Assembly (NCBI GenBank): GCA_963726255.1
Contig: CAVSBL010000002.1
Coordinates: 1,600,001-1,664,000 of the forward strand
From: Candidatus Bathyarchaeota archaeon
Lineage (GTDB): Archaea; Thermoproteota; Bathyarchaeia; 40CM-2-53-6
Length of the DNA stretch: 64,000 nt
Direction: 5' to 3'
The position numbers and the translations under genes were made by a program. Each line of letters starts with the position of its first letter. Positions within the stretch are counted from its first letter, which is position 1. The notes below the pieces were generated by a model. That model saw nothing but the letters and a program-made list of their open reading frames with translations. It did no database searches and was not told where the DNA came from. Shown here one piece after another: positions 1 through 64,000 of the stretch.

Positions 1-185
1 TTCTCGCGCCGAGCTGATGTCAGATTGGGGTCAGGCGGCATCCTTCGCTCAAGTTCAAATTGAATGTCCTCCGTCGCTAGCTGAAGACCAGCAGGGCATC
101 CATCCACGACAGCTGCTACAGCGGGACCATGGCTCTCGCCGAAGACCATCACGCGGAAGTCTTTTCCGAATGAGCTATCTGCCAA
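1..185 (-). CDS. aroC: chorismate synthase, N-terminal part (runs off window)
   Basis: Manual translation from TTG at 185: [34 protein letters not shown]...SARRE. Contains the AroC GESHG and DGCPAG motifs and overlaps the aroA stop. Not in the ORF track. Confidence 0.93.
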
Positions 186-1446
186 ATACTTCAACTCCGA
201 GTAACCGCAGATCATTGAAGAAGGTTGGATATGATTTGCTGACGCATTCAGCACCTTCTATGACAACTTGGCCTTTTGCCATTAGGGCCGCTGCGCTAAG
301 CGCCATTGCAACCCTATGATCGCCATGCGAGCGGACGTTACCGCCCCGTAGTGAGCGTGGTCCATGGACAAGTAGACTGTCGTTGACCTCTTCGATTTCC
401 CCGCCAAGCACCCTTAGCTCTGATGCGACTGCGTTTAGTCTATCTGATTCTTTGTAGCGCAACCTGCCTGCTCCGGTAATTCGAGTTTCTCCATCCGCGT
501 AGCATCCAAGAACCGCCAGTATGGGGCCGAGGTCCGGGCAATCACGGATGTCGATGATGATGCCATTTAGCTGGCCACCTTCCACAAGCAGCCCTTCTGG
601 AATGAATCGTGTCGCGACTCCCATTCTGGACAGGATGCTGACCACAACTGAATCAGGCTCAGAATTCTCTTGCAAGAGGCCGCGAATTAGTAGCTTGGAA
701 TCAGTTATGGCAGCGGCAGACATAACGAACGAAGCAGATGAGAAGTCGCCCGGAACCCGGTCGGCGGCTGGGGCGTACGTTTGCTTTGGCTGTATTTCGA
801 AGAGAGACATTTCATAGTTCGACTTGACCTGGATTCCATGATGTTTCATGATTTCCATAGTCAGCCGTACGTACCCTCGTGATTCCAGCGGCGAGGTCAT
901 CTCCAAGCGCAGCCCTTCCTGCATCATCGGGGCAGCGAGAAGTAGTCCTGAGACAAATTGGGAACTTACGTCGCCGCGAATCTGAATTCTTCCGCCTAGA
1001 GGCGGACCACCCGCGACTCGAATGCCACGCTTTGAGGAGGCTACCTCCACACCAAGTTGATCCATGGCTTCAGCCAACGGTTCAATCGGCCGACGAATCA
1101 AGCCTTCGCTGCCCGTGAACATGATCTCTTCTCCTGTAAGCGATGCGATTGGAATTGTGAAACGCAAAGTAACCCCGGATTCGCCGCAGTGAATTTCCTT
1201 TTTGACCGTCGTCGGATGCCCATTGCTTCGGATGGTCCAAACATTTGTCCTACGCTCGAGACTTGCGCCCAGGGCTGAAATGGCGGCCGCCGTTGTTTCA
1301 GTGTCGTCGCATAAGAGCGGGTTCTCAATTTCGGTAATCCCATGGGATAGAAGTCCAGCGAATAGCGCCCGATGTGTGTGGGCTTTGGAAGGTGGCGCGG
1401 TTACGTCGCCTGAAAGAACCCGTCTCGGAGTTATGGTAACTTTCAA
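175..1446 (-). CDS. aroA: 3-phosphoshikimate 1-carboxyvinyltransferase (EPSP synthase)
   Basis: [43 protein letters not shown] and KSYPTF motifs. Confidence 0.97.
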
Positions 1447-2324
1447 CTTGCCGCCCCCAAGGGTCGAGCTTTCTCAAAGTTGAACGATGTTTCGATTATT
1501 CTGCCAGAGAGTGAACTCCAAGCGGAAAGAACGTTTTCTACTTTGGCCTTCGGGACGACGGCAGCTACTGCAGGACCTTTTCCAGTCAGCCCGGCAGCGA
1601 TGGCCCCTTCGTGAAGGGCTAGCCTGGCCGGCTTTGTATTGTAGGCGAAGGCTTTGCAATAGATTAGGCCGTTCAATGTCATGGAATTCCAATAGTTTCC
1701 ATTCGCGGCCTCTTTGTGGGCGACTTGAACGAAAAGCCTGAACTTTCTTAGAGAATCCCGGTTAACCTCGCTGGTATACTTCTTGTGGTTTGGCAGATGG
1801 ATGAGAACGTGAAAACGGCCTTTCGGCTTGAACCGTTTGAGAATTCGCCTGTGCGTGTTGTCTGTTACCACAAGACCACCGAAGTAGCACGCGCAGGCGT
1901 CGTCATAGGCACCTGTTAACGTTACTCCCGCACCGAGGCTGGACTCAACACCCAGCTTTACGGTCTGGATATCACTTATCCTTCGTCCCAGAACTCTCAG
2001 GCTTGCTAGTACGACGGCGTTGCTGGCCGCGCTGCTGCTTTTCAGGCCGACTGCCACTGGAATATTGGAAGATGTTTCAACGAGCGCGCCCAAGGTTTCG
2101 TCTGCTTTGAATTTGTGGAAGGTATGGCGAGCTGCTGTTTCAATTAGTCTGGTGTCTTCACGTGGGTCGGTCAGGTTACGTCCCCTGAATTCGCCCGGTT
2201 GAGTTGTCAGCGTTACCTTCGCTCGCGTCCAAAGCCGAACGCCCAAGGCTGCGCCTTTACCCGTGGCCATGGCGTTCACTACGGTAACCGCTCCATGGCT
2301 TATCGCCTCAGCTACTTTCCGCAT
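1443..2324 (-). CDS. aroK: archaeal shikimate kinase (GHMP family)
   Basis: GAVTVVNAMATGKGAA, IPVAVGLKSSSA, TGAYDDACA and GLTGKGPA motifs; aro operon context. Confidence 0.95.
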   Translation of the reverse strand: MRKVAEAISHGAVTVVNAMATGKGAALGVRLWTRAKVTLTTQPGEFRGRNLTDPREDTRLIETAARHTFHKFKADETLGALVETSSNIPVAVGLKSSSAASNAVVLASLRVLGRRISDIQTVKLGVESSLGAGVTLTGAYDDACACYFGGLVVTDNTHRRILKRFKPKGRFHVLIHLPNHKKYTSEVNRDSLRKFRLFVQVAHKEAANGNYWNSMTLNGLIYCKAFAYNTKPARLALHEGAIAAGLTGKGPAVAAVVPKAKVENVLSAWSSLSGRIIETSFNFEKARPLGAAS

Positions 2325-3195
2325 GCTTCATCGCCAAAAGGCCCTGGGCTATCGCGTGGCGCATCTCGAGTATCGGAGCTTTTCTTCCCGTCCACAACTC
2401 GAAGGTGCAGGCGCCTTGATTTACTAACATGTCCAACCCGCCGATGGTCCTTGCGCCAGCCGAGTCTGCAAGCTGAAGTAGTCTAGTTTGAGGTGGCCTG
2501 TACACTATGTCGAAGACCAATTGGTTTGAACGCAACCAGTCCGCTTCGATAGGCGGGTTGGCCACCCCGTCAGTTCCCATCGACGACGCGTTGATGACGA
2601 TATCCGCCTCCGTGATAAAATCCTTCAGCAGCTTACTCGAGAGGGGGACATGCGTAACCTCGATGTGGAATCTCCTGCGTATTCGATTTGCCAACTCCCT
2701 TGACTTCGAGATTGTTCTATTAACGAGCCTAATTGAGTTAGTTTGTTGGGCAAGAACGTAGGCAATAGCACGGCTTGCGCCGCCAGCGCCGAAGATTAGA
2801 ACCGATTTTCCCTTGGGTGTTGCGTCCGCCTCTTCTAGTGCCTTAACGGCTCCGATCCCATCTGTGTTGAAACCCCAAAGTTTCCCGTTTTCGTTGACGA
2901 CGGTGTTCACGGATTCGATTGCAGCCGCTGAGGTTTCTACCTTGTCAAGATAGCGCAGAACATTGACCTTGTGAGGAGCTGTCACGTTGAACCCTTTCAC
3001 CTTCAAAGTTCGCAGACCTTTGACGCCATCTCTCAAATCCTCACGCCGAACGTGAAAGGGCACGTATACGGCGTCAATTCCGGTTGAGCGAAACGCCGTG
3101 TTTTGGATCGCTGGGCTCATGGAATGGTCGATGGGGTCTCCTATCAAACCGTAGACCGTCGTCTTTCCAGAAATCCTTCGGCTACTGAACTCCAA
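2308..3195 (-). CDS. aroE: shikimate dehydrogenase
   Basis: GDPIDHSMSP, GFNVTAPHK, NTDG, GAGGASRA, DIVYRP and GLDMLVNQG motifs; TTG at 3195 preferred to the track start at 3210. Confidence 0.95.
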   Translation of the reverse strand: MEFSSRRISGKTTVYGLIGDPIDHSMSPAIQNTAFRSTGIDAVYVPFHVRREDLRDGVKGLRTLKVKGFNVTAPHKVNVLRYLDKVETSAAAIESVNTVVNENGKLWGFNTDGIGAVKALEEADATPKGKSVLIFGAGGASRAIAYVLAQQTNSIRLVNRTISKSRELANRIRRRFHIEVTHVPLSSKLLKDFITEADIVINASSMGTDGVANPPIEADWLRSNQLVFDIVYRPPQTRLLQLADSAGARTIGGLDMLVNQGACTFELWTGRKAPILEMRHAIAQGLLAMKHAESS

Positions 3196-3844
3196 GTAGT
3201 TGCCACACACTTCGAAGGTTGTCGATCGTTAGTTGACCGTCCGCAGTCCTGGACGCTTCGTTGAGTGAAGCGAACGTAAATTCAGCGCCGAACAGCGGCG
3301 AAAGGATTCTGGATGGAATGCCTTGCTGGCCCATGGCGAACGACACTAGCCTCGTTTTTGATGATTCTTCTTCGAGAAAGTGTAGAATGTTCAGATTATC
3401 GTGCGGATGAACCGCGGTCGTAACTACCTTACAGATATCGCTCCCGGTCTTAATTTGTGAATACAAGGTTTCTTTCAGTTCATTTGGCGATGGCGTTTTC
3501 GAGAAGTTATGGAACGATAGTATCACTTCGGCACCGCGCGACCTTAGCTCAGGAATGGTCGCCCTGGTTAGAGGGGAAGCAGTGTCTAAGTCTACGAATT
3601 CAAACCCCGCCGAGGCAGCTTCTAACAGAAGCTTCTTGGTCGTGGCAACGTCTCGACGTGACTTATCGGTAGCTATCGCTGGGCAAGTCTTCTTCTTTGC
3701 AATCTGCTCAAGCGTTCCAGAGTTGTTTAGGTTATCGAGCCTGAACTCTACCAAGTCTGGTTTCTTCTGTGATATTGCATTCAGTAGATTGTCGAGGGTC
3801 TCACTGCCATCTACCATGACGGAGAGGCAGATCCTGCAGGTCAG
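3182..3844 (-). CDS. aroD: type I 3-dehydroquinate dehydratase
   Basis: DLVEFRLD, ILSFHNF, DICKVV, FAMGQQGIPSR and TADGQ motifs. The first beta strand (RICLSV) lies upstream of ATG 3817, implying a CTG start at 3844. Confidence 0.92.
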   Translation of the reverse strand: MTCRICLSVMVDGSETLDNLLNAISQKKPDLVEFRLDNLNNSGTLEQIAKKKTCPAIATDKSRRDVATTKKLLLEAASAGFEFVDLDTASPLTRATIPELRSRGAEVILSFHNFSKTPSPNELKETLYSQIKTGSDICKVVTTAVHPHDNLNILHFLEEESSKTRLVSFAMGQQGIPSRILSPLFGAEFTFASLNEASRTADGQLTIDNLRSVWQLLGVQ

Positions 3845-4899
3845 CGTTCTATCACCATTTCATCGGCTACCAGAGTTCCAAAGTGGCGTCCGCCATCTTC
3901 GACCCTCACCAAGACTTCGTCCCCCGCTTTGAGCTCCGAGACTGACTTCGAACCTCCATTTGAGACAAGACGCACCGTTTCAGCGTTTTGCACGATCAGT
4001 GAGAACGAGCGCCCGTCAACTTCCGCTTCGACAAGAATCATAGGTCTTCGTTCGATTTTCACACGCCCCACGTGCCCCAGTCTTGCACGTCCCGACCGGT
4101 TCACGATCAGGACTTCATCGCCCGCCTTTAGTTCCGACAGGTAGCGAGTCTTGTAGCCAGGCGTGAGGATGTAGGAGGAAACAGGTCCGGCGTTAACGCG
4201 AAATGGACGTGGTTCAACATGAGGGTTCTTGTGGACTTCCGCTTCCGCCAATAACAATCCAGAGGACTGAGACCCTACGAGCATGCCTTCGCCGGGATTC
4301 ATTAGTTCACAGGTGTCGACGCAGACTCTGGCACCTAGGCCAAGCGGCCTGACCAAGGTAACTTTGCCTCTCAACAGCTCTACGGTCTCATACAACTGTT
4401 TCAGAAAACAATCCATTTCTTCAATCTCGTTCGGTGAGCTAGGGGTGATTACTACTCCATCAACCCCAATTTCCAGTGTGTGTAAAGCAACCTTGGCTTC
4501 GCTCAGGCTTTGCACATCTGCGAGGAGGGTGATCTTGTTCCTGGTGCGAGCGATGAGGTTTTCGAGTGGGATAATTTTCCAGTTGGGGCAGCTGACTAGA
4601 ATGTACCGAATGCCAAGCTCGGCCAGCTGAACCACTTTCTGCTCATCTGAGCTGTCCTTGACCACAACCTCAAGAGCTGAGTTGTCTAAGACATCTTTGT
4701 CCAGTTCATGGCTGTCTGAAAGAAGTCTGATCTCAGAACGCTCGTCAATTGAAGCCGTCTTGAGTTTCAAGCCACTTGCAAGTGGAAGATCGGCTGAGGG
4801 AAGTAACGCAACGTCGCAACGACCCTCAGCCGTTTTCAGCAGCTCCACTTTATGAGTTGGGGATGAATCAGGATTGATTCTAACCCAGAGTTGCTTCAC
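3841..4899 (-). CDS. aroB': 3-dehydroquinate synthase II (archaeal type)
   Basis: WKIIPLENLIA, RVCVDT, GMLVGS, RPFRVNAG, YLSELKAG, QNAETVRL and GRHFG motifs; GTG start at 4899 overlaps the upstream stop. Confidence 0.95.
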   Translation of the reverse strand: MKQLWVRINPDSSPTHKVELLKTAEGRCDVALLPSADLPLASGLKLKTASIDERSEIRLLSDSHELDKDVLDNSALEVVVKDSSDEQKVVQLAELGIRYILVSCPNWKIIPLENLIARTRNKITLLADVQSLSEAKVALHTLEIGVDGVVITPSSPNEIEEMDCFLKQLYETVELLRGKVTLVRPLGLGARVCVDTCELMNPGEGMLVGSQSSGLLLAEAEVHKNPHVEPRPFRVNAGPVSSYILTPGYKTRYLSELKAGDEVLIVNRSGRARLGHVGRVKIERRPMILVEAEVDGRSFSLIVQNAETVRLVSNGGSKSVSELKAGDEVLVRVEDGGRHFGTLVADEMVIER

Positions 4900-5693
4900 T
4901 AGGACCCCTCCAACAACTTCATGGAACTTTGCGCACTGGCGCCTTCGTGAACAATCGCGGAAAGGGCCTTGCACATAGCCTCTGGTTTCTCGTGCTGAAA
5001 CACATTCCGGCCAAACGAAAGGCCAGCAGCACCAGATTTGATGGAGCTCTCCGCGAGTTCAAGAACATCGAGGTCGGTTTTCATTCTTGGCCCACCAGCA
5101 ACAACTACAGGAACCGGACAGCCGCGAACGACCCTTCGGAAGCTCTCTTCATCTCCAGTGTAGACTGTCTTTACAATGTCTGCCCCCAGCTCGGCTCCAA
5201 TTCTAGCAGCGTGGGAAACAACTTCGAATTCATTCTCGTTCTTTATGTTTGGACCCCGCGGGTACATCATTGCAAGCAAGGGTATCCCAAAGGAATCGCA
5301 TTGTTCAGATAGACTCCCGAGAAACTCAAGCATCCTATCCTCTTCTTCGGAACCGATGTTTATGTGAGCCGAAACCGCATCCGCCCCAAGCCTGACCGCT
5401 TCCTCGAGCGTGCAAACGCCCACTTTCAGGTTCGGTTTGCTGCCAAGTTTGGTTGAGGCGGACACATGGATGATTAGCCCGGTGTTATGAGTGTCTACAT
5501 GTTTCGCTATTCCCTTGTGCACTAAGACCGCATCGGCTCCACCCTTTACGACGTTTTTCACGGCCTCCTGCATATTCTCTAGCCCTCGAACTGGACCCAG
5601 CGTCACGCCATGATCCATGGCGATTATGAAGGTCCTCGAATCATTCCGAACGATTCGTCGAATTCTCCTCGTCTTGCCTGATTCCATTTCCAT
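4899..5693 (-). CDS. aroA': 2-amino-3,7-dideoxy-D-threo-hept-6-ulosonate (ADH) synthase, class I aldolase family
   Basis: AMDHGVTLGP, MMYPRG, ELGADIVKT, AGGP and GRNVFQH motifs; adjacent to DHQ synthase II. Confidence 0.92.
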   Translation of the reverse strand: MEMESGKTRRIRRIVRNDSRTFIIAMDHGVTLGPVRGLENMQEAVKNVVKGGADAVLVHKGIAKHVDTHNTGLIIHVSASTKLGSKPNLKVGVCTLEEAVRLGADAVSAHINIGSEEEDRMLEFLGSLSEQCDSFGIPLLAMMYPRGPNIKNENEFEVVSHAARIGAELGADIVKTVYTGDEESFRRVVRGCPVPVVVAGGPRMKTDLDVLELAESSIKSGAAGLSFGRNVFQHEKPEAMCKALSAIVHEGASAQSSMKLLEGS

Positions 5694-5700
5694 ATCACCA

Positions 5701-6732
5701 TCAGATGTAACCCTGGGATTTCATTGACTCAGCGATGAGAACAGCGCAACCCGCGGCGCCCCGAACAGTGTTATGCCCAAGCACAACATATTTCACGCCA
5801 TTAAACACAGGATCCTTTCGCACCCTACCCACAACTATTGACATCCCTCCGCCCTCGTTTCTGTCGAAACGTGGTTGCGGCCGATCCTGTTCTAACCGCA
5901 CGATGATTGGTCGTTCTGGCGCTGATGGTAGCTTGAGTGCTTGTGGTTCGGCAGCGAACTCGGCCATGCAGTCTGCGACTTGCTCCGGTTTCGCTGGCCT
6001 TACGGTTTGCACGAAAACTGCTTCGGTGTGACCGTCAATTACAGGCACTCGGTGGCAGCTAGTCGATACGTTGAACTCCGCTGGCTGCCCCAGATTCCCC
6101 AGGATTTTCTTTGTTTCCCGTTGAACTTTCTCCTCTTCCTCTTCTATGAATGGGATCACGTTGTCGATGATATCAAGCGACGGAACGCCCGGGTATCCAG
6201 CGCCCGATGTTGCTTGCATCGAAGACATCACAACGCTCTTCACGCCGTATCTGTCGTAGATTGGTTTCAGTGAAAGGCTGAGTACGGCCGTGGTGCAGTT
6301 AGGGTTGGTGACTAAAGCCCCATCCCAGTTCCTCGTGTGCCTCTGCTCGTCGATGAGTTTGAAGTGGCTGAAGTTCACTTCAGGGTTGATTAGCGGGACA
6401 TCGGGCTCCATCCTGTGCGCTGAAGCGTTGCTAACCACGACATACCCAGCCTTCGCGAAAGTCTGCTCGGTTTCAGTCGCTTGGTCGGCGGGGAGAGCTG
6501 AGAAAACGACGTCTGCATCAACTTCCTTGGGATCAGAAGGCTGAACGGTCTGTTCAGCGATTCCTTCCGTTAGCCTGGTTTGCATCCTCCAGGTGGCCGC
6601 CTCACCATACCTCATCCCGACTGTCCTTTCCGACCCAGTGAGCGTGGTAATCTCGAACCATGGATGATCGTTCAATAGTTGTACGAACCGTTGGCCAACG
6701 AGGCCAGTTGCTCCCAATATTGCTGCTTTCAT
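5701..6732 (-). CDS. asd: aspartate-semialdehyde dehydrogenase
   Basis: GATGLVGQRF, NPNCTT, QATSGAG, CHRVPVIDGH and HNTVRGAAG motifs. Confidence 0.97.
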   Translation of the reverse strand: MKAAILGATGLVGQRFVQLLNDHPWFEITTLTGSERTVGMRYGEAATWRMQTRLTEGIAEQTVQPSDPKEVDADVVFSALPADQATETEQTFAKAGYVVVSNASAHRMEPDVPLINPEVNFSHFKLIDEQRHTRNWDGALVTNPNCTTAVLSLSLKPIYDRYGVKSVVMSSMQATSGAGYPGVPSLDIIDNVIPFIEEEEEKVQRETKKILGNLGQPAEFNVSTSCHRVPVIDGHTEAVFVQTVRPAKPEQVADCMAEFAAEPQALKLPSAPERPIIVRLEQDRPQPRFDRNEGGGMSIVVGRVRKDPVFNGVKYVVLGHNTVRGAAGCAVLIAESMKSQGYI

Positions 6733-6733
6733 T

Positions 6734-8086
6734 CTACAATTCGCCCCTCACAACTTGCCTCATGAGATTCAACGCGGACTCTCTCTCATCCCAAGAAACG
6801 AACACAAGGATACTCGAAGCTAGGGTCAGGATTCCGACGATGTTGATTCGATTCTCTTGAAGGCGGTCCGACATTCTGCCTATTATTCCAGGCGTATCCT
6901 CCAGCCCAACGCCTTTGACTTTCAGGAAAGCCAAGTTCGTCTTGACTGACATTGCAAGTGTTTCACCACATTTGGTGACCACGTCATGGACACTCGTGAG
7001 GAGAGAATCGGACGTGTTTTGTGGCACATAGAAGATCACGGAGTCAAAGTTCGCGGAGAGCCCATCAAGCGTCGAATGTCTCCGTATCTCACGTACTACG
7101 CTTGCAAGCATTTCGGGGTTTTCGGAGATTGCTTTACCAGTTATTGTAAGCGCCATCGCGGGCGCGTCGCTGGCGAAGGTAACCTCGGTTTCGCCTGAGA
7201 TTCCGCCAGTGATGACTGTTCCGTCAGCTTCCAAGTCACCTTTGTTCTGGTTAATCACTTTGACTGGGATTTCAGGGTCTTTGTACTTCAGCGCCTTCCT
7301 ATGGATGAACTTGGTTCCTGAATCGGCTAATCCAACGAGTGTTCCGACGTCGATCCTTGCAAGTTTACGTGCGTTTGGAATGATTTTCGGATCGGCGGTG
7401 AGGATTCCGTCGGCGTCTGTTACGAGGACTACTTCGTCAGCTCCGATGGCTTTCGCTATGATGAATGCCGTTGTATCGCTTCCGCCCCGCCCGATCGTGC
7501 TTATCTTTCCGCCTGTTGAGCGGCCCACGAAACCGGCGATTACGGGGATCGTGCCCCAGTCGAGCAGTGGGACGATGTGCTCGCGGGCTTTCTGCAAACA
7601 CAACTCGAGTATAGGGTTCGCGTTAGAGAAGTCATCATCAGTTATGATAGGCCAATCGGCGTCGGTCGGATCAAAGTACCTCGTTTCGAGGCCTTCGGCC
7701 TTAAGCGCGGTGGCGAAGATTCGTACGCTGGTTCTTTCGCCCATCGCTAGGACGTCATCTAAATCAGTCTTGTCCGGTACTCTTACGGAGTCGTGGTTAA
7801 CTAGTCCAATTAACTGGTCGGTCATACTTCCTATGGCGGATACTACGACGACAAGTCGTGTGCCCTTCGCCGTCTCTTTGGAAACAAGCCGGGCTGCTTG
7901 AGCAATATGCTCTTTATCTGCTAAGCTTGAACCGCCGAATTTGACTACGATTCTACGCGTCCTTTGTTTAGGTGAAGCTTCAGTGCGTGCAGTCATCACT
8001 GTTCGAAGTGTTGTCGGCGAAGAAATCTTACTTGATAGAGAATGGGGTGCGTTCGAGTCAGTAGCCATCACCGTAAACGTGGTCAC
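6734..8086 (-). CDS. lysC: aspartate kinase with C-terminal ACT domains (start uncertain: 8086, 8068 or 7996)
   Basis: VVKFGGSS, VVVVSA, GRGGSDTTA and DGILTADP motifs; ACT-like C-terminus. Confidence 0.93.
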   Translation of the reverse strand: MTTFTVMATDSNAPHSLSSKISSPTTLRTVMTARTEASPKQRTRRIVVKFGGSSLADKEHIAQAARLVSKETAKGTRLVVVVSAIGSMTDQLIGLVNHDSVRVPDKTDLDDVLAMGERTSVRIFATALKAEGLETRYFDPTDADWPIITDDDFSNANPILELCLQKAREHIVPLLDWGTIPVIAGFVGRSTGGKISTIGRGGSDTTAFIIAKAIGADEVVLVTDADGILTADPKIIPNARKLARIDVGTLVGLADSGTKFIHRKALKYKDPEIPVKVINQNKGDLEADGTVITGGISGETEVTFASDAPAMALTITGKAISENPEMLASVVREIRRHSTLDGLSANFDSVIFYVPQNTSDSLLTSVHDVVTKCGETLAMSVKTNLAFLKVKGVGLEDTPGIIGRMSDRLQENRINIVGILTLASSILVFVSWDERESALNLMRQVVRGEL

Positions 8087-8114
8087 CGTGCATTTTACCA
8101 GCCGTTTGTCTCAT
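8058..8114 (-). other. candidate leader peptide ORF MRQTAGKMHGDHVYGDGY
   Basis: ATG 4 nt after SD-like GAGGGGTG (8119-8126); first ORF after the TATA-like box; two TAC codons among the last five. Confidence 0.5.
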
Positions 8115-8153
8115 GCTACACCCCTCGGTAGCTCAGCGCATCCAACGAGAGTG

Positions 8154-8161
8154 ACTTAAAA
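8154..8161 (-). promoter_or_regulatory. TATA-box candidate (TTTTAAGT) for the lysC-asd-aro operon
   Basis: AT-rich octamer about 45 nt upstream of the leader ATG, in the only intergenic gap. Confidence 0.55.
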
Positions 8162-8204
8162 GATTTCCTCAGCCAATCAGCATAAACATGCATCGGAAAA
8201 CGAT

Positions 8205-8897
8205 TCACATTCCTGTGTACAGGCGCTCAGCCAAGAATACCGGCAGCCCAGCCCGAACAATTTTGTCTGCGACTGCGTCAACGTCATACTCCACACGTTT
8301 GACATCAAAGGATAATCTTCCTTCCGAGACAGTTAAGGTTGCGAAGCTCGCGCGAGGATCGCCATCACGCGGCTGACCGACGCTGCCTGGGTTACCTAGC
8401 ATCTCCTTATCGAATGAATACAGCATTGGAATATGCGTATGACCGAGCAACAATATTTCGGCGCCGCTACTCTCAATCAATTTCCGTGCGGCCGCACTAG
8501 GCATGCCCGGGAAAACATACTCTGTCAGTGGGTCACGTGGACTGCCGTGAAAGAGGCCTAGGAGCATACCGCCCTTCTCCAAGCTGGCTGAAGGCTTCAA
8601 CGCGGCCAGGTAATCACGGTGCTGAGCTGCGATTTTCTTCCTCGTCCATTCGACAGCTTCAGCTGCGTGGGCAGCAAAACCTTCCGTATCACCTGTTACA
8701 ACCCCACAGTCATGGTTGCCCATTAGCACGGCGGTGGGCTTAAGCTGGCGAAGTCTCTCAACAACTTCGTTTGGTTGAGGGCCATACCCTACCAGGTCGC
8801 CTAAGCAAAAGAGTTCATCGTAATCAGGCAGGTTGGCGATGACTGCTTCGAAAGCATCGAGATTCGAATGAATATCAGAAAAGACCACGATTTTCAA
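8205..8897 (-). CDS. calcineurin-like metallophosphoesterase (YfcE/MJ0936-like)
   Basis: SDIHSN, GDLVGYG, GNHD, HGSP, GHTH and NPGSVGQPRD motifs. Confidence 0.93.
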   Translation of the reverse strand: MKIVVFSDIHSNLDAFEAVIANLPDYDELFCLGDLVGYGPQPNEVVERLRQLKPTAVLMGNHDCGVVTGDTEGFAAHAAEAVEWTRKKIAAQHRDYLAALKPSASLEKGGMLLGLFHGSPRDPLTEYVFPGMPSAAARKLIESSGAEILLLGHTHIPMLYSFDKEMLGNPGSVGQPRDGDPRASFATLTVSEGRLSFDVKRVEYDVDAVADKIVRAGLPVFLAERLYTGM

Positions 8898-8957
8898 TGC
8901 GAAAAGCCGTATACTGAAGCAGTACGACTGTGAAATGGTTGATGGTTTGACTTGGAG

Positions 8958-9545
8958 TCAGAGTTCCAAGTCGATCTGCTCGACGTATGAAAGATCTTCC
9001 CCACAGTATGGGCAAAGCTTGAATTTTCTGTCGATCCTCTTTCCGCATTCGGGGCATTCGACTTTGAGCGGGTACCTGCAGAATGGGCATAATGCAAAGT
9101 CGGCTGCAACCTTGCGCCCGCATTTCTTGCACACCTGTTCGCCGCTGCTGTCTACACTGTGGCTTGCGTGCTCCGGGCTTTGGATGATGACGGGTAACGG
9201 TTGTCCGGAACCGGAGGTCGGGTCGTGAACGATGTTTTCGCGAAGAATGCGGTGAAGTTGGAATGCATCAGCTTTCGCTAGGTTACCAATCTTAATGTTT
9301 TGAACGCCAGACCGCATTAGGATTTCGACGCTGGCCCTGCGTACGCCGCGGTCGAGTTTGATGTTGACCATGTTGGAGTATGGATAGTCAACGAAGCTCT
9401 TCTTTAGCCCAAGCCCACCTGACTTGCGGATGATAATACGCTGGTCGCTCACGACCACCGTCTCACTGCCACGCAGAACCCAGATGACCTTCTCATCATA
9501 GTTGATGAGGTGTTTCATGTCGTCCGGGATGGGTAGCATCGCCAA
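8958..9545 (-). CDS. bacterial-PH-like domain plus double zinc ribbon protein
   Basis: N-terminal beta-rich bPH-like segment (VVVSDQRIII...DYPYSNM); four C-terminal CxxC pairs. Confidence 0.75.
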   Translation of the reverse strand: MAMLPIPDDMKHLINYDEKVIWVLRGSETVVVSDQRIIIRKSGGLGLKKSFVDYPYSNMVNIKLDRGVRRASVEILMRSGVQNIKIGNLAKADAFQLHRILRENIVHDPTSGSGQPLPVIIQSPEHASHSVDSSGEQVCKKCGRKVAADFALCPFCRYPLKVECPECGKRIDRKFKLCPYCGEDLSYVEQIDLEL

Positions 9546-9707
9546 GCCGTGGAGCCTCTGTTGCAGTGACCGCTAAGCATCTTTGATGATAAGATGTATT
9601 GCATTACAATACAAAAAAACTCGACAAGTTGACAGGGAAAAACGACCCAGACAATGCAATTTCATGGGCTTACACCAAGTTGAGTTAAGTAAGCTCAACC
9701 TACCTAC

Positions 9708-10106
9708 ATGGCACGGATTCCCATGGAAATGAATGAAGAAGTCTTGGAGGTAAACTCCAGGACTTTTAGAGTGAACTACGCGCAGTTTGAGAACGCTGTG
9801 GTAGCCTTCTTCTTTGAAGATAGGGTGCGAATTGGAACCCTTGCAATTGCGATGCCTGGGACGGGGGAAGTTGCGGTAGGCCGCTCTTCTGTGCTAGTCG
9901 GTGGCAAGTACCTTATGACGAGTCGAGCATTGGCAGAGCGGCTGGCAGGAAAAAGTGGAAGGATCGCACTTGTTTCATTATTCACGGAACTTGATGAGGC
10001 AGAAGCTTTTCGGGTGTACGCAAAGCTTCTTGAGAAGGTCCAATTAGGAACTCAGAGTGGGCAGAAATCATTGCGGCCGGACACATCAATACGACAGAAC
10101 ATTTGA
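9708..10106 (+). CDS. hypothetical protein resembling proteasome assembly chaperone 4 (PAC4/PSMG4)
   Basis: IGTLAIAMP...SSVLVG...SRALAERLAGKSGRIALVS pattern, recognised by eye. Confidence 0.55.
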   Translation: MARIPMEMNEEVLEVNSRTFRVNYAQFENAVVAFFFEDRVRIGTLAIAMPGTGEVAVGRSSVLVGGKYLMTSRALAERLAGKSGRIALVSLFTELDEAEAFRVYAKLLEKVQLGTQSGQKSLRPDTSIRQNI

Positions 10107-11375
10107 AAGTGGAGATTCACCTAGAACACGCGCCGCGGCCTCAGCCACTTGCTCTCTGTACCGTTCCCTGGTGTACACGCGAATTATGTTCATGAAAACG
10201 CTCAGCTCGTCCACTACCTTAGACAATTCGGTGATTTTCTGAGGGACCTTCTCACCTGAACGGTTCTTCGAAAAGATCGGTATGTCGATTGGCCCGATAT
10301 CCATCGCGTAATGGTATGGTACGGATGGAAGCGATGGGACGTCAATGCTGACATCGGACAGTGGGACCTTCGCTCTGACCGCGATATCCTCTTCAAGTTT
10401 AAGGCGCACGTTCTCGTTCGTGAACACGCTTGAGACAAGTTCATCTTTAGCGAAGAAAGTTCTCTCGTAAGCGCATTTCAGAAGCTTCCTTTCCGATAGT
10501 TCTCTTATGATTGGACGGGATTGAGGGTTCGCTAGCAGTTTCGCCCAGACTGTGTAGTCGTCCCACTCCAAGTATTCGTCGGGCGTTTTCACCTTGAGGA
10601 TTTGAAGATCCTCCTTGGCCGCGTCCAAGGCTTTTAGAATCATCATTTGGACGCCTCTACAGGCGCGGTGGAAGTATATTGCCCTGAATGACTCGAGCCG
10701 GGCAAGGATGAGGCTCTCGAGTGCGGGTAGCGCGGTTATGTCAACCGCCAAGTTATCACCCAATATGTCCATGGTGTATATGAGCCGAAAAACATCGACT
10801 GATCCATAGCCTGCGCCCGTATGGTAGGAATCTCGGACGACAAAATCCATCTTGTCAACGTCGAAGGAGCTGCTGATTATTTGACCGAGGAATCGCTTGC
10901 CGGGTTTCGAGAATTTGCCGACGGCGAGCTCGCTCAGCTCCTTCGCATCAAACCCTTGCGCCTCAATTACGCTAGTCAGACTGGAGTTGGCGATGATCCA
11001 GGTTGACATGTCTTCGTGATTCCGCCCTAGATATTTGAGCAGAAAAGGTTCGAATAAGTGGGAGAAGGGAGCGTGGCCGACGTCGTGCAGCAAACCCGCT
11101 AAACGCACTTTCTGTTTTTCCTCGGTTGAAAGTGAAGCCGGAAGGTTCTCGACGACCACGCCAGCAAGGTACATCGTTCCCAAGACATGCTCGAATCGCG
11201 TATGGTTCGCGGCGGGGTAGACGAACTCGGCTCCGGCGAGTTGCCTGATTCTGCGTAGCCTTTGCACAGCTAGAGTGTCAATGACATTCCGCTCAACCTC
11301 GGTTAGGCGAATGTATCCGTAGATGGGGTCTTTGATGAACCCCCAGTAACCAGAGGGGTTCCGATTTGGGTTCAT
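10086..11375 (-). CDS. HD-domain phosphohydrolase (SAMHD1/dNTP triphosphohydrolase-like)
   Basis: IKDPIYG, QRLRRIRQL, HTRFEH, LLHDVGHAPFSH and DVDKMDFVVRD motifs; ATG 11375 preferred as start. Confidence 0.92.
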   Translation of the reverse strand: MNPNRNPSGYWGFIKDPIYGYIRLTEVERNVIDTLAVQRLRRIRQLAGAEFVYPAANHTRFEHVLGTMYLAGVVVENLPASLSTEEKQKVRLAGLLHDVGHAPFSHLFEPFLLKYLGRNHEDMSTWIIANSSLTSVIEAQGFDAKELSELAVGKFSKPGKRFLGQIISSSFDVDKMDFVVRDSYHTGAGYGSVDVFRLIYTMDILGDNLAVDITALPALESLILARLESFRAIYFHRACRGVQMMILKALDAAKEDLQILKVKTPDEYLEWDDYTVWAKLLANPQSRPIIRELSERKLLKCAYERTFFAKDELVSSVFTNENVRLKLEEDIAVRAKVPLSDVSIDVPSLPSVPYHYAMDIGPIDIPIFSKNRSGEKVPQKITELSKVVDELSVFMNIIRVYTRERYREQVAEAAARVLGESPLSNVLSY

Positions 11376-11697
11376 TTGCTCCCTACCCGCTCCATATGAT
11401 TTCGAAGCCAAGATTCAAACAATATTGAGTTCATGAGCCTAGGAGGATAACCCTTGCCGTTAGACGCCTTAGATGGTAAGAAACACTCGGAGTATGATAG
11501 CCTTTGCACGTAGACGCCGCCCGACAGGCAAGTTTTGGGGACATAGAAGGACGCCCAATTCTACCATGATTGGGCACCCAGTGGCACGAGTTGCGGGTGG
11601 ATATTTACGAACGGCCATTTCGATCAACACGAATTATTGGACATGCTAGCTGACATTTGCGAAAACCGATAATAATACCGATTGAGAGGCGTGTGCC

Positions 11698-12651
11698 GTG
11701 GGCGTTCGTATGAAGTTTGGACTTCAGCATCCTAACTTTACCTATGACGGCCAGGGCCCTCAGCTTGTTGATGGGTTGAAGAAGCTCGTGGCTCAGGCCG
11801 AGAATCTCGGCTTTGATTCGTTTTGGGTAATGGACCATTTCCATCAGATACAATACGTTGGACAACCAGGAGAACCCATGCTTGAGGGTTGGACAACCCA
11901 AGGGGTTGTTGCCGGGTTCACTTCAAGAATCAAAATCGGTACGCTCGTTACTGGAATCGTGTACCGGCACCCCGCCGTCCTAGCAAAGATAGGCGCGACG
12001 TTGGACGTGTTGAGCAAGGGTCGATTGTTCATGGGTATTGGTGCTGCTTGGAACGAAGAAGAAGCTGCTGCCTACGGAATCCCGTTCCCCGCAACAGAAG
12101 AACGCATGCAGCGCCTCGAAGAAGCTGTGCAGATCATCCACAAAATGTGGACGGAAGACCGAGCCACCTTCGAAGGAAAATTCTACAGGATCAAAGACGC
12201 ATACTGCAACCCAAAACCAATCCAGAAACCACGCCCGCCAATAATGATTGGAGGCGGGGGCGAACGCATGACATTGAAAATCGCTGCGAAATACGCAGAC
12301 GCATGTAACGTGTTTGGCTCAGCTGACACCGTTAGACGAAAATTGAAAATCTTGAGACGGCACTGCCAAACCGTGGGACGCGATTATGACTCTATTCTTA
12401 AGACAAAACTAGGGCACGTGATCATCGACAAAGACAAGGACAGACTGAAAGCAAAACTTACCGACGCCCTAAGAGGCATTCCTGAGGAACGTCTAAAGGA
12501 ATTCGCCACCTATGGAACACCTGAGGAGCTTCGCCACCAAGTAGAAGAACTGAGAGAAGCTGGAGTCGAGTACCTCATAGTGAACATGGACCCGAAAGAA
12601 GAATCTGAAGCATTGGAGCTATTCGGGAGAGAGATCGTCAGGAAGTTCTGA
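11698..12651 (+). CDS. LLM-class F420-dependent oxidoreductase
   Basis: GFDSFWVMDHF, YRHPAVLAK, GIGAAW and PKPIQKPRPPIMIGGGGE motifs. Confidence 0.92.
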   Translation: MGVRMKFGLQHPNFTYDGQGPQLVDGLKKLVAQAENLGFDSFWVMDHFHQIQYVGQPGEPMLEGWTTQGVVAGFTSRIKIGTLVTGIVYRHPAVLAKIGATLDVLSKGRLFMGIGAAWNEEEAAAYGIPFPATEERMQRLEEAVQIIHKMWTEDRATFEGKFYRIKDAYCNPKPIQKPRPPIMIGGGGERMTLKIAAKYADACNVFGSADTVRRKLKILRRHCQTVGRDYDSILKTKLGHVIIDKDKDRLKAKLTDALRGIPEERLKEFATYGTPEELRHQVEELREAGVEYLIVNMDPKEESEALELFGREIVRKF

Positions 12652-12673
12652 GCGTCCACCGCGACAAAGTATA

Positions 12674-13150
12674 TCAGAGGTCTTTCTGCATGTTAAAGCT
12701 AGCTGTGTAGAAGCCCTGCGTTTTGTATAAGTTGACAGCGACTTGATTATGGCCAAAAACATGGAGGCCAAGTTGCGTTACGCCCATCTGCCTAAGTTTT
12801 GCTTCTAGCAGCTCCAGAGTTTTCCTACCATACCCCTTACCTCGATAGGCTTCGTGAATCAGGATATCGTACAGGAACGCGCTCTTCTTCCTTCTGTCCA
12901 CTTTGAACCAGATGAGTCCGACTGTTTCACCCTTTTCCCTATCGAGGACATTATAGAGAAAGTGGCCTCGGGTGGACAGACCGTTTTTCAGAATTTGTTT
13001 GACTTGCCTCCTTGCTTCGATCCGTACTTCGCCGATAGGCCTCTTGAAATTCCTCGCGATGTCCTGAGAATAACTTTCAAGGCTAAGTTTTCTGTAACGG
13101 GAAAAGTCGGCTAGACTCATTTTCCGGAAATCAATTGTTTCAGGTGCCAT
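12674..13150 (-). CDS. GNAT family N-acetyltransferase
   Basis: YRGKGYG acetyl-CoA motif; LHVFGHNQVAVNLY. Confidence 0.9.
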   Translation of the reverse strand: MAPETIDFRKMSLADFSRYRKLSLESYSQDIARNFKRPIGEVRIEARRQVKQILKNGLSTRGHFLYNVLDREKGETVGLIWFKVDRRKKSAFLYDILIHEAYRGKGYGRKTLELLEAKLRQMGVTQLGLHVFGHNQVAVNLYKTQGFYTASFNMQKDL

Positions 13151-13194
13151 GTTCTTTCACACCTTGCTCTAGTGAAGTTCGAATAAGGTTACCG

Positions 13195-13770
13195 TTAATC
13201 TTCTCGTGAGACTAGGAGAAGAGCGAGCGAAACTGAAACAACGACAATGTAGAGAGATACGTCAGTAATCAACGGCGACGCTAACGGCGCGAATGTACTT
13301 ACGTAAAGAATTGCGAGGGATAGGACGTAACAGCTTGCAAAAAGCAGGCCCGCGCGGGAAATTGTCCTCAACGCGGCTTGAGCGGAGCTGTACAGGCGAT
13401 CCTCCATCCCGGGTAAATTGTCGCCTACACTCATTAGCCTTGAAAGCTGTAGGCGAAACTCGGAGCAGACTGAGGACACCTCGAGAGCGAAGAAAATCAT
13501 AACGCTTTGCAATAATGTGATGGGAAGGTATTGCCCAATCGTATTCGTTAATGCCTGTGAAACAAGGAGAGCAAAGAAGACGAGCCACATTTCAAGTATG
13601 GAAAACTTTGTCCACACCCAACGCCCCCTCAAGATGCTAGTAATTGCGATGGATATACCGGTCAGGGACAGAATTATCCCTACTGAGAGTAACGGTTCCG
13701 GAAGAAACAGAGTGATGAAGGCGAAGGTAATGGCCTGCCAGCCCACTGAGAAGACTTGAAGAATCCTCAA
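13195..13770 (-). CDS. hypothetical multi-pass membrane protein
   Basis: About 6 hydrophobic segments; last gene of the MoxR cluster. Confidence 0.7.
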   Translation of the reverse strand: MRILQVFSVGWQAITFAFITLFLPEPLLSVGIILSLTGISIAITSILRGRWVWTKFSILEMWLVFFALLVSQALTNTIGQYLPITLLQSVMIFFALEVSSVCSEFRLQLSRLMSVGDNLPGMEDRLYSSAQAALRTISRAGLLFASCYVLSLAILYVSTFAPLASPLITDVSLYIVVVSVSLALLLVSRED

Positions 13771-13787
13771 AGAATGAAGTGGGGAGC

Positions 13788-15062
13788 CTATGCGAATTTC
13801 CGTGCAAACCTCCTCCTTGATAAGACCCTTATCGAGGTATGCGGTGAGACCTCAACACATTTCGCAATTGAGGCGATTTGCCTCAAGTTGATTCTTCGTT
13901 CGGTTTCAAGGATCTTCCTAGCGAGAACATTGGATCGAGGCTCATCGCGTGTTGACGCTTCTATTGATGGCGTCACGCAAATTACACTATATCCGGCAGC
14001 AGCCACACTTCTAACAACCTCAACAATCGCGTCGCCCATCAACGGCGAAATGAACGCAATGACAGACCTTGCAGGTAGAACTGCGTTGACGATTGTTTCG
14101 ACCGCGAAGTCGATTGGGATTATCGCACGGCCCGCTTTGGTTATTGTGAGGCCGCTCAGAATTCTCAGCAACTGGTGTTTTCCGAAGGCGGGTGATACCC
14201 ATGTTCTTTCCGCTCCGTAAACCAACAGGCCGACACGGTTGCCTTGAAGAAGCAGCTGAGAACACAGCGAGGCAGCTAAGTTAACCTCGAGTTCTTCAGC
14301 GTCGAATGAGAACACACTTGATAGAACCGATTCAGAGCAATCTAGAGCGACTAACACATCAGTTACACGTTCCGTCTCGAACTCGTTTGTTACTAACCGC
14401 GCCTGTCTGGCGGAAGCTTTCCAGTTGATTCGGCGCAATTCGTCGCCTGGCGAGTAGAGCCTTAGTTCGAAAAATTCCGTGCCTGGTCCTACGCTCCTTG
14501 AGGGAACTGTTCCCGGCCACGGCCCAACTCTCCTCGCGGTTACATCGACCTTGCCCAGGTCCTCAACCTGAGGAAGAATCATGACTGTATCCTGTCCAGG
14601 GATTTTTAGTGAGAATTGACGAAAGCGCATCGGGTCCATGCTTGTAGCTTTCAATGGGCCCAAAGCATACTGGCCCCTTCTGGGGGCAGATATCTCGTAG
14701 AAGTGTTCGGTTCGTTCATGCGGTTTCAGTGATAGACTGAAGGTGTTGCTTCCGCTTTGAAGATGTAACGAGTTGGGAATCTGATCTTCGAGGTGGAGCT
14801 CGTTGAGTTCGACGTTGAGGTTGTTTAGAATCTCAAGGGTTACCTTGATGGTTTCTCCGCCGAAGGAGCGTAAGGGGTTAAGCTTCCTCGTTATTGTGAG
14901 GTTTGGGATTTGAATGTGTGAAAGAAGTGATGAGTAGAAGAAGGTTAGCGCGATTGGAATTACGAAGATTGTAAGCGCCGGTTGCCTGAAGACCAGTGCG
15001 AAGCCTATGAAGAGATATGCCAATCCTAAGTAAAGTACGGCTTTCTTGGTGAGCACCATCAC
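13788..15062 (-). CDS. DUF58 domain protein (vWA-like MoxR partner)
   Basis: N-terminal TM pair; GTEFFELRLYSPGDELRRINWKASAR motif; DCSES MIDAS-like motif. Confidence 0.9.
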   Translation of the reverse strand: MMVLTKKAVLYLGLAYLFIGFALVFRQPALTIFVIPIALTFFYSSLLSHIQIPNLTITRKLNPLRSFGGETIKVTLEILNNLNVELNELHLEDQIPNSLHLQSGSNTFSLSLKPHERTEHFYEISAPRRGQYALGPLKATSMDPMRFRQFSLKIPGQDTVMILPQVEDLGKVDVTARRVGPWPGTVPSRSVGPGTEFFELRLYSPGDELRRINWKASARQARLVTNEFETERVTDVLVALDCSESVLSSVFSFDAEELEVNLAASLCSQLLLQGNRVGLLVYGAERTWVSPAFGKHQLLRILSGLTITKAGRAIIPIDFAVETIVNAVLPARSVIAFISPLMGDAIVEVVRSVAAAGYSVICVTPSIEASTRDEPRSNVLARKILETERRINLRQIASIAKCVEVSPHTSIRVLSRRRFARKFA

Positions 15063-16009
15063 TCTACCCTTGGGACCGGAACCTTACGCAACACTTCGGC
15101 AACAATCGCGGCCGAATCGAAACCGCGAACCCATGATTCGGCTTTCGGAATTATCCTGTGGCTAAGCGCCTCGACAGCGATATTCTTGGCGTCGTCGGGA
15201 ATTACATAGTCTCTACCATCAAACGCGGCATTCGCTCTTGAAAGCTTGAGAAGGGCCAGGGTGCCCCGGGGGCTAACACCAACCTCAACTTGTGGATGGA
15301 GCCTTGTTTCGCGAGCAATGTCGACCATGTATGATAGGACATCTTCGTCAACATGCACATCTTCCACCGCAGTTTGCATCTCGATGATAGTCTCTGGGCT
15401 TGCTACGGGTTCAATCACAAATTCATCTTGTTTACGCATCATTCTTTCTTTCAGTATCTGTAATTCCTCGCCCCTTTCCGGGTAACCGACCCCAACTCTC
15501 ATGATGAAACGATCTAGCTGCGCCTCAGGCAACTGGTAAACCCCTTCAAACTCGATTGGGTTCTCAGTTGCTACAACCATGAATGGGCTCGCCATTCTTT
15601 CGGACTTGCCGTCCAAGGTAACCTGGCGCTCTTGCATGGCCTCCAATAGCGCCGCTTGTGTCTTGGGTGGGCTTCGGTTGATCTCGTCGGCTAGGAGAAT
15701 GTTGGTGAAGATGGGCCCCTTCCTAAGTTCGAAGTCTCCAGTTTTCTGATTGTAGACATACGTTCCGGTTATGTCAGCAGGCAGAAGGTCGGGGGTGAAT
15801 TGCACCCGGGTAAAACTGCACCGTGTGGTGCCAGCGAGACTTTTCGCTATCAAGGTCTTCGCGAGGCCCGGGAAGTCCTCGATAAGGATGTGCGAATTGG
15901 TAAGCATTCCCAATAGGATTTTTCGGAGAACTAGGTCTTTGCCTACGATAACCTTTCCGAGTTCGCGGTGAATTTGCTTGCAGGTTTCCGACACTGAGGT
16001 GACGTTCAA
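15059..16009 (-). CDS. moxR: MoxR family AAA+ ATPase
   Basis: EDFPGLAKT, RVQFTPDLLPADITG, LADEINRSPPKTQAALLEAM and LPEAQLDRF motifs. Confidence 0.96.
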   Translation of the reverse strand: MNVTSVSETCKQIHRELGKVIVGKDLVLRKILLGMLTNSHILIEDFPGLAKTLIAKSLAGTTRCSFTRVQFTPDLLPADITGTYVYNQKTGDFELRKGPIFTNILLADEINRSPPKTQAALLEAMQERQVTLDGKSERMASPFMVVATENPIEFEGVYQLPEAQLDRFIMRVGVGYPERGEELQILKERMMRKQDEFVIEPVASPETIIEMQTAVEDVHVDEDVLSYMVDIARETRLHPQVEVGVSPRGTLALLKLSRANAAFDGRDYVIPDDAKNIAVEALSHRIIPKAESWVRGFDSAAIVAEVLRKVPVPRVE

Positions 16010-16515
16010 CGCGGCCAGCTCTCAATTTTGGAGAGTATTTTCTCAAATTCGTGTTCGCTTAAAGGTTCGTCTCCCGGCTGATGACCAGTCAGGAGCTTGA
16101 TCATCTGCTCGTCTTTCACAACATCTTCAAGGGTTTGCTTGTCATTCTCAGCGAGTTCCAGTATCTCTTTCTTCGACTGCATCGCTCCTGCCGCAACGGC
16201 TCCCAACGCGAGTGATTTGAGGTACTCCGACAGAATTCGCAACGACTTTCTATCGTGCCCGTACACCGCAGCATTAACAGTATCCGCAAGTTGCTGAAAC
16301 TCGTCCTCCTTCTGTTGGAGTGTTATCGCCTTTCCCTTCTGCGTGGGAACTGTACGGGCAACCGAACCAAGTATTATTGCGGACGCCAAGAAGAAGATCA
16401 GGCCCAGCGCAAACCAGTCGAGCTCTTGTATTTGAGAGAGAAACACATCGAGAACAATAACCGCGCCTGCGAAGAACAGTCCTAGCTCCAGGATTTGGTT
16501 GGCTTGTCTGTTCAT
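16006..16515 (-). CDS. hypothetical membrane protein (2 TM plus soluble domain)
   Basis: 4-nt overlaps with both neighbours; two N-terminal hydrophobic helices. Confidence 0.75.
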   Translation of the reverse strand: MNRQANQILELGLFFAGAVIVLDVFLSQIQELDWFALGLIFFLASAIILGSVARTVPTQKGKAITLQQKEDEFQQLADTVNAAVYGHDRKSLRILSEYLKSLALGAVAAGAMQSKKEILELAENDKQTLEDVVKDEQMIKLLTGHQPGDEPLSEHEFEKILSKIESWPR

Positions 16516-17399
16516 TTGTTGCCGCCAACTTTCGTTGAAAGAGCTTGCTGCAGAAATTGCAGATGACTTAGTGCCGTGATTCGCTTCTCTTCTGAAATTT
16601 CGTGGTTACTGTATCTTGCCTCTTCAAAGAGGAACGTTAAGCCGGTGACGGCTTCCTTTCCAATTTGCAACTTCGAAGAAATGTTCTCAGCGAATTCCCT
16701 GGCCGTTTCTTCCGAGGCTGCTTCTAAGCCTGCGTTGGAGAGAACCTCGCACATTTTCTTGTAGCATTGAAGGATGATTTCATGGTATTTCATCGTTGAT
16801 TTCAAACTAGTAATGGTTTCTTGGATGAGTTCGGCGGCTTGCTCCTTGACTTCAACCTGTGAATCAATGAAACGTATTCCTCTCGCTCGATAGGCCAAGC
16901 GTATTCCGCCAAAGATTAAGGTGAAAGACACCACTACTATCGCGCCTGTAATGAGTATCCCGTAGTAGAGGATTGGAGTCGTCGGAAGGAGCCCGGCGAT
17001 GGGACCTAACTGGGGGCGAGGCCCTGAAGTGTTTCCTGATCCGGAAATGCCTATCACGGCCATTCCTTGCAATCTGGTCAAGATTTGCTGCGGAAGGCCG
17101 GTCCATATTGCAATGATTCCCAGACCGAATAGGGCCGCGTAGACAGCAACAGTTAGCCAGAAGTTCGTTTCACGAGGCTTCGGTTCGTGCTGTAGCTTGA
17201 ACATTGCAGCCAGGGCGGCGATGATTTGATCCCTGTCCACAATTAGCACGATTAGGTACCACGTCATGATGGTTAGGATAAGAACTGGGGCCAGCCCACC
17301 GAGCACGGGTGACTTTGGTACCGCACCAACAACGGACACGGTCGGGATCAATATCGTAGTCAATAGGACCGAAAGAACAAATGCGTTTTTTCCCGACAT
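16512..17399 (-). CDS. DUF4129 domain membrane protein
   Basis: C-terminal IL.CY...ETAREFA...LTFLFEEARYS.H pattern; four TM segments. Confidence 0.85.
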   Translation of the reverse strand: MSGKNAFVLSVLLTTILIPTVSVVGAVPKSPVLGGLAPVLILTIMTWYLIVLIVDRDQIIAALAAMFKLQHEPKPRETNFWLTVAVYAALFGLGIIAIWTGLPQQILTRLQGMAVIGISGSGNTSGPRPQLGPIAGLLPTTPILYYGILITGAIVVVSFTLIFGGIRLAYRARGIRFIDSQVEVKEQAAELIQETITSLKSTMKYHEIILQCYKKMCEVLSNAGLEAASEETAREFAENISSKLQIGKEAVTGLTFLFEEARYSNHEISEEKRITALSHLQFLQQALSTKVGGNK

Positions 17400-17428
17400 C
17401 GCCTGTTACCTCACGCAGAAACATTGGC

Positions 17429-18043
17429 CTACCGTGGTACTGATTTGATTCTCATCAAGCGAGTAACCAGTTTCCAGACTTCCAAATGCACAGTTCTAGG
17501 GTCATTCTCACCGTCTATAATTTTCCAGCCATACCTTCTTGCGAGGCGCGAGTATGTGTTTCCAACCTCTCTAAGATACTGACGGTCGCCCTCATGAATA
17601 TCCCTCTTCTCACGTTTCCTTCTAAATGATGTTCGCGGCGCGATACGAAGAACGAGCACCAAATCTGGCTTCGGTAAGCCATTCTCTAATGATTTAAGCC
17701 AAGCTAGTGGCAAACCGTGTGCTACGCCGTAAGCTAAGTTCGAGGGGCTGTAACGGTTCACAATCACGTTGTGCCCGTGACCAATTAAACGATTGAGTTC
17801 TTGCGCCCTTTCCCATTTGTTTGCCGCGTAGAGAAGATGTACGGCGTGATAGTCCAGTAGGTTTCTTCCAGCTAGGTAGACCCTCAATTGCCTACCTACC
17901 GGCGTTCGATAGTCAGGGAAATCCCAGACAGATACAGCGCAGCCATTCCTCACTAGCCGTCTGGCTAAGAGAATCGCTTGGGTTCTCTTTCCCGACTGAT
18001 CTATGCCTTCGAATGCGATGAGGCGTCCTCGAGTCACTTGCAA
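17429..18043 (-). CDS. tmk: thymidylate kinase
   Basis: LIAFEGIDQSGKRTQ, LLYAANKWE, NRYSPSNLAY and PKPDLV motifs. Confidence 0.93.
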   Translation of the reverse strand: MQVTRGRLIAFEGIDQSGKRTQAILLARRLVRNGCAVSVWDFPDYRTPVGRQLRVYLAGRNLLDYHAVHLLYAANKWERAQELNRLIGHGHNVIVNRYSPSNLAYGVAHGLPLAWLKSLENGLPKPDLVLVLRIAPRTSFRRKREKRDIHEGDRQYLREVGNTYSRLARRYGWKIIDGENDPRTVHLEVWKLVTRLMRIKSVPR

Positions 18044-18047
18044 TAGC

Positions 18048-18458
18048 CTACTTGCGTTTCTTCTCTATTTTGCGTATTCTGTAGATGTCTAGCCAGATGT
18101 TTTCGAAGCCTTGTACGAAGGCTACGTCCCAGACTCCATATTTCATAGGGCCGATTTTCGTTGGATACCCGGCATCATTCAGCTTCTTGAGCAACCCCTC
18201 AAAATCGTCGACTTCAAAGCCAAGATGATCCAACTCCTCTCCTTCTCGAAATGGGCCCGCAACCGGACTGTCGTCAGTGTACCAGTTCAGTTCCAACCAA
18301 TGTCTTTTACCCTTACTGACTAAGTTGGCGAATTCGCCCTTTGTCCAATTGGCCTTAACGCGCGACCGTAACGTCATTCCAAGATATTTCGTGAAAAATG
18401 CAATTGCTCCGTCGAGATTACGGACACGGATGCCTGTGTATCCGAACCTGGGTTTCAT
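18048..18458 (-). CDS. VOC/glyoxalase family protein
   Basis: YTGIRVRNLD, LELNWY and LDHLGFEV motifs; ATG 18458 preferred as start. Confidence 0.88.
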   Translation of the reverse strand: MKPRFGYTGIRVRNLDGAIAFFTKYLGMTLRSRVKANWTKGEFANLVSKGKRHWLELNWYTDDSPVAGPFREGEELDHLGFEVDDFEGLLKKLNDAGYPTKIGPMKYGVWDVAFVQGFENIWLDIYRIRKIEKKRK

Positions 18459-18468
18459 TTGCAGGCCT

Positions 18469-19458
18469 TCAGAAGGATCTGGAAACAAGGAACTCTGCGA
18501 TTGAGGCCAAGTTGTTCCTGGCCTCGGACATTGAAAGCGTATTGAGAGCAGTTAAGGCGTTTGCCAAGTACATTTCAGCCTGCGATTTAGCGTACTTGAT
18601 TGAATCGTACTTCTCGTAGAGACCAATCACTCTTCGTATTTCGCTCTTAGTGATGTTCTTCTTCCCAAGAAGGCGAGTGAAAGTCTTTTTGTCCTTGGGG
18701 CTCGCTGCGATTAGTAGATGGGCGGCCATGACCGTCTTTTTGCCCTCACGAATATCACCGCCAATCTCCTTTCCGTACTCTTTAGCGTCACCTGCCACGT
18801 TCAGTATGTCGTCCACAATCTGGAATGCAATTCCTACCGTTTCACCAAACTTACCGAGCGTCTCAAGTTGTTCCGGTGAGCTTCCTCCGGCAATTGCACC
18901 GGCTTCGGTGGATAACGCCGTGAGGGCGCCTGTTTTGAATCTGAGAAGCTTGATTATCTCTTCTTCTGTGAATTGCTTGCGGCGCCACATGCTGAATTCA
19001 AACGCTTGCCCCCAAGTTATTCCGTAAGCGCGCTCCGCAATTTTCGCGACAAGCCGCTGGCAACGCTCTGCCGGAATTCTGCTCGCGTCAGCGATTTCGA
19101 ACACCTTGATGAGCATTGCGTCCCCCGCGTTAATGGCGGTTGGGACACCGTATATCCTGTGTATGCAGGGTTTTCCGCGTCGAAGTTCGCTTTGGTCTTC
19201 AATGTCGTCGTGGACTAGGGTCATGTTGTGAAGAAGCTCGACCGCTGCGGCAGCCCCAATTGCTTCCTCCATCTTTCCCCCAACGCATTCACAGCCTAAG
19301 AAAGTCAACGCTGGTCGGATACGTTTCCCGCCTCTGTCAAGCAGATCCCAAACCGAAGCGTAGAATTCCTGCGGCTCTCCGTTTCGCGGCAGGTACCGCT
19401 CCAATTCAGTTTCGACGTCCGCTTTGTACTGCCCGAGAATTTCGAGGACCGGTTTCAT
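18469..19458 (-). CDS. polyprenyl diphosphate synthase (GGPP synthase-like)
   Basis: GGKRIRP, HDDIED, RRGKP, KTG, FQIVDD and DIREGK motifs. Confidence 0.95.
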   Translation of the reverse strand: MKPVLEILGQYKADVETELERYLPRNGEPQEFYASVWDLLDRGGKRIRPALTFLGCECVGGKMEEAIGAAAAVELLHNMTLVHDDIEDQSELRRGKPCIHRIYGVPTAINAGDAMLIKVFEIADASRIPAERCQRLVAKIAERAYGITWGQAFEFSMWRRKQFTEEEIIKLLRFKTGALTALSTEAGAIAGGSSPEQLETLGKFGETVGIAFQIVDDILNVAGDAKEYGKEIGGDIREGKKTVMAAHLLIAASPKDKKTFTRLLGKKNITKSEIRRVIGLYEKYDSIKYAKSQAEMYLANALTALNTLSMSEARNNLASIAEFLVSRSF

Positions 19459-19498
19459 GTTGAAGCAGAATGTGCAACGTTGTTCTTCAAGTCATCTA

Positions 19499-20360
19499 TT
19501 AGACTCCAGCAAGCGTGACCAAAAGGTCTGTGATGAAACCGGCGAATATGCCAAAGAAGAAACCCGTCATCAAAATATCGTTCGCTGCTTGCCTTCTACC
19601 AGCGTTGTACATCAGCATCGTTACGTAGACTAGTGCACCTCCAGCAACACTAAGGAAGAAGATGTATGCGACGGCTGAGGACCAGAGGCTACCGAGCGCG
19701 GTTCCGATGAATGTTGGCCCTCCCCCAACCAAACCAGCGAGAACGAGAAAACGAAGACTCGGCCTCTTTGTTAGGTCCGTTAGGGGAGCTGCAATGCCGA
19801 ACCCCTCCGTTGCATTATGCGCGGCGAACCCTACTACCAGAACAAGTGCAAGTCCTATTGCTCCCTGCGTGTATGATTCGCCGATTGCTAGTCCTTCGCT
19901 GAAATTGTGGGCTCCGATACCTATGGCAATCATCATGGATAGTCGGTAACTGTCAACCTGTTGGACCAGTTGTAATTCCTGCTTTTCTAGGGCATGGTCT
20001 CCGTTTCGTGATGTTGCACCGTTCAACGGGGATTGGACAAAGCTTTGCTTCATGTAACGGGTTCCGTAGAACGTGAGTCCTAGGAGCCCGACTGCCAATC
20101 CGCCGAACATAGCGAGAAGAGATAGCGCAGCATTCGCAGCGGGACCCGAGCCGGTGAAGGCGCTCGTGGTTACTTCTTCCGGACTGCCAAGCGTGACTTA
20201 AGACATCCACTGTGAGAAATATCAGAATACCAGTCGCGACAGCGTTCAGGAACCCCTTCTTCTTCTGGCTCATGCCCCCGATCGCGGCGAGTGGCAATCC
20301 CAGAAAAATCGTCAGGCCAGCGAACGCACCAAGTAGGAGAACTTCAGGATAGCTGACCAA
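19499..20360 (-). CDS. ZIP family metal transporter, split by a frameshift near 20180
   Basis: N-half (LGAFAGLTIFLG...) and C-half (HNFSEG, HNATEG) lie in different frames and join at TCC-G-GAA. Confidence 0.85.
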
Positions 20361-20445
20361 TGTAGGGTGTCACGCAACGCAACATGACATACGGCATACT
20401 TAAGCTTCTTCACACTAGTCTAATCGGCGAAGTTAGCAAATCGTT

Positions 20446-22704
20446 CTAGGCTCCAGATCGTGGTTTGTACTTTGAAGTGAGCACTCGCCTAATCTCCTCT
20501 GAGATCTTCTCCCCAATTCCCGTCACTGACATTAGCTCCTCTCGCGAAGCTTGGAATACGCGCTCGACGCTCTGAAACGAGTTGAGCAGTTTCTCCGCCC
20601 GGCTACGGTCGATATTTGGCAAGCTAGCTACGATGAATTCCTGTTGCTCTTCGATAGTTGACGGCTTAGCCGCCGTCATTATCCGTGGGGTACGTTTATC
20701 CTGAATCTGCTCGCGCCTAGCTATCGCGAACATTAGTTGAGCCGCCTCAGAAGGCTTCTGAGCCCAAACAATGGGAATTCCATAGTCTATCAGGAGGCTG
20801 GCGTATGCGCCCATCATTGCTTCAGGCCGTACACGGCCTGACCCCGCTAGCGTCGCGCCTTCCACAACGATGATTGGTTTCGCGTAGGATTCCTTGAGTT
20901 TTGCTGCCTGCTGGAACAGCCTCCCGTCAATTATTGATGACGCGAAGTCGTCCACATCTTTCCGTTCCACCACAACGCGGTCCGAGAGAACAAAGTCGCC
21001 TACATCTAACGTCTGGGATTTTATGAGCGCACCTAGTTTTGCTAATTCTCTTGTCACTAGAGCGCCGAGCTCCCTAGAGTCGGCCACGATTGTTATTTCT
21101 TCCAATTTCCTTTCCTTCTCATTTGTTGAGATGTATTTCTCCATTCTTACTTGGTCCGGGGCGTACTCCTTTTGGGTACTGATGAACTGCCTTATCGCAG
21201 AGGCCATCTGGCGTTCTCTCCGCTGCGATATCCAATAATAGGCTTCATCGCGAGTGCCTTTCGCTATCAGAATTATTGCTTCACCAGGACCTTTTCGTCC
21301 GGTTCTTCCCCGGCGCTGGATGTAGCGTATTGCGCTTGGGACAGTGTCATAGAAGACGACCTCATCGCACTCCACTATGTCGAGGCCCTCCTCACCAATT
21401 TGGGTTGCAACAAGAACATTGAATGCGCCAGACCTGAAATCGTCGAGTATCGCACCTTGTTTCTTCTGAGTTAGGCCGCGATCCCTTGTGCGCGACGCTT
21501 GCCCGACAAGGCGTACCGCGGATACGCCTTCAACTTTGTTTAGAAGTTCAACAAGCCTTGAAGCTGTCGTTCGGTAATTAGTGAACACCATGATGCGGCG
21601 TGCTCCCCTACCGAGGGCCGCACGTATTGCTTTGATTAGCTCGGTCACTTTTGGGTGGTCGGCTTCTTTCGCCACCACATCGTTAACGATTGTAGCTACT
21701 CGCTTTATCCTGGAGTCGTCAAGAATCATCTTCAGCGCTGGAGAGGACCGTTTCCTGGATTTCTCCTGAAGCCCATCCAAATGTTCCTTTACTGCTGGAA
21801 AACCTTGCGTCTCAAGAAATTCAATTGCTCGAATTGCATTTACCGCCGCATAGACATAACCGAGGTAGGCTTTGGCGTCCCTATTACCCCTCGCAACATC
21901 TCCCAGTATCCTCTCCCTCGCAGCAAGGACGTCTCGTAAGCGAATCCTGTCCATAGCCGCCGTTTCAAGATAACCGTGGTCCCGAATTGACCGCAATTTG
22001 TCCCGCAAAAAGGCCTCCAGTTCTCGCTTAACTTCGTAGAATATTCGCGGAAGATCAACGGTAACCCACTTCACCTCTATTCCGCCAACGTACGACCTAA
22101 CGTCTTCACTTTCGATGGTCCGTGCTTCGACCCATTCCATGTGAAGGTTCTTGCAAATTTCGCGAACATCAGCTTCGCTAGAGCCTGGCGATGCAGTTAG
22201 TCCAAGTATGAGGCTGTCGTTGGTTCCCGCGTATCGATCCGCGATGAATCCGTATGGGTAATCGCCGACTCCTCTGTGCGCCTCGTCGAAGATTATCAAT
22301 GAGAGATTGTCGAGTGGAATTTTCCCTGTGAGAAGGTCGTTCATGAAGACCTGTGGAGTACAGAATATCACACGTTTTTTCCAATCATTCACTCTTTCGC
22401 CTGGCGCAACTTCACCTGTGAGCCAGACCGTCGATTGCGCGTCGATGTTGAGGAGCTTCTGAAAGGTCCGGTAATGTTGTAATACGAGAGGCTTTGTTGG
22501 AGCCAACATTACAACCCCTTTGTTTGGAAAACGCTTGAGTCTTTCAGCTGCCACGTAAGCTGCGACAACCGACTTCCCGAGCCCCGTTGGCAAGCAAACT
22601 AGAGTGTTCATGTGAAGGGCAGTGCGTGCTATAGCTTCCTGGTAGCTACGCCGGTCAATCGAGTCGAGTCTCAGTAAAGAATTGGAACTGAAGTCTAGAG
22701 GCAT
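20446..22704 (-). CDS. hef: Hef helicase/nuclease (FANCM-like SF2 helicase + ERCC4 nuclease + HhH)
   Basis: PTGLGKS, DEAH, TAS, QRRGRTGR; nuclease GDF...ERKDVDDF; HhH VTGIGEK. Confidence 0.94.
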   Translation of the reverse strand: MPLDFSSNSLLRLDSIDRRSYQEAIARTALHMNTLVCLPTGLGKSVVAAYVAAERLKRFPNKGVVMLAPTKPLVLQHYRTFQKLLNIDAQSTVWLTGEVAPGERVNDWKKRVIFCTPQVFMNDLLTGKIPLDNLSLIIFDEAHRGVGDYPYGFIADRYAGTNDSLILGLTASPGSSEADVREICKNLHMEWVEARTIESEDVRSYVGGIEVKWVTVDLPRIFYEVKRELEAFLRDKLRSIRDHGYLETAAMDRIRLRDVLAARERILGDVARGNRDAKAYLGYVYAAVNAIRAIEFLETQGFPAVKEHLDGLQEKSRKRSSPALKMILDDSRIKRVATIVNDVVAKEADHPKVTELIKAIRAALGRGARRIMVFTNYRTTASRLVELLNKVEGVSAVRLVGQASRTRDRGLTQKKQGAILDDFRSGAFNVLVATQIGEEGLDIVECDEVVFYDTVPSAIRYIQRRGRTGRKGPGEAIILIAKGTRDEAYYWISQRRERQMASAIRQFISTQKEYAPDQVRMEKYISTNEKERKLEEITIVADSRELGALVTRELAKLGALIKSQTLDVGDFVLSDRVVVERKDVDDFASSIIDGRLFQQAAKLKESYAKPIIVVEGATLAGSGRVRPEAMMGAYASLLIDYGIPIVWAQKPSEAAQLMFAIARREQIQDKRTPRIMTAAKPSTIEEQQEFIVASLPNIDRSRAEKLLNSFQSVERVFQASREELMSVTGIGEKISEEIRRVLTSKYKPRSGA

Positions 22705-22833
22705 GTACTGTGCGCCCTACCCGCTGGGCTTAGTATGAAACCTATTGAGGGGCGTATAAGTCACGGGGTGGAACCCGTGTTCGACTAACGCAACCGAGCC
22801 CTTAGGGCGGAGCCGTTGCCAAGCAAATGTGGC

Positions 22834-23721
22834 CTAAGTTTGTTTCGCGCCGCATGCGCCACAGAACTTCGCGGACGCCGGAAGCTCGGCCCCACAACTC
22901 ATGCAGAACCTTTTGACCTCCGCGGGAGGCGGCGGTGTGGGAACTGGTGCAGCGGCACCACAGGTTGGGCAGAATTTATGTTGTGGTTGAAGTGGAGTTC
23001 CGCACGAAGCGCAAACTAAACCACTAACGGCGCTTGGTTGAACTCGCAGCTCTTGCGGAGCCCCGTCATTATAGAGCAACCCAAGCGACCTGAAGATGAA
23101 GACACTTAGGATGGGTGAGATTACGGCGGAAATTACCCAGCCTACGTAAGGTATCAACCCAGCTACCCCACCCAACACTATGGTGATAATGACCAGTACC
23201 ACTATCCATCCGATGTACTTTCTCCAACCGATACTACGAATAATGCCGAGTATTTCGCCGAAAGCGAAGGCTTTCCCGAATTTCCCGGTCTTCAACATGT
23301 GAGCCATACCGACAGCGAGCAAAATCAATAGAATGATTCCTGACAGAACACCGACTAACAATAAGATCGCGCCAGCTCCACCAAGCATCACACTCGGGAC
23401 GACTACACTACCCTGCATCGAGAGCAAACCAGCAAATAGCGAAGCTCCACCCGTCGCGATAAGGATTATTGGAATCAACATGTAGATCAGCGATGCGAAG
23501 AAGACCTTCGCACCGTCGACGAACATTTCGCCGTACCTTTCGAGTTTCGGCGGCACTTCAGTGCCTGGGGATTCCCTTAGCACTCTAGCGGCATACCCAA
23601 CCACGATCCAGTTGACAATGGGTATAATGTCGAGTACTATGAGGATTATGAGCCTGCCGCCATCGCTCAGCAGTCTCTTCGCGAATTCGAAGCTGTTTCT
23701 CAGATTTTCGGTAAGGTTCAA
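22834..23721 (-). CDS. DUF4013-like membrane protein with C-terminal double zinc ribbon
   Basis: IIPIVNWIVVGY and AFAFGEI motifs; four CxxC pairs at the C-terminus. Confidence 0.8.
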   Translation of the reverse strand: MNLTENLRNSFEFAKRLLSDGGRLIILIVLDIIPIVNWIVVGYAARVLRESPGTEVPPKLERYGEMFVDGAKVFFASLIYMLIPIILIATGGASLFAGLLSMQGSVVVPSVMLGGAGAILLLVGVLSGIILLILLAVGMAHMLKTGKFGKAFAFGEILGIIRSIGWRKYIGWIVVLVIITIVLGGVAGLIPYVGWVISAVISPILSVFIFRSLGLLYNDGAPQELRVQPSAVSGLVCASCGTPLQPQHKFCPTCGAAAPVPTPPPPAEVKRFCMSCGAELPASAKFCGACGAKQT

Positions 23722-23753
23722 TCTAATGCACCTTCATGAAGAATCGTTTGCTG

Positions 23754-24446
23754 TTACCTACCCTTACCAGAGTAGAGTATTCCAAGCGACCTAAAGAAGA
23801 AAACTGCAACGGCGGGTGAGATGATTGCTCCGATTAGCCACCCCACCAAGGGGATTACCGTAGTTAGGGCGCTGACTAGGGCCGCTATGATGGCCACAAG
23901 AATAACCCAGGCTAGGTATTTACCCCACCCAATTCCGCGAACCACGCCCAAGATCTCTCCGAACGCGAATGCTTTGCCAAATTTCCCCTTCTTGATCATG
24001 TGAGCAATAGCCGCGCCCAGTACAATTAGTGCCAAGAAAGCGAGGATCACTCCCACTACTAGCAGGGCGATCCCTGTGCCACCGAGAACGAACATTCCAC
24101 CCGCTTCCGCGGGGCCCGCCGTCCCAGAGAACATGCTACCCCCCATAAACATCCCTGAGAGAAAAGAAGCGATGCCCACTCCAATCAGGAGCAGAGGAAC
24201 GATCATGTAGATGAGCGAAACGAAGAAGATCTTGGCGCCTTCAATGAAGAGGTCTCCGTAGTCTTCAAGCTTGGGGGGGATCTTACCTCCAGGAGCCTCC
24301 TTTAACACTCTAGAGGCGTAGCCGACGACAATCCAATTGACTATTGGGATTATGTCTAATATGATCAGGATTAGCAGTCTACCTCCGTCGCTGAACAATT
24401 TCTTGGCGTAATCGAAACTGTTACTGAAATTATCACCGATGTCCAT
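23754..24446 (-). CDS. DUF4013-like membrane protein (paralog of neighbour)
   Basis: Same motifs as 22834-23721, without the zinc ribbon. Confidence 0.8.
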   Translation of the reverse strand: MDIGDNFSNSFDYAKKLFSDGGRLLILIILDIIPIVNWIVVGYASRVLKEAPGGKIPPKLEDYGDLFIEGAKIFFVSLIYMIVPLLLIGVGIASFLSGMFMGGSMFSGTAGPAEAGGMFVLGGTGIALLVVGVILAFLALIVLGAAIAHMIKKGKFGKAFAFGEILGVVRGIGWGKYLAWVILVAIIAALVSALTTVIPLVGWLIGAIISPAVAVFFFRSLGILYSGKGR

Positions 24447-24541
24447 TAGAGTGCACTTGTGAGAGAAGCGCCGTCAGAACATATAAAATGGTACGAAAGT
24501 CAACCTCCAACGGCATGGTGTTCTTCTTTGGACGATCGAGA

Positions 24542-24928
24542 TTACTCAGAGCTCTGATTCCTGAGCCGCCTCAACTTCTCTATTGCGCCCAGCCAAATAG
24601 CCAGGGCGTTACCGTAGGCAACTAACTTCTCTAGGTCCGTCTCATTTTTCATCGCCATATTGACCTCACGAATTTTGGATAACAAGGTCTGTTCGGAGTC
24701 TTCGAGAACATTGTCGGCCATTAATCGTGTCTCTTGTTCAGCCGACTCGATGATTACCACTAGTTTGTTGCATTTCGGGCAGAAGGTTTCCTTGCCCTTC
24801 CGAAATAGTGGAGTTCCGCACTCGGGGCAAGTCTCGGATAGCATTGTCGCCCCTGACTTGAGGAGTTCAGCCATCTTCTTGACTTCGATGCTCACGGCCG
24901 TAGACCATGGAAGAGTATGGTAAACCAC
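24542..24928 (-). CDS. UPF0148 / Sjogren-scleroderma autoantigen 1 family zinc-ribbon protein (start uncertain)
   Basis: KKMAELLKSGATMLSETCPECGTPLF...FCPKC. Confidence 0.88.
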   Translation of the reverse strand: MVYHTLPWSTAVSIEVKKMAELLKSGATMLSETCPECGTPLFRKGKETFCPKCNKLVVIIESAEQETRLMADNVLEDSEQTLLSKIREVNMAMKNETDLEKLVAYGNALAIWLGAIEKLRRLRNQSSE

Positions 24929-25053
24929 TATTACACCTTGTTGGCGACTAAGAGAGATCGGTACAAGGGCGAACTGCTCGTTGAGAAAGACTTTAGATAT
25001 TGCCTTCGAATGAGTCTGATTGAAAGGTCGCCTGTCATGCGGGGTGGTCCGCT

Positions 25054-25335
25054 ATGTCAACTAAGGTCAAACGCAAAGAAGAATACGAGGGCCGAATTAA
25101 GCAGGCGCTGGGTGTTCTAAACGAGGTTTCTAACGATAATACGACCCCTCGCAATATCCGCCGTGCGGCAAAGAGTGCGATGGATATGCTTCAGCTTGGG
25201 GACCTGAGTATAGGCGTTCGCGCAGCGAACGCAATTTCCATTTTGGATGATATAAGCCAGGACCCGAACATGCCGCCTTATACACGCGTGAAAATCTGGA
25301 ATTCCGTAAGCCTGCTTGAAGCCATTAAAGACTAG
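25054..25335 (+). CDS. UPF0147 family protein
   Basis: DNTTPRNIRRAA and ISQDPNMPPYTRVKIW motifs. Confidence 0.92.
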   Translation: MSTKVKRKEEYEGRIKQALGVLNEVSNDNTTPRNIRRAAKSAMDMLQLGDLSIGVRAANAISILDDISQDPNMPPYTRVKIWNSVSLLEAIKD

Positions 25336-25416
25336 GAAATCTTTGGTGATTGCTGGCGCTTATTCGCGCCTCGTTTATTTAAGCCGCCGTGAACAAATTC
25401 CCAGGTTGATTTTGTC

Positions 25417-26411
25417 TTGGACGCCGCTGTCCAAACCCTCGACATTACGAAGCGTTTCGGAGACCTTACGGCAGTCGATAGAATCAACTTGACTATTGAT
25501 TCGAAGGAAATATTCGGTCTACTGGGTCCGAACGGAGCTGGTAAAACAACGCTCATCCGTATGCTCACAACTGTGCTTCAACCTACGGAGGGCACGGCCA
25601 AGATTGCAGGGTTTGACATTCGCAAGAATCCGGACGAAGTTCGGAAGAGCATAGGTGTAGTCTCTCAAGCGATGACATTGGATGTTGAATTGACGGCCTG
25701 GGAAAATATGGAACTCTATGCAAAATATTACGGGGTTCCAAGCCAAACCAGGAAGAAGCGAATCAAAGAGCTTCTTGGCGTCGTGGGCTTAGCTGACCGT
25801 TCCGATTTCACCGCGGAAGCTACTCTGGAGGTATGAAGAGGCGCCTGGAGCTGGTGAGGTCGCTTGTTCACAGACCTAAGGTTCTATTCTTGGACGAACC
25901 AACCACAGGCCTCGACCCGCAAGCACGAAGTGCAGTTTGGGAGTACCTGGCGAAAATCCACAAGGAACAGAATATCACGATAGTGCTTACGACGCATTAC
26001 CTCGACGAAGCCGAGGCGCTGTGCGATAGGGTCGCAATTGTCGATTATGGAAAAATGATGGCGCTGGGAACGCCTGCGGAATTGAAGCGGAAGGTAATGG
26101 GAGGCGATGTCGTGGAGGCTGAGTTCGCAGATTTGCCGAATTCGGCCTTCGAAGCACTGACTAATGCGAAGTTCGCTTTACAGGTAAAGAAACACGAGCA
26201 AACCCTGACAATCCTCGTAAAGAGTGGGGCAGAAGCCGTCCCGAGGATCGTTGAGCTTGTTAACGAGAACGGCGGCAAAATTCGTACCGTCACGTTACGT
26301 GAGCCCACGCTGGATGATGTGTTTCTCCACTTCACTGGGCGAAGCATTCGAGAAGACACGGCCATCACCAAGAAGAGATTCGTTAGTGCTTGGGAGGGTA
26401 TGAGACGATGA
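25417..26411 (+). CDS. ABC-2 (DrrA-like) ATP-binding protein, frameshift at about 25815
   Basis: Walker A GPNGAGKTT in ORF 25417; signature YSGGMKRR and Walker B LFLDEP in a different frame. Confidence 0.9.
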
Positions 26412-27543
26412 GGGGTGCGCTATGGGTATGTGAGCGCGATATTCGAAAATTCTTGAGACAACCTACCGTCATGCTCGCGGCAATAATCGGACCGTTCCTA
26501 ACCCTCATACTGCTCGGTTATGCTTTCGGGGGCGCCATAACACACGTTCCCGTCGGAGTAGTTCGAGAGAGCGTCGGGCCGGTCTCCTCCGATTTCATCG
26601 ACAACGTGCGGGGAGAACAAAACTGTGCTTTTGGAGGCGTGAACTGCGGCACTGCCTTTGTTCTAACGGACGTTTCGGATCTGGATAACGCGCAAGCCAT
26701 GCTGAGAAGAGGACTGATAAAAGCGATAATTTACATTCCAATGGATTTTGACAATTCAATCCGCAATTCGAATTCGCCCACCGTTACCGTCTATCTGGAT
26801 AACACAGACCCACTTAGCGCGGCAGCGATCTCTGGGCTTTTGGCCCAAGCAGGGCGCCAAGTTTCAGCTCAGATACAGGTTAACTCGCCCGCCGACCCAA
26901 CAGTTTACGTCGACCTGGCGAACATGTATCGGAACACTTTGTATATCGAATTCATGGCTCCCGGGTCGCTTATCCAATCCATCATGTTCGCGTCGATTAT
27001 CGGCGGCGGAATCTCAATTCTCTTCGATAAGCAGAGAGGGGTCATAGAAGGCTACCTCGTCACACCTTTGAAACAATATGAGATAGTCGTTGGCGTCCTC
27101 CTCGCAGGCGTTATCAAGGCGATGTTCTCGGCTATCACAATGTTCGTGTTGGCGGTTTTGTTTGCAGGGGTTCGGCCCGTGACCAACCTTTTTGGTTACG
27201 TGTTAATTTTCTTTACACTCTTTCTAACTGCGCTAGGCATAATCTCGATGATGACCGCCTATGCAGTCCGAGCCCCGCGCCGGAAGTGTATCAATTCACT
27301 GCCTTTCCGATTAACCTAATTCTGTACTTCACCAGTGGCGCTGTATACCCGATTCAAGGCTTTCCCAGCTGGATGAGAAGCATCGCATTACTGAATCCTG
27401 AAGCTTACGCAATTGACGCTCTTCGATCCGTTATGTACAAAGGAGCTGGCCTACCTGCGGTTATCGGTGATTTTGCATTCCTCGCGGTTTTCACTGGACT
27501 GATGGTACTCCTAGCGACTGCAGCTTTCAAGCGGACCCTTTGA
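26408..27543 (+). CDS. ABC-2 permease, frameshift at about 27275
   Basis: ATGA overlap with the ATPase. The C-terminal SGAVYPI...NPEAYAIDALR is in a different frame (27286-27543). Confidence 0.88.
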
Positions 27544-27596
27544 AGCGCAACCTTAAATCCCGTGTACTCGAAACTTCCCAAAGGATTCGAAAGTGT

Positions 27597-28865
27597 ATGC
27601 CAGCCTTGAAGGTTCGGAATGCAGCAATAGTAGCCGTCGCAATTCTGCTCGCCATCAGTGTTTCCGCACGGTATGTTGTTCCTCCTGTCAATGCAATTGG
27701 ACTAGCTAATGTTGTTGTAACAAGTGTTTACTGGGGCACCAACCCAATGGATCCGACTACTGCTCATCCCGGGGACGTCAACACTCAACTTTCCATCATA
27801 ATAACCAATGTGGGTGATGATGTAGCACGTGGAGTCAATGCCACTCTCTTAATCGGGCCACCATTGACGTATACCTACTATGTGGGTGACGCTCAGTATA
27901 ACCCGAGTTCAACATCGAAAGCAGCTGGCGACATGGCAGCTGGAGCAAGTTTCACGGTTGCCTATACGGTCAGCGTGGATCCGAATGCGAAACAAGGAAT
28001 CTACCGATACGACCTCCAAGTCTCATACAAATCTGCTCGCGAACTTCAGCAAATCAACCAAGGCCTAGCGGTGGATGTCCCGCTGTGGAATGGGGAACTC
28101 CACATTCAGAACGTTGTTACAGTTCCAACGAAGGTCTACCCTGATAGCAAACAAGTCGCCCTCAAAGTCTTCATTGTGAATTCGGGTAGGGGCGAAGCCA
28201 AAGACCTGCAACTCCGATTAGGCCTATCGCCTCCGTTCACAGCATCCTCAAGCGGCTCTGACAGCATATACGTGGGCAACATACCGTCTGGACAGACAGC
28301 GGAAGCTGACTTCGTTGTTGACGTGGCGACTAATGCGCAGTTTGGCCAGTATGAAGTAGTGTTGGGGAAACAGGTTGGTAATGACCTGATCCCGATCGGA
28401 CAGGTGCCGGTGTATTTGGCTGAGAAAGTGAATTTCGACATTGTAAGCGTCACACCGGCTGCAGTACACGCGGGAGACTCGGGCGATGTGATTAGGGTTG
28501 AGATAAAGAATGCAGGGTCCGTGAAGGCGGACTCTGTTAGAGTAGAAATGCGAGTTGGCAACTTCTTCACAGGGACACTAACTGATTTCCTAGGTACGAT
28601 GCTTGCGGGAGAGACCAAAGTCGCATTCTTCACAGTAGACATTGACAGCAAGGCTCAGCCGGGGCAGTATGCTTTGGACCTGAGGTTTGATTGGACACAG
28701 GATAACAACTCCCTCGACAATACTCAAAGCATCACCTTGACAGTTACGTCACCCGGAGTACCCACCGCCCTGATCATCGTGGCCGTGATTGTAATCGCTG
28801 GCGCCGGGGGTTACTTCTTCCTCCGAAAGCGCAGAATGAAAGCAGCAGGGTCTACGAAGAAATGA
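27597..28865 (+). CDS. COG1361-type S-layer/CARDB-like Ig-repeat surface protein
   Basis: Signal peptide; three repeated Ig-like modules (I.NxG...A); C-terminal TM followed by RKRR; ATG 27597 preferred as start. Confidence 0.8.
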   Translation: MPALKVRNAAIVAVAILLAISVSARYVVPPVNAIGLANVVVTSVYWGTNPMDPTTAHPGDVNTQLSIIITNVGDDVARGVNATLLIGPPLTYTYYVGDAQYNPSSTSKAAGDMAAGASFTVAYTVSVDPNAKQGIYRYDLQVSYKSARELQQINQGLAVDVPLWNGELHIQNVVTVPTKVYPDSKQVALKVFIVNSGRGEAKDLQLRLGLSPPFTASSSGSDSIYVGNIPSGQTAEADFVVDVATNAQFGQYEVVLGKQVGNDLIPIGQVPVYLAEKVNFDIVSVTPAAVHAGDSGDVIRVEIKNAGSVKADSVRVEMRVGNFFTGTLTDFLGTMLAGETKVAFFTVDIDSKAQPGQYALDLRFDWTQDNNSLDNTQSITLTVTSPGVPTALIIVAVIVIAGAGGYFFLRKRRMKAAGSTKK

Positions 28866-28866
28866 A

Positions 28867-31800
28867 ATGAGTTGTGGGAGGAGCACCCAGTTCGGAGCAG
28901 AGAGAGGTTTGGCTCGACGATGGGTCACCGTAGTGCTCATTTTAGCATTGGCAGCGAGCCTCCTTGCTCCGGTTTATGCCCACACCACTCTCGGTGACCT
29001 GAGTAGTTCGAATCCGTACTTCAGGTTCAATGACCATGAACTGAACCCGACAAACACATTCGGGACAGCACACGTGCCCGGTCCGCTCGGCTACGTGTGG
29101 CCGGGAAGCGGTCTGAACATGTACAGTGGGAATCCATCTAACCCACCAGGGTATCAATCTCCCTACACAGACTTTGAACAACCATTGCAGGAAGCCGCTG
29201 ACGCATACGCCCCAGAGGGTGCAATTCTCACCTCGACCCCCGACCACGATAGCGTCGGCGACCTAATCTTTGCCATCAACTTCTCCCAACCGCACGCATA
29301 CCTGCCCCCAGGCGACTACAAGTACTCGACACTAGCTTTGTACATCCCAGCTCCCGTATTCGATAAGACCGGCACTATCGTCCAGGATGGTTTTGAGCCC
29401 GCCGCTGGCGTAAACTGGGATAACGGAGAGAACACTAACATAGTAACCACGATCACGGACAGTTACGCAGACATCTTTGTGACGAGAGCGGACAGAAACG
29501 ATCCCTTCGAACCCGGCTCATGGATCGTATTCATCACAGCACCAAACAACATAACCTTCACCGCCGCGAGAGGTTGGTCAGAGTGGTATTACCTTCGCAT
29601 TAACCAAATGAGAGCGCCCGAAGTTGCGGGAAGGTATTTCTTCAAAATGTTTCTTGACAATCATTTTCCCGTTCACAGACAAGGTGCCTTTCCGAAGCTG
29701 ATAAACAGCACAATGCCCATGGAGAACTGGCCTGTGCTCCTCGTCAAGGGAGAGGTTGACCCGGCTTTCATATCGGGAACAGTTAGGTTCGGCGACCAAT
29801 CGAACCCAAGCTTATACGGGCTTCCGCTGAACCTCCCCGGTAGAGTTAGGGCAGTCGGGGTTGCAACTAATCCCGTAACGGGCATATCGACAGGGCGGGC
29901 GGTGCAGGCTTGGGGTTACTTTAACGCGACCTCGCATGGTCACTTTGAGATTGAAGGTGTCGCTCCCGGAATCTACGACATTTACGCTTCCGCCGCAGGC
30001 TTTCCTGAGCAACAGATCGCGGCGAACATTCGGGTTAACCGAGGTCAATCCTTAAGGTTTGACGGCTATTTGCAGGCTGGGCCCCAAGTTGGAGGGCGAA
30101 TCTATTCGAAGGGGTTATTCGGGTCTCTTCCGTGGTCTGGTCAATTGCCGATTACAGTGGTGATTTACAATAGTAACACGTACGACACCGATAGCATCGT
30201 CACATATTCCCCGGCAAACCTGACCCACGCACCATTCATATCATATTTGACAGGGAATGCGAAGTTCACCGGCAATCGATTGGCCGGACAAAACCGCCCT
30301 AGGTCAGCAGCTTTCCCATGGGAAGGGCCACTCGGTTACTACACCCTCACCGTAGGCCCGAATTTCAAAGACCCGTTCGGCATTTTCAACGGCGTTGGGC
30401 CTGCGCAACCGTGGTGGGTGGACCCGTTAGGCAACGCGAATCCAGTGACTTCCCTCGGTTCTACCAGTAGCGATTTTGTCTTCCAATTTGGCGCGAAGGG
30501 GGCGTACGGTGCACCAGCCAAATTCTCTGGGATGGTACCGCAGGTCTTCGCAACCTGGACCGATAGTCTCACGCCGGGAATGTATTATGTTCGTGCATTT
30601 GTGAACGGATATGTTCAGACGTCAGTCGATGGAACACAGCTCATCGATTACACTTTCCAAGTCCCTGCAAACAGTTACTCCACAAACGTGTTCCTTCCCA
30701 TCGACCTACAGAAATCAGCAAGCATCAGTATCACAATCCACTTCCACGACCAAGCTGGAACGCTTGTAGACGCACCAATCGGAGGCCCAGACCCGGCAAG
30801 ATTCTTAATTGCGGAGGCATACGCGAGCGACGGAAAATTCGCCGCCCTCAACTTCACACAAGTCACGTCCACTAAGAGCGAAGCCATCATAACATTGAAC
30901 GGGCTGGGAATGGCCGGCCCAATTTCTGGCCTGATTTCTCCAGCTGACCCGCGAGCATCCATAAGGTACTCACTCGCCAGGTATCGAGACCTATTCGATT
31001 ATGGCCTGCCAACTGACACGTACACCATTCGAGTTTACATGCGTGGGTATATCCAGGCATTGCCTCCAGCCACCACCTTCGATTACTTGGACCAGCCGCT
31101 GACAACAACCGTCTCAATAGGAATAGGGGCACCGAGCGTAAGCACCCATATGTATCGGGGAGGCGAAATCAACACAACCCTCTTCTCCGTCGACTGGGAA
31201 CAACCCGCCACCGCGAAAAACTGGGTGTGGAACAGCACCTCTGTTAGCACGCTGGTATACGATGTTTCATCTAAGAATTTCATCGACGTGATTTACTTCT
31301 GGAATTCTAAGATCAAACAATGGGTTCTGCCCACCCAGAATTCCAAATTCACGAACCTGCCCTGGCCGGGTTGGCAGACAGACTTTGGTCCAGGAGCCAG
31401 CCTGCTCGTAACCAACGGTTCCACGCTAGTCGACAGATTTGGACCTGACTTACCGAGTCTGACATCACTTGACCCAGCTCAGGATGAGGCGACAACCGTG
31501 TTTCTCGAAGAGAATTTCCGTACAGGCTTTCTGTACAGCTCCAGTTCTTACCGGCAGAATTCATTTCGTTCTTCTTTGGCCATCTACCCCGGAGTCTACG
31601 CCTTGAATACCTGGACCTACGGCTACGTACAAGACAATGTGGCCAGCCTCGGCGATTTGGGCAATGTGATCGTCTCCGTTTCATGGCTGGGGTCGCAAGC
31701 TGATACAAACATTCAATTGATTGTTGGGGTCAATTTGACGATAAGCATGGTCTTCAAGACAGAGAACACCTTCTCTGGAATTCCGTTCAATTCCTCAGTA

Positions 31801-32700
31801 CGGATTCGGGTTTTTGACGACGGAGACACACTGATCGCAGCCGCAACCGTATTTTCCGACGCGGGCACGCTAGCCCCTAGCTCCAACGCCGGATTCTTCG
31901 CTGACGGAATGAAGCTACTTCAGCGACCGGTCCCCGCGGGGACGAAGACACTGCAAAACACGAACCTAGCAGGACTCTTCAGCTACGTTGAGCCTAGCAC
32001 TGGGCCGACCAGCTTGGGCATATCTGCCGGCGTGCGCAGCGCCACACTGTTCTCCCCCGACCATGGAATCTGGGGTTCCTCCAACCACCCCGGCGCATAT
32101 GGCGGCGAATGGACCGTCATGGTCGACTTTGTGAACTGGTCTACATTGACTAGCAACTACCCGCCCGTCCCAGCTCTCTTGCAAGGTGAGTCACCCTACT
32201 TCTATCCATACAATCACCTCGGTCCGTACAGGCAAATGACGTACACCAAGATTTCGAATGCACCACAAGGCGGCGATGCTTCAGCTGAATTTGAACTCGA
32301 TTTGAGGGGTTACGTTAGTGGACTAGTTCTAGGAATGGATTGGGACCAAGACGATAGGACGACGAGCTGGACTAGTATTACTTTCGCTGGACAAGGCGCA
32401 AGTTTGTACTGGTACACGTGGGATGGGTGGTTTGATGGCTACCTTGACCCTGGCAGTTACCACGCAACCTTTACCGAGTGGACGAGCGCGAATCAGGGGC
32501 ATCTGTCGCGCTCCCTAGAGCTCGCAGTGTCACAAGGCCAGGCGAACAGCATAACCAACATAATACTTGACGAAAGCAACATAGCTATCCCTGAGAGTCC
32601 AGGCTTCTACGCATTATTGCTGACCACATTCACGGTTTTAGGGTTAGTATTGCATTTCGGCAGGAGACGTATAGGACAGCAGTCTAAGAAACTAGCCTAG
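28867..32700 (+). CDS. large secreted surface protein with carboxypeptidase-regulatory-like beta domains and a C-terminal sorting signal
   Basis: Signal peptide (start may be TTG 28909); GHFEIEGVAPGIYDIYASAAGF; many N-x-S/T sequons; C-terminal IPESPGF-TM-RRR. Confidence 0.82.
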   Translation: MSCGRSTQFGAERGLARRWVTVVLILALAASLLAPVYAHTTLGDLSSSNPYFRFNDHELNPTNTFGTAHVPGPLGYVWPGSGLNMYSGNPSNPPGYQSPYTDFEQPLQEAADAYAPEGAILTSTPDHDSVGDLIFAINFSQPHAYLPPGDYKYSTLALYIPAPVFDKTGTIVQDGFEPAAGVNWDNGENTNIVTTITDSYADIFVTRADRNDPFEPGSWIVFITAPNNITFTAARGWSEWYYLRINQMRAPEVAGRYFFKMFLDNHFPVHRQGAFPKLINSTMPMENWPVLLVKGEVDPAFISGTVRFGDQSNPSLYGLPLNLPGRVRAVGVATNPVTGISTGRAVQAWGYFNATSHGHFEIEGVAPGIYDIYASAAGFPEQQIAANIRVNRGQSLRFDGYLQAGPQVGGRIYSKGLFGSLPWSGQLPITVVIYNSNTYDTDSIVTYSPANLTHAPFISYLTGNAKFTGNRLAGQNRPRSAAFPWEGPLGYYTLTVGPNFKDPFGIFNGVGPAQPWWVDPLGNANPVTSLGSTSSDFVFQFGAKGAYGAPAKFSGMVPQVFATWTDSLTPGMYYVRAFVNGYVQTSVDGTQLIDYTFQVPANSYSTNVFLPIDLQKSASISITIHFHDQAGTLVDAPIGGPDPARFLIAEAYASDGKFAALNFTQVTSTKSEAIITLNGLGMAGPISGLISPADPRASIRYSLARYRDLFDYGLPTDTYTIRVYMRGYIQALPPATTFDYLDQPLTTTVSIGIGAPSVSTHMYRGGEINTTLFSVDWEQPATAKNWVWNSTSVSTLVYDVSSKNFIDVIYFWNSKIKQWVLPTQNSKFTNLPWPGWQTDFGPGASLLVTNGSTLVDRFGPDLPSLTSLDPAQDEATTVFLEENFRTGFLYSSSSYRQNSFRSSLAIYPGVYALNTWTYGYVQDNVASLGDLGNVIVSVSWLGSQADTNIQLIVGVNLTISMVFKTENTFSGIPFNSSVRIRVFDDGDTLIAAATVFSDAGTLAPSSNAGFFADGMKLLQRPVPAGTKTLQNTNLAGLFSYVEPSTGPTSLGISAGVRSATLFSPDHGIWGSSNHPGAYGGEWTVMVDFVNWSTLTSNYPPVPALLQGESPYFYPYNHLGPYRQMTYTKISNAPQGGDASAEFELDLRGYVSGLVLGMDWDQDDRTTSWTSITFAGQGASLYWYTWDGWFDGYLDPGSYHATFTEWTSANQGHLSRSLELAVSQGQANSITNIILDESNIAIPESPGFYALLLTTFTVLGLVLHFGRRRIGQQSKKLA

Positions 32701-32702
32701 TC

Positions 32703-33833
32703 TTACATCGTGCGTTTCGAGAGCACAATAGCTATGGGCATCAGTACTAGGCTGCTTATGAGTAGGATGAGAAGGTCACTCCAAATAGCGTTTAGTCCAG
32801 CACCCAGATAGATCAAACGCCGGAGGGCATCATTCCCATAACTCCATGGCAGGCTGTCCGCGATTGCCCTACCACCAGGCGCCAGCATGAGTGGAGAATT
32901 CGTAGTTCCAGCTAGGGTGAACAGAGGAAAAGTCATTGCTATTTCAAGAACAGTGAGTGTAGCCGACCCTCGAATCCTTGCCGACAGTGTCAGGCCTAAT
33001 GATAATGTGAAGACAGCGATGAGGATGGTGGTTAGGAAGATTAGGATAAGGTTTCCACGAATAACGAGCCCATAAAGGCTGAAGATTACCAGCATCAACG
33101 CCGTCCTTAGGACCGTCAAGACAACTGTCGCAAACATCTTACCGGAATAGACAGCGAACAGACTAACTGGGGAAAGAGCTAAACGAGGAAAGGTACCACG
33201 CTCACGCTCCCGACTAATCGCGTTCACAATATCGTCGAATCCCCCAAGAATTGCAATCATCCCCAGAAAGCCTGGTAGAATCGAGTCACCGCTGGGAGGG
33301 CGCCCTGACAGAGGCCTTGTGATTACCTGAATTGGGGCCACCTTTAGTCCGAAGTTTACGCCTCCCTCACCGCGGCTTACCTGATTGACAAGGTCCTGTG
33401 CGCCTTGATTCACGGCGGCAGAAACGAATGTTGAAGAGGTCAACTTCGAATTATCCGTAGAGATTATGACAAACGCGTTCCCTGTAGCGAGTGCGACACC
33501 AAATCCTTGCGGTATGACTATGGCACCGATGACCTGAGCATTGGAGACCTCCTGGTATGCTTGAGCTTCGGTCTGGACCAATTGCGTTACCTGAATGAAA
33601 CGGGACCTGGTCAGTTCATTGATCAGAGCATTTGAGGCGGGGGTTCCGTCTAAGTCAGCAACTACGACTGGTACGTTATGGGTTGTAGCGCTGAATGCGG
33701 CTACAATGACGATGAAGATCCCAATCAGGAGGATAGGGAACATGATGGTTAGAACGAGCGACACGGGATCGCGACGGAGTTGCTTCAGTTCTTTTTCTGT
33801 AATGCTTACGGTGTCGAGGATGAAACTTTTCAT
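32703..33833 (-). CDS. ABC-2 family permease
   Basis: KELKQLRRD, ISRERERGT and LPWSYGNDALR motifs. Confidence 0.9.
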   Translation of the reverse strand: MKSFILDTVSITEKELKQLRRDPVSLVLTIMFPILLIGIFIVIVAAFSATTHNVPVVVADLDGTPASNALINELTRSRFIQVTQLVQTEAQAYQEVSNAQVIGAIVIPQGFGVALATGNAFVIISTDNSKLTSSTFVSAAVNQGAQDLVNQVSRGEGGVNFGLKVAPIQVITRPLSGRPPSGDSILPGFLGMIAILGGFDDIVNAISRERERGTFPRLALSPVSLFAVYSGKMFATVVLTVLRTALMLVIFSLYGLVIRGNLILIFLTTILIAVFTLSLGLTLSARIRGSATLTVLEIAMTFPLFTLAGTTNSPLMLAPGGRAIADSLPWSYGNDALRRLIYLGAGLNAIWSDLLILLISSLVLMPIAIVLSKRTM

Positions 33834-34996
33834 ATGATGAGCCGCTCCCGAGACAGGTGAAGCAGGACAAGGGCGAGTGCGTAGGACGCGATTATGGATC
33901 CAATCAAGTACTCAAGATCGAGCGTGAGAGTCAGCAAAGGCCTGCCGAGCAGAATGGTTCGCCTCAACGCGTCGAAAGCATAAGTGAATGGCAATAAGTT
34001 GCCTACCACCTGAGAGACGCCGACCAAGAGGTTGTTATCAATGATTAGGCCGCTGAAAGCGAAGAGGAAGAGTATCAGAAAGAATTCTGTGATAACCACA
34101 GCCCGCTGCCCCATCTTCAACGCTGCCGCCACGAAACCTATACCCATCGTAACTAGGGCAACGATCAAAGAGAGAGATAGCAGGGTGAGGAAATCTGTGT
34201 TCGGCCTCGCCCCATAACCAAGAATCGAGATTCCCAGAACCGTGAAAGTTCGAATGATGCTCAATAGAATGTCGAACATTGTTTTGCCCAACACTATTGA
34301 GCCTATAGGGATAGGTGAGACCAGAAGGCGTGCGTACGTTCCATCCTCTCGCTCCCGAGACATGCCCCCAGCGATCTCGTAGAAACCTGCAAAGATTTGC
34401 ACTATCGCGAGCACAATGGTCAGTCCGACATTGAAACCTGCGAAGACTGCCCCCTTACTGACGATTCCAACGCCAGCCACTGATTGCCGCTGCAACTGGC
34501 TTAAAATGGGTTGAACCTCGACGTTCGGGTCGAAATTCTGCACATAACCGGTGAGTGTGGCTTGGATCTGGTCGGAGACCCCTGGCTCGCTGTCATCCGT
34601 GTAGAGAACAACCTTTGCTTGACTCCCGCTGTTCAGATCGTTTTGAAATCCTTTCGGAACAACGATCACAGCATAGATGTACTTCGTTCCCAACTCGGCT
34701 ATCGCGGCTTGGTCATTGTAGCTTTGTATTAGATTATGGAAATCCGGCGAGCTAGTAAGGGTCTGCAGGAGGCGAATTGAAGCAATCGAGTTGTCGTTAT
34801 CTACGAACCCGATTGGGATACTAGCAGTTGGAGAGAACGTCGTGCCTGCTCCACCTTGACCAGCCCCTAGAGATACCGTGAAGAATAATGGCAAAACGAC
34901 GAGCGAGATGAGTATAGCGCTCCTGTTCCTGCGGAACTGACGAAACTCGTTCTCGGCAACGGCCAAGGAATCAGCGAGAAAGGTCACGAACGCCAT
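33830..34996 (-). CDS. ABC-2 family permease
   Basis: NEFRQFRRN, MSREREDGT and LPFTYAFDALR motifs. Confidence 0.9.
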   Translation of the reverse strand: MAFVTFLADSLAVAENEFRQFRRNRSAILISLVVLPLFFTVSLGAGQGGAGTTFSPTASIPIGFVDNDNSIASIRLLQTLTSSPDFHNLIQSYNDQAAIAELGTKYIYAVIVVPKGFQNDLNSGSQAKVVLYTDDSEPGVSDQIQATLTGYVQNFDPNVEVQPILSQLQRQSVAGVGIVSKGAVFAGFNVGLTIVLAIVQIFAGFYEIAGGMSREREDGTYARLLVSPIPIGSIVLGKTMFDILLSIIRTFTVLGISILGYGARPNTDFLTLLSLSLIVALVTMGIGFVAAALKMGQRAVVITEFFLILFLFAFSGLIIDNNLLVGVSQVVGNLLPFTYAFDALRRTILLGRPLLTLTLDLEYLIGSIIASYALALVLLHLSRERLII

Positions 34997-35014
34997 CTGA
35001 GAATCGACTGCATT

Positions 35015-36013
35015 CTATGCTTTCTGTCCTGCACCTTCAAGAAATCTGTCGATTTCCTCTTCGCCACCGGTTAACGCAATGAACGCTTCTTCAAGCGTTG
35101 GGTCCTTCGTGTTAATCGTCCTAATCTTGGCTCCAACATTAAGTAGCGCGCCAGCAACTTCCTCGGCAAGCGTCTCTGTTCGTTCACAGCTGATTAGAAG
35201 CTTCGAATCTACATACTTAACATTGCAAACGTGGTTCATTCCCTTAAGCTTGAGTTTCACCTTATCGAGCTGAACCTTCGATAAATCGGGAGTTTCGACT
35301 TCCACCATCGAGAGTTCGCTTACACTATGCTTCAGCTCATTCGGAGTGCCAACCTGCACCAACCGTCCCGCGAACATGATACCAACCCGGTCACAAATCT
35401 TCTCGGGCTCACTCATGTAATGAGTTGTCCAAATTACTGTGACACCTTCATCGCATTGTTTCTTCGTGAATTCCTGAAGGGCGATTGCTGATTGGGGATC
35501 GAGGCCGGAAGTCACCTCATCAAGGAACAGCACTTGAGGTCTGTGAAGCAAGGCAGCGCATATCATCGCCTTTTTCGCCCACCCTGTAGAGAGTGCACCC
35601 ACTAGTCGAGTTGCCTTTTCTCTGAAAGCGAACATATCCATCAGCTCTCGTATGCGTACCTCCGCTTTGGGACGCGGAATCTCGTAGAGCGTGCTCAGCA
35701 ACTTGAGGTTCTCTTCAATCGATAAGTCCTTGTATAGAGAAACTCCCTCAGAGACCACACCTATCTGCCGTCTGACCTCGGCCGCTTGCTCGCGAATGTC
35801 ATATCCTACAACGCTGGCCGTTCCATGTGTCGCTTCAATGAGAGTACAAAGCAGACGGACGGTAGTGGTTTTTCCCGCGCCATTCGGACCAAGCAGACCA
35901 AACAGCTCTCCTTTCCTAACATCCACATTTAAGCCGTCTACTGCAGTGAAACGACCGAACATTTTCGTCAAAGCCTTTGTTAGGATGGCTACTTCGGGCA
36001 TATCGATCATCAT
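35015..36013 (-). CDS. ABC-2 ATP-binding protein
   Basis: GPNGAGKTT, variant signature LSTGW, LFLDEV, TTH. Confidence 0.92.
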   Translation of the reverse strand: MMIDMPEVAILTKALTKMFGRFTAVDGLNVDVRKGELFGLLGPNGAGKTTTVRLLCTLIEATHGTASVVGYDIREQAAEVRRQIGVVSEGVSLYKDLSIEENLKLLSTLYEIPRPKAEVRIRELMDMFAFREKATRLVGALSTGWAKKAMICAALLHRPQVLFLDEVTSGLDPQSAIALQEFTKKQCDEGVTVIWTTHYMSEPEKICDRVGIMFAGRLVQVGTPNELKHSVSELSMVEVETPDLSKVQLDKVKLKLKGMNHVCNVKYVDSKLLISCERTETLAEEVAGALLNVGAKIRTINTKDPTLEEAFIALTGGEEEIDRFLEGAGQKA

Positions 36014-36058
36014 TCAGTTCGGAATGCTGAGGGAGAGCAATGAAGCGAGCTTTTGAGG

Positions 36059-36610
36059 TTATTGCTTCGCGTGCCATTCAATCTCTCGCTTACTCTCCCT
36101 GTGATTTGCTAACCGAGCCATTACGAAGAGCAGGTCTGAGAGGCGATTCATATACGGGAACAATTGTTCGTTTACCGGCTCTGCCCTGCTGAGGGCAATG
36201 ACTCGTCTCTCTGCACGTCTGGCTACCGTTCGCGCATTATGGAGCAATGCCCCTGCCACACCGCCCCCGGGAAGGATGAATGCCGTTAGCGGCTGCAGTT
36301 CGGCTTCAAATCTGTCGATTGTATTTTCCATTCCAATGACCTTCTCCTTCGAAATCTTGGGAACGTTGCGCTGCTGATGCTCCGCTGTGGAAGCCAAATC
36401 GGCCCCCACTACGAATAGATCGTTCTGCAATTCCGATAAGAGATCATCGAGTTCGCGGTCGTGTATAAATGCCCTTGCGATTCCAAGGACTGAATTAAGT
36501 TCGTCCACGCTCCCGTAGGCATCAACACGCAAGGAGTCCTTGGGAACCCTAGCCCCGCCAACGAGACCAGTCTCACCTTTGTCGCCGGTTCGCGTGTATA
36601 TCTTTGCCAA
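36059..36610 (-). CDS. pduO: PduO-type ATP:cob(I)alamin adenosyltransferase
   Basis: KIYTRTGDKGET, YGSVDELNS, FILPGG, RTVARRAER and NRLSDLLF motifs; TTG start at 36610. Confidence 0.93.
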   Translation of the reverse strand: MAKIYTRTGDKGETGLVGGARVPKDSLRVDAYGSVDELNSVLGIARAFIHDRELDDLLSELQNDLFVVGADLASTAEHQQRNVPKISKEKVIGMENTIDRFEAELQPLTAFILPGGGVAGALLHNARTVARRAERRVIALSRAEPVNEQLFPYMNRLSDLLFVMARLANHRESKREIEWHAKQ

Positions 36611-36686
36611 TTTCGAGTACTCGCCATTAAAAGGGGCAGGACAGCAATTTAGGGGCGTTGGTGCGCACCGGCTGAGGAGAGTCGAA

Positions 36687-37559
36687 TTGAAGATAGGCGT
36701 ACTCTTGGACGAGCCTGAGATCATCCCTGGATTTGATTACACATTCTATGAGGTGAAGCCATCGAGCGGCAGAATAAATCAGCCTCTTCCGAAAGCGTGG
36801 AACGTCGTGAATTGCTTCGCCGATAACACGATCACTCAAACTAAACCTGAGCTTGTAGCCACATCGAAGGGAGAGCGAGCAGCGAGGGGGACCCCCAAGC
36901 ACTTTCTATGGGATTGGATTTGCCCCTCCCGCGCTGAATATCGCGATTACTGTTTGAAAGTGATTCAAGATGTCGCACGCCACGAAATTGATGGAATTCG
37001 TCTGGATAGTGTGTGCTTCCCAAGGGAAAACTACTGTGACTGCCCCAATTGCACAGACCTGAGTAGAGAAAGCGACATGGATTTCATAGAATGGCGATCT
37101 AGTCAAATCGAGTCTTTCATTCGCACCGTGCGGGAGAGCATCACATGCAGTCTGGGTCTAACGTTGGAACCCGACCCATGCTATGGAAAAGAAAGATTCG
37201 GCTTGGACCTAGAGAAAATATCGGAATATGTCGACTTCCTTTCCACACCGCTCTACATGGACTACTCGATTGTCTATTGGCTGGACATAATCGCAAACTG
37301 TTTTCGACGCAAGATATCGAAGCCTTACTTCATTGAACTCTACGCAGGGCATCCAAGAGCACCCACAAAACATCTCGTATCCGCATTGGCTGTGGCTTCC
37401 GGGTTCGCTGACTGCGTCGTTCTCTCGACGTATGAGGCGAAAATCGCCAAGGACCTTCAACGGGAGATGATGCAGAACAAAGAAGTCACGACGTTCTTCG
37501 AAGAGCGGGAATGTGCCGCCATGTTGGAGGTTCTGAATCGATGGCGGGAAATTCTCTGA
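36687..37559 (+). CDS. hypothetical glycoside-hydrolase-like TIM-barrel protein with a Cys cluster
   Basis: WICPS, DGIRLDSV and YCDCPNC motifs; TTG 36687 after GAGGAGAG. Confidence 0.6.
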   Translation: MKIGVLLDEPEIIPGFDYTFYEVKPSSGRINQPLPKAWNVVNCFADNTITQTKPELVATSKGERAARGTPKHFLWDWICPSRAEYRDYCLKVIQDVARHEIDGIRLDSVCFPRENYCDCPNCTDLSRESDMDFIEWRSSQIESFIRTVRESITCSLGLTLEPDPCYGKERFGLDLEKISEYVDFLSTPLYMDYSIVYWLDIIANCFRRKISKPYFIELYAGHPRAPTKHLVSALAVASGFADCVVLSTYEAKIAKDLQREMMQNKEVTTFFEERECAAMLEVLNRWREIL

Positions 37560-37606
37560 TGGTATTACTGCTTGTTGGTTCAACGCACATTTTTGTACGC
37601 TGTAGC

Positions 37607-37614
37607 TTTAAATA
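37607..37614 (+). promoter_or_regulatory. TATA box (TTTAAATA) of the trp operon
   Basis: Consensus archaeal TATA box 58 nt upstream of ATG 37665. Confidence 0.7.
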
Positions 37615-37664
37615 AAGTAGTGTTGTGAAGTATGAAGCATCACGTCACTGCAGAGGAAGCATAA

Positions 37665-37721
37665 ATGGGGTATAGCCTTTGGGCGGCAGGCCCAACAACT
37701 AACGGCGCAAACAGAGCATAG
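37665..37721 (+). other. zero-frame leader ORF MGYSLWAAGPTTNGANRA with a CTT-TGG candidate +1 shift site at 37677-37682
   Basis: ATG preceded by GAGGA (37653-37657); single Trp codon; the trpE frame is +1 and open from 37636. Confidence 0.55.
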
Positions 37722-39072
37722 GCTGAAGCTTCAGAAGTTTCGGTACTCGACGAACCCCCTGCAAACTTTTCTTGCGCTCAGCAATCAAAGCGAATACTGT
37801 TATCTGCTCGAATCTGCTGAAGGCCCAAGAAAACTCGCGCAGTATTCTTTCATTGGGTTCTCCCCTGAAAAAACCGTCGAGGTGAAGGATGGCCGTTATA
37901 CGGAGACAATCTCCCGAGGAGAATCCACGACAGTTCAAACAGACGATCCATATTTGCCGCTTCGGAAAATACTGGCTGAGAATTTCACAAGATATCATGG
38001 GTTCAGATTCGTAGGTGGCCTAGTGGGCTACTTCTCCTACGATGCAATTCGCTATTTGGAATCTTTACCCAGTAGAGCCCGCGATGACCTTAGACTTCCG
38101 GACTTCGAGTTTGGAGCCTACGACGATGGAATCGTATTCGATCACTTGGCAGGTCAAGCCTACTATTACTGGTACAAGAATAATCGGTTGAGAGAGATTG
38201 AACGGCTTCTGGCCTACAAAACAACGCCAACGACTCTGATTGTTGAGAACCCGCGAACAAACTTAAAGCGAGAGCACTTTGAATCGATGGTGGGCGAGGC
38301 TAAGCGTTACATTAGAGCCGGCGATATATTTCAGGTCGTACTCTCAAAACGTTTTGAATTTGCGTTCAAGGGCGACCTTCTCAATTTCTACAAAGTATTG
38401 CGGGAGATCAACCCCTCGCCGTACATGTATTACCTGAAAATGAAAGACCGTGCGATAGTGGGCTCAAGCCCCGAGATGCTCGGTAGAGTTGACAAAGGTC
38501 GTGCAGAAACCTTTCCAATAGCCGGCACGCGCCCTGTCGGCAAGAACGATAGAGAAGACCAACGCTTGGCTGATGAACTACTGAAGGACCCGAAAGAACA
38601 AGCCGAACACATTATGCTCATCGACCTAGCAAGAAACGATCTTGGAAAAGTCTGTCAGTTCGGAACGATTGAAGTCCCGGACTTCATGACCGTCCAGAAA
38701 TACAGTCACGTCCAACACATAGTCTCAAGAGTTTTAGGCCAACTGCGGCCCGATTGCGACGCGCTGGACAGTTTCAAAGGAATCTTTCCAGCCGGCACAG
38801 TCTCCGGAGCGCCGAAGAAGAGAGCGATGGAAATTATCGAGGAGTTGGAACCGTCTCGCAGAGGACCATACGCTGGTGCAGCCGGCTATTTCTCGTACAA
38901 CGGCAACTCAGATTTCGCAATTACCATCAGGACCCTAGTCGCCGATGGAAACAAGGCCTACGTGCAGGCCGGGGCAGGGATCGTCGCAGACTCTCAACCG
39001 ACACGAGAATGGTTCGAAACAGAACACAAGGCCAAAGCACTCATTCACGCCTTGAAAGTTAGTGGAATCTGA
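37665..39072 (+). CDS. trpE: anthranilate synthase component I (needs a +1 shift or a non-canonical start)
   Basis: YLLESAEG...YSFIG (37801-37857) is in frame with the track ORF but upstream of its GTG; also GDIFQVVLS, NPSPYM, IAGTR, EHIMLIDLARND and FPAGTVSGAPK. Confidence 0.95.
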
Positions 39073-39073
39073 A

Positions 39074-39655
39074 ATGAAGGTATTGGTCATAGATAATTTC
39101 GACTCGTTCGTATATAACCTCGCCCAATATGTTGGACAATTAGGAGCCGAACCTGTCGTCTACCGAAACAACCAAGTCACATTGCGTGAAGTCGAACAAT
39201 TGGAACCAGACAGGATAATCATCTCGCCAGGCCCCGGCCGACCTGATGATCGCAAATACTTCGGAATTTGCTCAGACATCATAAAGAAATTCGGCCCACG
39301 CGTGCCAACTCTTGGAGTATGCTTGGGGCATCAAGGTATTGCGTATACTTTCGGCGGGTCGATAGTGCCCGCGAAACAGCTCATGCATGGAAAGACTAGT
39401 TTGATCGAGCATGAAAACAATGGGTTGTTCAAAGATGTTGAAAACCCTCTGCGCGCAACAAGATACCATTCACTTGTTTGCTCAAGGAAGAATTTTCCGA
39501 AGTGCCTAGAAGAAACCGCAACCTCAACTGACGACGGCGAGATAATGGGATTGAGACATCGAGAGCATCCCATTTATGGCGTCCAGTTCCACCCCGAATC
39601 CATCTTGACTTCTGAAGGCCTAAAGATCATGAAGAATTTCCTGGACGGACCCTGA
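39074..39655 (+). CDS. trpG: anthranilate synthase component II (glutamine amidotransferase)
   Basis: IDNFDSFVYNL, SPGPG, GVCLGHQ, RYHSL and QFHPES motifs. Confidence 0.96.
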   Translation: MKVLVIDNFDSFVYNLAQYVGQLGAEPVVYRNNQVTLREVEQLEPDRIIISPGPGRPDDRKYFGICSDIIKKFGPRVPTLGVCLGHQGIAYTFGGSIVPAKQLMHGKTSLIEHENNGLFKDVENPLRATRYHSLVCSRKNFPKCLEETATSTDDGEIMGLRHREHPIYGVQFHPESILTSEGLKIMKNFLDGP

Positions 39656-39657
39656 GA

Positions 39658-40719
39658 TTGATTAGAGAAGCCATTCAACTGTTAGTGGACCGGAAGGACT
39701 TGCCCTTCGAACTCGCGCAGCAATCAATGCGAGAGATTATGGTGGGAGAAGCAACACCCTCTCAGATCGGTGCGTTCCTAACATCGCTTCGGATGAAGGG
39801 GGAAACTGTTGAAGAAATCACTGCCCTCGCTATGGTAATGCGTGATAATGCCGTTCGAATAAACCCGCATGTGAGCGGAAGGACGGTTGACACTTGTGGG
39901 ACAGGGGGAGACCGGTTGAAAACATTCAACGTGAGTACCGCAGCTGCCCTTGTCGCAGCCGGTGCGGGCGTAGCTGTTGCAAAGCACGGAAACCGTTCGG
40001 TCACCAGTAAATGCGGCAGCGCAGACGTTTTGGAAGCGATTGGGGTCAATCTGAACGTTCCACCCTTAACGGTTCAGAGAGCAATAGAACAGGTAGGGAT
40101 TGGTTTCATGTTCGCGCCCGCATTCCACCCGGCAATGAAGAATGCTATTGTTCCACGACGGGAGATAGGGGTTCGAACGGTTTTCAATATCCTCGGCCCA
40201 CTCACAAACCCTGCCAACGCGAGTGCGCAAGTCCTAGGAGTCTACGACCCAAAGCTTGTTGAGCCCATGGCACAGGTGTTGCAGAAACTCGGTACCGAAG
40301 AAGCCATGGTAGTCCACGGCGTCGAAGGCCTGGACGAAATATCAACCATAGGCAAAACTAAGCTTGCATGGTTGAAAGACGGACAGACCACGAGCAGAGA
40401 AATCACCCCGCAAGACCTGAACCTCAAGCAAGCTCGACCCAACGAAATTTCCGGCTTTGACATCAACCAAAACGCCAAGCTGCTCGTTCACATAATCAAT
40501 GGCAGCGAGGATAGGCTCTCGACAAGGCTTCAGATGGTTCTTGCAAACGCCGCAGCTGCAATCGTGGTTGGAGGAAAAGCACACGACTTAGCAACTGGTG
40601 TGGAAGTCGGCCGCGAGGCCATTGCAAGTGGAAGGGCGTACGAGAAGCTGAAGCAGCTGATCGAAATCACGAACGGCGACGAGTCCAAACTTGAAAGGAT
40701 AGAATCACAAAATGCCTGA
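39658..40719 (+). CDS. trpD: anthranilate phosphoribosyltransferase
   Basis: DTCGTGGD, FNVST, KHGNRS and RTVFNILGPLTNP motifs. Confidence 0.97.
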   Translation: MIREAIQLLVDRKDLPFELAQQSMREIMVGEATPSQIGAFLTSLRMKGETVEEITALAMVMRDNAVRINPHVSGRTVDTCGTGGDRLKTFNVSTAAALVAAGAGVAVAKHGNRSVTSKCGSADVLEAIGVNLNVPPLTVQRAIEQVGIGFMFAPAFHPAMKNAIVPRREIGVRTVFNILGPLTNPANASAQVLGVYDPKLVEPMAQVLQKLGTEEAMVVHGVEGLDEISTIGKTKLAWLKDGQTTSREITPQDLNLKQARPNEISGFDINQNAKLLVHIINGSEDRLSTRLQMVLANAAAAIVVGGKAHDLATGVEVGREAIASGRAYEKLKQLIEITNGDESKLERIESQNA

Positions 40720-41485
40720 CATCCTAAGCAAATTAGTTGAAGATGCCAAAAGAAGGATCAGCAGTGGATACTACGAGATTGAAGAGACTACAAGACACCA
40801 ACCCATTAGCCTCACCCGCGCACTAAATTCAGCTCACAACAATGCCATAATCGCAGAGATCAAACCCATTTCACCCGCGCTAGGCCCCCTACGTCCAAAC
40901 ATTGACCCAGTCGATGCAGCCATCAAGCTAGCCAGAGGCGGCGCGGTAGCCTTATCGGTTCTAACTGAACCCGACAACTTTGGCGGCAAAATAGATTACT
41001 TGAGAAGAATCAGAGAGAAGGTGGACCTTCCCCTCCTTATGAAGGACATAATCGTTCACAAAGCACAGATTCAGGCTGGCAGGGAATCTGGCGCCGACTG
41101 TGTACTCCTCATAGAATCAGTATTCTCAGCACACCACGCGCCCCTTGAAAGTCTAATTCAATACGCACACCAGAACCAACTGGAAGTTCTCCTAGAAGTT
41201 CACAGCGAAGAAGAGCTGGAAAGGGCTCTGGTAAGTGAGGCGGACATCATTGGTGTCAACAACAGAAACCTCGCGACCCTCGAAACCGACCTCAACACGA
41301 CTGCACGACTTCTCAACAGAGTTGATGAAAAGTGTGGAAAGGCGCTCATAAGCGAGAGCGGTTTTGAAAACGCAAGGGACATACGCAAGTTGAAGTCAAG
41401 GCCAGTGGATGGTTTTCTGATAGGCTCTTCAATTATGCTCTCAGAGGACCTGGAACGTAAGGTCCGGGAGTTCGTACTTGCCTAA
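40712..41485 (+). CDS. trpC: indole-3-glycerol-phosphate synthase
   Basis: IIAEIKPISP, LSVLTE, LMKD, GVNNRNL and ISESG motifs. Confidence 0.96.
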   Translation: MPDILSKLVEDAKRRISSGYYEIEETTRHQPISLTRALNSAHNNAIIAEIKPISPALGPLRPNIDPVDAAIKLARGGAVALSVLTEPDNFGGKIDYLRRIREKVDLPLLMKDIIVHKAQIQAGRESGADCVLLIESVFSAHHAPLESLIQYAHQNQLEVLLEVHSEEELERALVSEADIIGVNNRNLATLETDLNTTARLLNRVDEKCGKALISESGFENARDIRKLKSRPVDGFLIGSSIMLSEDLERKVREFVLA

Positions 41486-41496
41486 GGAAGACGACA

Positions 41497-42141
41497 ATGC
41501 GAGTCAAAATCTGTGGCTTGATGCGACCGAAGGATGTGAGGTTTGCTTTGGATAGCGGCGCAGATGCCGTCGGTGTCGTTGTAGCCAGCCCATCTTCCCG
41601 AAGAAACTTACCATTGAACCAAGCACGAAAGTTGATGAGAACGGTTCCAATCTTCGCCATGAAGGTGGTGGTCACCTCCGCAAATGATGGGAAAATCCTG
41701 CTCAGGATTTGCTCCAGTCTTAGGCCTGACGCACTACAGCTCCATCAACACCAGCGGGAGCTAGTACGATCGATTAGGCGAAAACATCCTGAAACCAAGC
41801 TCATTCTTGCCACAGCGATTAGTGGCCCTTCTGGATTGCGGCAGGCATGTATGGCATCGGGGTATTCAGATGCTGTTTTGGCAGACTCACCCAACCATGA
41901 CGGGATGGGTGGCACAGGCCGAACTCATGACTGGAACCTCACGGCAACTCTTCGCGACAGGATATACCCTCATCCCTTAATCCTGGCGGGGGGGCTAACT
42001 CCAAGCAATGTTCAAACGGCCATCAAAAAGGTCAGGCCATTCGCGGTAGATGTTTCAAGCGGCGTGGAGAAGACAGTGGGAGTTAAGGACCCACGTAAAA
42101 TTCGGGACTTCATAATGAGAGCAAAGGAGGACATGAATTGA
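41497..42141 (+). CDS. trpF: phosphoribosylanthranilate isomerase
   Basis: VKICG, QLH, GGTG, LAGGL and VDVSSGVE motifs. Confidence 0.96.
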
Positions 42142-43337
42142 CACAGGAACATTCGCACGTTGTCGATGGCAAGTTCGGGAAGTATGGCGGCCGCTTCGTT
42201 CCGGAGACGCTAATGGGTGCTCTCATCGAGCTGGAAAAGGAATATACACGGCTGAAGAACGACCCGGAATTCAAATCTCAACTTTCTTATCTTCTCAAAG
42301 AATTCGCAGGGCGTCCTACACCCCTTTACTACGCTGCGAACTTGACCCGAAAAGCCGGCGGCGCGAAGATATACATCAAACGTGAAGACTTGGCGCACGG
42401 CGGCGCACACAAGATCAACAACACGATTGGGCAGGCACTTCTCGCGAAACGAATGGGAAGAAACCGGGTCATAGCGGAAACTGGCGCTGGTCAGCACGGC
42501 GTTGCAAGCGCCATAGCGTGCGCGGCGCTAGGCCTCAAGTGCGAGGTCTACATGGGTTCCGAAGATGTGGAACGACAGAAACTAAACGTCTTCCGCATGA
42601 ATCTTCTAGGAACTAAGGTCCATTCGGTTCACTCAGGATCGAGGACGCTCAAGGATGCGATAAACGAAACCTTCCGAGATTGGGTATCGAACGTTGAGAA
42701 CACTTACTATCTGCTTGGTTCAGTAGTGGGCCCCCACCCATACCCTACCTTAGTAAGAGATTTTCAGAGCGTTATCGGCCTAGAGATCAAAGAGCAGATT
42801 CTGCAGAAGGAAGGACGCCTGCCGGATGCGATAGTTGCCTGCGTGGGCGGGGGAAGCAACTCGATGGGCGCGTTCTATCCTTTCATTGAAGACACGCAAG
42901 TGGCATTGCATGGTGTGGAAGCCGGCGGCCTAGGCCTTGCGTCTGGAAAACACGCTGCAACATTGTGCGCTGGACAGGAAGGCGTCTTTCACGGAATGCT
43001 TACCTACATCCTTCAGGATGAGGACGGTCAAATCCAGTCAACACACAGCATCTCAGCCGGCCTAGACTACCCAGGAGTTGGCCCAGAACATGCATACCTG
43101 AAGGCTACCGGACGTGCTCAATACACTTCGGCAACGGATCAACAAGCCGTGGAAGCCTTCATGGAACTAAGTCGGCTTGAAGGCATCATACCAGCTCTCG
43201 AATCCGCACACGCCGTACATTACGCAACGATTTTGGCGTCGAAAATGAAGCAAGACCAGCTTGTAGTGATCAACCTCTCGGGACGCGGAGATAAGGACGT
43301 TAATGTTGTCGCCAAAAATCTGGGCGTTAAGATATGA
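42138..43337 (+). CDS. trpB: tryptophan synthase beta chain
   Basis: [38 protein letters not shown] and NLSGRGDKD motifs. Confidence 0.98.
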
Positions 43338-44149
43338 CGAGAATCTCAGAGTTATTCGCTCAATTGAAGGAGAGTGGCGAAGGTGCACTCATAGCCTACC
43401 TGACAGTAGGATACCCAAACCTTAGACAAACCCCTCGCCTAATCGGAGCACTGATCAAAGGTGGGGCAGACATCATCGAACTTGGAATCCCATTCTCGGA
43501 TCCGATCGCGGATGGGCCAACGATTCAGAACGCTACCACGCGTTCCTTGGAGAGCGGCGTTAGGCCCCTCGACGCTTTAGAGATAGCTCGAACAGTCCAC
43601 GAGAAATACGACACGCCCCTTGTTCTAATGAGCTACTTCAACCCCATATACCGAGTTGGATTACAGAAATTTCTGACCTTGACAAAGAATTCCGGGATAT
43701 CGGGAATTATTGTTCCTGACCTCCCGGTAGAAGAATCAAAAGATTACAAGAATGAATGCGTTTCAACCGACATCGACACCATCTTCTTGGCATCGCCCTC
43801 CACTCATCCGGACAGGCTTAAGCAGATTCTGGCTCAGACCTCGGGTTACCTCTACCTGATTTCACTATACGGTGTCACGGGTGTCCGGTCGTCAGTTGCT
43901 GAATCAGCTCTGACTCTGATCAGGAAATACCGCGGTGCAATGGCTGGTTCCGTCCCCCTCGCAGTGGGGTTTGGAATCTCTACACCCGACCACGTTAGAG
44001 CAATGATCCATGCCGGAGCAGATGGTGCGATCGTCGGCAGCGCATTCATTGAGATAATCAGGAAGAACCAGCGGAACCCGATTCATGCAGCCAAAAAATT
44101 GGAGAACATGACCAAGGCCATGAAAAAAGCAACTTTAGGATCCAAATGA
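43334..44149 (+). CDS. trpA: tryptophan synthase alpha chain
   Basis: [28 protein letters not shown] and ADGAIVGSA motifs. Confidence 0.98.
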
Positions 44150-44150
44150 T

Positions 44151-44870
44151 TCATACAGTGCCTAACTGCTGCGAGTCTAGGAAACGACGAATCCTGAGAA
44201 AAACTGCGTCAATCATAGCCTCGGTTAGCTTCCCGGTTTGAGTGTTCTGCCGGCTCGGGTGGTAAGACGCCGCAAGAGCTGGATATGGCTCCGGAAGCTG
44301 GTAGAAGGCGGCATGATGAAACTGCAACCCCTTGACCTTGAGCTCTTGCTCTCTAAGGAACCTTAGGTACGTGTCGAAGGCCACTCGCCCTAGAGCTAAA
44401 ATGACTTTGACGTTGGTGAGTAGCCGTAACTCCTGTGTCCAGTAACGCTCACATGTGCGAATCTCTAAGTGGGTTGGTTTATTCTTTGGTGGAGCGCACC
44501 TTACAATCGCGGTCATGTATGCGTCCAGTAGCTTGAGGTCGTCGCCCCGTCTGTTCGATGTCGGCTGGTTAGAAAAGCCGTGCCGGTGCAATGCGGCAAT
44601 TAGAAATTGGGCCGAACCATCTCCCGTGAACATGCGCCCGGTCCTATTCCCGCCATGCGCTGCTGGAGCTAGGCCGAGGATCATAAGCCTGGCACGCACG
44701 TCCCCGAAACCCGGCAGCGGTTTGCCCCAATAATCCCAGTCTACGTACTGTCTGCGTTTTTTCTTGGCAACTAGCCTGCAATATCTACGTAGCCTTGGGC
44801 AGAGCTCGCATGAGACGACTGCTGAGTTAAGGTGGCTAAGCGACTTGAAAGCAACCCGGCGGTCTTGCAA
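44151..44870 (-). CDS. uracil-DNA glycosylase family 5 (UdgB-like, Fe-S)
   Basis: CELCPRL, GLAPAAHGGNRTGRMFTGD, RCAPP.NKP and YHPSRQNT motifs. Confidence 0.93.
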   Translation of the reverse strand: MQDRRVAFKSLSHLNSAVVSCELCPRLRRYCRLVAKKKRRQYVDWDYWGKPLPGFGDVRARLMILGLAPAAHGGNRTGRMFTGDGSAQFLIAALHRHGFSNQPTSNRRGDDLKLLDAYMTAIVRCAPPKNKPTHLEIRTCERYWTQELRLLTNVKVILALGRVAFDTYLRFLREQELKVKGLQFHHAAFYQLPEPYPALAASYHPSRQNTQTGKLTEAMIDAVFLRIRRFLDSQQLGTV

Positions 44871-44897
44871 TTCTTTGACCGTTAGATTAGGAGAGGC

Positions 44898-45383
44898 TTA
44901 GAGGTTTTCCCCGGAGAGGCTATAGACTACTGTTATTCCTTGGTATTGGTCGCCACCGAAGTATGTTAGGGTAAGCGGCAGCCATCCGGTCCAATTCATG
45001 GGGAAATGAATTTCGAAGTATCCGTTGTCGCTAGTTGACACGGCCTGGGTTCGGTAGTTGCCTTGCAGGTAGTAGTGTGCGTAAACCTTCGCTCCCGCCA
45101 CGGGTTGCCCCGACATTGTCTCAAGGTATCCTTTAACCCCCACCGCCACCCCCTTCTCGGTGATGGCACTCACGGAGGCGAACATGACACCCTGTCCCTT
45201 GCTGGATAACGGAGAGGTTGGTAATGTAACGAATTCTGAGGGTGGAAACTGGGATGTGGGGCCCACTGTCACCAAGGCCCAAGCAGATATTATCACGAGA
45301 AAGACGACGATGACCAGAGCAACTAACCCCTCCACGGGGAGGCCCCGGCGTTTCGTTTGTTCCGCCTCATCATTGCTAGCCAT
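44898..45383 (-). CDS. hypothetical membrane-anchored Ig-like domain protein
   Basis: N-terminal TM; GQPVAGAKV...TSDNGYF...YFGGDQY pattern. Confidence 0.7.
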   Translation of the reverse strand: MASNDEAEQTKRRGLPVEGLVALVIVVFLVIISAWALVTVGPTSQFPPSEFVTLPTSPLSSKGQGVMFASVSAITEKGVAVGVKGYLETMSGQPVAGAKVYAHYYLQGNYRTQAVSTSDNGYFEIHFPMNWTGWLPLTLTYFGGDQYQGITVVYSLSGENL

Positions 45384-45538
45384 CGCAGTACACCTCAGCG
45401 GATTCTAAAATCGCCCTGCAAAGTCCTCAGGAGAGTTAAAGTCTTTCCGGCGATTTGCACCGCAGCAAGAATTCGACTTTTGATTGTGTGCACAGATTTA
45501 TTTATAGCGAGAAGGATGCAGGGGCGGAGTTTGCAAGA

Positions 45539-47191
45539 TTGTCTGAAGCTACGGTTCCCGTTCTCATTCTGAAGGAAGGAGCAACCCGAAGCCGCGGTCG
45601 GGACGCTCAACGGAACAACATTTTAGCGGCAAAGATCGTCACTGAAACAATCCGCACGACCCTCGGCCCACAAGGCATGGATAAGATGCTAGTATCAGGC
45701 ATGGGTGACGTCGTGATTACGAACGACGGGGCTACGATCATGAAGGAGCTTGACGTTCAACACCCCGCCGCCAAGATGCTTGTTGAAGTCGCGAAAAGTC
45801 AAGATAACGAGGTCGGCGATGGTACAACGACTGCCGTTGTTCTCGCCGGAGAACTGTTGACGAAAGCTGAGAAGCTCCTTGACCAAGAAATCCATCCAAC
45901 AGTCATCGTCGAAGGTTACAAGAAAGCCTCAGAGAAGGCGCTAGAAATTCTCCAGAGCCTTGCCATTGATATTCAACCCAGCGACGAGAACACGCTCAAG
46001 CTCGTAGCAATGACCTCGATAAGCACCAAAGCAACTGTCGGCACAAGCGAACATTTAGCATCATTGGCCACTAAGGCCGTAAGTCAAATCATTGAAGAGC
46101 GGGACGGCAAGACCACTGCCGACATAGACAGGATCAAGGTCTTGAAGAAGAAGGGGGAGAGCTTGGAGCAGTGCGAACTCATCAGGGGCATCGTTGTTGA
46201 CAAAGAAGTCTCTCATCCACAGATGCCAAAGCAAGTGAAGAACGCAAAGATAGCACTTCTCAACGCGAAGCTTGAGATTGAGAAGACTGAATTTGATGCC
46301 AAAATCAACATCAACTCACCCGACCAGATGAAACGCTTTCTCGACGAGGAAGAGAATATGCTCAGGGGCATGACGGATAAGGTCAGCGGAAGCGGTGCCA
46401 ACGTAATATTCTGTGAAAAAGGCATCGATGACTTAGCCCTCCATTTCCTTGCCAAGAAGAACATCATGGCTGTGAAGAACATTAGCAGCAACGACATGGA
46501 GAAACTGGCAAAAGCTACCGGCGGAACAATACTTGCCAGCACCAAGGACATCGCTTCAGACACCCTTGGTGAGGCGAAACTTGTAGAGGAAGTCAAGATT
46601 GGAGACGATAAACTTGTGTACGTTCGCGACTGCAAAGACCCACGTGCGGTAACCGTCGTTATCAGAGGCGGCTCGGAACATGTCGTTGACGAAGCTGAAC
46701 GCTCTTTCCACGATGCCCTCTGTGTGGTCAGAAACGTAGTGGAGGACCACAAGATAGTTGCAGGCGGAGGCGCACCTGAAGCTGAAACAGCAAAACAGCT
46801 GCGAGAATTCGCCGTGAAAGTAGGAGGCCGCGAACAACTCGCCATCGAAGCCTACGCTGAAGCGCTAGAGGCGATTCCGCTTACAATAGCAGAAAACGCA
46901 GGGCTCGACCCAATCGACATAATGGTTGAACTCAGGTCGAAACATGCTGAAGCTGGAAACAAATGGTACGGCGTCCAAGTAAAGACTGGAAAAATCGCCG
47001 ACATGCTAACGGACAATGTGATTGAACCGCTCAGGGTGAAACTACAAGTCATCAAGTCCGCAACAGAAGCTGCTAGCATGCTCCTACGAATAGACGACGT
47101 CGTCTCTTCGAAAGGCACGAAGGAAAGCGGACCGCCGGGCGGAGGAATGCCGGGTGGTATGCCTGGCGGAATGCCACCAGGCATGATGTAG
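45539..47191 (+). CDS. thermosome subunit (group II chaperonin)
   Basis: [25 protein letters not shown] motifs; GGM-repeat tail; TTG start at 45539. Confidence 0.97.
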
Positions 47192-47265
47192 CCGATTCCG
47201 AGGCCGCGCGACACCACGAAAATCAGTCACTCTCCAACTCTGCCTAGGTCTATTCTCCGACATGC

Positions 47266-47664
47266 GTGGTTGAATTGGCAACCAAACTGACTGAAAAGGT
47301 CGTCAGGTTCATCGACGGAAAGAATTTTGCTTTTCTCGCAACTCTCCTGCCAGATGGATCGCCCCATGTCACACCGATGTGGGTCGACCATGAAGGCGAT
47401 ACGATCCTGATGAACACGGCAATCGGACGCGTTAAGCAAAAGAACTTGGCCAGAGATCCCAGAGTTTCAATAGCCATCGCAGATTCGAACAACCCATACG
47501 ACAGAATAATTATACATGGTCGCCTGGTAAGCCAAACCGAGCAAGGCGCAGATACGCACATCGATAAGTTAGCAAAGAAGTACACAGACGCGAACAAATA
47601 TCAAAAGACATCACCAAATGAGAAACGAATCATCCTCAAAATTGAGCCGCTGCAGATTCTCTGA
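47266..47664 (+). CDS. PPOX-class F420-dependent oxidoreductase
   Basis: LATLLPDGSPHVTPMW, KQKNLARDPRV and IDKLAKKY motifs. Confidence 0.9.
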   Translation: MVELATKLTEKVVRFIDGKNFAFLATLLPDGSPHVTPMWVDHEGDTILMNTAIGRVKQKNLARDPRVSIAIADSNNPYDRIIIHGRLVSQTEQGADTHIDKLAKKYTDANKYQKTSPNEKRIILKIEPLQIL

Positions 47665-47689
47665 GTCAAATTAAGACCGCAGGTCAACC

Positions 47690-48832
47690 TTGCCCTCTTT
47701 CTCTGGTTCCCCATCTTCCGTCGAGATTCTTCAAAGGCTTACAGAGTTTCCTACGTATGAAGAATCTGGGATGAGGGCATGCTCTGAATTTCTCTCCGGC
47801 GAGCTAGATAGGCTTGGGTTCAAAGCCAATGTCGATAAGTTGAACAACGTCTACGCGGAAAAAACATTTGATCACGGCGAAGCTACTTTCCTCGTCAACA
47901 GCCACTTCGATACGGTTCCACCCAACCCCAGATGGGTGAAAGACCCACTCCATGCTTCCTTGGAGGGTGACCGGCTCTATGGCCTTGGAACTTCAGATGA
48001 CAAAGCTAGTGTCGCCTCAATCCTCTACGTACTTGGAAAAGTCGAAGACTCCCGGTTCCGCAAACTCGAATTATTGTTCTCCAATTACGAAGATAACAAC
48101 ACCATTCTAGATGGCGAGACTTGGCTAGGCACTCCCTACTTTCTAACCCACAACCACTTGGAATCAACTTTCGGAGTCAACGTTGAGGGAACTGTCGATA
48201 ATGACATTTTCATGGTCTCTTTGGGGTGTGGTGGGCGAGTAGGTTTCAAGGTCACAACCTTAGGGAAGGAAGCCCACTCCTCCGACCCGAGACAGGGACG
48301 AAACGCAATCTACGATATGATGAAGGTAATTGAAGCCTTGCGAAAGTTGCCACCCGCCAGAATGATTCTGGATGAACATGAGGCCTATACGGAACTAAAC
48401 GTGAGCATGATCAAAGGCGGGGTCGCGATAAACATCGTTCCGGGAGACTGCGACATAACTTGTGAACGGCGCGTTCTTCCGAACGAGGACTGGGACACGG
48501 TTAAGGCACAAGTCGATAAGACACTATCCGAGTTGCGAGGCATCCAATTCAAGGTCGAGTACAACAAGCCCCAGCGATCGTACCTTATCGACCGTAAACA
48601 CCCAGCGGTTACGTTGGCTAAGGAGAGCGTCACGAGGGCGGTGGGATATTCGCCAAGATTCCGAGTTGAATCAGGTAGAACCGACTCCATCTATTTCGAT
48701 CAAATGGCAGGCATAAAGACCGTGATTCTCGGGCCTGGTGAAACCGCCCACATAGCCGACGAGTACGTCAATGTTCGAAGGCTTGAGGAATTCAACCAGA
48801 TACTATACCATATGTTGTCAACGGGAAGCTAG
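47690..48832 (+). CDS. M20 family metallopeptidase/deacylase (ArgE/DapE-like)
   Basis: SHFDTV, GLGTSDDKA, GKEAHSS and GPG..AH..DE motifs; usual EE motif reads ED. Confidence 0.88.
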   Translation: MPSFSGSPSSVEILQRLTEFPTYEESGMRACSEFLSGELDRLGFKANVDKLNNVYAEKTFDHGEATFLVNSHFDTVPPNPRWVKDPLHASLEGDRLYGLGTSDDKASVASILYVLGKVEDSRFRKLELLFSNYEDNNTILDGETWLGTPYFLTHNHLESTFGVNVEGTVDNDIFMVSLGCGGRVGFKVTTLGKEAHSSDPRQGRNAIYDMMKVIEALRKLPPARMILDEHEAYTELNVSMIKGGVAINIVPGDCDITCERRVLPNEDWDTVKAQVDKTLSELRGIQFKVEYNKPQRSYLIDRKHPAVTLAKESVTRAVGYSPRFRVESGRTDSIYFDQMAGIKTVILGPGETAHIADEYVNVRRLEEFNQILYHMLSTGS

Positions 48833-48838
48833 TCTGCT

Positions 48839-49276
48839 TTAGCAGTAGTTTCGGTCCGAACCAGCTGGAGCAATCTTCTGATCTTGGGATTCGTATAGGG
48901 TTGGGTTGCCTTTTACACAGAGGAAGACGAATGGCTCGTCCCATTCATTGCTAAATTGGTGAACTGCTTTTGATGGAATGAAAATCGTATCACCCTCCTG
49001 CATTGGCTTCAGCGGACCAGCCTCCTTCGATTGCCTGAGCATCCCCCTACCACTTAGGACGTAAACTTGGTGTTCGTATGCATGTTCATCTAGCGGTGTG
49101 TAACCGCCCTTCTCTACGGTATACAACCGGAGGGCGAAACGGTGCGACCCATGTCGTTCGTCGATCAGGTACCTTACTTTTACCTTTTCAGCGCCGTCTT
49201 TCGCTAGGTCTTCAACTTGGACGCTGAATGCGTTTACGGTGAAAATCTTCTGTTCCTTTGCGGTTTCTTGAACCAA
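48839..49276 (-). CDS. cupin domain protein
   Basis: TPLDEHAYEHQVYVLSG and GDTIFIPSKAVHQF motifs. Confidence 0.88.
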   Translation of the reverse strand: MVQETAKEQKIFTVNAFSVQVEDLAKDGAEKVKVRYLIDERHGSHRFALRLYTVEKGGYTPLDEHAYEHQVYVLSGRGMLRQSKEAGPLKPMQEGDTIFIPSKAVHQFSNEWDEPFVFLCVKGNPTLYESQDQKIAPAGSDRNYC

Positions 49277-49429
49277 TTTGACCTCGCCTATTTGATTACC
49301 ATCCTACGAGGGCGCGTGCTCGCCCTCAGATCGTATTTAGGTTTGCGCACTAACCCTGAGGCATCTAGACCATTAAGCGAAGGCTTACAAGGAATCATAC
49401 TATTCTCCAAGACATTTCTGTGAGGGGCT

Positions 49430-49609
49430 ATGTCAACCGAGAATGATTCGGAAAAGGGAAAGTGGAGGTTCTCGCATGCCAGTGCCTACAGTGACAACGT
49501 ATGCGAAACATTCACCGATGAAAAAGGCAAAGTCCACTACAGGTGGCTGTATCCAGATGGAAAAATGGAATATATCTGTGCCTGCCACCGCTTCCTGAAC
49601 AAGTTTTAG
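49430..49609 (+). CDS. small 59-aa protein with a C-terminal CxCH
   Basis: GAGGGG then ATG; MSTENDSEKGKWRFSHASAYSDNVCETFTDEKGKVHYRWLYPDGKMEYICACHRFLNKF; below the track cutoff. Confidence 0.65.
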   Translation: MSTENDSEKGKWRFSHASAYSDNVCETFTDEKGKVHYRWLYPDGKMEYICACHRFLNKF

Positions 49610-49875
49610 TAACCTTACCAGCCTTCGCGGCTGCAGAGAAGATTTGGAAATTCTGGCCGATTATCGAGTTTGACTAGTTCGGCTTGGTTTTCGGCTCGAC
49701 TTCACTCGTTTTCTGAAACGTTGCTTTCTTTTCTGTCGCTTGCGAATTCTGTAACCCGGTTTACCCAGTCGATGCGGCATGCCAATCCTACTCCTGTATA
49801 CTTCTTTCCCCAAATTGAAGCAATCGCTATATGGCTTTCGTACATCTCGCATTGCCAGAGAAGAGGGATAGGATC

Positions 49876-50259
49876 GTGTCGGTTGAAGAACTTTCAGGCA
49901 AGGGCTCGCCGGCTTGCCAAGAAGCATTCGCATACCTGAGGGAGCAAATGAATTCGGATCAAAACGTTTCTGAAAGCGTGGAATACGAACCGCTCAAAGA
50001 GACCGAGGCGCCGAGCTACAACGTCAGAGAAACTCCTCGGGTGCGAGCCTTCTTCGGCGAGAAGCTCGAACTATTCCTCTTTATACCGGAGAAATCTGTG
50101 GTGGCTATCAAATCTGATGCGTCAGTTCCTGAGGCCCTGAGGGCATGGGTTGACAGGGCACAGCTTGGGGGGATGAGCCGCCTTCTCAGGGTTCAACTCG
50201 CAACGAAAAAAGACGTGGAAGTCTTGATGCCTCTCATCAAAGCCGTGACACGTCAGTAG
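49876..50259 (+). CDS. hypothetical protein
   Basis: Protein-like composition; GTG 49876 after GAGGGATAGG preferred to 49831. Confidence 0.6.
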   Translation: MSVEELSGKGSPACQEAFAYLREQMNSDQNVSESVEYEPLKETEAPSYNVRETPRVRAFFGEKLELFLFIPEKSVVAIKSDASVPEALRAWVDRAQLGGMSRLLRVQLATKKDVEVLMPLIKAVTRQ

Positions 50260-50272
50260 GTCAGATACTGCA

Positions 50273-50659
50273 TCAGAACGTCTCGTTATATGTCCGAATG
50301 AACTCTTCGTCGACTACCCCTGAAACAACCTTCTCTGAACCATCGGGTAGTACGACGCTTAAGCCAGCTGCATGGTATGGCAATTCGAACCTCTCCAACT
50401 TCGCTGGATCGTCAGTTTCGTAAATCTTAATCCACTTACCGCCTTCTTGACGGAAGCAGTAAATCTTCTCTACCCTCCTCTCCCCGATTCCCCCAATCCG
50501 ACCGCCTGCCGCTCCTGGTGCGCTTGCGGGTAGTTGGAGAACGTAGACGCAGTTCCTTCCTTGATTCTCACGCAGGTCAATGTGAGACTCAGCAACAAAG
50601 ATTCGCCTGCTTTTCTCACTGGCTAACTGAGTCAGTTCCTCGAGAGGAGTCAGAGCTAT
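50273..50659 (-). CDS. hypothetical protein of about 128 aa lacking a canonical start
   Basis: Open frame (I)ALTPLEELTQLASEKSRRIFV...GAAGGRIGGIGERRVEKIYCF...FELPYHAAG...TF fills an otherwise empty gap; not in the track. Confidence 0.65.
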   Translation of the reverse strand: MALTPLEELTQLASEKSRRIFVAESHIDLRENQGRNCVYVLQLPASAPGAAGGRIGGIGERRVEKIYCFRQEGGKWIKIYETDDPAKLERFELPYHAAGLSVVLPDGSEKVVSGVVDEEFIRTYNETF

Positions 50660-50704
50660 CGCCCTTCAGAGAGAAGGATTATTGAAAAACCGCTAATTGG
50701 AAAT

Positions 50705-51373
50705 CTACGTCGTAGGCGGTTTAGCCGCACTCTGAAGAACCCTGAGAGCACCAGTCTTTCTGTTCAGGGAGAGCTGTTTCTCACCCCTAAAACTGCCAAC
50801 CCTCGCATCTTGGACTTCGACCAAATCTCCCTCCGAAATTGTAGGAATCTGGTTGTTCCATACGGCAATGGGAATTTCCCCAGTGCCGTCAGAGAGTGTG
50901 ACAGAGCACACTAGGAGTGGGTTTCCGTCTTTTGAGGTCACGGCTCTAACCTCCGATTTCTTGACAACTTGAGCTTTGAAGGAAACTCCTCGTGTTCCGA
51001 ATTTTAGGCCACTGATTTGCCTCTCCCCCCAGAGTTGAGCCGCTGTGATTCATCGTGGTTTTCCTGATCAAAGCTGGATAGTTCCTCAGGCAGCCGTTTC
51101 AGTTTGCTGATTGAGTCATTTGGAATCTTTGCTTGCGCTAGTGGCTTGCCATCAACGGAGAACATGTATGTTGAAGATGCTTCCTCCCGGTTTCGCAGCT
51201 CGATGTAGAACTTTCCACACCGGGCTTTTCCGCGTTCGCGTGCGGAGACCATGGCTGAGTACAGGACGGGCGTTGTGAGGTTGTGCTTCCTTGCGAGTTG
51301 TAGTAAGTAGACTAGGTCCCTATCTAGCCCTCGCGTTTTTGGCAGGTTCCTTAGCTCGATTATGAGTGTTCAA
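50705..51373 (-). CDS. OB-fold ssDNA-binding (SSB/RPA-like) protein with an N-terminal extension, broken by frameshift(s)
   Basis: OB domain ISGLKFGTRGVSFKAQV...LSDGTGEIPIAVWN continues from ORF 51004-51252 if one G is added to the G6 run (51025-51030); 5' end uncertain. Confidence 0.7.
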
Positions 51374-51474
51374 CTCCTCACCAGTATGGCGGCATAGGTT
51401 ATAAAGCGCCCGAAAAATAAGTCCAAATTGGACGTGCTCCTGGCTCGTTCTAGGGCATATATTTCCTGCCGGGT

Positions 51475-51858
51475 TCACTTTGTGAAGTCCCGTTTGTCGA
51501 CATTGACATTTATGCTCTTCAGGTAGGTAGGCGCATTCGCCCCTGTTCCGGCAAGGGTGAATTGACCGTCCACGTAGAATTTGAAGTGAGCATCCTTGTT
51601 TTCGCATAAGTAAGACATTGATATTTCGCCTGGCCGACCACGGTTACTGCTTTCATGCCGGATGGTTATGTTTTTGTCCCGTTCGGCAAACCAGGATTCA
51701 ATCTCTTTACGCATGGTCGGTTCGATTGAATCGAATGGCATTCCTTTGTGTTCCTTTTCGAATTTATCGGTAAGGGCCTTTCTGCACTCTTTGCTCAGCG
51801 TGGCCATATAGACGAAAGTCTTCTCAACGAGTTGCCGTCCGGATGGAGAGTCAGTCAT
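51475..51858 (-). CDS. hypothetical protein
   Basis: GAGGT SD then ATG; 127 aa with protein-like composition. Confidence 0.75.
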   Translation of the reverse strand: MTDSPSGRQLVEKTFVYMATLSKECRKALTDKFEKEHKGMPFDSIEPTMRKEIESWFAERDKNITIRHESSNRGRPGEISMSYLCENKDAHFKFYVDGQFTLAGTGANAPTYLKSINVNVDKRDFTK

Positions 51859-51872
51859 ATCGCAATACCTCT

Positions 51873-52280
51873 CTAGCGTGGCTTTCTCTTCTGGAAGTAT
51901 CGCCTTAAGGGATCCCAGTACGCGTCAACCCAGCCTTGCCGGTAGTTTCTGGCTTGGCTGGCTGGTACGTTTGATTGCACCATCGTCAACTGCGTGCCAC
52001 CCTTCTTCTGCTTGAACGATAGATTGAGGATTGAAGGTGAATAGCCTTTTGGCCATTCAGTGGTCTTCCAGAGTTGAATTATTAGTCTCCCCTTCTGCAA
52101 TTCGAGATTCTGTCCACTGATGTACCCGTCCCATGCACTGAATTTTCCGCCAACCTTGGGGTTGGATGTTGCCTTGGAACCAGTAAACGCTGCATGCATC
52201 TTCGCGTCCATGAACGCGTTATAGACTTCAGCTGGCTTGGCAGGTATGAATTTCGTCTGCTTTATCGTGGTGACTTTCAT
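51873..52280 (-). CDS. SRPBCC/AHSA1-like domain protein
   Basis: PAEVYNAFMD, VGGKFSAWDGYISG and GWVDAYW motifs; ATG 52280. Confidence 0.88.
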   Translation of the reverse strand: MKVTTIKQTKFIPAKPAEVYNAFMDAKMHAAFTGSKATSNPKVGGKFSAWDGYISGQNLELQKGRLIIQLWKTTEWPKGYSPSILNLSFKQKKGGTQLTMVQSNVPASQARNYRQGWVDAYWDPLRRYFQKRKPR

Positions 52281-52643
52281 GAGTGGTTCAATTCTGATTA
52301 GTTGAGAGAATTCATTAAAGCATTCGGAGAACGCATGCATAGTCGAACTGGTACATAGTTGAGACGGTCGATCGCTACCTGATCGCTGCATCCTCTTCGG
52401 CAGGAGCTGCATCACTCACTTTGGGTTTGGTTGTTGGAAAATTCGCCGCAGAACACGGTAGCGCCAATGGCTACGCGACCGCCGTCATCCTTTCCGTGAT
52501 CGGCGTCGTCCTCTTGCCCACGATCATAGTGAGGAAGCTGCTTGTGGATTACTGGTAGCAATTTAGTGCCAGCTCGACAGATGTTAGGCTTGAGTGGTCC
52601 GAACGAGTAATTGTAGGCGGAGACTTGCCTAGGACTCTGGGTT

Positions 52644-52835
52644 GCGTGCACGCTTGGAGGTACCCCCCAGGGGGGTGACTCAGTTTTCTGAGTCAGACGG
52701 GGCTGATTTTGCGGTTTTCTGGTTGTGTCTGCAAGTGTAGTGGTACCAAATGGTCCCACCCTTCATCGGGTGGTCCCACCCCTGATGGGGGGGTGGTTTA
52801 ATTTTGTGTGGAAAACAGGTTACTTTAACGCGTTC
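52644..52835. repeat. cluster of perfect palindromes/hairpins and an 11-bp direct repeat with 20-bp period
   Basis: GCGTGCACGC, ACCCCCCAGGGGGGT, TGACTCAG-TTTT-CTGAGTCA, CCACCC-n6-GGGTGG, CCACCCC-n7-GGGGTGG; TGGTCCCACCC occurs twice. Confidence 0.75.
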
Positions 52836-53040
52836 GTGATTAGGCGGTTACTACTCGGATGATTGGCCGGGCGAGTGATTACGCGGTTCAACAATCAATA
52901 GTACAGATTCAAGGGTTTGCATGTTGCATGCAAGCACTGGGTCAAGGGGGAGGCATATTCTGCATGCTGACTGACATGCCTCTGCCTCATCTTGATTACG
53001 CTTAAGTTGTGGACGCGTAACACACGCTGTTCGGCGTCGC

Positions 53041-53235
53041 ATGATGTGTCAATGTGGATGTGTTGGATACGCGCAATGTCCCCACCCGTATTACTTTTGG
53101 CAATTCTCCGGACCCGCTGCCGCCTACCCTGGCAACGCATACAACTTTCCCTACTACGCCTTCTCACCAAGAACCGGCTACGGAATCTTGCCATCGGGAA
53201 TTTACCCATTCGCTGTAGCAGTTCTGCCGTTCTAG
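53041..53235 (+). CDS. small Cys/Tyr/Pro-rich peptide
   Basis: 64 aa with 9 Tyr, 6 Phe, 9 Pro, 4 Cys and no Asp/Glu/Lys; no clear SD. Confidence 0.45.
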   Translation: MMCQCGCVGYAQCPHPYYFWQFSGPAAAYPGNAYNFPYYAFSPRTGYGILPSGIYPFAVAVLPF

Positions 53236-53269
53236 CCTCGCGGAATTTGGCCGCTCGGCCTTTCCTTCT

Positions 53270-54385
53270 TTACTTCATAATCGTGACGATATCACGATCA
53301 TGAACGATATGATCCATTCCGACGCGTTGTGGGCTGAACCTGACACTAGTTCCTGAAACCAGAGCATACTTTGCTTCGCCGAGTTTCTTGTGGATTTTTT
53401 CGCAGACGTCGGAAACGGTTGAACCAGCCGTCACTATGAGCGGTTCCGCGAAATCAGGAGAACCGTTCCGCGGTTTCAAGTAGACTTTGATTAACCTCAA
53501 CTGGTCATAGATAGCTTTCTTCAGCTCATCTAGGTTCACGTTTCGGTCGGCGGAAATAGGGATGAGATCGTCACCTATCCGCTTCTTGGCCTCAGTCACG
53601 TACTTTGAGCTGACCAAGTCGATTTTGTTCAAAACGCTAACTGAAGGAACATAACGGCGATTTCCTGCCACTACGTCAATGAGTTCGTCGTCGGTGACGT
53701 CTTCTCTGATAATGATGTTACCGTTGTTGATTTTGTATATGTTCAGGATTGCGCGCGCAGTTGACTCGGTTAAGTGGGTTAGGTTGCAGGCCGTTGTTAT
53801 GCCGAGTCCCCCCTGAGAGGCACGGTTGATGGTCACGTTTGGTGGCCTAGTGTTGAGCCGGATTCCCATTTCATAGAGCTCTTTCTTCAAGACGCTGATT
53901 TGATCGGGTTGGAACACGTCCAAGATTAACAGGATTAAGTCGGCGTTCTTTGCAACGGACAGGACTCTCTTGCCCCTACCCGAGCCAGTCGCTGCACCCG
54001 AAATGATCCCGGGCAAATCGAGAATTTGTATCCTAGCGCCTTGGTACTCCATTAAGCCGGGGACGACGGTCAGGGTTGTGAAGGCGTATGGGCCGACCTT
54101 GGACCTGGCGTTTGTGAGCCTGTTTAGGATGGTAGATTTTCCTACGCTTGGTAGGCCAATGAGGACGACGGTGCAATCGCCGCCTTTCTTTAGCTCGAAG
54201 CCCGCCCCGCCCTGCTTGGACCCCTGTGCATGTTCTTGTTCGGCTCTGAGTTTCGCGAGCTTCGCCTTCAGCAGACCAATATGGTGTTCAGTGTGCTTGT
54301 GAACCTGGGTTCTCTTCATCTCCTCCTCTATCGCCCGAATCTTCTCCGGCACACCCAAGTCAAAAGGCTCCAAACTCAATGGCAT
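53270..54385 (-). CDS. drg: DRG/OBG family GTPase with TGS domain
   Basis: GLPSVGKST, YAFTT, DLPG and NKID motifs; C-terminal TGS domain. Confidence 0.94.
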   Translation of the reverse strand: MPLSLEPFDLGVPEKIRAIEEEMKRTQVHKHTEHHIGLLKAKLAKLRAEQEHAQGSKQGGAGFELKKGGDCTVVLIGLPSVGKSTILNRLTNARSKVGPYAFTTLTVVPGLMEYQGARIQILDLPGIISGAATGSGRGKRVLSVAKNADLILLILDVFQPDQISVLKKELYEMGIRLNTRPPNVTINRASQGGLGITTACNLTHLTESTARAILNIYKINNGNIIIREDVTDDELIDVVAGNRRYVPSVSVLNKIDLVSSKYVTEAKKRIGDDLIPISADRNVNLDELKKAIYDQLRLIKVYLKPRNGSPDFAEPLIVTAGSTVSDVCEKIHKKLGEAKYALVSGTSVRFSPQRVGMDHIVHDRDIVTIMK

Positions 54386-54428
54386 AGCCGAATAAGCAAT
54401 AAACCGAATGGTGCAACCCTAGCCTACA

Positions 54429-55481
54429 ATGACTGAGCGGATGGTTGCCGCTAGGCTGCACAAGATCGGCGGAAAGCTTAGCATCGACCGTGTAAGAGTG
54501 CCTACGATTGGCGATGATGAAGTTCTCGTTGACGTTAGGGCAAGTGGGATCTGCCACTCTGACATTAACTACCGAAACGGAATTGCTCCCGTAGGGAAGC
54601 TCCCGATAACTCTCGGCCATGAGATTGCCGGCGTCATAGCGAGAACGGGAACGAAAGTAAAGGGACTAAGAGTCTGCGACAGAGTTCAGGTCCATTACGT
54701 TGCCAGTTGCGGTAGATGCATTTACTGCAAAACTGGGCGTGAGAATTACTGCGTACGCTACCAAATGATTGGGAAGGACATTGATGGTGGTTTCGCTGAA
54801 TACGTGAAGGTTCCGGCGAGAAGCATTCTGAAACTTCCCAGGCAGTTGCCGTTCGAGCAAGCTGCGATAATGGGTTGCGCCGTCCCAACCGCCTACCATG
54901 CCCTTAGGCGGGGAAGAGTGGCACCTGGGGATACGGTGGTAGTATTCGGGGTTGGCGGCCTTGGCTTGCACGCAGTTCAACTAGCTGGTAAGGTCTTCAA
55001 GGCTGGATTGGTTATCGCCGTAGACATTCATGATTGGAAGTTGAAACTGGCAAGAAGTTTTGGGGCGAAGCAGACGGTAAACGCCGCCAATCAAGATGCC
55101 GTAGAAACCATCAGAAAAATCACGGACGGGAGATTTGGGGATGTCGTGTTGGATTTCGTGGGACATACCAAAACAATCGAACAAGCAGTTTCGTCAGTGG
55201 GCATGGGCGGCAGAATGGTATTGATTGGCATAGGGGCGAAATCGATGCAACTCTCCCCCTACCGCACCCTGATCGGGAAGGAGATGGAGCTTGTGGGAGT
55301 TGACGACCACCTTAGAACGGAACTTGTGCAACTAATCAAGCTTGTAAGAACCGAAAAAATAGACCTCTCCAGGTCAGTAACCCACACTGTAGCGCTTGAG
55401 GATATCAACCGTGGATTTGAAATTCTCGAGGCGAACCGCGAAAACGTAATCCGAATAGTGGCAATCCCGAACGCTGTCTAA
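54429..55481 (+). CDS. zinc-binding alcohol dehydrogenase (MDR family)
   Basis: GICHSD, GHE, CGRCIYC...C and GVGGLG motifs. Confidence 0.94.
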   Translation: MTERMVAARLHKIGGKLSIDRVRVPTIGDDEVLVDVRASGICHSDINYRNGIAPVGKLPITLGHEIAGVIARTGTKVKGLRVCDRVQVHYVASCGRCIYCKTGRENYCVRYQMIGKDIDGGFAEYVKVPARSILKLPRQLPFEQAAIMGCAVPTAYHALRRGRVAPGDTVVVFGVGGLGLHAVQLAGKVFKAGLVIAVDIHDWKLKLARSFGAKQTVNAANQDAVETIRKITDGRFGDVVLDFVGHTKTIEQAVSSVGMGGRMVLIGIGAKSMQLSPYRTLIGKEMELVGVDDHLRTELVQLIKLVRTEKIDLSRSVTHTVALEDINRGFEILEANRENVIRIVAIPNAV

Positions 55482-55482
55482 T

Positions 55483-55980
55483 CTATCGCAAGTTCTTCTG
55501 AGAGCTCATTTTCTTGCATGCAAGCATAACGGCTTGCACTTGTTGTTGATACCCCGTGCATCTACAGAGGTTGCCTGAAAGATACCTTTTGATTTCTGCC
55601 TCTGTGAGGTTCGGTTTCATCTTAACTATCGCGGAAGCGGTCATTATCATTCCCGGAATGCAATACCCACACTGCGCTGCGTCGAGTTCGATGAATGATT
55701 CTTGAACTGGGTGGAGCGTTGTCTCTGTGCCTAAGCCTTCGATTGTTGTAATCTCATGCCCATCCGCTTGTGGGGCAAGAACTAGGCATGAGGTGATTGG
55801 TTTTCCGTCTAGTAGAACTGTGCATGCGCCGCACTCTCCTGTGTCGCATCCCTTCTTGACACCGGTTGTGCCCATTTCGTCGTGTAGAAAATCGCAGAGA
55901 GTGAGATTCGGCGCTATTTTCTTATGAACTTTCTTCGAGTTGACCGTACAGGTTACTTCAACCATAGTTTCAACTTTCAT
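55483..55980 (-). CDS. molybdenum hydroxylase 2Fe-2S subunit (CoxS/XdhC-like)
   Basis: GCDTGECGACTV, QCGYC and NLCRCTGY motifs. Confidence 0.95.
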   Translation of the reverse strand: MKVETMVEVTCTVNSKKVHKKIAPNLTLCDFLHDEMGTTGVKKGCDTGECGACTVLLDGKPITSCLVLAPQADGHEITTIEGLGTETTLHPVQESFIELDAAQCGYCIPGMIMTASAIVKMKPNLTEAEIKRYLSGNLCRCTGYQQQVQAVMLACKKMSSQKNLR

Positions 55981-55982
55981 TC

Positions 55983-56876
55983 TTAGTTCGCCCTCGCTAA
56001 GCTCACGGTTTTGCTGATTGTTCTCTTTGTCAAAACATAGACTAGATGCCGCCGATAATCCGCGCCAGCCCTGACATCGGAGATGGGTTTACTTTCCTTC
56101 GCCGCCAATTTCGAAACACTTTCGATCGTTTCTGGACTGATTGGGCTTCCTGTGAGTTTGGAAGAACTCTCCTTCGCCAAAATTGGGGTTGGGGCAACCG
56201 CGCCTAAGGCTATCCTGCTGTCTCCAAAGCGATCTGACCGAATTTCAGAAGCCACGGCAACCGATACGACTGAAATAACGTTCTCGTTGCGTTTAGCAGA
56301 CCGCATCCAGTAACTAGAGATACCATCATTTATCGGAATCTCAATAGAGGTAATTATTTCGTCGGGACGAATCGCGGTCTTCTTCACGCCCGTAATGAAG
56401 TCCTCAACAGGCATTTCCCTTTTCCCATGCTTGTTCCGCAGGTGGACTTTAGCGCTGAGGACTATGAGGGGTGGCGCTGTGTCTGCGGCTGGGGAACCAT
56501 TAGCGAGGTTAGCTCCTATCGTTCCCAAGTTTCGTATCTGGTACGTGCCCACCTGCGACGCGGCTTCGCTCAACGCTCTGGCGTAGCGCATTACAGTCGG
56601 GTTTGTTTCAAGCTCGGTGTACGTAGTCATCGCGCCAATTTTCAAGCTGTTCTTCGAGGTTTCTATTCCCGTAAGTTCTCTCCGTACATGATTCAGGTCA
56701 ATTATTACTTCCGGGCTGATCATGCGTTGTTTAAGTGCAATCGTAAGGTCTGTTCCACCGGCGAGCAGCCTCGCCTTTGAACCGTATTGGCTTAACGCGT
56801 CGAACAGCTCGTTCAGGCTATTTGGCCTAACATAATCGAAGGGTGCAATCGGGGCGAGGTACTGGAAGGATTTCAA
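55983..56876 (-). CDS. molybdenum hydroxylase FAD subunit (CoxM/XdhB-like)
   Basis: LAGGTDL, QIRNLGTIGAN and ISDVRAGADYR motifs. Confidence 0.95.
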   Translation of the reverse strand: MKSFQYLAPIAPFDYVRPNSLNELFDALSQYGSKARLLAGGTDLTIALKQRMISPEVIIDLNHVRRELTGIETSKNSLKIGAMTTYTELETNPTVMRYARALSEAASQVGTYQIRNLGTIGANLANGSPAADTAPPLIVLSAKVHLRNKHGKREMPVEDFITGVKKTAIRPDEIITSIEIPINDGISSYWMRSAKRNENVISVVSVAVASEIRSDRFGDSRIALGAVAPTPILAKESSSKLTGSPISPETIESVSKLAAKESKPISDVRAGADYRRHLVYVLTKRTISKTVSLARAN

Positions 56877-59168
56877 TTATCGACCATCCCTAGCGCTCAA
56901 AGCCATTCTGACTCGTTCCGGCGTGTACGGGAATTCTCTGACGGGGAATCCTAATGCGTTGTAAACAGCGTTCCCTACGGCGGCCGCAACTGGTTCGATT
57001 GGTGGCTCGCCTATTCCTTTCGCGCCGAACGGGCCGTTTTCAATGTCTGGTGCCTCGACGAGTATTGGTTTGATTGATGGAATGTCGGCAGCAGTTGGGA
57101 TGTAGTAGTCTAGGAATGAGGCGTTCATCATTTTGCCATTATCGATAATCAGTTCTTCCATGAGCGCGTATCCTAGGCCTTGAACAACGCCGCCGTAAAT
57201 CTGGCTCTTGAACTGGGTCGGGATTAATACTGTGCCTGAATCGTGGGCGGCCACGTAGTTCAGTACGTCAACTTTTCCAGTTTCAGTGTCCACTTGAACC
57301 TCCGCAACGTGAACGGCCCAAGAATAGGATTTCCAAGGCGACCCTTCGCCTTTCTCAGCGTCCCAGTTGATGCCCGTCGCGCGGTTCCACGCTTCTTCCC
57401 TTAACTCAAGGCCTCTTCGTCTACAATCACTAACCAACTGATCAAAGCTCAGCTTCTTGCCTGAGGAAGGATTCCTTATGCTATCGTCGTCCCAAACGAG
57501 GTCCTCAGGTTTGCAAGACAGGGACTCTGCTGCTACCTTCGCCATCTTGTCTTGGAGTTGTTTTGCGGCCATGTAGATCGCTTTCCCACCCATCACGGTG
57601 CTTCTCGAGGCGACCGTTGGCCCTGAGTCCAGGGCTCGACCTGTATCTGCCATTTCGACATCAATTCTAGTTCTTTTCAACCCTAGAACCCTGGCTACGA
57701 TTTTGACGAAACCAGTGTAGATTCCTTGACCGTACTCTGTCATTCCGGTTCTTACTTGGATGGTACCGTCCTCCGCGACTTGAACAATGCCGGACCCAAC
57801 GTCTACTCCGAGCGGCCCTAGGCTTGTCGGGTGAATCATACATGCCAATCCTATGCCGCGACGCATTACGCCAGTCTGGCCTGTGGAGTAGGAGGCTCTC
57901 TTCGTTTTCCAAGATGATTCTTCCGCCGCCTTCAGCAAGCATTCTTCGAGGCCGACGCTACTGCTCAGTAGTTGTCCAGTTGCTGTTATGGTTCCAACAC
58001 GCAAAATGTTCTTTTTTCTGAATTCGAATGGGTCCATGTGAAGTTGCTCTGCAGCTTCATCCATTTGGAGTTCAGCGGCGAAGAGTGCTTGAGGTTTTCC
58101 AAATCCTCTAAACGCGCCCATCGGAACCTTGTTCGTATAGGCTACGATACCGTCAACGTACACGTTGGGTACATCGTAAGCGCCTGCGACCAGGCAGACT
58201 GATTGGAACAGTACGCGAGAACTTAGGGACGCGTAAGCGCCGCCGTCAAGCACGACCTTAGCCCTAACTGCGGTGACTTTGCCATCCCTCGTCACCCCCA
58301 TCTCTCTTTCAAACCTGATGGGGTGCCGTTTTGGGTGAAAGATTGTGGATTCTTTTCTTGAGAAAGCAAGCAGCGCAGGTTTCTTGGTGAGGTAAGTGGC
58401 TAGGGCGGCTCGCACGCAAACTTCGTCTGGCGCGTCCTCCTTTCCTCCAAACGCTCCGCCGGTTGGCGCGAGGACTATCCGCACATTTGGTACGGCTTTT
58501 CCAAGAACTATCTTGACCGCTTTCTCTACTGCGAAGGGACACTGTAGTGAACCGAGGACGGTGATGCCCTCCTGTGTGGGGTAGGCTAACGCGGCTTCCG
58601 TTTCCAAGTACGCTTGTTCTTGGATTGGCGTTTGGTATGTTCCTTTGATTATGATATCGGCTTGGCGGAATCCTTCTTCGACGTTGCCTTTCTTGACAAA
58701 GTAATGGTCGAGCAGGTTGCCTTTCTCATGAAGCTTAACAGCGCCGTCTCGTAAAGCATCCTCCGGTTCAAAAACGGCCGGGAGTGATTCATAATCCACC
58801 TTCACGGCTTGCGTGCCAAGTTCTGCGGCTTCCGGTGTTTCCGCAATGACCATTGCTACAGCATCGCCGATGAATCTCACTTTCTTGTCGCAGAAGAGCG
58901 GTTGGTCTTGGATGAAGAAGCCTACTTCATTCGCGCCCGGAACATCCTTAGCAGTTACGACTTTGACAACGCCGGGTACCTTTTCGGCGGCCGATACGTC
59001 CATTCCCTTAATTGTGGCATGAGCATGGGGCGATCGAACTATCCTCAGGTATAGCACTTCTTGGTCGATCATGTCTGTGGTGTATCTGGTCTTTCCGAGA
59101 ACTTTCTCTAATGCGTCAACACGCGAAAGCTCTTTCTTCGACTGCTCTACGGGTGCAAGCGTCTGCAT
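56877..59168 (-). CDS. xanthine-dehydrogenase-family molybdopterin-binding subunit
   Basis: GGAFGGK, GAFRGFG, EYGQG, TVASR and AKGIGE motifs; ATG 59168 preferred as start. Confidence 0.95.
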   Translation of the reverse strand: MQTLAPVEQSKKELSRVDALEKVLGKTRYTTDMIDQEVLYLRIVRSPHAHATIKGMDVSAAEKVPGVVKVVTAKDVPGANEVGFFIQDQPLFCDKKVRFIGDAVAMVIAETPEAAELGTQAVKVDYESLPAVFEPEDALRDGAVKLHEKGNLLDHYFVKKGNVEEGFRQADIIIKGTYQTPIQEQAYLETEAALAYPTQEGITVLGSLQCPFAVEKAVKIVLGKAVPNVRIVLAPTGGAFGGKEDAPDEVCVRAALATYLTKKPALLAFSRKESTIFHPKRHPIRFEREMGVTRDGKVTAVRAKVVLDGGAYASLSSRVLFQSVCLVAGAYDVPNVYVDGIVAYTNKVPMGAFRGFGKPQALFAAELQMDEAAEQLHMDPFEFRKKNILRVGTITATGQLLSSSVGLEECLLKAAEESSWKTKRASYSTGQTGVMRRGIGLACMIHPTSLGPLGVDVGSGIVQVAEDGTIQVRTGMTEYGQGIYTGFVKIVARVLGLKRTRIDVEMADTGRALDSGPTVASRSTVMGGKAIYMAAKQLQDKMAKVAAESLSCKPEDLVWDDDSIRNPSSGKKLSFDQLVSDCRRRGLELREEAWNRATGINWDAEKGEGSPWKSYSWAVHVAEVQVDTETGKVDVLNYVAAHDSGTVLIPTQFKSQIYGGVVQGLGYALMEELIIDNGKMMNASFLDYYIPTAADIPSIKPILVEAPDIENGPFGAKGIGEPPIEPVAAAVGNAVYNALGFPVREFPYTPERVRMALSARDGR

Positions 59169-59230
59169 GAACTCACCGAAATGGTGACGCACTATCTGAC
59201 CGTGTTTTATTTAACGTAACCCTCGACCGA

Positions 59231-59248
59231 AACATGATGTTCGAACAT
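59231..59248. promoter_or_regulatory. palindromic operator candidate (AACATGATGTTCGAACAT)
   Basis: Two overlapping palindromes upstream of the TATA-like TTAAATAAAA (59205-59214, minus strand). Confidence 0.5.
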
Positions 59249-59429
59249 AGTGCGCCCAAACGTCTACCCTAGTCATACTCGGAAACTGGTGATAGTTCTC
59301 AATGTCATGTTGGCTCGATGGACCTCATCGATTATACACACCCTGCAGTCCATCAGGCCGTTCTGTGAATTCAACGTCACACGTTAATAACGGACAAACA
59401 TGATCCTCAAGTGAGAGCTAAGAGTTGGA

Positions 59430-59711
59430 TTGAATTCTGTCCTAGTCAATGTCAACGCGTTCGGTTTGTGGCAGATGCTTCTAGGGACGAAGAGGCGTCA
59501 GGTGAAAACGAGTGGAACTACTCTTCGGGACCTCATCGATACGTTGAACGGGCTCTCTACAGGGAAACTTGTGAAGGAGGTTCTCGTCGCTGACGGTGAC
59601 TTGGATCCTAAATTCAAGATCTTCGTGAACGGGAATGCGACCAATAGCCTATCCACGAAACTGGCTGACGGAGACGAAGTTCTGCTGTTCGGCATAATTG
59701 ATGGAGGCTGA
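59430..59711 (+). CDS. MoaD/ThiS family ubiquitin-like protein (SAMP-like)
   Basis: IFVNG...LADGDEV...; ends in DGG. Confidence 0.88.
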   Translation: MNSVLVNVNAFGLWQMLLGTKRRQVKTSGTTLRDLIDTLNGLSTGKLVKEVLVADGDLDPKFKIFVNGNATNSLSTKLADGDEVLLFGIIDGG

Positions 59712-59721
59712 CTGGGCTACC

Positions 59722-60681
59722 TCACGAGAATGAGGGCAGCAAATCCATCCCGAATCTCTCAACCTGCTTCTCAATTTCGCTAAGTTGAACTACTGCAGGC
59801 ATCAAGACTAACTCCTGAACTCCCGCCTTCGAGAAGCGTTCAATCATCTCTGCGCAATCCTTGGACGTGCCTGTGATCGCACTGTTCGGTGTGGCTTCGC
59901 TCCACGCAGGAAGGTCGCAATATTTTGCAATATATTCAGTGGCGACTCGTTTTGCTTCCGTACCGTTTGCACCCATTCTTATCGGGACCATGTCGCAATT
60001 TCCAAACGTGTTGGCCGCTTTCCCAGCGGCCTGGGCGCTGTCGAGAACTTTCCGCCAGCTTCTTCCGAAGCTCTCAGGAGTGTAGAAGTAAGATATCCAA
60101 CCGTCAGCGAGTTTTCCAACTCGGCGCAGAACAGTGTCAACATAACCGCCCATCCATAACGGCGGATGTGGTTTTTGTACTGGTTTCGGTTCCATGTTTA
60201 CGTTCTTGAAAGTATACTGCCCATACGTCCCATTCACGTTGTTCTCCGTCCACAAGCGTTTCATGACCTGCATATTCGTCTGAAGGGTTCGGCCGCGGGA
60301 ATCAAATGGGTAACCGCACGCTTGAAACTCGCGCTCATACCAACCGGCGGCAACACCTAGCGTGACCCTTCCTTCGCTCAGGTTATCGAGAGTGGCTACC
60401 TGTTTCGAAAGGACGACAGGGTTCCTGATTGAGAGTACAAGTATGCCCGTTCCAAGCCTCACACGCTTCGTAGTTGCGGCAACAGCCGTTAACGTGGTCA
60501 AAGAGTCGTGAACGGGGAAAACATTCTTCGAACCCAGTAGTATGTGATCCCACACCCAGATTGAGAAGTAGCCTAACTCTTCCGCTTTGATTGCGTGTTC
60601 TACCAAATTCCGTGGGCTTATTGATTCCCCGGGTGCGACATAGTTCTGCAAGGCCAAACCAAATCTAATCTTCACCATCAC
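59722..60681 (-). CDS. LLM-class flavin/F420-dependent oxidoreductase
   Basis: SIWVWDH, RLGTGIL, RNPVVLSK and PKPVQKPHPPLWMGG motifs. Confidence 0.92.
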   Translation of the reverse strand: MMVKIRFGLALQNYVAPGESISPRNLVEHAIKAEELGYFSIWVWDHILLGSKNVFPVHDSLTTLTAVAATTKRVRLGTGILVLSIRNPVVLSKQVATLDNLSEGRVTLGVAAGWYEREFQACGYPFDSRGRTLQTNMQVMKRLWTENNVNGTYGQYTFKNVNMEPKPVQKPHPPLWMGGYVDTVLRRVGKLADGWISYFYTPESFGRSWRKVLDSAQAAGKAANTFGNCDMVPIRMGANGTEAKRVATEYIAKYCDLPAWSEATPNSAITGTSKDCAEMIERFSKAGVQELVLMPAVVQLSEIEKQVERFGMDLLPSFS

Positions 60682-60693
60682 TGCGACCTCGAA

Positions 60694-61962
60694 TTACGCT
60701 ATTCCGCACCAATCCAGGATGGTTAGCGCGTAGACCTTTGTCGCCGCTATCACATCATCGATCTTAGCATACTCGTTTGTTGCGTGCATTTGGTCCGTGG
60801 GGCCTGGTCCGAATATTACGGTCGGTGTGTTTGCATATTTGTTAAGAAATCGTATGTCTGCTGCGCCAGTTCTACCGCTGATATTTGGTTGTACCCCTAA
60901 GGCTGTTTGGTAGGCGGACTTCAGGGATTTCACGATATCATGATCGACCGGAATTTCTGACGGTTCCGCGAAATACCCGGTGTACTTGATTGTAGGAGGG
61001 TTGTCCTTCAGCCATGGGTCGGATGACGTGGATGATTCCAGGTGTTCTGCAAAGCCCTTCTTGACTCTGTCAGAGTCTTCTCCGGGAACAGTTGCCATGC
61101 TTCCCTTAAGGAGGCATGAGTCAGGGAACGCACTTGGGTATGATCCCGCTTGGAATACTCCGACGAGGCATGGGATTGTTTCTCTAATGTTTGGGTAGAG
61201 GGGATGGGTAATTATTTTCATGCGTCCTTCTTGAAATTCGGAGACCGCCCTCACAACTAAGTAGCCCTTGTCGATTGCGTTCACGCCTTCCCACTGGCGC
61301 TGAATTCCCGCAGGTTTGCCTTTGATGTGGATTTCATACCATATTCGACCGATGCAGGCTGGTTGAACGTTCATGCTGCTTGTTTCGCCGCTGATGCCAG
61401 CGTCCGCCGTGTAGCCGCGCATGATCGCTGCTAAGGTTCCGTTTCCGCTTAATTCCTCATCAACCGTGTATTCGAGAATTACGTCTCCTTTCAGTTTGAT
61501 GCCAGACTTGATGATGGCGTGCATGGCCATCGTGTAAGCAGCTAGGCCAGCTTTCATGTCGGACGCGCCACGCCCGAAAATCTTGCCATCTCTGACTGTT
61601 CCAGCCCATGGATTGGTTTGCCAAGCGTCCTCGGATCCGGCGGGAATCACGTCAACGTGTCCGTTGAACAGTAGTGAGCGGCCTGAACCATTTCCCTTGT
61701 AACGGCCAACTACGTTCGGTCTGTTCTTGTAGTCTCGTTCAACTGGAACATATCCCGGATGGCGTTTCAGTTCATTGAGGTCGGGTTCCCAGACATCTAC
61801 TGCAATTCCTAAGCGCTCTTTCAGCCAATTAGAGATGAATGCCTGAATGCCCTTCTCGTCACCCGTCACACTGGGATATGAAATAAGTTCACGGAGGAAA
61901 TCGACGATTTCCTTGCTGCTCTTATCGATGTGTGAGAGAACATTTTCGCGTGGTTTGGACAT
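60694..61962 (-). CDS. ArgE/DapE family deacylase (M20)
   Basis: LFNGHVDV, GRGASDMKAG, VDEE and GPG...MH..NE motifs. Confidence 0.92.
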   Translation of the reverse strand: MSKPRENVLSHIDKSSKEIVDFLRELISYPSVTGDEKGIQAFISNWLKERLGIAVDVWEPDLNELKRHPGYVPVERDYKNRPNVVGRYKGNGSGRSLLFNGHVDVIPAGSEDAWQTNPWAGTVRDGKIFGRGASDMKAGLAAYTMAMHAIIKSGIKLKGDVILEYTVDEELSGNGTLAAIMRGYTADAGISGETSSMNVQPACIGRIWYEIHIKGKPAGIQRQWEGVNAIDKGYLVVRAVSEFQEGRMKIITHPLYPNIRETIPCLVGVFQAGSYPSAFPDSCLLKGSMATVPGEDSDRVKKGFAEHLESSTSSDPWLKDNPPTIKYTGYFAEPSEIPVDHDIVKSLKSAYQTALGVQPNISGRTGAADIRFLNKYANTPTVIFGPGPTDQMHATNEYAKIDDVIAATKVYALTILDWCGIA

Positions 61963-61967
61963 TTAAA

Positions 61968-62750
61968 TCAACCGCCCCTTAACATGACCTTCCCTGGATC
62001 GATGGCCCTCAGCACGTTGAGTTCGTGTCGTGTGGGTGGGGTCGTTATTTGCAGGTTGCTTGCGATAGGGAGGTCAAATCCCGTGTTCTCCTGTACGTAA
62101 CGAGATTCGACGCCTCTGTGCACTGCTTCAAGGACAAGCCTCTTTGTCGTTGGGTCAAACCCCATTATTCCCAGGTCCGTTACCACCTTGTAAGGTCCCC
62201 CAAAAATCAGGCCGGCGGTGCTTCTTGAATTGTCCCCTGCCAAGAACCCCGGGCTTGTAACGAAATCGACTTTCTCCACGAATCTGCGTTTCTCATGAAT
62301 TACGCTGATGATCACGCGAGTTGCTGAAGAGGCTATGTCGTTCGCTCCTCCGCTTCCTGGAAACCTAACCTTCGGCTTCTCAACACTTCCAATCAACGAG
62401 GTGTTAATGTTCCCGAATTTGTCGATTTGTGCTGCGCCTAAGAGTCCGTAATCTAGGAAGCCGCGTTGCTGGTAGAGGAATATGTCCGTAATGCTGCAGA
62501 ATGCCATAGCCTTTCGCCCAGCTCGAACCTCATTCGTGGAGAGAGGCATTTTGCCCCGTTTCAGCTCCGGTGCAATTATTCCGCCTTCGAATATGATTGA
62601 CAGGTTCGGGCTGTGGGTGAGCTGGGCCAGTAATGCTGCTGCCATCGGTAGGCCTATGCCAACGAACACCGTCTTCTTGTCCTCCAATAGTCTCGACGTG
62701 ATGACGGCCAGCAATTCTGCCTTCGAGTATTCGGCTTTACTTGAGGGCAT
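61968..62750 (-). CDS. family I CoA-transferase beta subunit (glutaconate/3-oxoadipate type)
   Basis: FVGIGLP, IFEGG (catalytic Glu position), GAAQIDKFGNIN and PGSGGANDI motifs. Confidence 0.9.
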   Translation of the reverse strand: MPSSKAEYSKAELLAVITSRLLEDKKTVFVGIGLPMAAALLAQLTHSPNLSIIFEGGIIAPELKRGKMPLSTNEVRAGRKAMAFCSITDIFLYQQRGFLDYGLLGAAQIDKFGNINTSLIGSVEKPKVRFPGSGGANDIASSATRVIISVIHEKRRFVEKVDFVTSPGFLAGDNSRSTAGLIFGGPYKVVTDLGIMGFDPTTKRLVLEAVHRGVESRYVQENTGFDLPIASNLQITTPPTRHELNVLRAIDPGKVMLRGG

Positions 62751-63729
62751 CTCGCATATTCTTCCTCAATTTGCTTAGTCTAGTCGGCCCGATTTTAGTG
62801 AGAAAGTTCTGAAATGATTTGGTTCCGTATACAAATTCCTCTGCGTACTCTTTGGCGCCCTCGATTCCTTTTTCGTTTGTCCGCTCTGCGAATTTCGCGA
62901 AGTGATCAAAATCTGCTTCGTACAAGCCCCAGCATTCGCTTGGGTAGGATCCATTAGGAACCTTGACAACCGCGTCGACACAGAAGAATGGAATTGTCGT
63001 CATGTCCGGTTGTTTTCGGAATGTTGTCGAATCGACGACTTTTTCAACGGTTACAATTACTCGTTCGGATGCTCGAGCAATGTCTTGGTCCATGAACTCG
63101 TAGCCGCCAATATGCACGTTACCCGCTTCGTCCGCCATCTGAGCGTGGATGATACCAACATCTGGGTAAAGAGCCGGCACAAGCAGCATTCTCTCACCCG
63201 AGTAGGGACAGGTCATACTTTTCACGTCGCTTGCTTTCTCGAGGTCAGTTCCGAGCATAGAGAACGTGGGTAGAAAAGTAACTCCCATGGCTGCGGCCCT
63301 GTATCGAAGCCCGAGTGACAGGTGGCTCCACTCTTCAAAAGTAACAAGCTGCCGCTCAACCGCTGAACGCATTACCCTCGAGATTCCCCAAGCATAACCT
63401 ATACTCCACCAACTGGTAACCACTTTTGTCAGCAGTGCCGCTCCGAGAAGTAGGTCAGCTTCCATTCCAACGAGGCTTCTCGACAGCGTTAGGCCTCCAA
63501 TTCGCTGGCGTATGATTTCATGGATGGCAGCGGTCGGCGTTCTTGAGTAGAGGCATCCGCCGATCGCGATGTGGGAACCTTCATTCGCAAATCGTCTAAC
63601 TGCTTCGCCGAGCGTCATTATCTTTGATTGACGTGACTTGATTTTCTCCTCAATCTTCCGCCTCTTTTCTTTGAGGTCAAGCGTGTAGCGCGATGTCACT
63701 GTGTTCAACAACGCTCCAATTCCCCCCAA
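62737..63729 (-). CDS. family I CoA-transferase alpha subunit (GctA-like)
   Basis: RTPTAAIHEI, AAAMGVTFLP, CPYSGE and IIHAQMADEAGN motifs. Confidence 0.9.
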   Translation of the reverse strand: MGGIGALLNTVTSRYTLDLKEKRRKIEEKIKSRQSKIMTLGEAVRRFANEGSHIAIGGCLYSRTPTAAIHEIIRQRIGGLTLSRSLVGMEADLLLGAALLTKVVTSWWSIGYAWGISRVMRSAVERQLVTFEEWSHLSLGLRYRAAAMGVTFLPTFSMLGTDLEKASDVKSMTCPYSGERMLLVPALYPDVGIIHAQMADEAGNVHIGGYEFMDQDIARASERVIVTVEKVVDSTTFRKQPDMTTIPFFCVDAVVKVPNGSYPSECWGLYEADFDHFAKFAERTNEKGIEGAKEYAEEFVYGTKSFQNFLTKIGPTRLSKLRKNMRDALK

Positions 63730-63821
63730 TTAATTCGCCGAAAGCAGAAAACAATGTTGGTTCTAACGAGTCTTTGGCAAGTGTTATATCGCAATTGAGA
63801 GCAATGCAAACCAGGATAAAA

Positions 63822-64000
63822 ATGTCAACGAAACAAGGAACGAAAAAAACACTTGCTATAGTTGTCGCCGCAATCGTACTCCTAGCGGTCGTGGGTGGAG
63901 CGTACTACTACACGACTACGACAACACCAATGCAACAAACATCAACAATGCAGGAGTCAATGACCACACCAGTGACGTCTGCTGCTGCACAACCGATCAA
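63822..64000 (+). CDS. membrane-anchored protein, N-terminus only (probably an ABC substrate-binding protein)
   Basis: MSTKQGTKK-TM-YYY followed by a Thr/Ser-rich linker and QPI; runs off the window. Confidence 0.65.
   Translation, partial: MSTKQGTKKTLAIVVAAIVLLAVVGGAYYYTTTTTPMQQTSTMQESMTTPVTSAAAQPI

Follow-up and report, generated by a model that had tools for sequence, protein, structure and literature searches.

The trp operon opens with a gene that lacks a canonical start codon ahead of its first domain

The window analysed here, that is, the whole stretch of 64,000 nt, comes from Candidatus Bathyarchaeota archaeon (GCA_963726255.1, contig CAVSBL010000002.1, 1,600,001-1,664,000, forward strand), whose class is probably Bathyarchaeia. 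On its plus strand lies a tryptophan operon comprising trpE, encoding anthranilate synthase component I (37681-39072), trpG (39062-39655), trpD (39658-40719), trpC (40712-41485), trpF (41497-42141), trpB (42138-43337) and trpA (43334-44149), as identified from open reading frames and Pfam (GATase, Glycos_transf_3, IGPS, PRAI, PALP and Trp_syntA in trpG to trpA). The stops and starts of neighbouring genes abut or overlap from trpE to trpA, from which we infer that trpGDCFBA are likely translationally coupled to trpE. The gene upstream of trpE (36540-37559) encodes a putative glycosyl hydrolase according to Pfam.

Between 37636 and 39072 on the plus strand the trpE frame stays open (478 codons from stop to stop), and its first canonical start codon (ATG, GTG or TTG) is GTG 37882, with none present between 37636 and 37881. 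This GTG is located 3′ of the LLES (37804-37815) and YSFIG (37843-37857) motifs. On the stop-to-stop frame, Pfam places the Anth_synt_I_N domain (PF04715) at residues 40-176 and the Chorismate_bind domain (PF00425) at residues 212-465; the first canonical start thus lies some 43 codons inside the N-terminal domain.

Upstream of this frame we observed a promoter on the plus strand consisting of TGTAC (37594-37598), TGTAG (37601-37605) and a TATA box, TTTAAATA (37607-37614). The block from TGTAC to TGTAGCTTTAAATA is near-identical across the genus, and a TGTAC beside a TATA-like box is found again in other families. Using the TATA-to-start distance of archaeal promoters, transcription is predicted to begin at around 37637, which would leave a 5′ untranslated region of about 27 nt. 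A Shine-Dalgarno (SD) core, GAGG (37653-37656, plus strand), lies 8 nt before an ATG at 37665 that is one base out of the trpE frame and opens a leader ORF in the 0 frame (37665-37721, plus strand), which reads ATG GGG TAT AGC CTT TGG and onwards to a TAG stop (37719-37721) and spans 18 codons, MGYSLWAAGPTTNGANRA. The single Trp codon of the leader, TGG 37680-37682, comes directly after CTT 37677-37679. At this shift site, CTT_TGG_G (37677-37683, plus strand), CUU occupies the P site when UGG is in the A site, and a +1 slip would place the P-site tRNA on UUU (37678-37680), after which GGG (37681-37683) would be read in the trpE frame. The predicted trans-frame product consists of MGYSL followed by GRQAQQ... 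and has 468 amino acids. An earlier, sequence-only reading of the window had described the frame, its missing starts, the leader, the +1 product and a stem at the shift site, and all of these statements held.

The out-of-frame start and NTT-TGG recur in three archaeal groups

In order to place the locus in an evolutionary context, we compared trpE 5′ regions for a cassette defined as a start codon, a GRGG complementary to the anti-SD sequence, and then N-TT-TGG read over TTT-GGN. The sample for the window's class contained 66 trpE loci, including 40 of the 46 class-level matches found beyond those already in the set. A further 40 loci from other classes of the phylum were chosen by family, leaving out families f42, f43, f44, f48, f51 and f66, and 50 of the match rows were taken for Methanobacteria. 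L034 and L187, which are one record, enter the phylum tally as a single locus; four loci missed by the automatic cassette classifier (L213, L158, L161 and L035) were scored by eye. The cassette was found in 62 of the 66 class loci, in 33/40 loci taken from further families of the phylum, among them Nitrosopumilaceae with cultured Nitrosopumilus as carriers, and in 39/50 Methanobacteria loci. All 26 full-length relatives carry the out-of-frame start with NTT-TGG. The layout was absent (0/77) from a negative control of bacterial or other archaeal trpE loci, mostly from bacteria. That the out-of-frame layout recurs in independent genomes indicates more than chance, and its loss in several lineages indicates that the cassette is dispensable. 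Within the source genome, ATGRGGN7TTTGG occurs three times, as often as a control pattern, and a long frame without a start follows the trpE copy alone; a pattern scan of the same genome gave no convincing case of the cassette at other genes.

The need for a frame change is shown by this comparison. In 42 of the 62 class cassette loci there is no canonical in-frame start before TTT, and in 27 of 63 aligned cassette loci the trpE frame reads TGA right at the leader ATG. The stretch between cassette and enzyme core is a variable linker in aligned relatives, and lineages without the cassette begin TrpE at the enzyme core (L124, L130 and L190), suggesting that the N-terminal extension exists for the cassette and not for the enzyme.

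Conservation of the out-of-frame start codon is likewise shown. In the column alignment of 63 cassette loci, the triplet at the leader start is ATG in 59, GTG in two and TTG in two, thus start codons only, and columns -13 to -9 are G-rich, with an SD spacing of 7-9 nt and a mean duplex energy of -7.0 kcal/mol against the 3′ tail of the 16S rRNA of the same organism (which in the source genome ends in GGATCACCTCCT). The part of the leader after the Trp codon is conserved neither in sequence nor in length (7 to 51 codons). In Nitrosopumilaceae, a TATA-like box is positioned at -30/-31 from the out-of-frame start in 10/10 loci, a geometry that fits a leaderless mRNA beginning at that ATG. On these comparative grounds we lean towards ATG 37665 as the true initiation codon of TrpE, an inference that leaves considerable room for doubt.

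A different explanation would be that the frame is restored by other means, namely transcriptional slippage or editing, reinitiation after the leader stop (e.g., at CTG 37723), or that it is broken only by an assembly error or in a pseudogene. In principle, errors could arise in the GGGG run at 37667-37670 or in the TTT run, and the leader stop (37719-37721) ends one base before CTG 37723. Against this, contigs from three studies and one contig from an RNA library span at least 37443-37735 without a single gap over the cassette or any inserted or deleted letter, and the arrangement is shared by well over 100 independent genomes, in which the ORFs downstream are intact; a sequencing indel, the first refutation that the sequence-only reading had allowed for, was therefore rejected. 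The ATGA in 27/63 loci restricts G runs to at most three, and runs of three to four bases are too short for slippage. Reinitiation at CTG 37723 was rejected as well, since the codon is CTA or TTA in relatives, so that the conserved stop-start near the main ORF expected of termination-reinitiation is not met, and leader stops lie anywhere from 0 to about 45 codons after TGG while the conserved element is UUUGG. We consider this group of explanations all but excluded. The RNA-library contig (X20, covering 37443-37735) stems from a relative differing in 21 letters; it may represent DNA and is no proof of transcription.

Stops and codon choice place the frame change at UUUGG

The position of the frame change at UUUGG is shown by several features of the aligned loci. 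TTTGG is invariant (63/63), and only the first base of the P-site codon varies (C 28, G 22, A 8 and T 5). The Phe codon of the trpE frame at this site is TTT in 62/62 class loci and never TTC, compared with 502 TTC vs 329 TTT elsewhere in the same genes; in Methanobacteria it is TTT in 28/28, vs 56% TTT elsewhere. The T that makes both UGG and UUU is therefore selected beyond the need of coding for Phe. In the 0 frame, every cassette places UGG in the A site (63/63 in the alignment, 33/33 in the other families of the phylum and 39/39 in Methanobacteria), and neither a stop nor a different rare codon takes its place. UGG is the sole codon for Trp, and Trp accounts for only 62 of the 15,759 codons of these genes. 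Furthermore, in seven genomes (L191, L195, L196 and L204-L207) a TAG is found directly 5′ of TTT in the trpE frame, and six loci of family f57 have no in-frame canonical start in the roughly 25-45 codons downstream of this TAG-TTT. On the other side, TGG is immediately followed by the leader stop in three loci (L221, L168 and L171), and a single codon separates the two in L127, L192 and others. With stops on both sides, the frame change is bracketed to UUUGG. The stops that pin the frame change occur in other families, none of them from the window's class.

The sequence-only reading had proposed at its core that a +1 shift at CTT_TGG, while the single Trp codon of the leader occupies the A site, is needed for TrpE, and this is supported by comparison: NTT-TGG is kept among relatives, and the outcome that would have refuted it, continuous trpE genes without conservation of CTT-TGG, did not occur. 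Recoding itself, meaning a frame change at UUUGG, is thus likely and well supported comparatively, in the absence of experimental evidence.

It might nevertheless be argued that no frameshift takes place and that TrpE starts from a near-cognate codon (e.g., ATA 37672) or from an in-frame GTG or ATG, with the SD-led ATG opening a competing or occluding regulatory uORF. This explanation draws support from G-[IMV]-x-F-G, which is conserved in the trpE frame with varying third positions, and from a close in-frame canonical start, often a GTG three codons before TTT, that is present in 20/62 class loci as well as in each sampled Nitrosopumilaceae locus and each Methanobacteria locus with the cassette, and that databases annotate (MDVFG..., MAFG...). 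In those loci, frameshifting is therefore not obligatory. Against it stand the 42/62 class loci that offer no such start and the position of the ATA, which in other lineages is GAC, AAT or GTC and hence not near-cognate, or is followed by a stop. Neither initiation at ATA 37672 nor, with CTA or TTA in relatives, initiation at CTG 37723, both named beforehand as refutations, is borne out. The TAG directly 5′ of TTT, with no canonical start following in the six f57 loci, is equally hard to reconcile with in-frame initiation, and both the SD spacing and the leaderless promoter geometry favour the out-of-frame ATG. Moreover, stalling at UGG would leave both starts covered by the ribosome and lead to less TrpE at low Trp, the wrong sign for homeostasis, and the invariance of TTT over TTC would remain unexplained. 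We regard initiation without a frameshift as unlikely.

A shift right after the start codon (AUG-R-GGN), or slippage on RGG, was also considered, because the columns that vary in the window's class (4, 7, 10 and 13) coincide with third codon positions of the trpE frame. Such variation upstream of CTT_TGG could possibly mean that the trpE frame is already being read there. This candidate was set aside in view of the stops 5′ of TTT in the seven genomes, the invariant TTT and the ability of anti-SD pairing to explain columns 3-10; a shift directly after the ATG nevertheless remains possible and is not strictly excluded for the window's class.

An internal element complementary to the anti-SD sequence

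Inside the leader and just upstream of the UUUGG site proposed for the shift lies TGGGGT (37666-37671, plus strand), an anti-SD-complementary element of the general form G-R-G-G-N-A-U-H and a candidate stimulator. Columns 3-6 are G, R, G and G in 62-63 of the 63 loci, and columns 8-9 are A and T in 60 and 62 of them, respectively. The computed duplex energy with the 16S tail averages -7.6 kcal/mol, compared with -1.8 kcal/mol for background 11-mers of the same genes, and the element ranks in the top 5% of duplex energies in 42/62 loci; the corresponding values are -7.1 kcal/mol in Methanobacteria and -7.4 kcal/mol in Nitrosopumilaceae. By this measure the internal GRGG is no weaker a partner of the anti-SD than the real SD (-7.6 vs -7.0 kcal/mol). 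Complementarity to the anti-SD is thereby shown by comparison; stimulation of a shift by the rRNA tail is inferred. Pairing with the rRNA tail also offers an inferred alternative account of columns 3-10, backed only by the duplex energies and by codon choices that depart from the usage of the gene (T at column 7 in 49% vs GGT in 16% elsewhere; ATT in 12% vs 30%).

A role of RNA structure found little support. A possible hairpin over the shift site, TTGGGC-GGCAG-GCCCAA (37679-37695, plus strand; stem 37679-37684 with 37690-37695), had been suggested to cover the Trp codon. The stem is present, but only in the genus and without covariation support: 90.5% of cells pair, but 301/500 shuffles match that, and there is one compensatory pair. 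Class-wide, the mean z-score is -0.39 and only 5/62 loci fall below -1.64. The hairpin is probably not a functional part, and neither class-wide folding nor genus covariation revealed a conserved downstream stimulatory structure. No terminator-like site was detected in 37450-38000, the U tract included, which leaves the suggested polarity via this tract unsupported, and Rfam returned no family match for the cassette region.

A putative +1 frameshift gating TrpE by charged tRNA-Trp

To account for these observations on the molecular level, we propose that the locus carries a prfB/Ty1-like +1 frameshift cassette that gates TrpE by the supply of charged tRNA-Trp, a reading to which we assign a probability of roughly 0.6 and whose Trp dependence is inferred, not shown. 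According to this model, ribosomes would initiate at the SD-led ATG 37665 and read M-G-Y-S-L, and once CUU (37677-37679) had entered the P site, the leader's only Trp codon, UGG, would occupy the A site. Where Trp-tRNA arrives promptly, the ribosome would stay in frame and stop at TAG 37719, releasing a useless 18-residue peptide and no TrpE. Where Trp-tRNA is scarce, the ribosome would pause and the tRNA-Leu on CUU would re-pair one base forward on UUU, a slip probably aided by pairing of the 16S tail with the internal GRGG(U) a few bases upstream; GGG would then be decoded as Gly and translation would run into TrpE (MGYSL-GRQAQ..., 468 aa). The amino acid specified by the hungry codon is also the final product of the pathway whose first gene is trpE. 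Within this model, control likely extends to the coupled trpGDCFBA, which again is inferred.

The tRNA slippage mechanism is also an inference. A tRNA-Leu(GAG) was found in the source genome with ARAGORN. The same program did not recover a tRNA-Trp there, which is a weak test (seven tRNAs were reported without the intron option, and 35, mostly dubious, with it). The P-site codon is GUU or AUU in 30/63 loci, where the tRNA would re-pair on UUU with a first-position mismatch, and this counts against slippage. Weighing further against the frameshift model, there is no experiment of any kind, and both the trans-frame protein and the response to Trp are unobserved. The lack of a conserved downstream stimulatory structure, the loss of the cassette in several lineages and a spacer wider than that of prfB also count against it.

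Alternatively, the shift at UUUGG could be constitutive, with the SD-like element and slippery site fixing a low rate of TrpE synthesis without reporting on Trp, and with control by Trp exerted on transcription, e.g., by a repressor on TGTAC. The whole comparative case for recoding applies equally to this explanation, and no data show Trp dependence. In addition, the conserved TGTAC by the TATA box is similar to the TRP boxes to which TrpY binds in Methanothermobacter (PMC6737238); the TRP-box consensus is TGTACA. As this motif abuts the TATA box, the claim made beforehand that the control is repressor-free is doubtful. Set against a constitutive shift, it would bring no obvious gain over an in-frame start, yet the layout is kept in three distant groups; the A-site codon is always UGG; and the cassette is found in the source genome at the tryptophan operon only. 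We therefore regard a purely constitutive shift as unlikely.

Relation to known recoding and tryptophan control

Among known systems, the proposed frameshift is most readily set beside the bacterial release factor 2 gene prfB, whose autoregulatory +1 shift takes place at CUU_UGA_C with an upstream SD-like AGGGGG. A general account of recoding of the prfB type is available (PMC5009743). Both systems have a short 0-frame ORF and a main +1-frame ORF without a start of its own, both have a CUU whose tRNA can re-pair on UUU (CUU_U, at trpE CTT_T 37677-37680) and an anti-SD-complementary element a few bases 5′ of the site, and in both the level of the A-site decoder would mirror the product of the regulated pathway and provide negative feedback, as proposed here for trpE. 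Two criteria of the prfB type are thus met, the pair of ORFs and the re-pairable P-site codon. A third, a UGA in the A site that is read by the gene's own product, is not met: the A-site codon of trpE is the sense codon UGG, and the species sensed would be charged tRNA-Trp and not a release factor. The cassette therefore works like prfB without being a member of the prfB family. It differs, too, in shifting at codon 5/6 right after initiation, in its archaeal host, in the range of P-site codons (CUU, GUU, AUU and UUU) and in the spacer between the SD-like element and the P-site codon, which is 5-6 nt at the window's own locus and about 3 nt in ATGAGGGATC variants, compared with 3 nt in prfB.

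The +1 shift of yeast Ty1 at CUU_AGG_C and the 'hungry codon' frameshifting described by Gallant (PMC5009743) share with the trpE site a +1 slip of tRNA-Leu from CUU, a slow sense codon in the A site and, in Ty1, a Gly codon next in the +1 frame (GGC in Ty1, GGN in trpE). In Ty1, however, a permanently scarce tRNA-Arg sets the rate and with it a fixed Gag:Pol ratio. Amino-acid starvation provokes hungry-codon shifts in laboratory work (PMC5009743), and these have been treated as an error or laboratory phenomenon, whereas the trpE cassette would be a conserved sensor wired to the amino acid of the hungry codon. Regulatory frameshifting triggered at a hungry sense codon for the end product of the same pathway has so far been considered merely as a possibility (PMC5009743). 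The antizyme +1 frameshift, which senses polyamines (PMC4505036), is similarly a regulatory +1 shift reporting the end product of the controlled pathway, but it is eukaryotic, uses a stop-codon site (UCC_UGA) and is raised by its product, while at trpE scarcity of the product would raise shifting.

Tryptophan is also sensed through leader peptides, as in trpL attenuation of the bacterial trp operon and the leader of Bacillus anti-TRAP (rtpA). The trpE leader proposed here resembles these in being a short ORF that would read tRNA-Trp charging at a Trp codon, but it contains a single Trp codon, overlaps trpE, and would change the reading frame as its output and not transcription termination or SD exposure. 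Tandem Trp codons, a terminator/antiterminator pair and a U-run terminator, as would be expected of trpL-type attenuation, were not found at the locus.

For archaea, the only known regulators of tryptophan synthesis are TrpY in Methanothermobacter and Tar in Thermococcus (PMC6737238). TrpY, which acts through TRP boxes to repress trpEGCFBAD in Methanothermobacter thermautotrophicus (PMC6737238), is in our comparison the only case described in archaea of a trp operon being controlled in response to Trp; Methanobacteria carry the cassette as well, and the TGTAC in the window (37594-37598), conserved in relatives, is a further point of likeness. TrpY acts on transcription, however, whereas the trpE cassette would act, if at all, on translation, and the cassette is present in lineages where TrpY and Tar homologues are almost absent. 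Such near-absence was reported for Crenarchaeota, for which "a third regulator or mechanism" was suggested (PMC6737238). The cassette is a concrete candidate for a third mechanism in several lineages of the window's phylum.

In the literature searched, we found no description of a trpE frameshift or of an archaeal trp leader; supplements were not covered, and mention of a short ORF in older primary papers (e.g., Xie & Reeve 2005, PMC1236654; Meile et al. 1991) is not excluded. The words 'trpE' and 'anthranilate' are absent from PMC5009743 (first 300,000 characters) and from PMC3711429. A bolder reading, on which we would wager neither way, is that the cassette represents an ancient and widespread archaeal tryptophan homeostat in which an rRNA-stimulated hungry-codon +1 shift at N-UU_UGG sets the whole trp operon according to the shortage of charged tRNA-Trp in Bathyarchaeia, the ammonia-oxidising Nitrosopumilaceae and Methanobacteria. 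If true, this would be the first natural case in which frameshifting upon amino-acid starvation serves to sense a metabolite, and also the first +1 frameshift with a regulatory role in Archaea; it would moreover explain how tryptophan synthesis is controlled in lineages that have neither TrpY nor Tar. Methanothermobacter, whose class carries the cassette, is genetically tractable (PMC8609365).

Gene callers and metabolic reconstructions should treat trpE in these groups as a recoded gene. Public TrpE entries in the same groups are inconsistent: some are truncated and begin with MLES... or MQTF..., some run on through the promoter, and others start at a GTG.

Out-of-frame start and leader ORF upstream of trpE

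From 37636 the trpE frame stays open up to a stop at 39070-39072, and ORF listing and translation place its first ATG, GTG or TTG at GTG 37882. Pfam analysis of the stop-to-stop frame assigns residues 40-176 to Anth_synt_I_N and 212-465 to Chorismate_bind, and the LLES (37804-37815) and YSFIG (37843-37857) motifs within the TrpE N-terminal domain both precede that GTG, so that the N-terminal domain is encoded ahead of the first canonical start. A Shine-Dalgarno (SD) sequence, GAGG (37653-37656, forward strand), stands 8 nt before an out-of-frame ATG at 37665, which opens the leader ORF MGYSLWAAGPTTNGANRA ending at TAG 37719-37721. This leader contains a CTT codon (37677-37679) and its sole Trp codon, TGG (37680-37682). 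Reading of 37400-38100, with ORFs listed and translated, upheld everything that a sequence-only reading had stated about the sequence of the trpE frame and leader. trpE is followed by trpG, D, C, F, B and A (ORF listing, Pfam), with stops and starts that overlap or abut.

That reading had also raised the possibility of an indel at 37660-37730. Contigs from runs of three studies and one RNA-library contig cover the cassette (out-of-frame start, GRGG element, then NTT-TGG in the leader or 0 frame over TTT-GGN in the trpE or +1 frame) with zero inserted or deleted letters. The best-matching contig possibly derives from the same sample as the assembly and so is not independent, while the others represent relatives. 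Far stronger evidence against an artefact comes from independent genomes, as the same out-of-frame start is found in all 26 full-length trpE loci from 41 related genomes (25 ATG, 1 TTG). The out-of-frame layout is not an artefact.

Distribution of the cassette

A class-wide sample of 151 genomes yielded 57 with trpE at E<=1e-60; 40 of 46 new matches were fetched and combined with 26 relatives. The pattern [ATG/GTG/TTG]-R-G-G/T-N-A-T-N-N-N-N-T-T-T-G-G, followed by a +1 frame that runs on into trpE without a stop, was present in 62 of these 66 loci. The remaining four have ordinary in-frame starts, and in two of them (L124 and L130) TrpE begins directly at the enzyme core (MKFKKISF...). For the rest of the phylum, 251 genomes were sampled (136 with trpE) and 40 5' regions were picked by family, 33 of which carry a leader with NTT-TGG overlapping TTT-GGN. 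These include 10/10 loci of family f34, identified as Nitrosopumilaceae because a Nitrosopumilus sp. K4 protein matches it at 100%, 9/9 of f47 and 9/9 of f57. Normal starts were found in three f38 loci, two f49 loci, one f58 locus and L190. None of the 77 trpE loci from bacteria and other archaea that served as a control had the layout.

The Methanobacteria were reached via locus L057, and 39 of the 50 loci examined there have the arrangement SD-ATG-N6-[AGT/TGT]-GAA-T[G/A]Y-TTT-TGG with the leader M-x-x-[SC]-E-[CY]-F-W; among the 11 exceptions, eight code for a TrpE of another, longer type. The 14-nt block GTGAAT[GA][TC]TTTTGG is invariant in 28 aligned loci. The leader peptide is itself conserved in this group (L154-L183, L224-L235). 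A locus labelled 'Nitrososphaera sp.' (L035) has the same 8-codon layout, MSKSDCFW, suggesting that the cassette was either inherited from a common ancestor or transferred along with trpE. In f47, L193 has a longer possible leader with two Trp codons, MPRLWGMCLWQ*; the shorter MCLW is common to the other six loci of the genus.

The frame change is bracketed to UUUGG

The distance from TGG to the leader stop ranges from 0 to about 45 codons. The stop follows TGG directly in L221, L168 and L171 and comes one codon later in L127, L192 and six others, setting the 3' limit. The 5' limit is set by a TAG directly 5' of TTT in the trpE frame, found in L191 (f46) and in every one of the six loci from one f57 genus (L195, L196, L204-L207), where the other frame reads ...[CT]TA GTT TGG. 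With stops on both sides, the frame transition is confined to UUUGG, which exactly matches the shift site proposed earlier: NUU in the P site and UGG in the A site, slippage to UUU, then GGN. At this site Phe is encoded by TTT in 62/62 loci, although TTC outnumbers TTT elsewhere in the same genes (502 vs 329); in Methanobacteria it is TTT in 28/28 against 56% elsewhere. These counts are not phylogenetically independent, yet they come from dozens of genera, and the bias is a coding-independent signal agreeing with a frame change at UUUGG.

Only start codons occupy the out-of-frame position (ATG 59, GTG 2, TTG 2; 63 loci), and a G-rich SD stands before it at -13 to -9. The overlapping trpE-frame triplet is TGA in 27 of the 63, and in 42 of 62 class cassette loci the stretch from the nearest upstream stop to TTT lacks any canonical in-frame start. 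All 10 of 10 Nitrosopumilaceae loci (L197-L200, L218-L223) have a TATA-like 8-mer whose first base is at -30/-31 relative to the out-of-frame ATG. The usual archaeal TATA-to-start distance fits a transcript starting at this ATG, so a leaderless trpE mRNA is predicted whose 5'-terminal AUG lies outside the annotated frame. Start-codon-only variation, the SD, the TATA spacing and the stops or missing canonical starts in the trpE frame together identify the triplet as a start codon.

Conserved columns and pairing with 16S rRNA

Conservation extends from the SD to column 19, counted from the out-of-frame start codon, and is then lost in a variable linker that continues until the enzyme core. Within the window's class, columns 4, 7, 10 and 13, which are degenerate, fall on trpE-frame third positions and G-[IMV]-x-F-G is conserved, a pattern that alone would suggest that reading in the trpE frame begins immediately past the ATG. 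An RNA-level constraint is favoured over such coding for three reasons. Codon usage is atypical, with T at column 7 in 49% against 16% GGT elsewhere in the genes, and ATT in 12% against 30%. Columns 2-12 pair with the genome's own 16S 3' tail (GAUCACCUCCU) at a mean of -7.6 kcal/mol (genuine SD -7.0; background -1.8), 42 of 62 loci reaching the top 5% of duplex energies; ATGAGGGATC variants form eight pairs, with a 3-nt spacer before the P-site codon. Finally, the corresponding trpE-frame positions differ or hold stops in other lineages, where Nitrosopumilaceae (-7.4) and Methanobacteria (-7.1) have equivalent pairing elements. Pairing with rRNA probably accounts for the conserved columns, without being proven to do so.

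Other proposed regulatory elements

Three subsidiary proposals fared less well. Most genomes of the genus can form a hairpin over the Trp codon (37679-37695), but a functional role is not supported: 90.5% of cells are paired, but 301 of 500 shuffles reach the same value, and a double change occurs at one pair only. There is no class-wide excess of RNA stability over the site (mean z -0.39; 5/62 below -1.64), and since the 5' arm is the shift site itself, the ribosome there would melt the stem. Polarity is likewise unsupported, as the trpE 5' region contains no terminator-like site; no Rfam family is present there either. Absence of a repressor is not established, because the TGTAC conserved next to the TATA box (37594-37614) leaves room for one. 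TGTAC (and TGTAG) lies directly 5' of the TATA box in a block, TTTTTGTACGCTGTAGCTTTAAATA (37590-37614), that is near-identical across the genus, shared by L002-L016 and similar in L018, L020, L021, L034, L189 and L190; it recurs in other families. The motif resembles the TRP boxes to which TrpY binds in Methanothermobacter and, by analogy, may serve a Trp-responsive repressor as its operator.

A model for Trp-dependent frameshifting

Four elements make up the cassette: a short 0-frame ORF, NUU_U, an A-site codon inferred to be slow and, on the 5' side, a stretch complementary to the anti-SD. This is the architecture of prfB, whose UGA is here replaced by a sense codon, and of Ty1 CUU_AGG_C (PMC5009743). 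As interpreted here, the cassette would be a new form of autoregulatory +1 frameshifting, a known general type of control. Because the A-site codon is invariably Trp and trpE opens the Trp pathway, feedback is the economical reading. Low charged tRNA-Trp would lengthen the pause at UGG, increasing +1 slippage and TrpE synthesis and, via coupling, translation of more of the trp operon, a sign that is right for homeostasis, as inferred without measurements. In an alternative occlusion model, the leader ribosome competes with candidate trpE starts; a stalled ribosome would cover both candidates, giving the wrong sign. Under the frameshift model, an in-frame GTG or ATG, retained in some lineages, could supply basal TrpE; the cassette is lost in several.

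Regarding the core claim of the sequence-only reading, the observation is confirmed, and comparison strongly supports recoding at CTT_TGG; a +1 recoding event of some kind at UUUGG is probably required in the window's lineage. Trp sensing best explains the cassette, the Trp response being inferred and untested, and we give the full model, a +1 frameshift sensing Trp, a probability of roughly 0.6. The literature searched, including a recoding review (PMC5009743) and a survey of prokaryotic frame transitions, mentions neither a trpE frameshift nor an archaeal trp leader; the primary TrpY paper and the 1991 operon description lay outside the search. Little is known of archaeal Trp regulation beyond TrpY, and Crenarchaeota may have a third mechanism (PMC6737238). 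The cassette matters because it is widespread, lacks annotation and can be tested directly in cultured archaea. Natural losses, seen in L190 (in-frame ATG, MRTSNPSTSDKP...; its relative L189 bears the cassette), L124, L130, L131 and L136, offer useful controls for the purpose of the N-terminal extension.

Annotation and genomic surroundings

Database TrpE entries of these lineages start variously (VAPQ..., MQSRKPKW..., MAFG..., MQTF..., MLES..., or from well upstream, running through the TATA box), and those of 422-437 aa miss the first strands of the N-terminal domain. Public annotation of Nitrosopumilaceae starts TrpE at a GTG 4 nt downstream of the out-of-frame ATG (MDVFG...). The closest homologues carry the NCBI name "Candidatus Bathyarchaeia archaeon", and matching contigs come from freshwater sediment and wetland metagenomes.

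Among 1,689 long stop-to-stop frames in the window's own genome, motif and distant first start are combined in trpE only. The assembly consists of contig C2 and four small contigs; the small ones may be foreign given a stated contamination of 9.34%. ARAGORN finds 7 tRNAs without its intron option and 35 with it, mostly intron-containing or dubious; the tRNA genes seem to be heavily interrupted. No regulator gene is among those adjoining trpE. Upstream of the operon lie a putative glycosyl-hydrolase-like protein (36540-37559, forward strand; DUF4015/GHL10, weak matches) and, on the opposite strand, a cobalamin adenosyltransferase (36059-36724).
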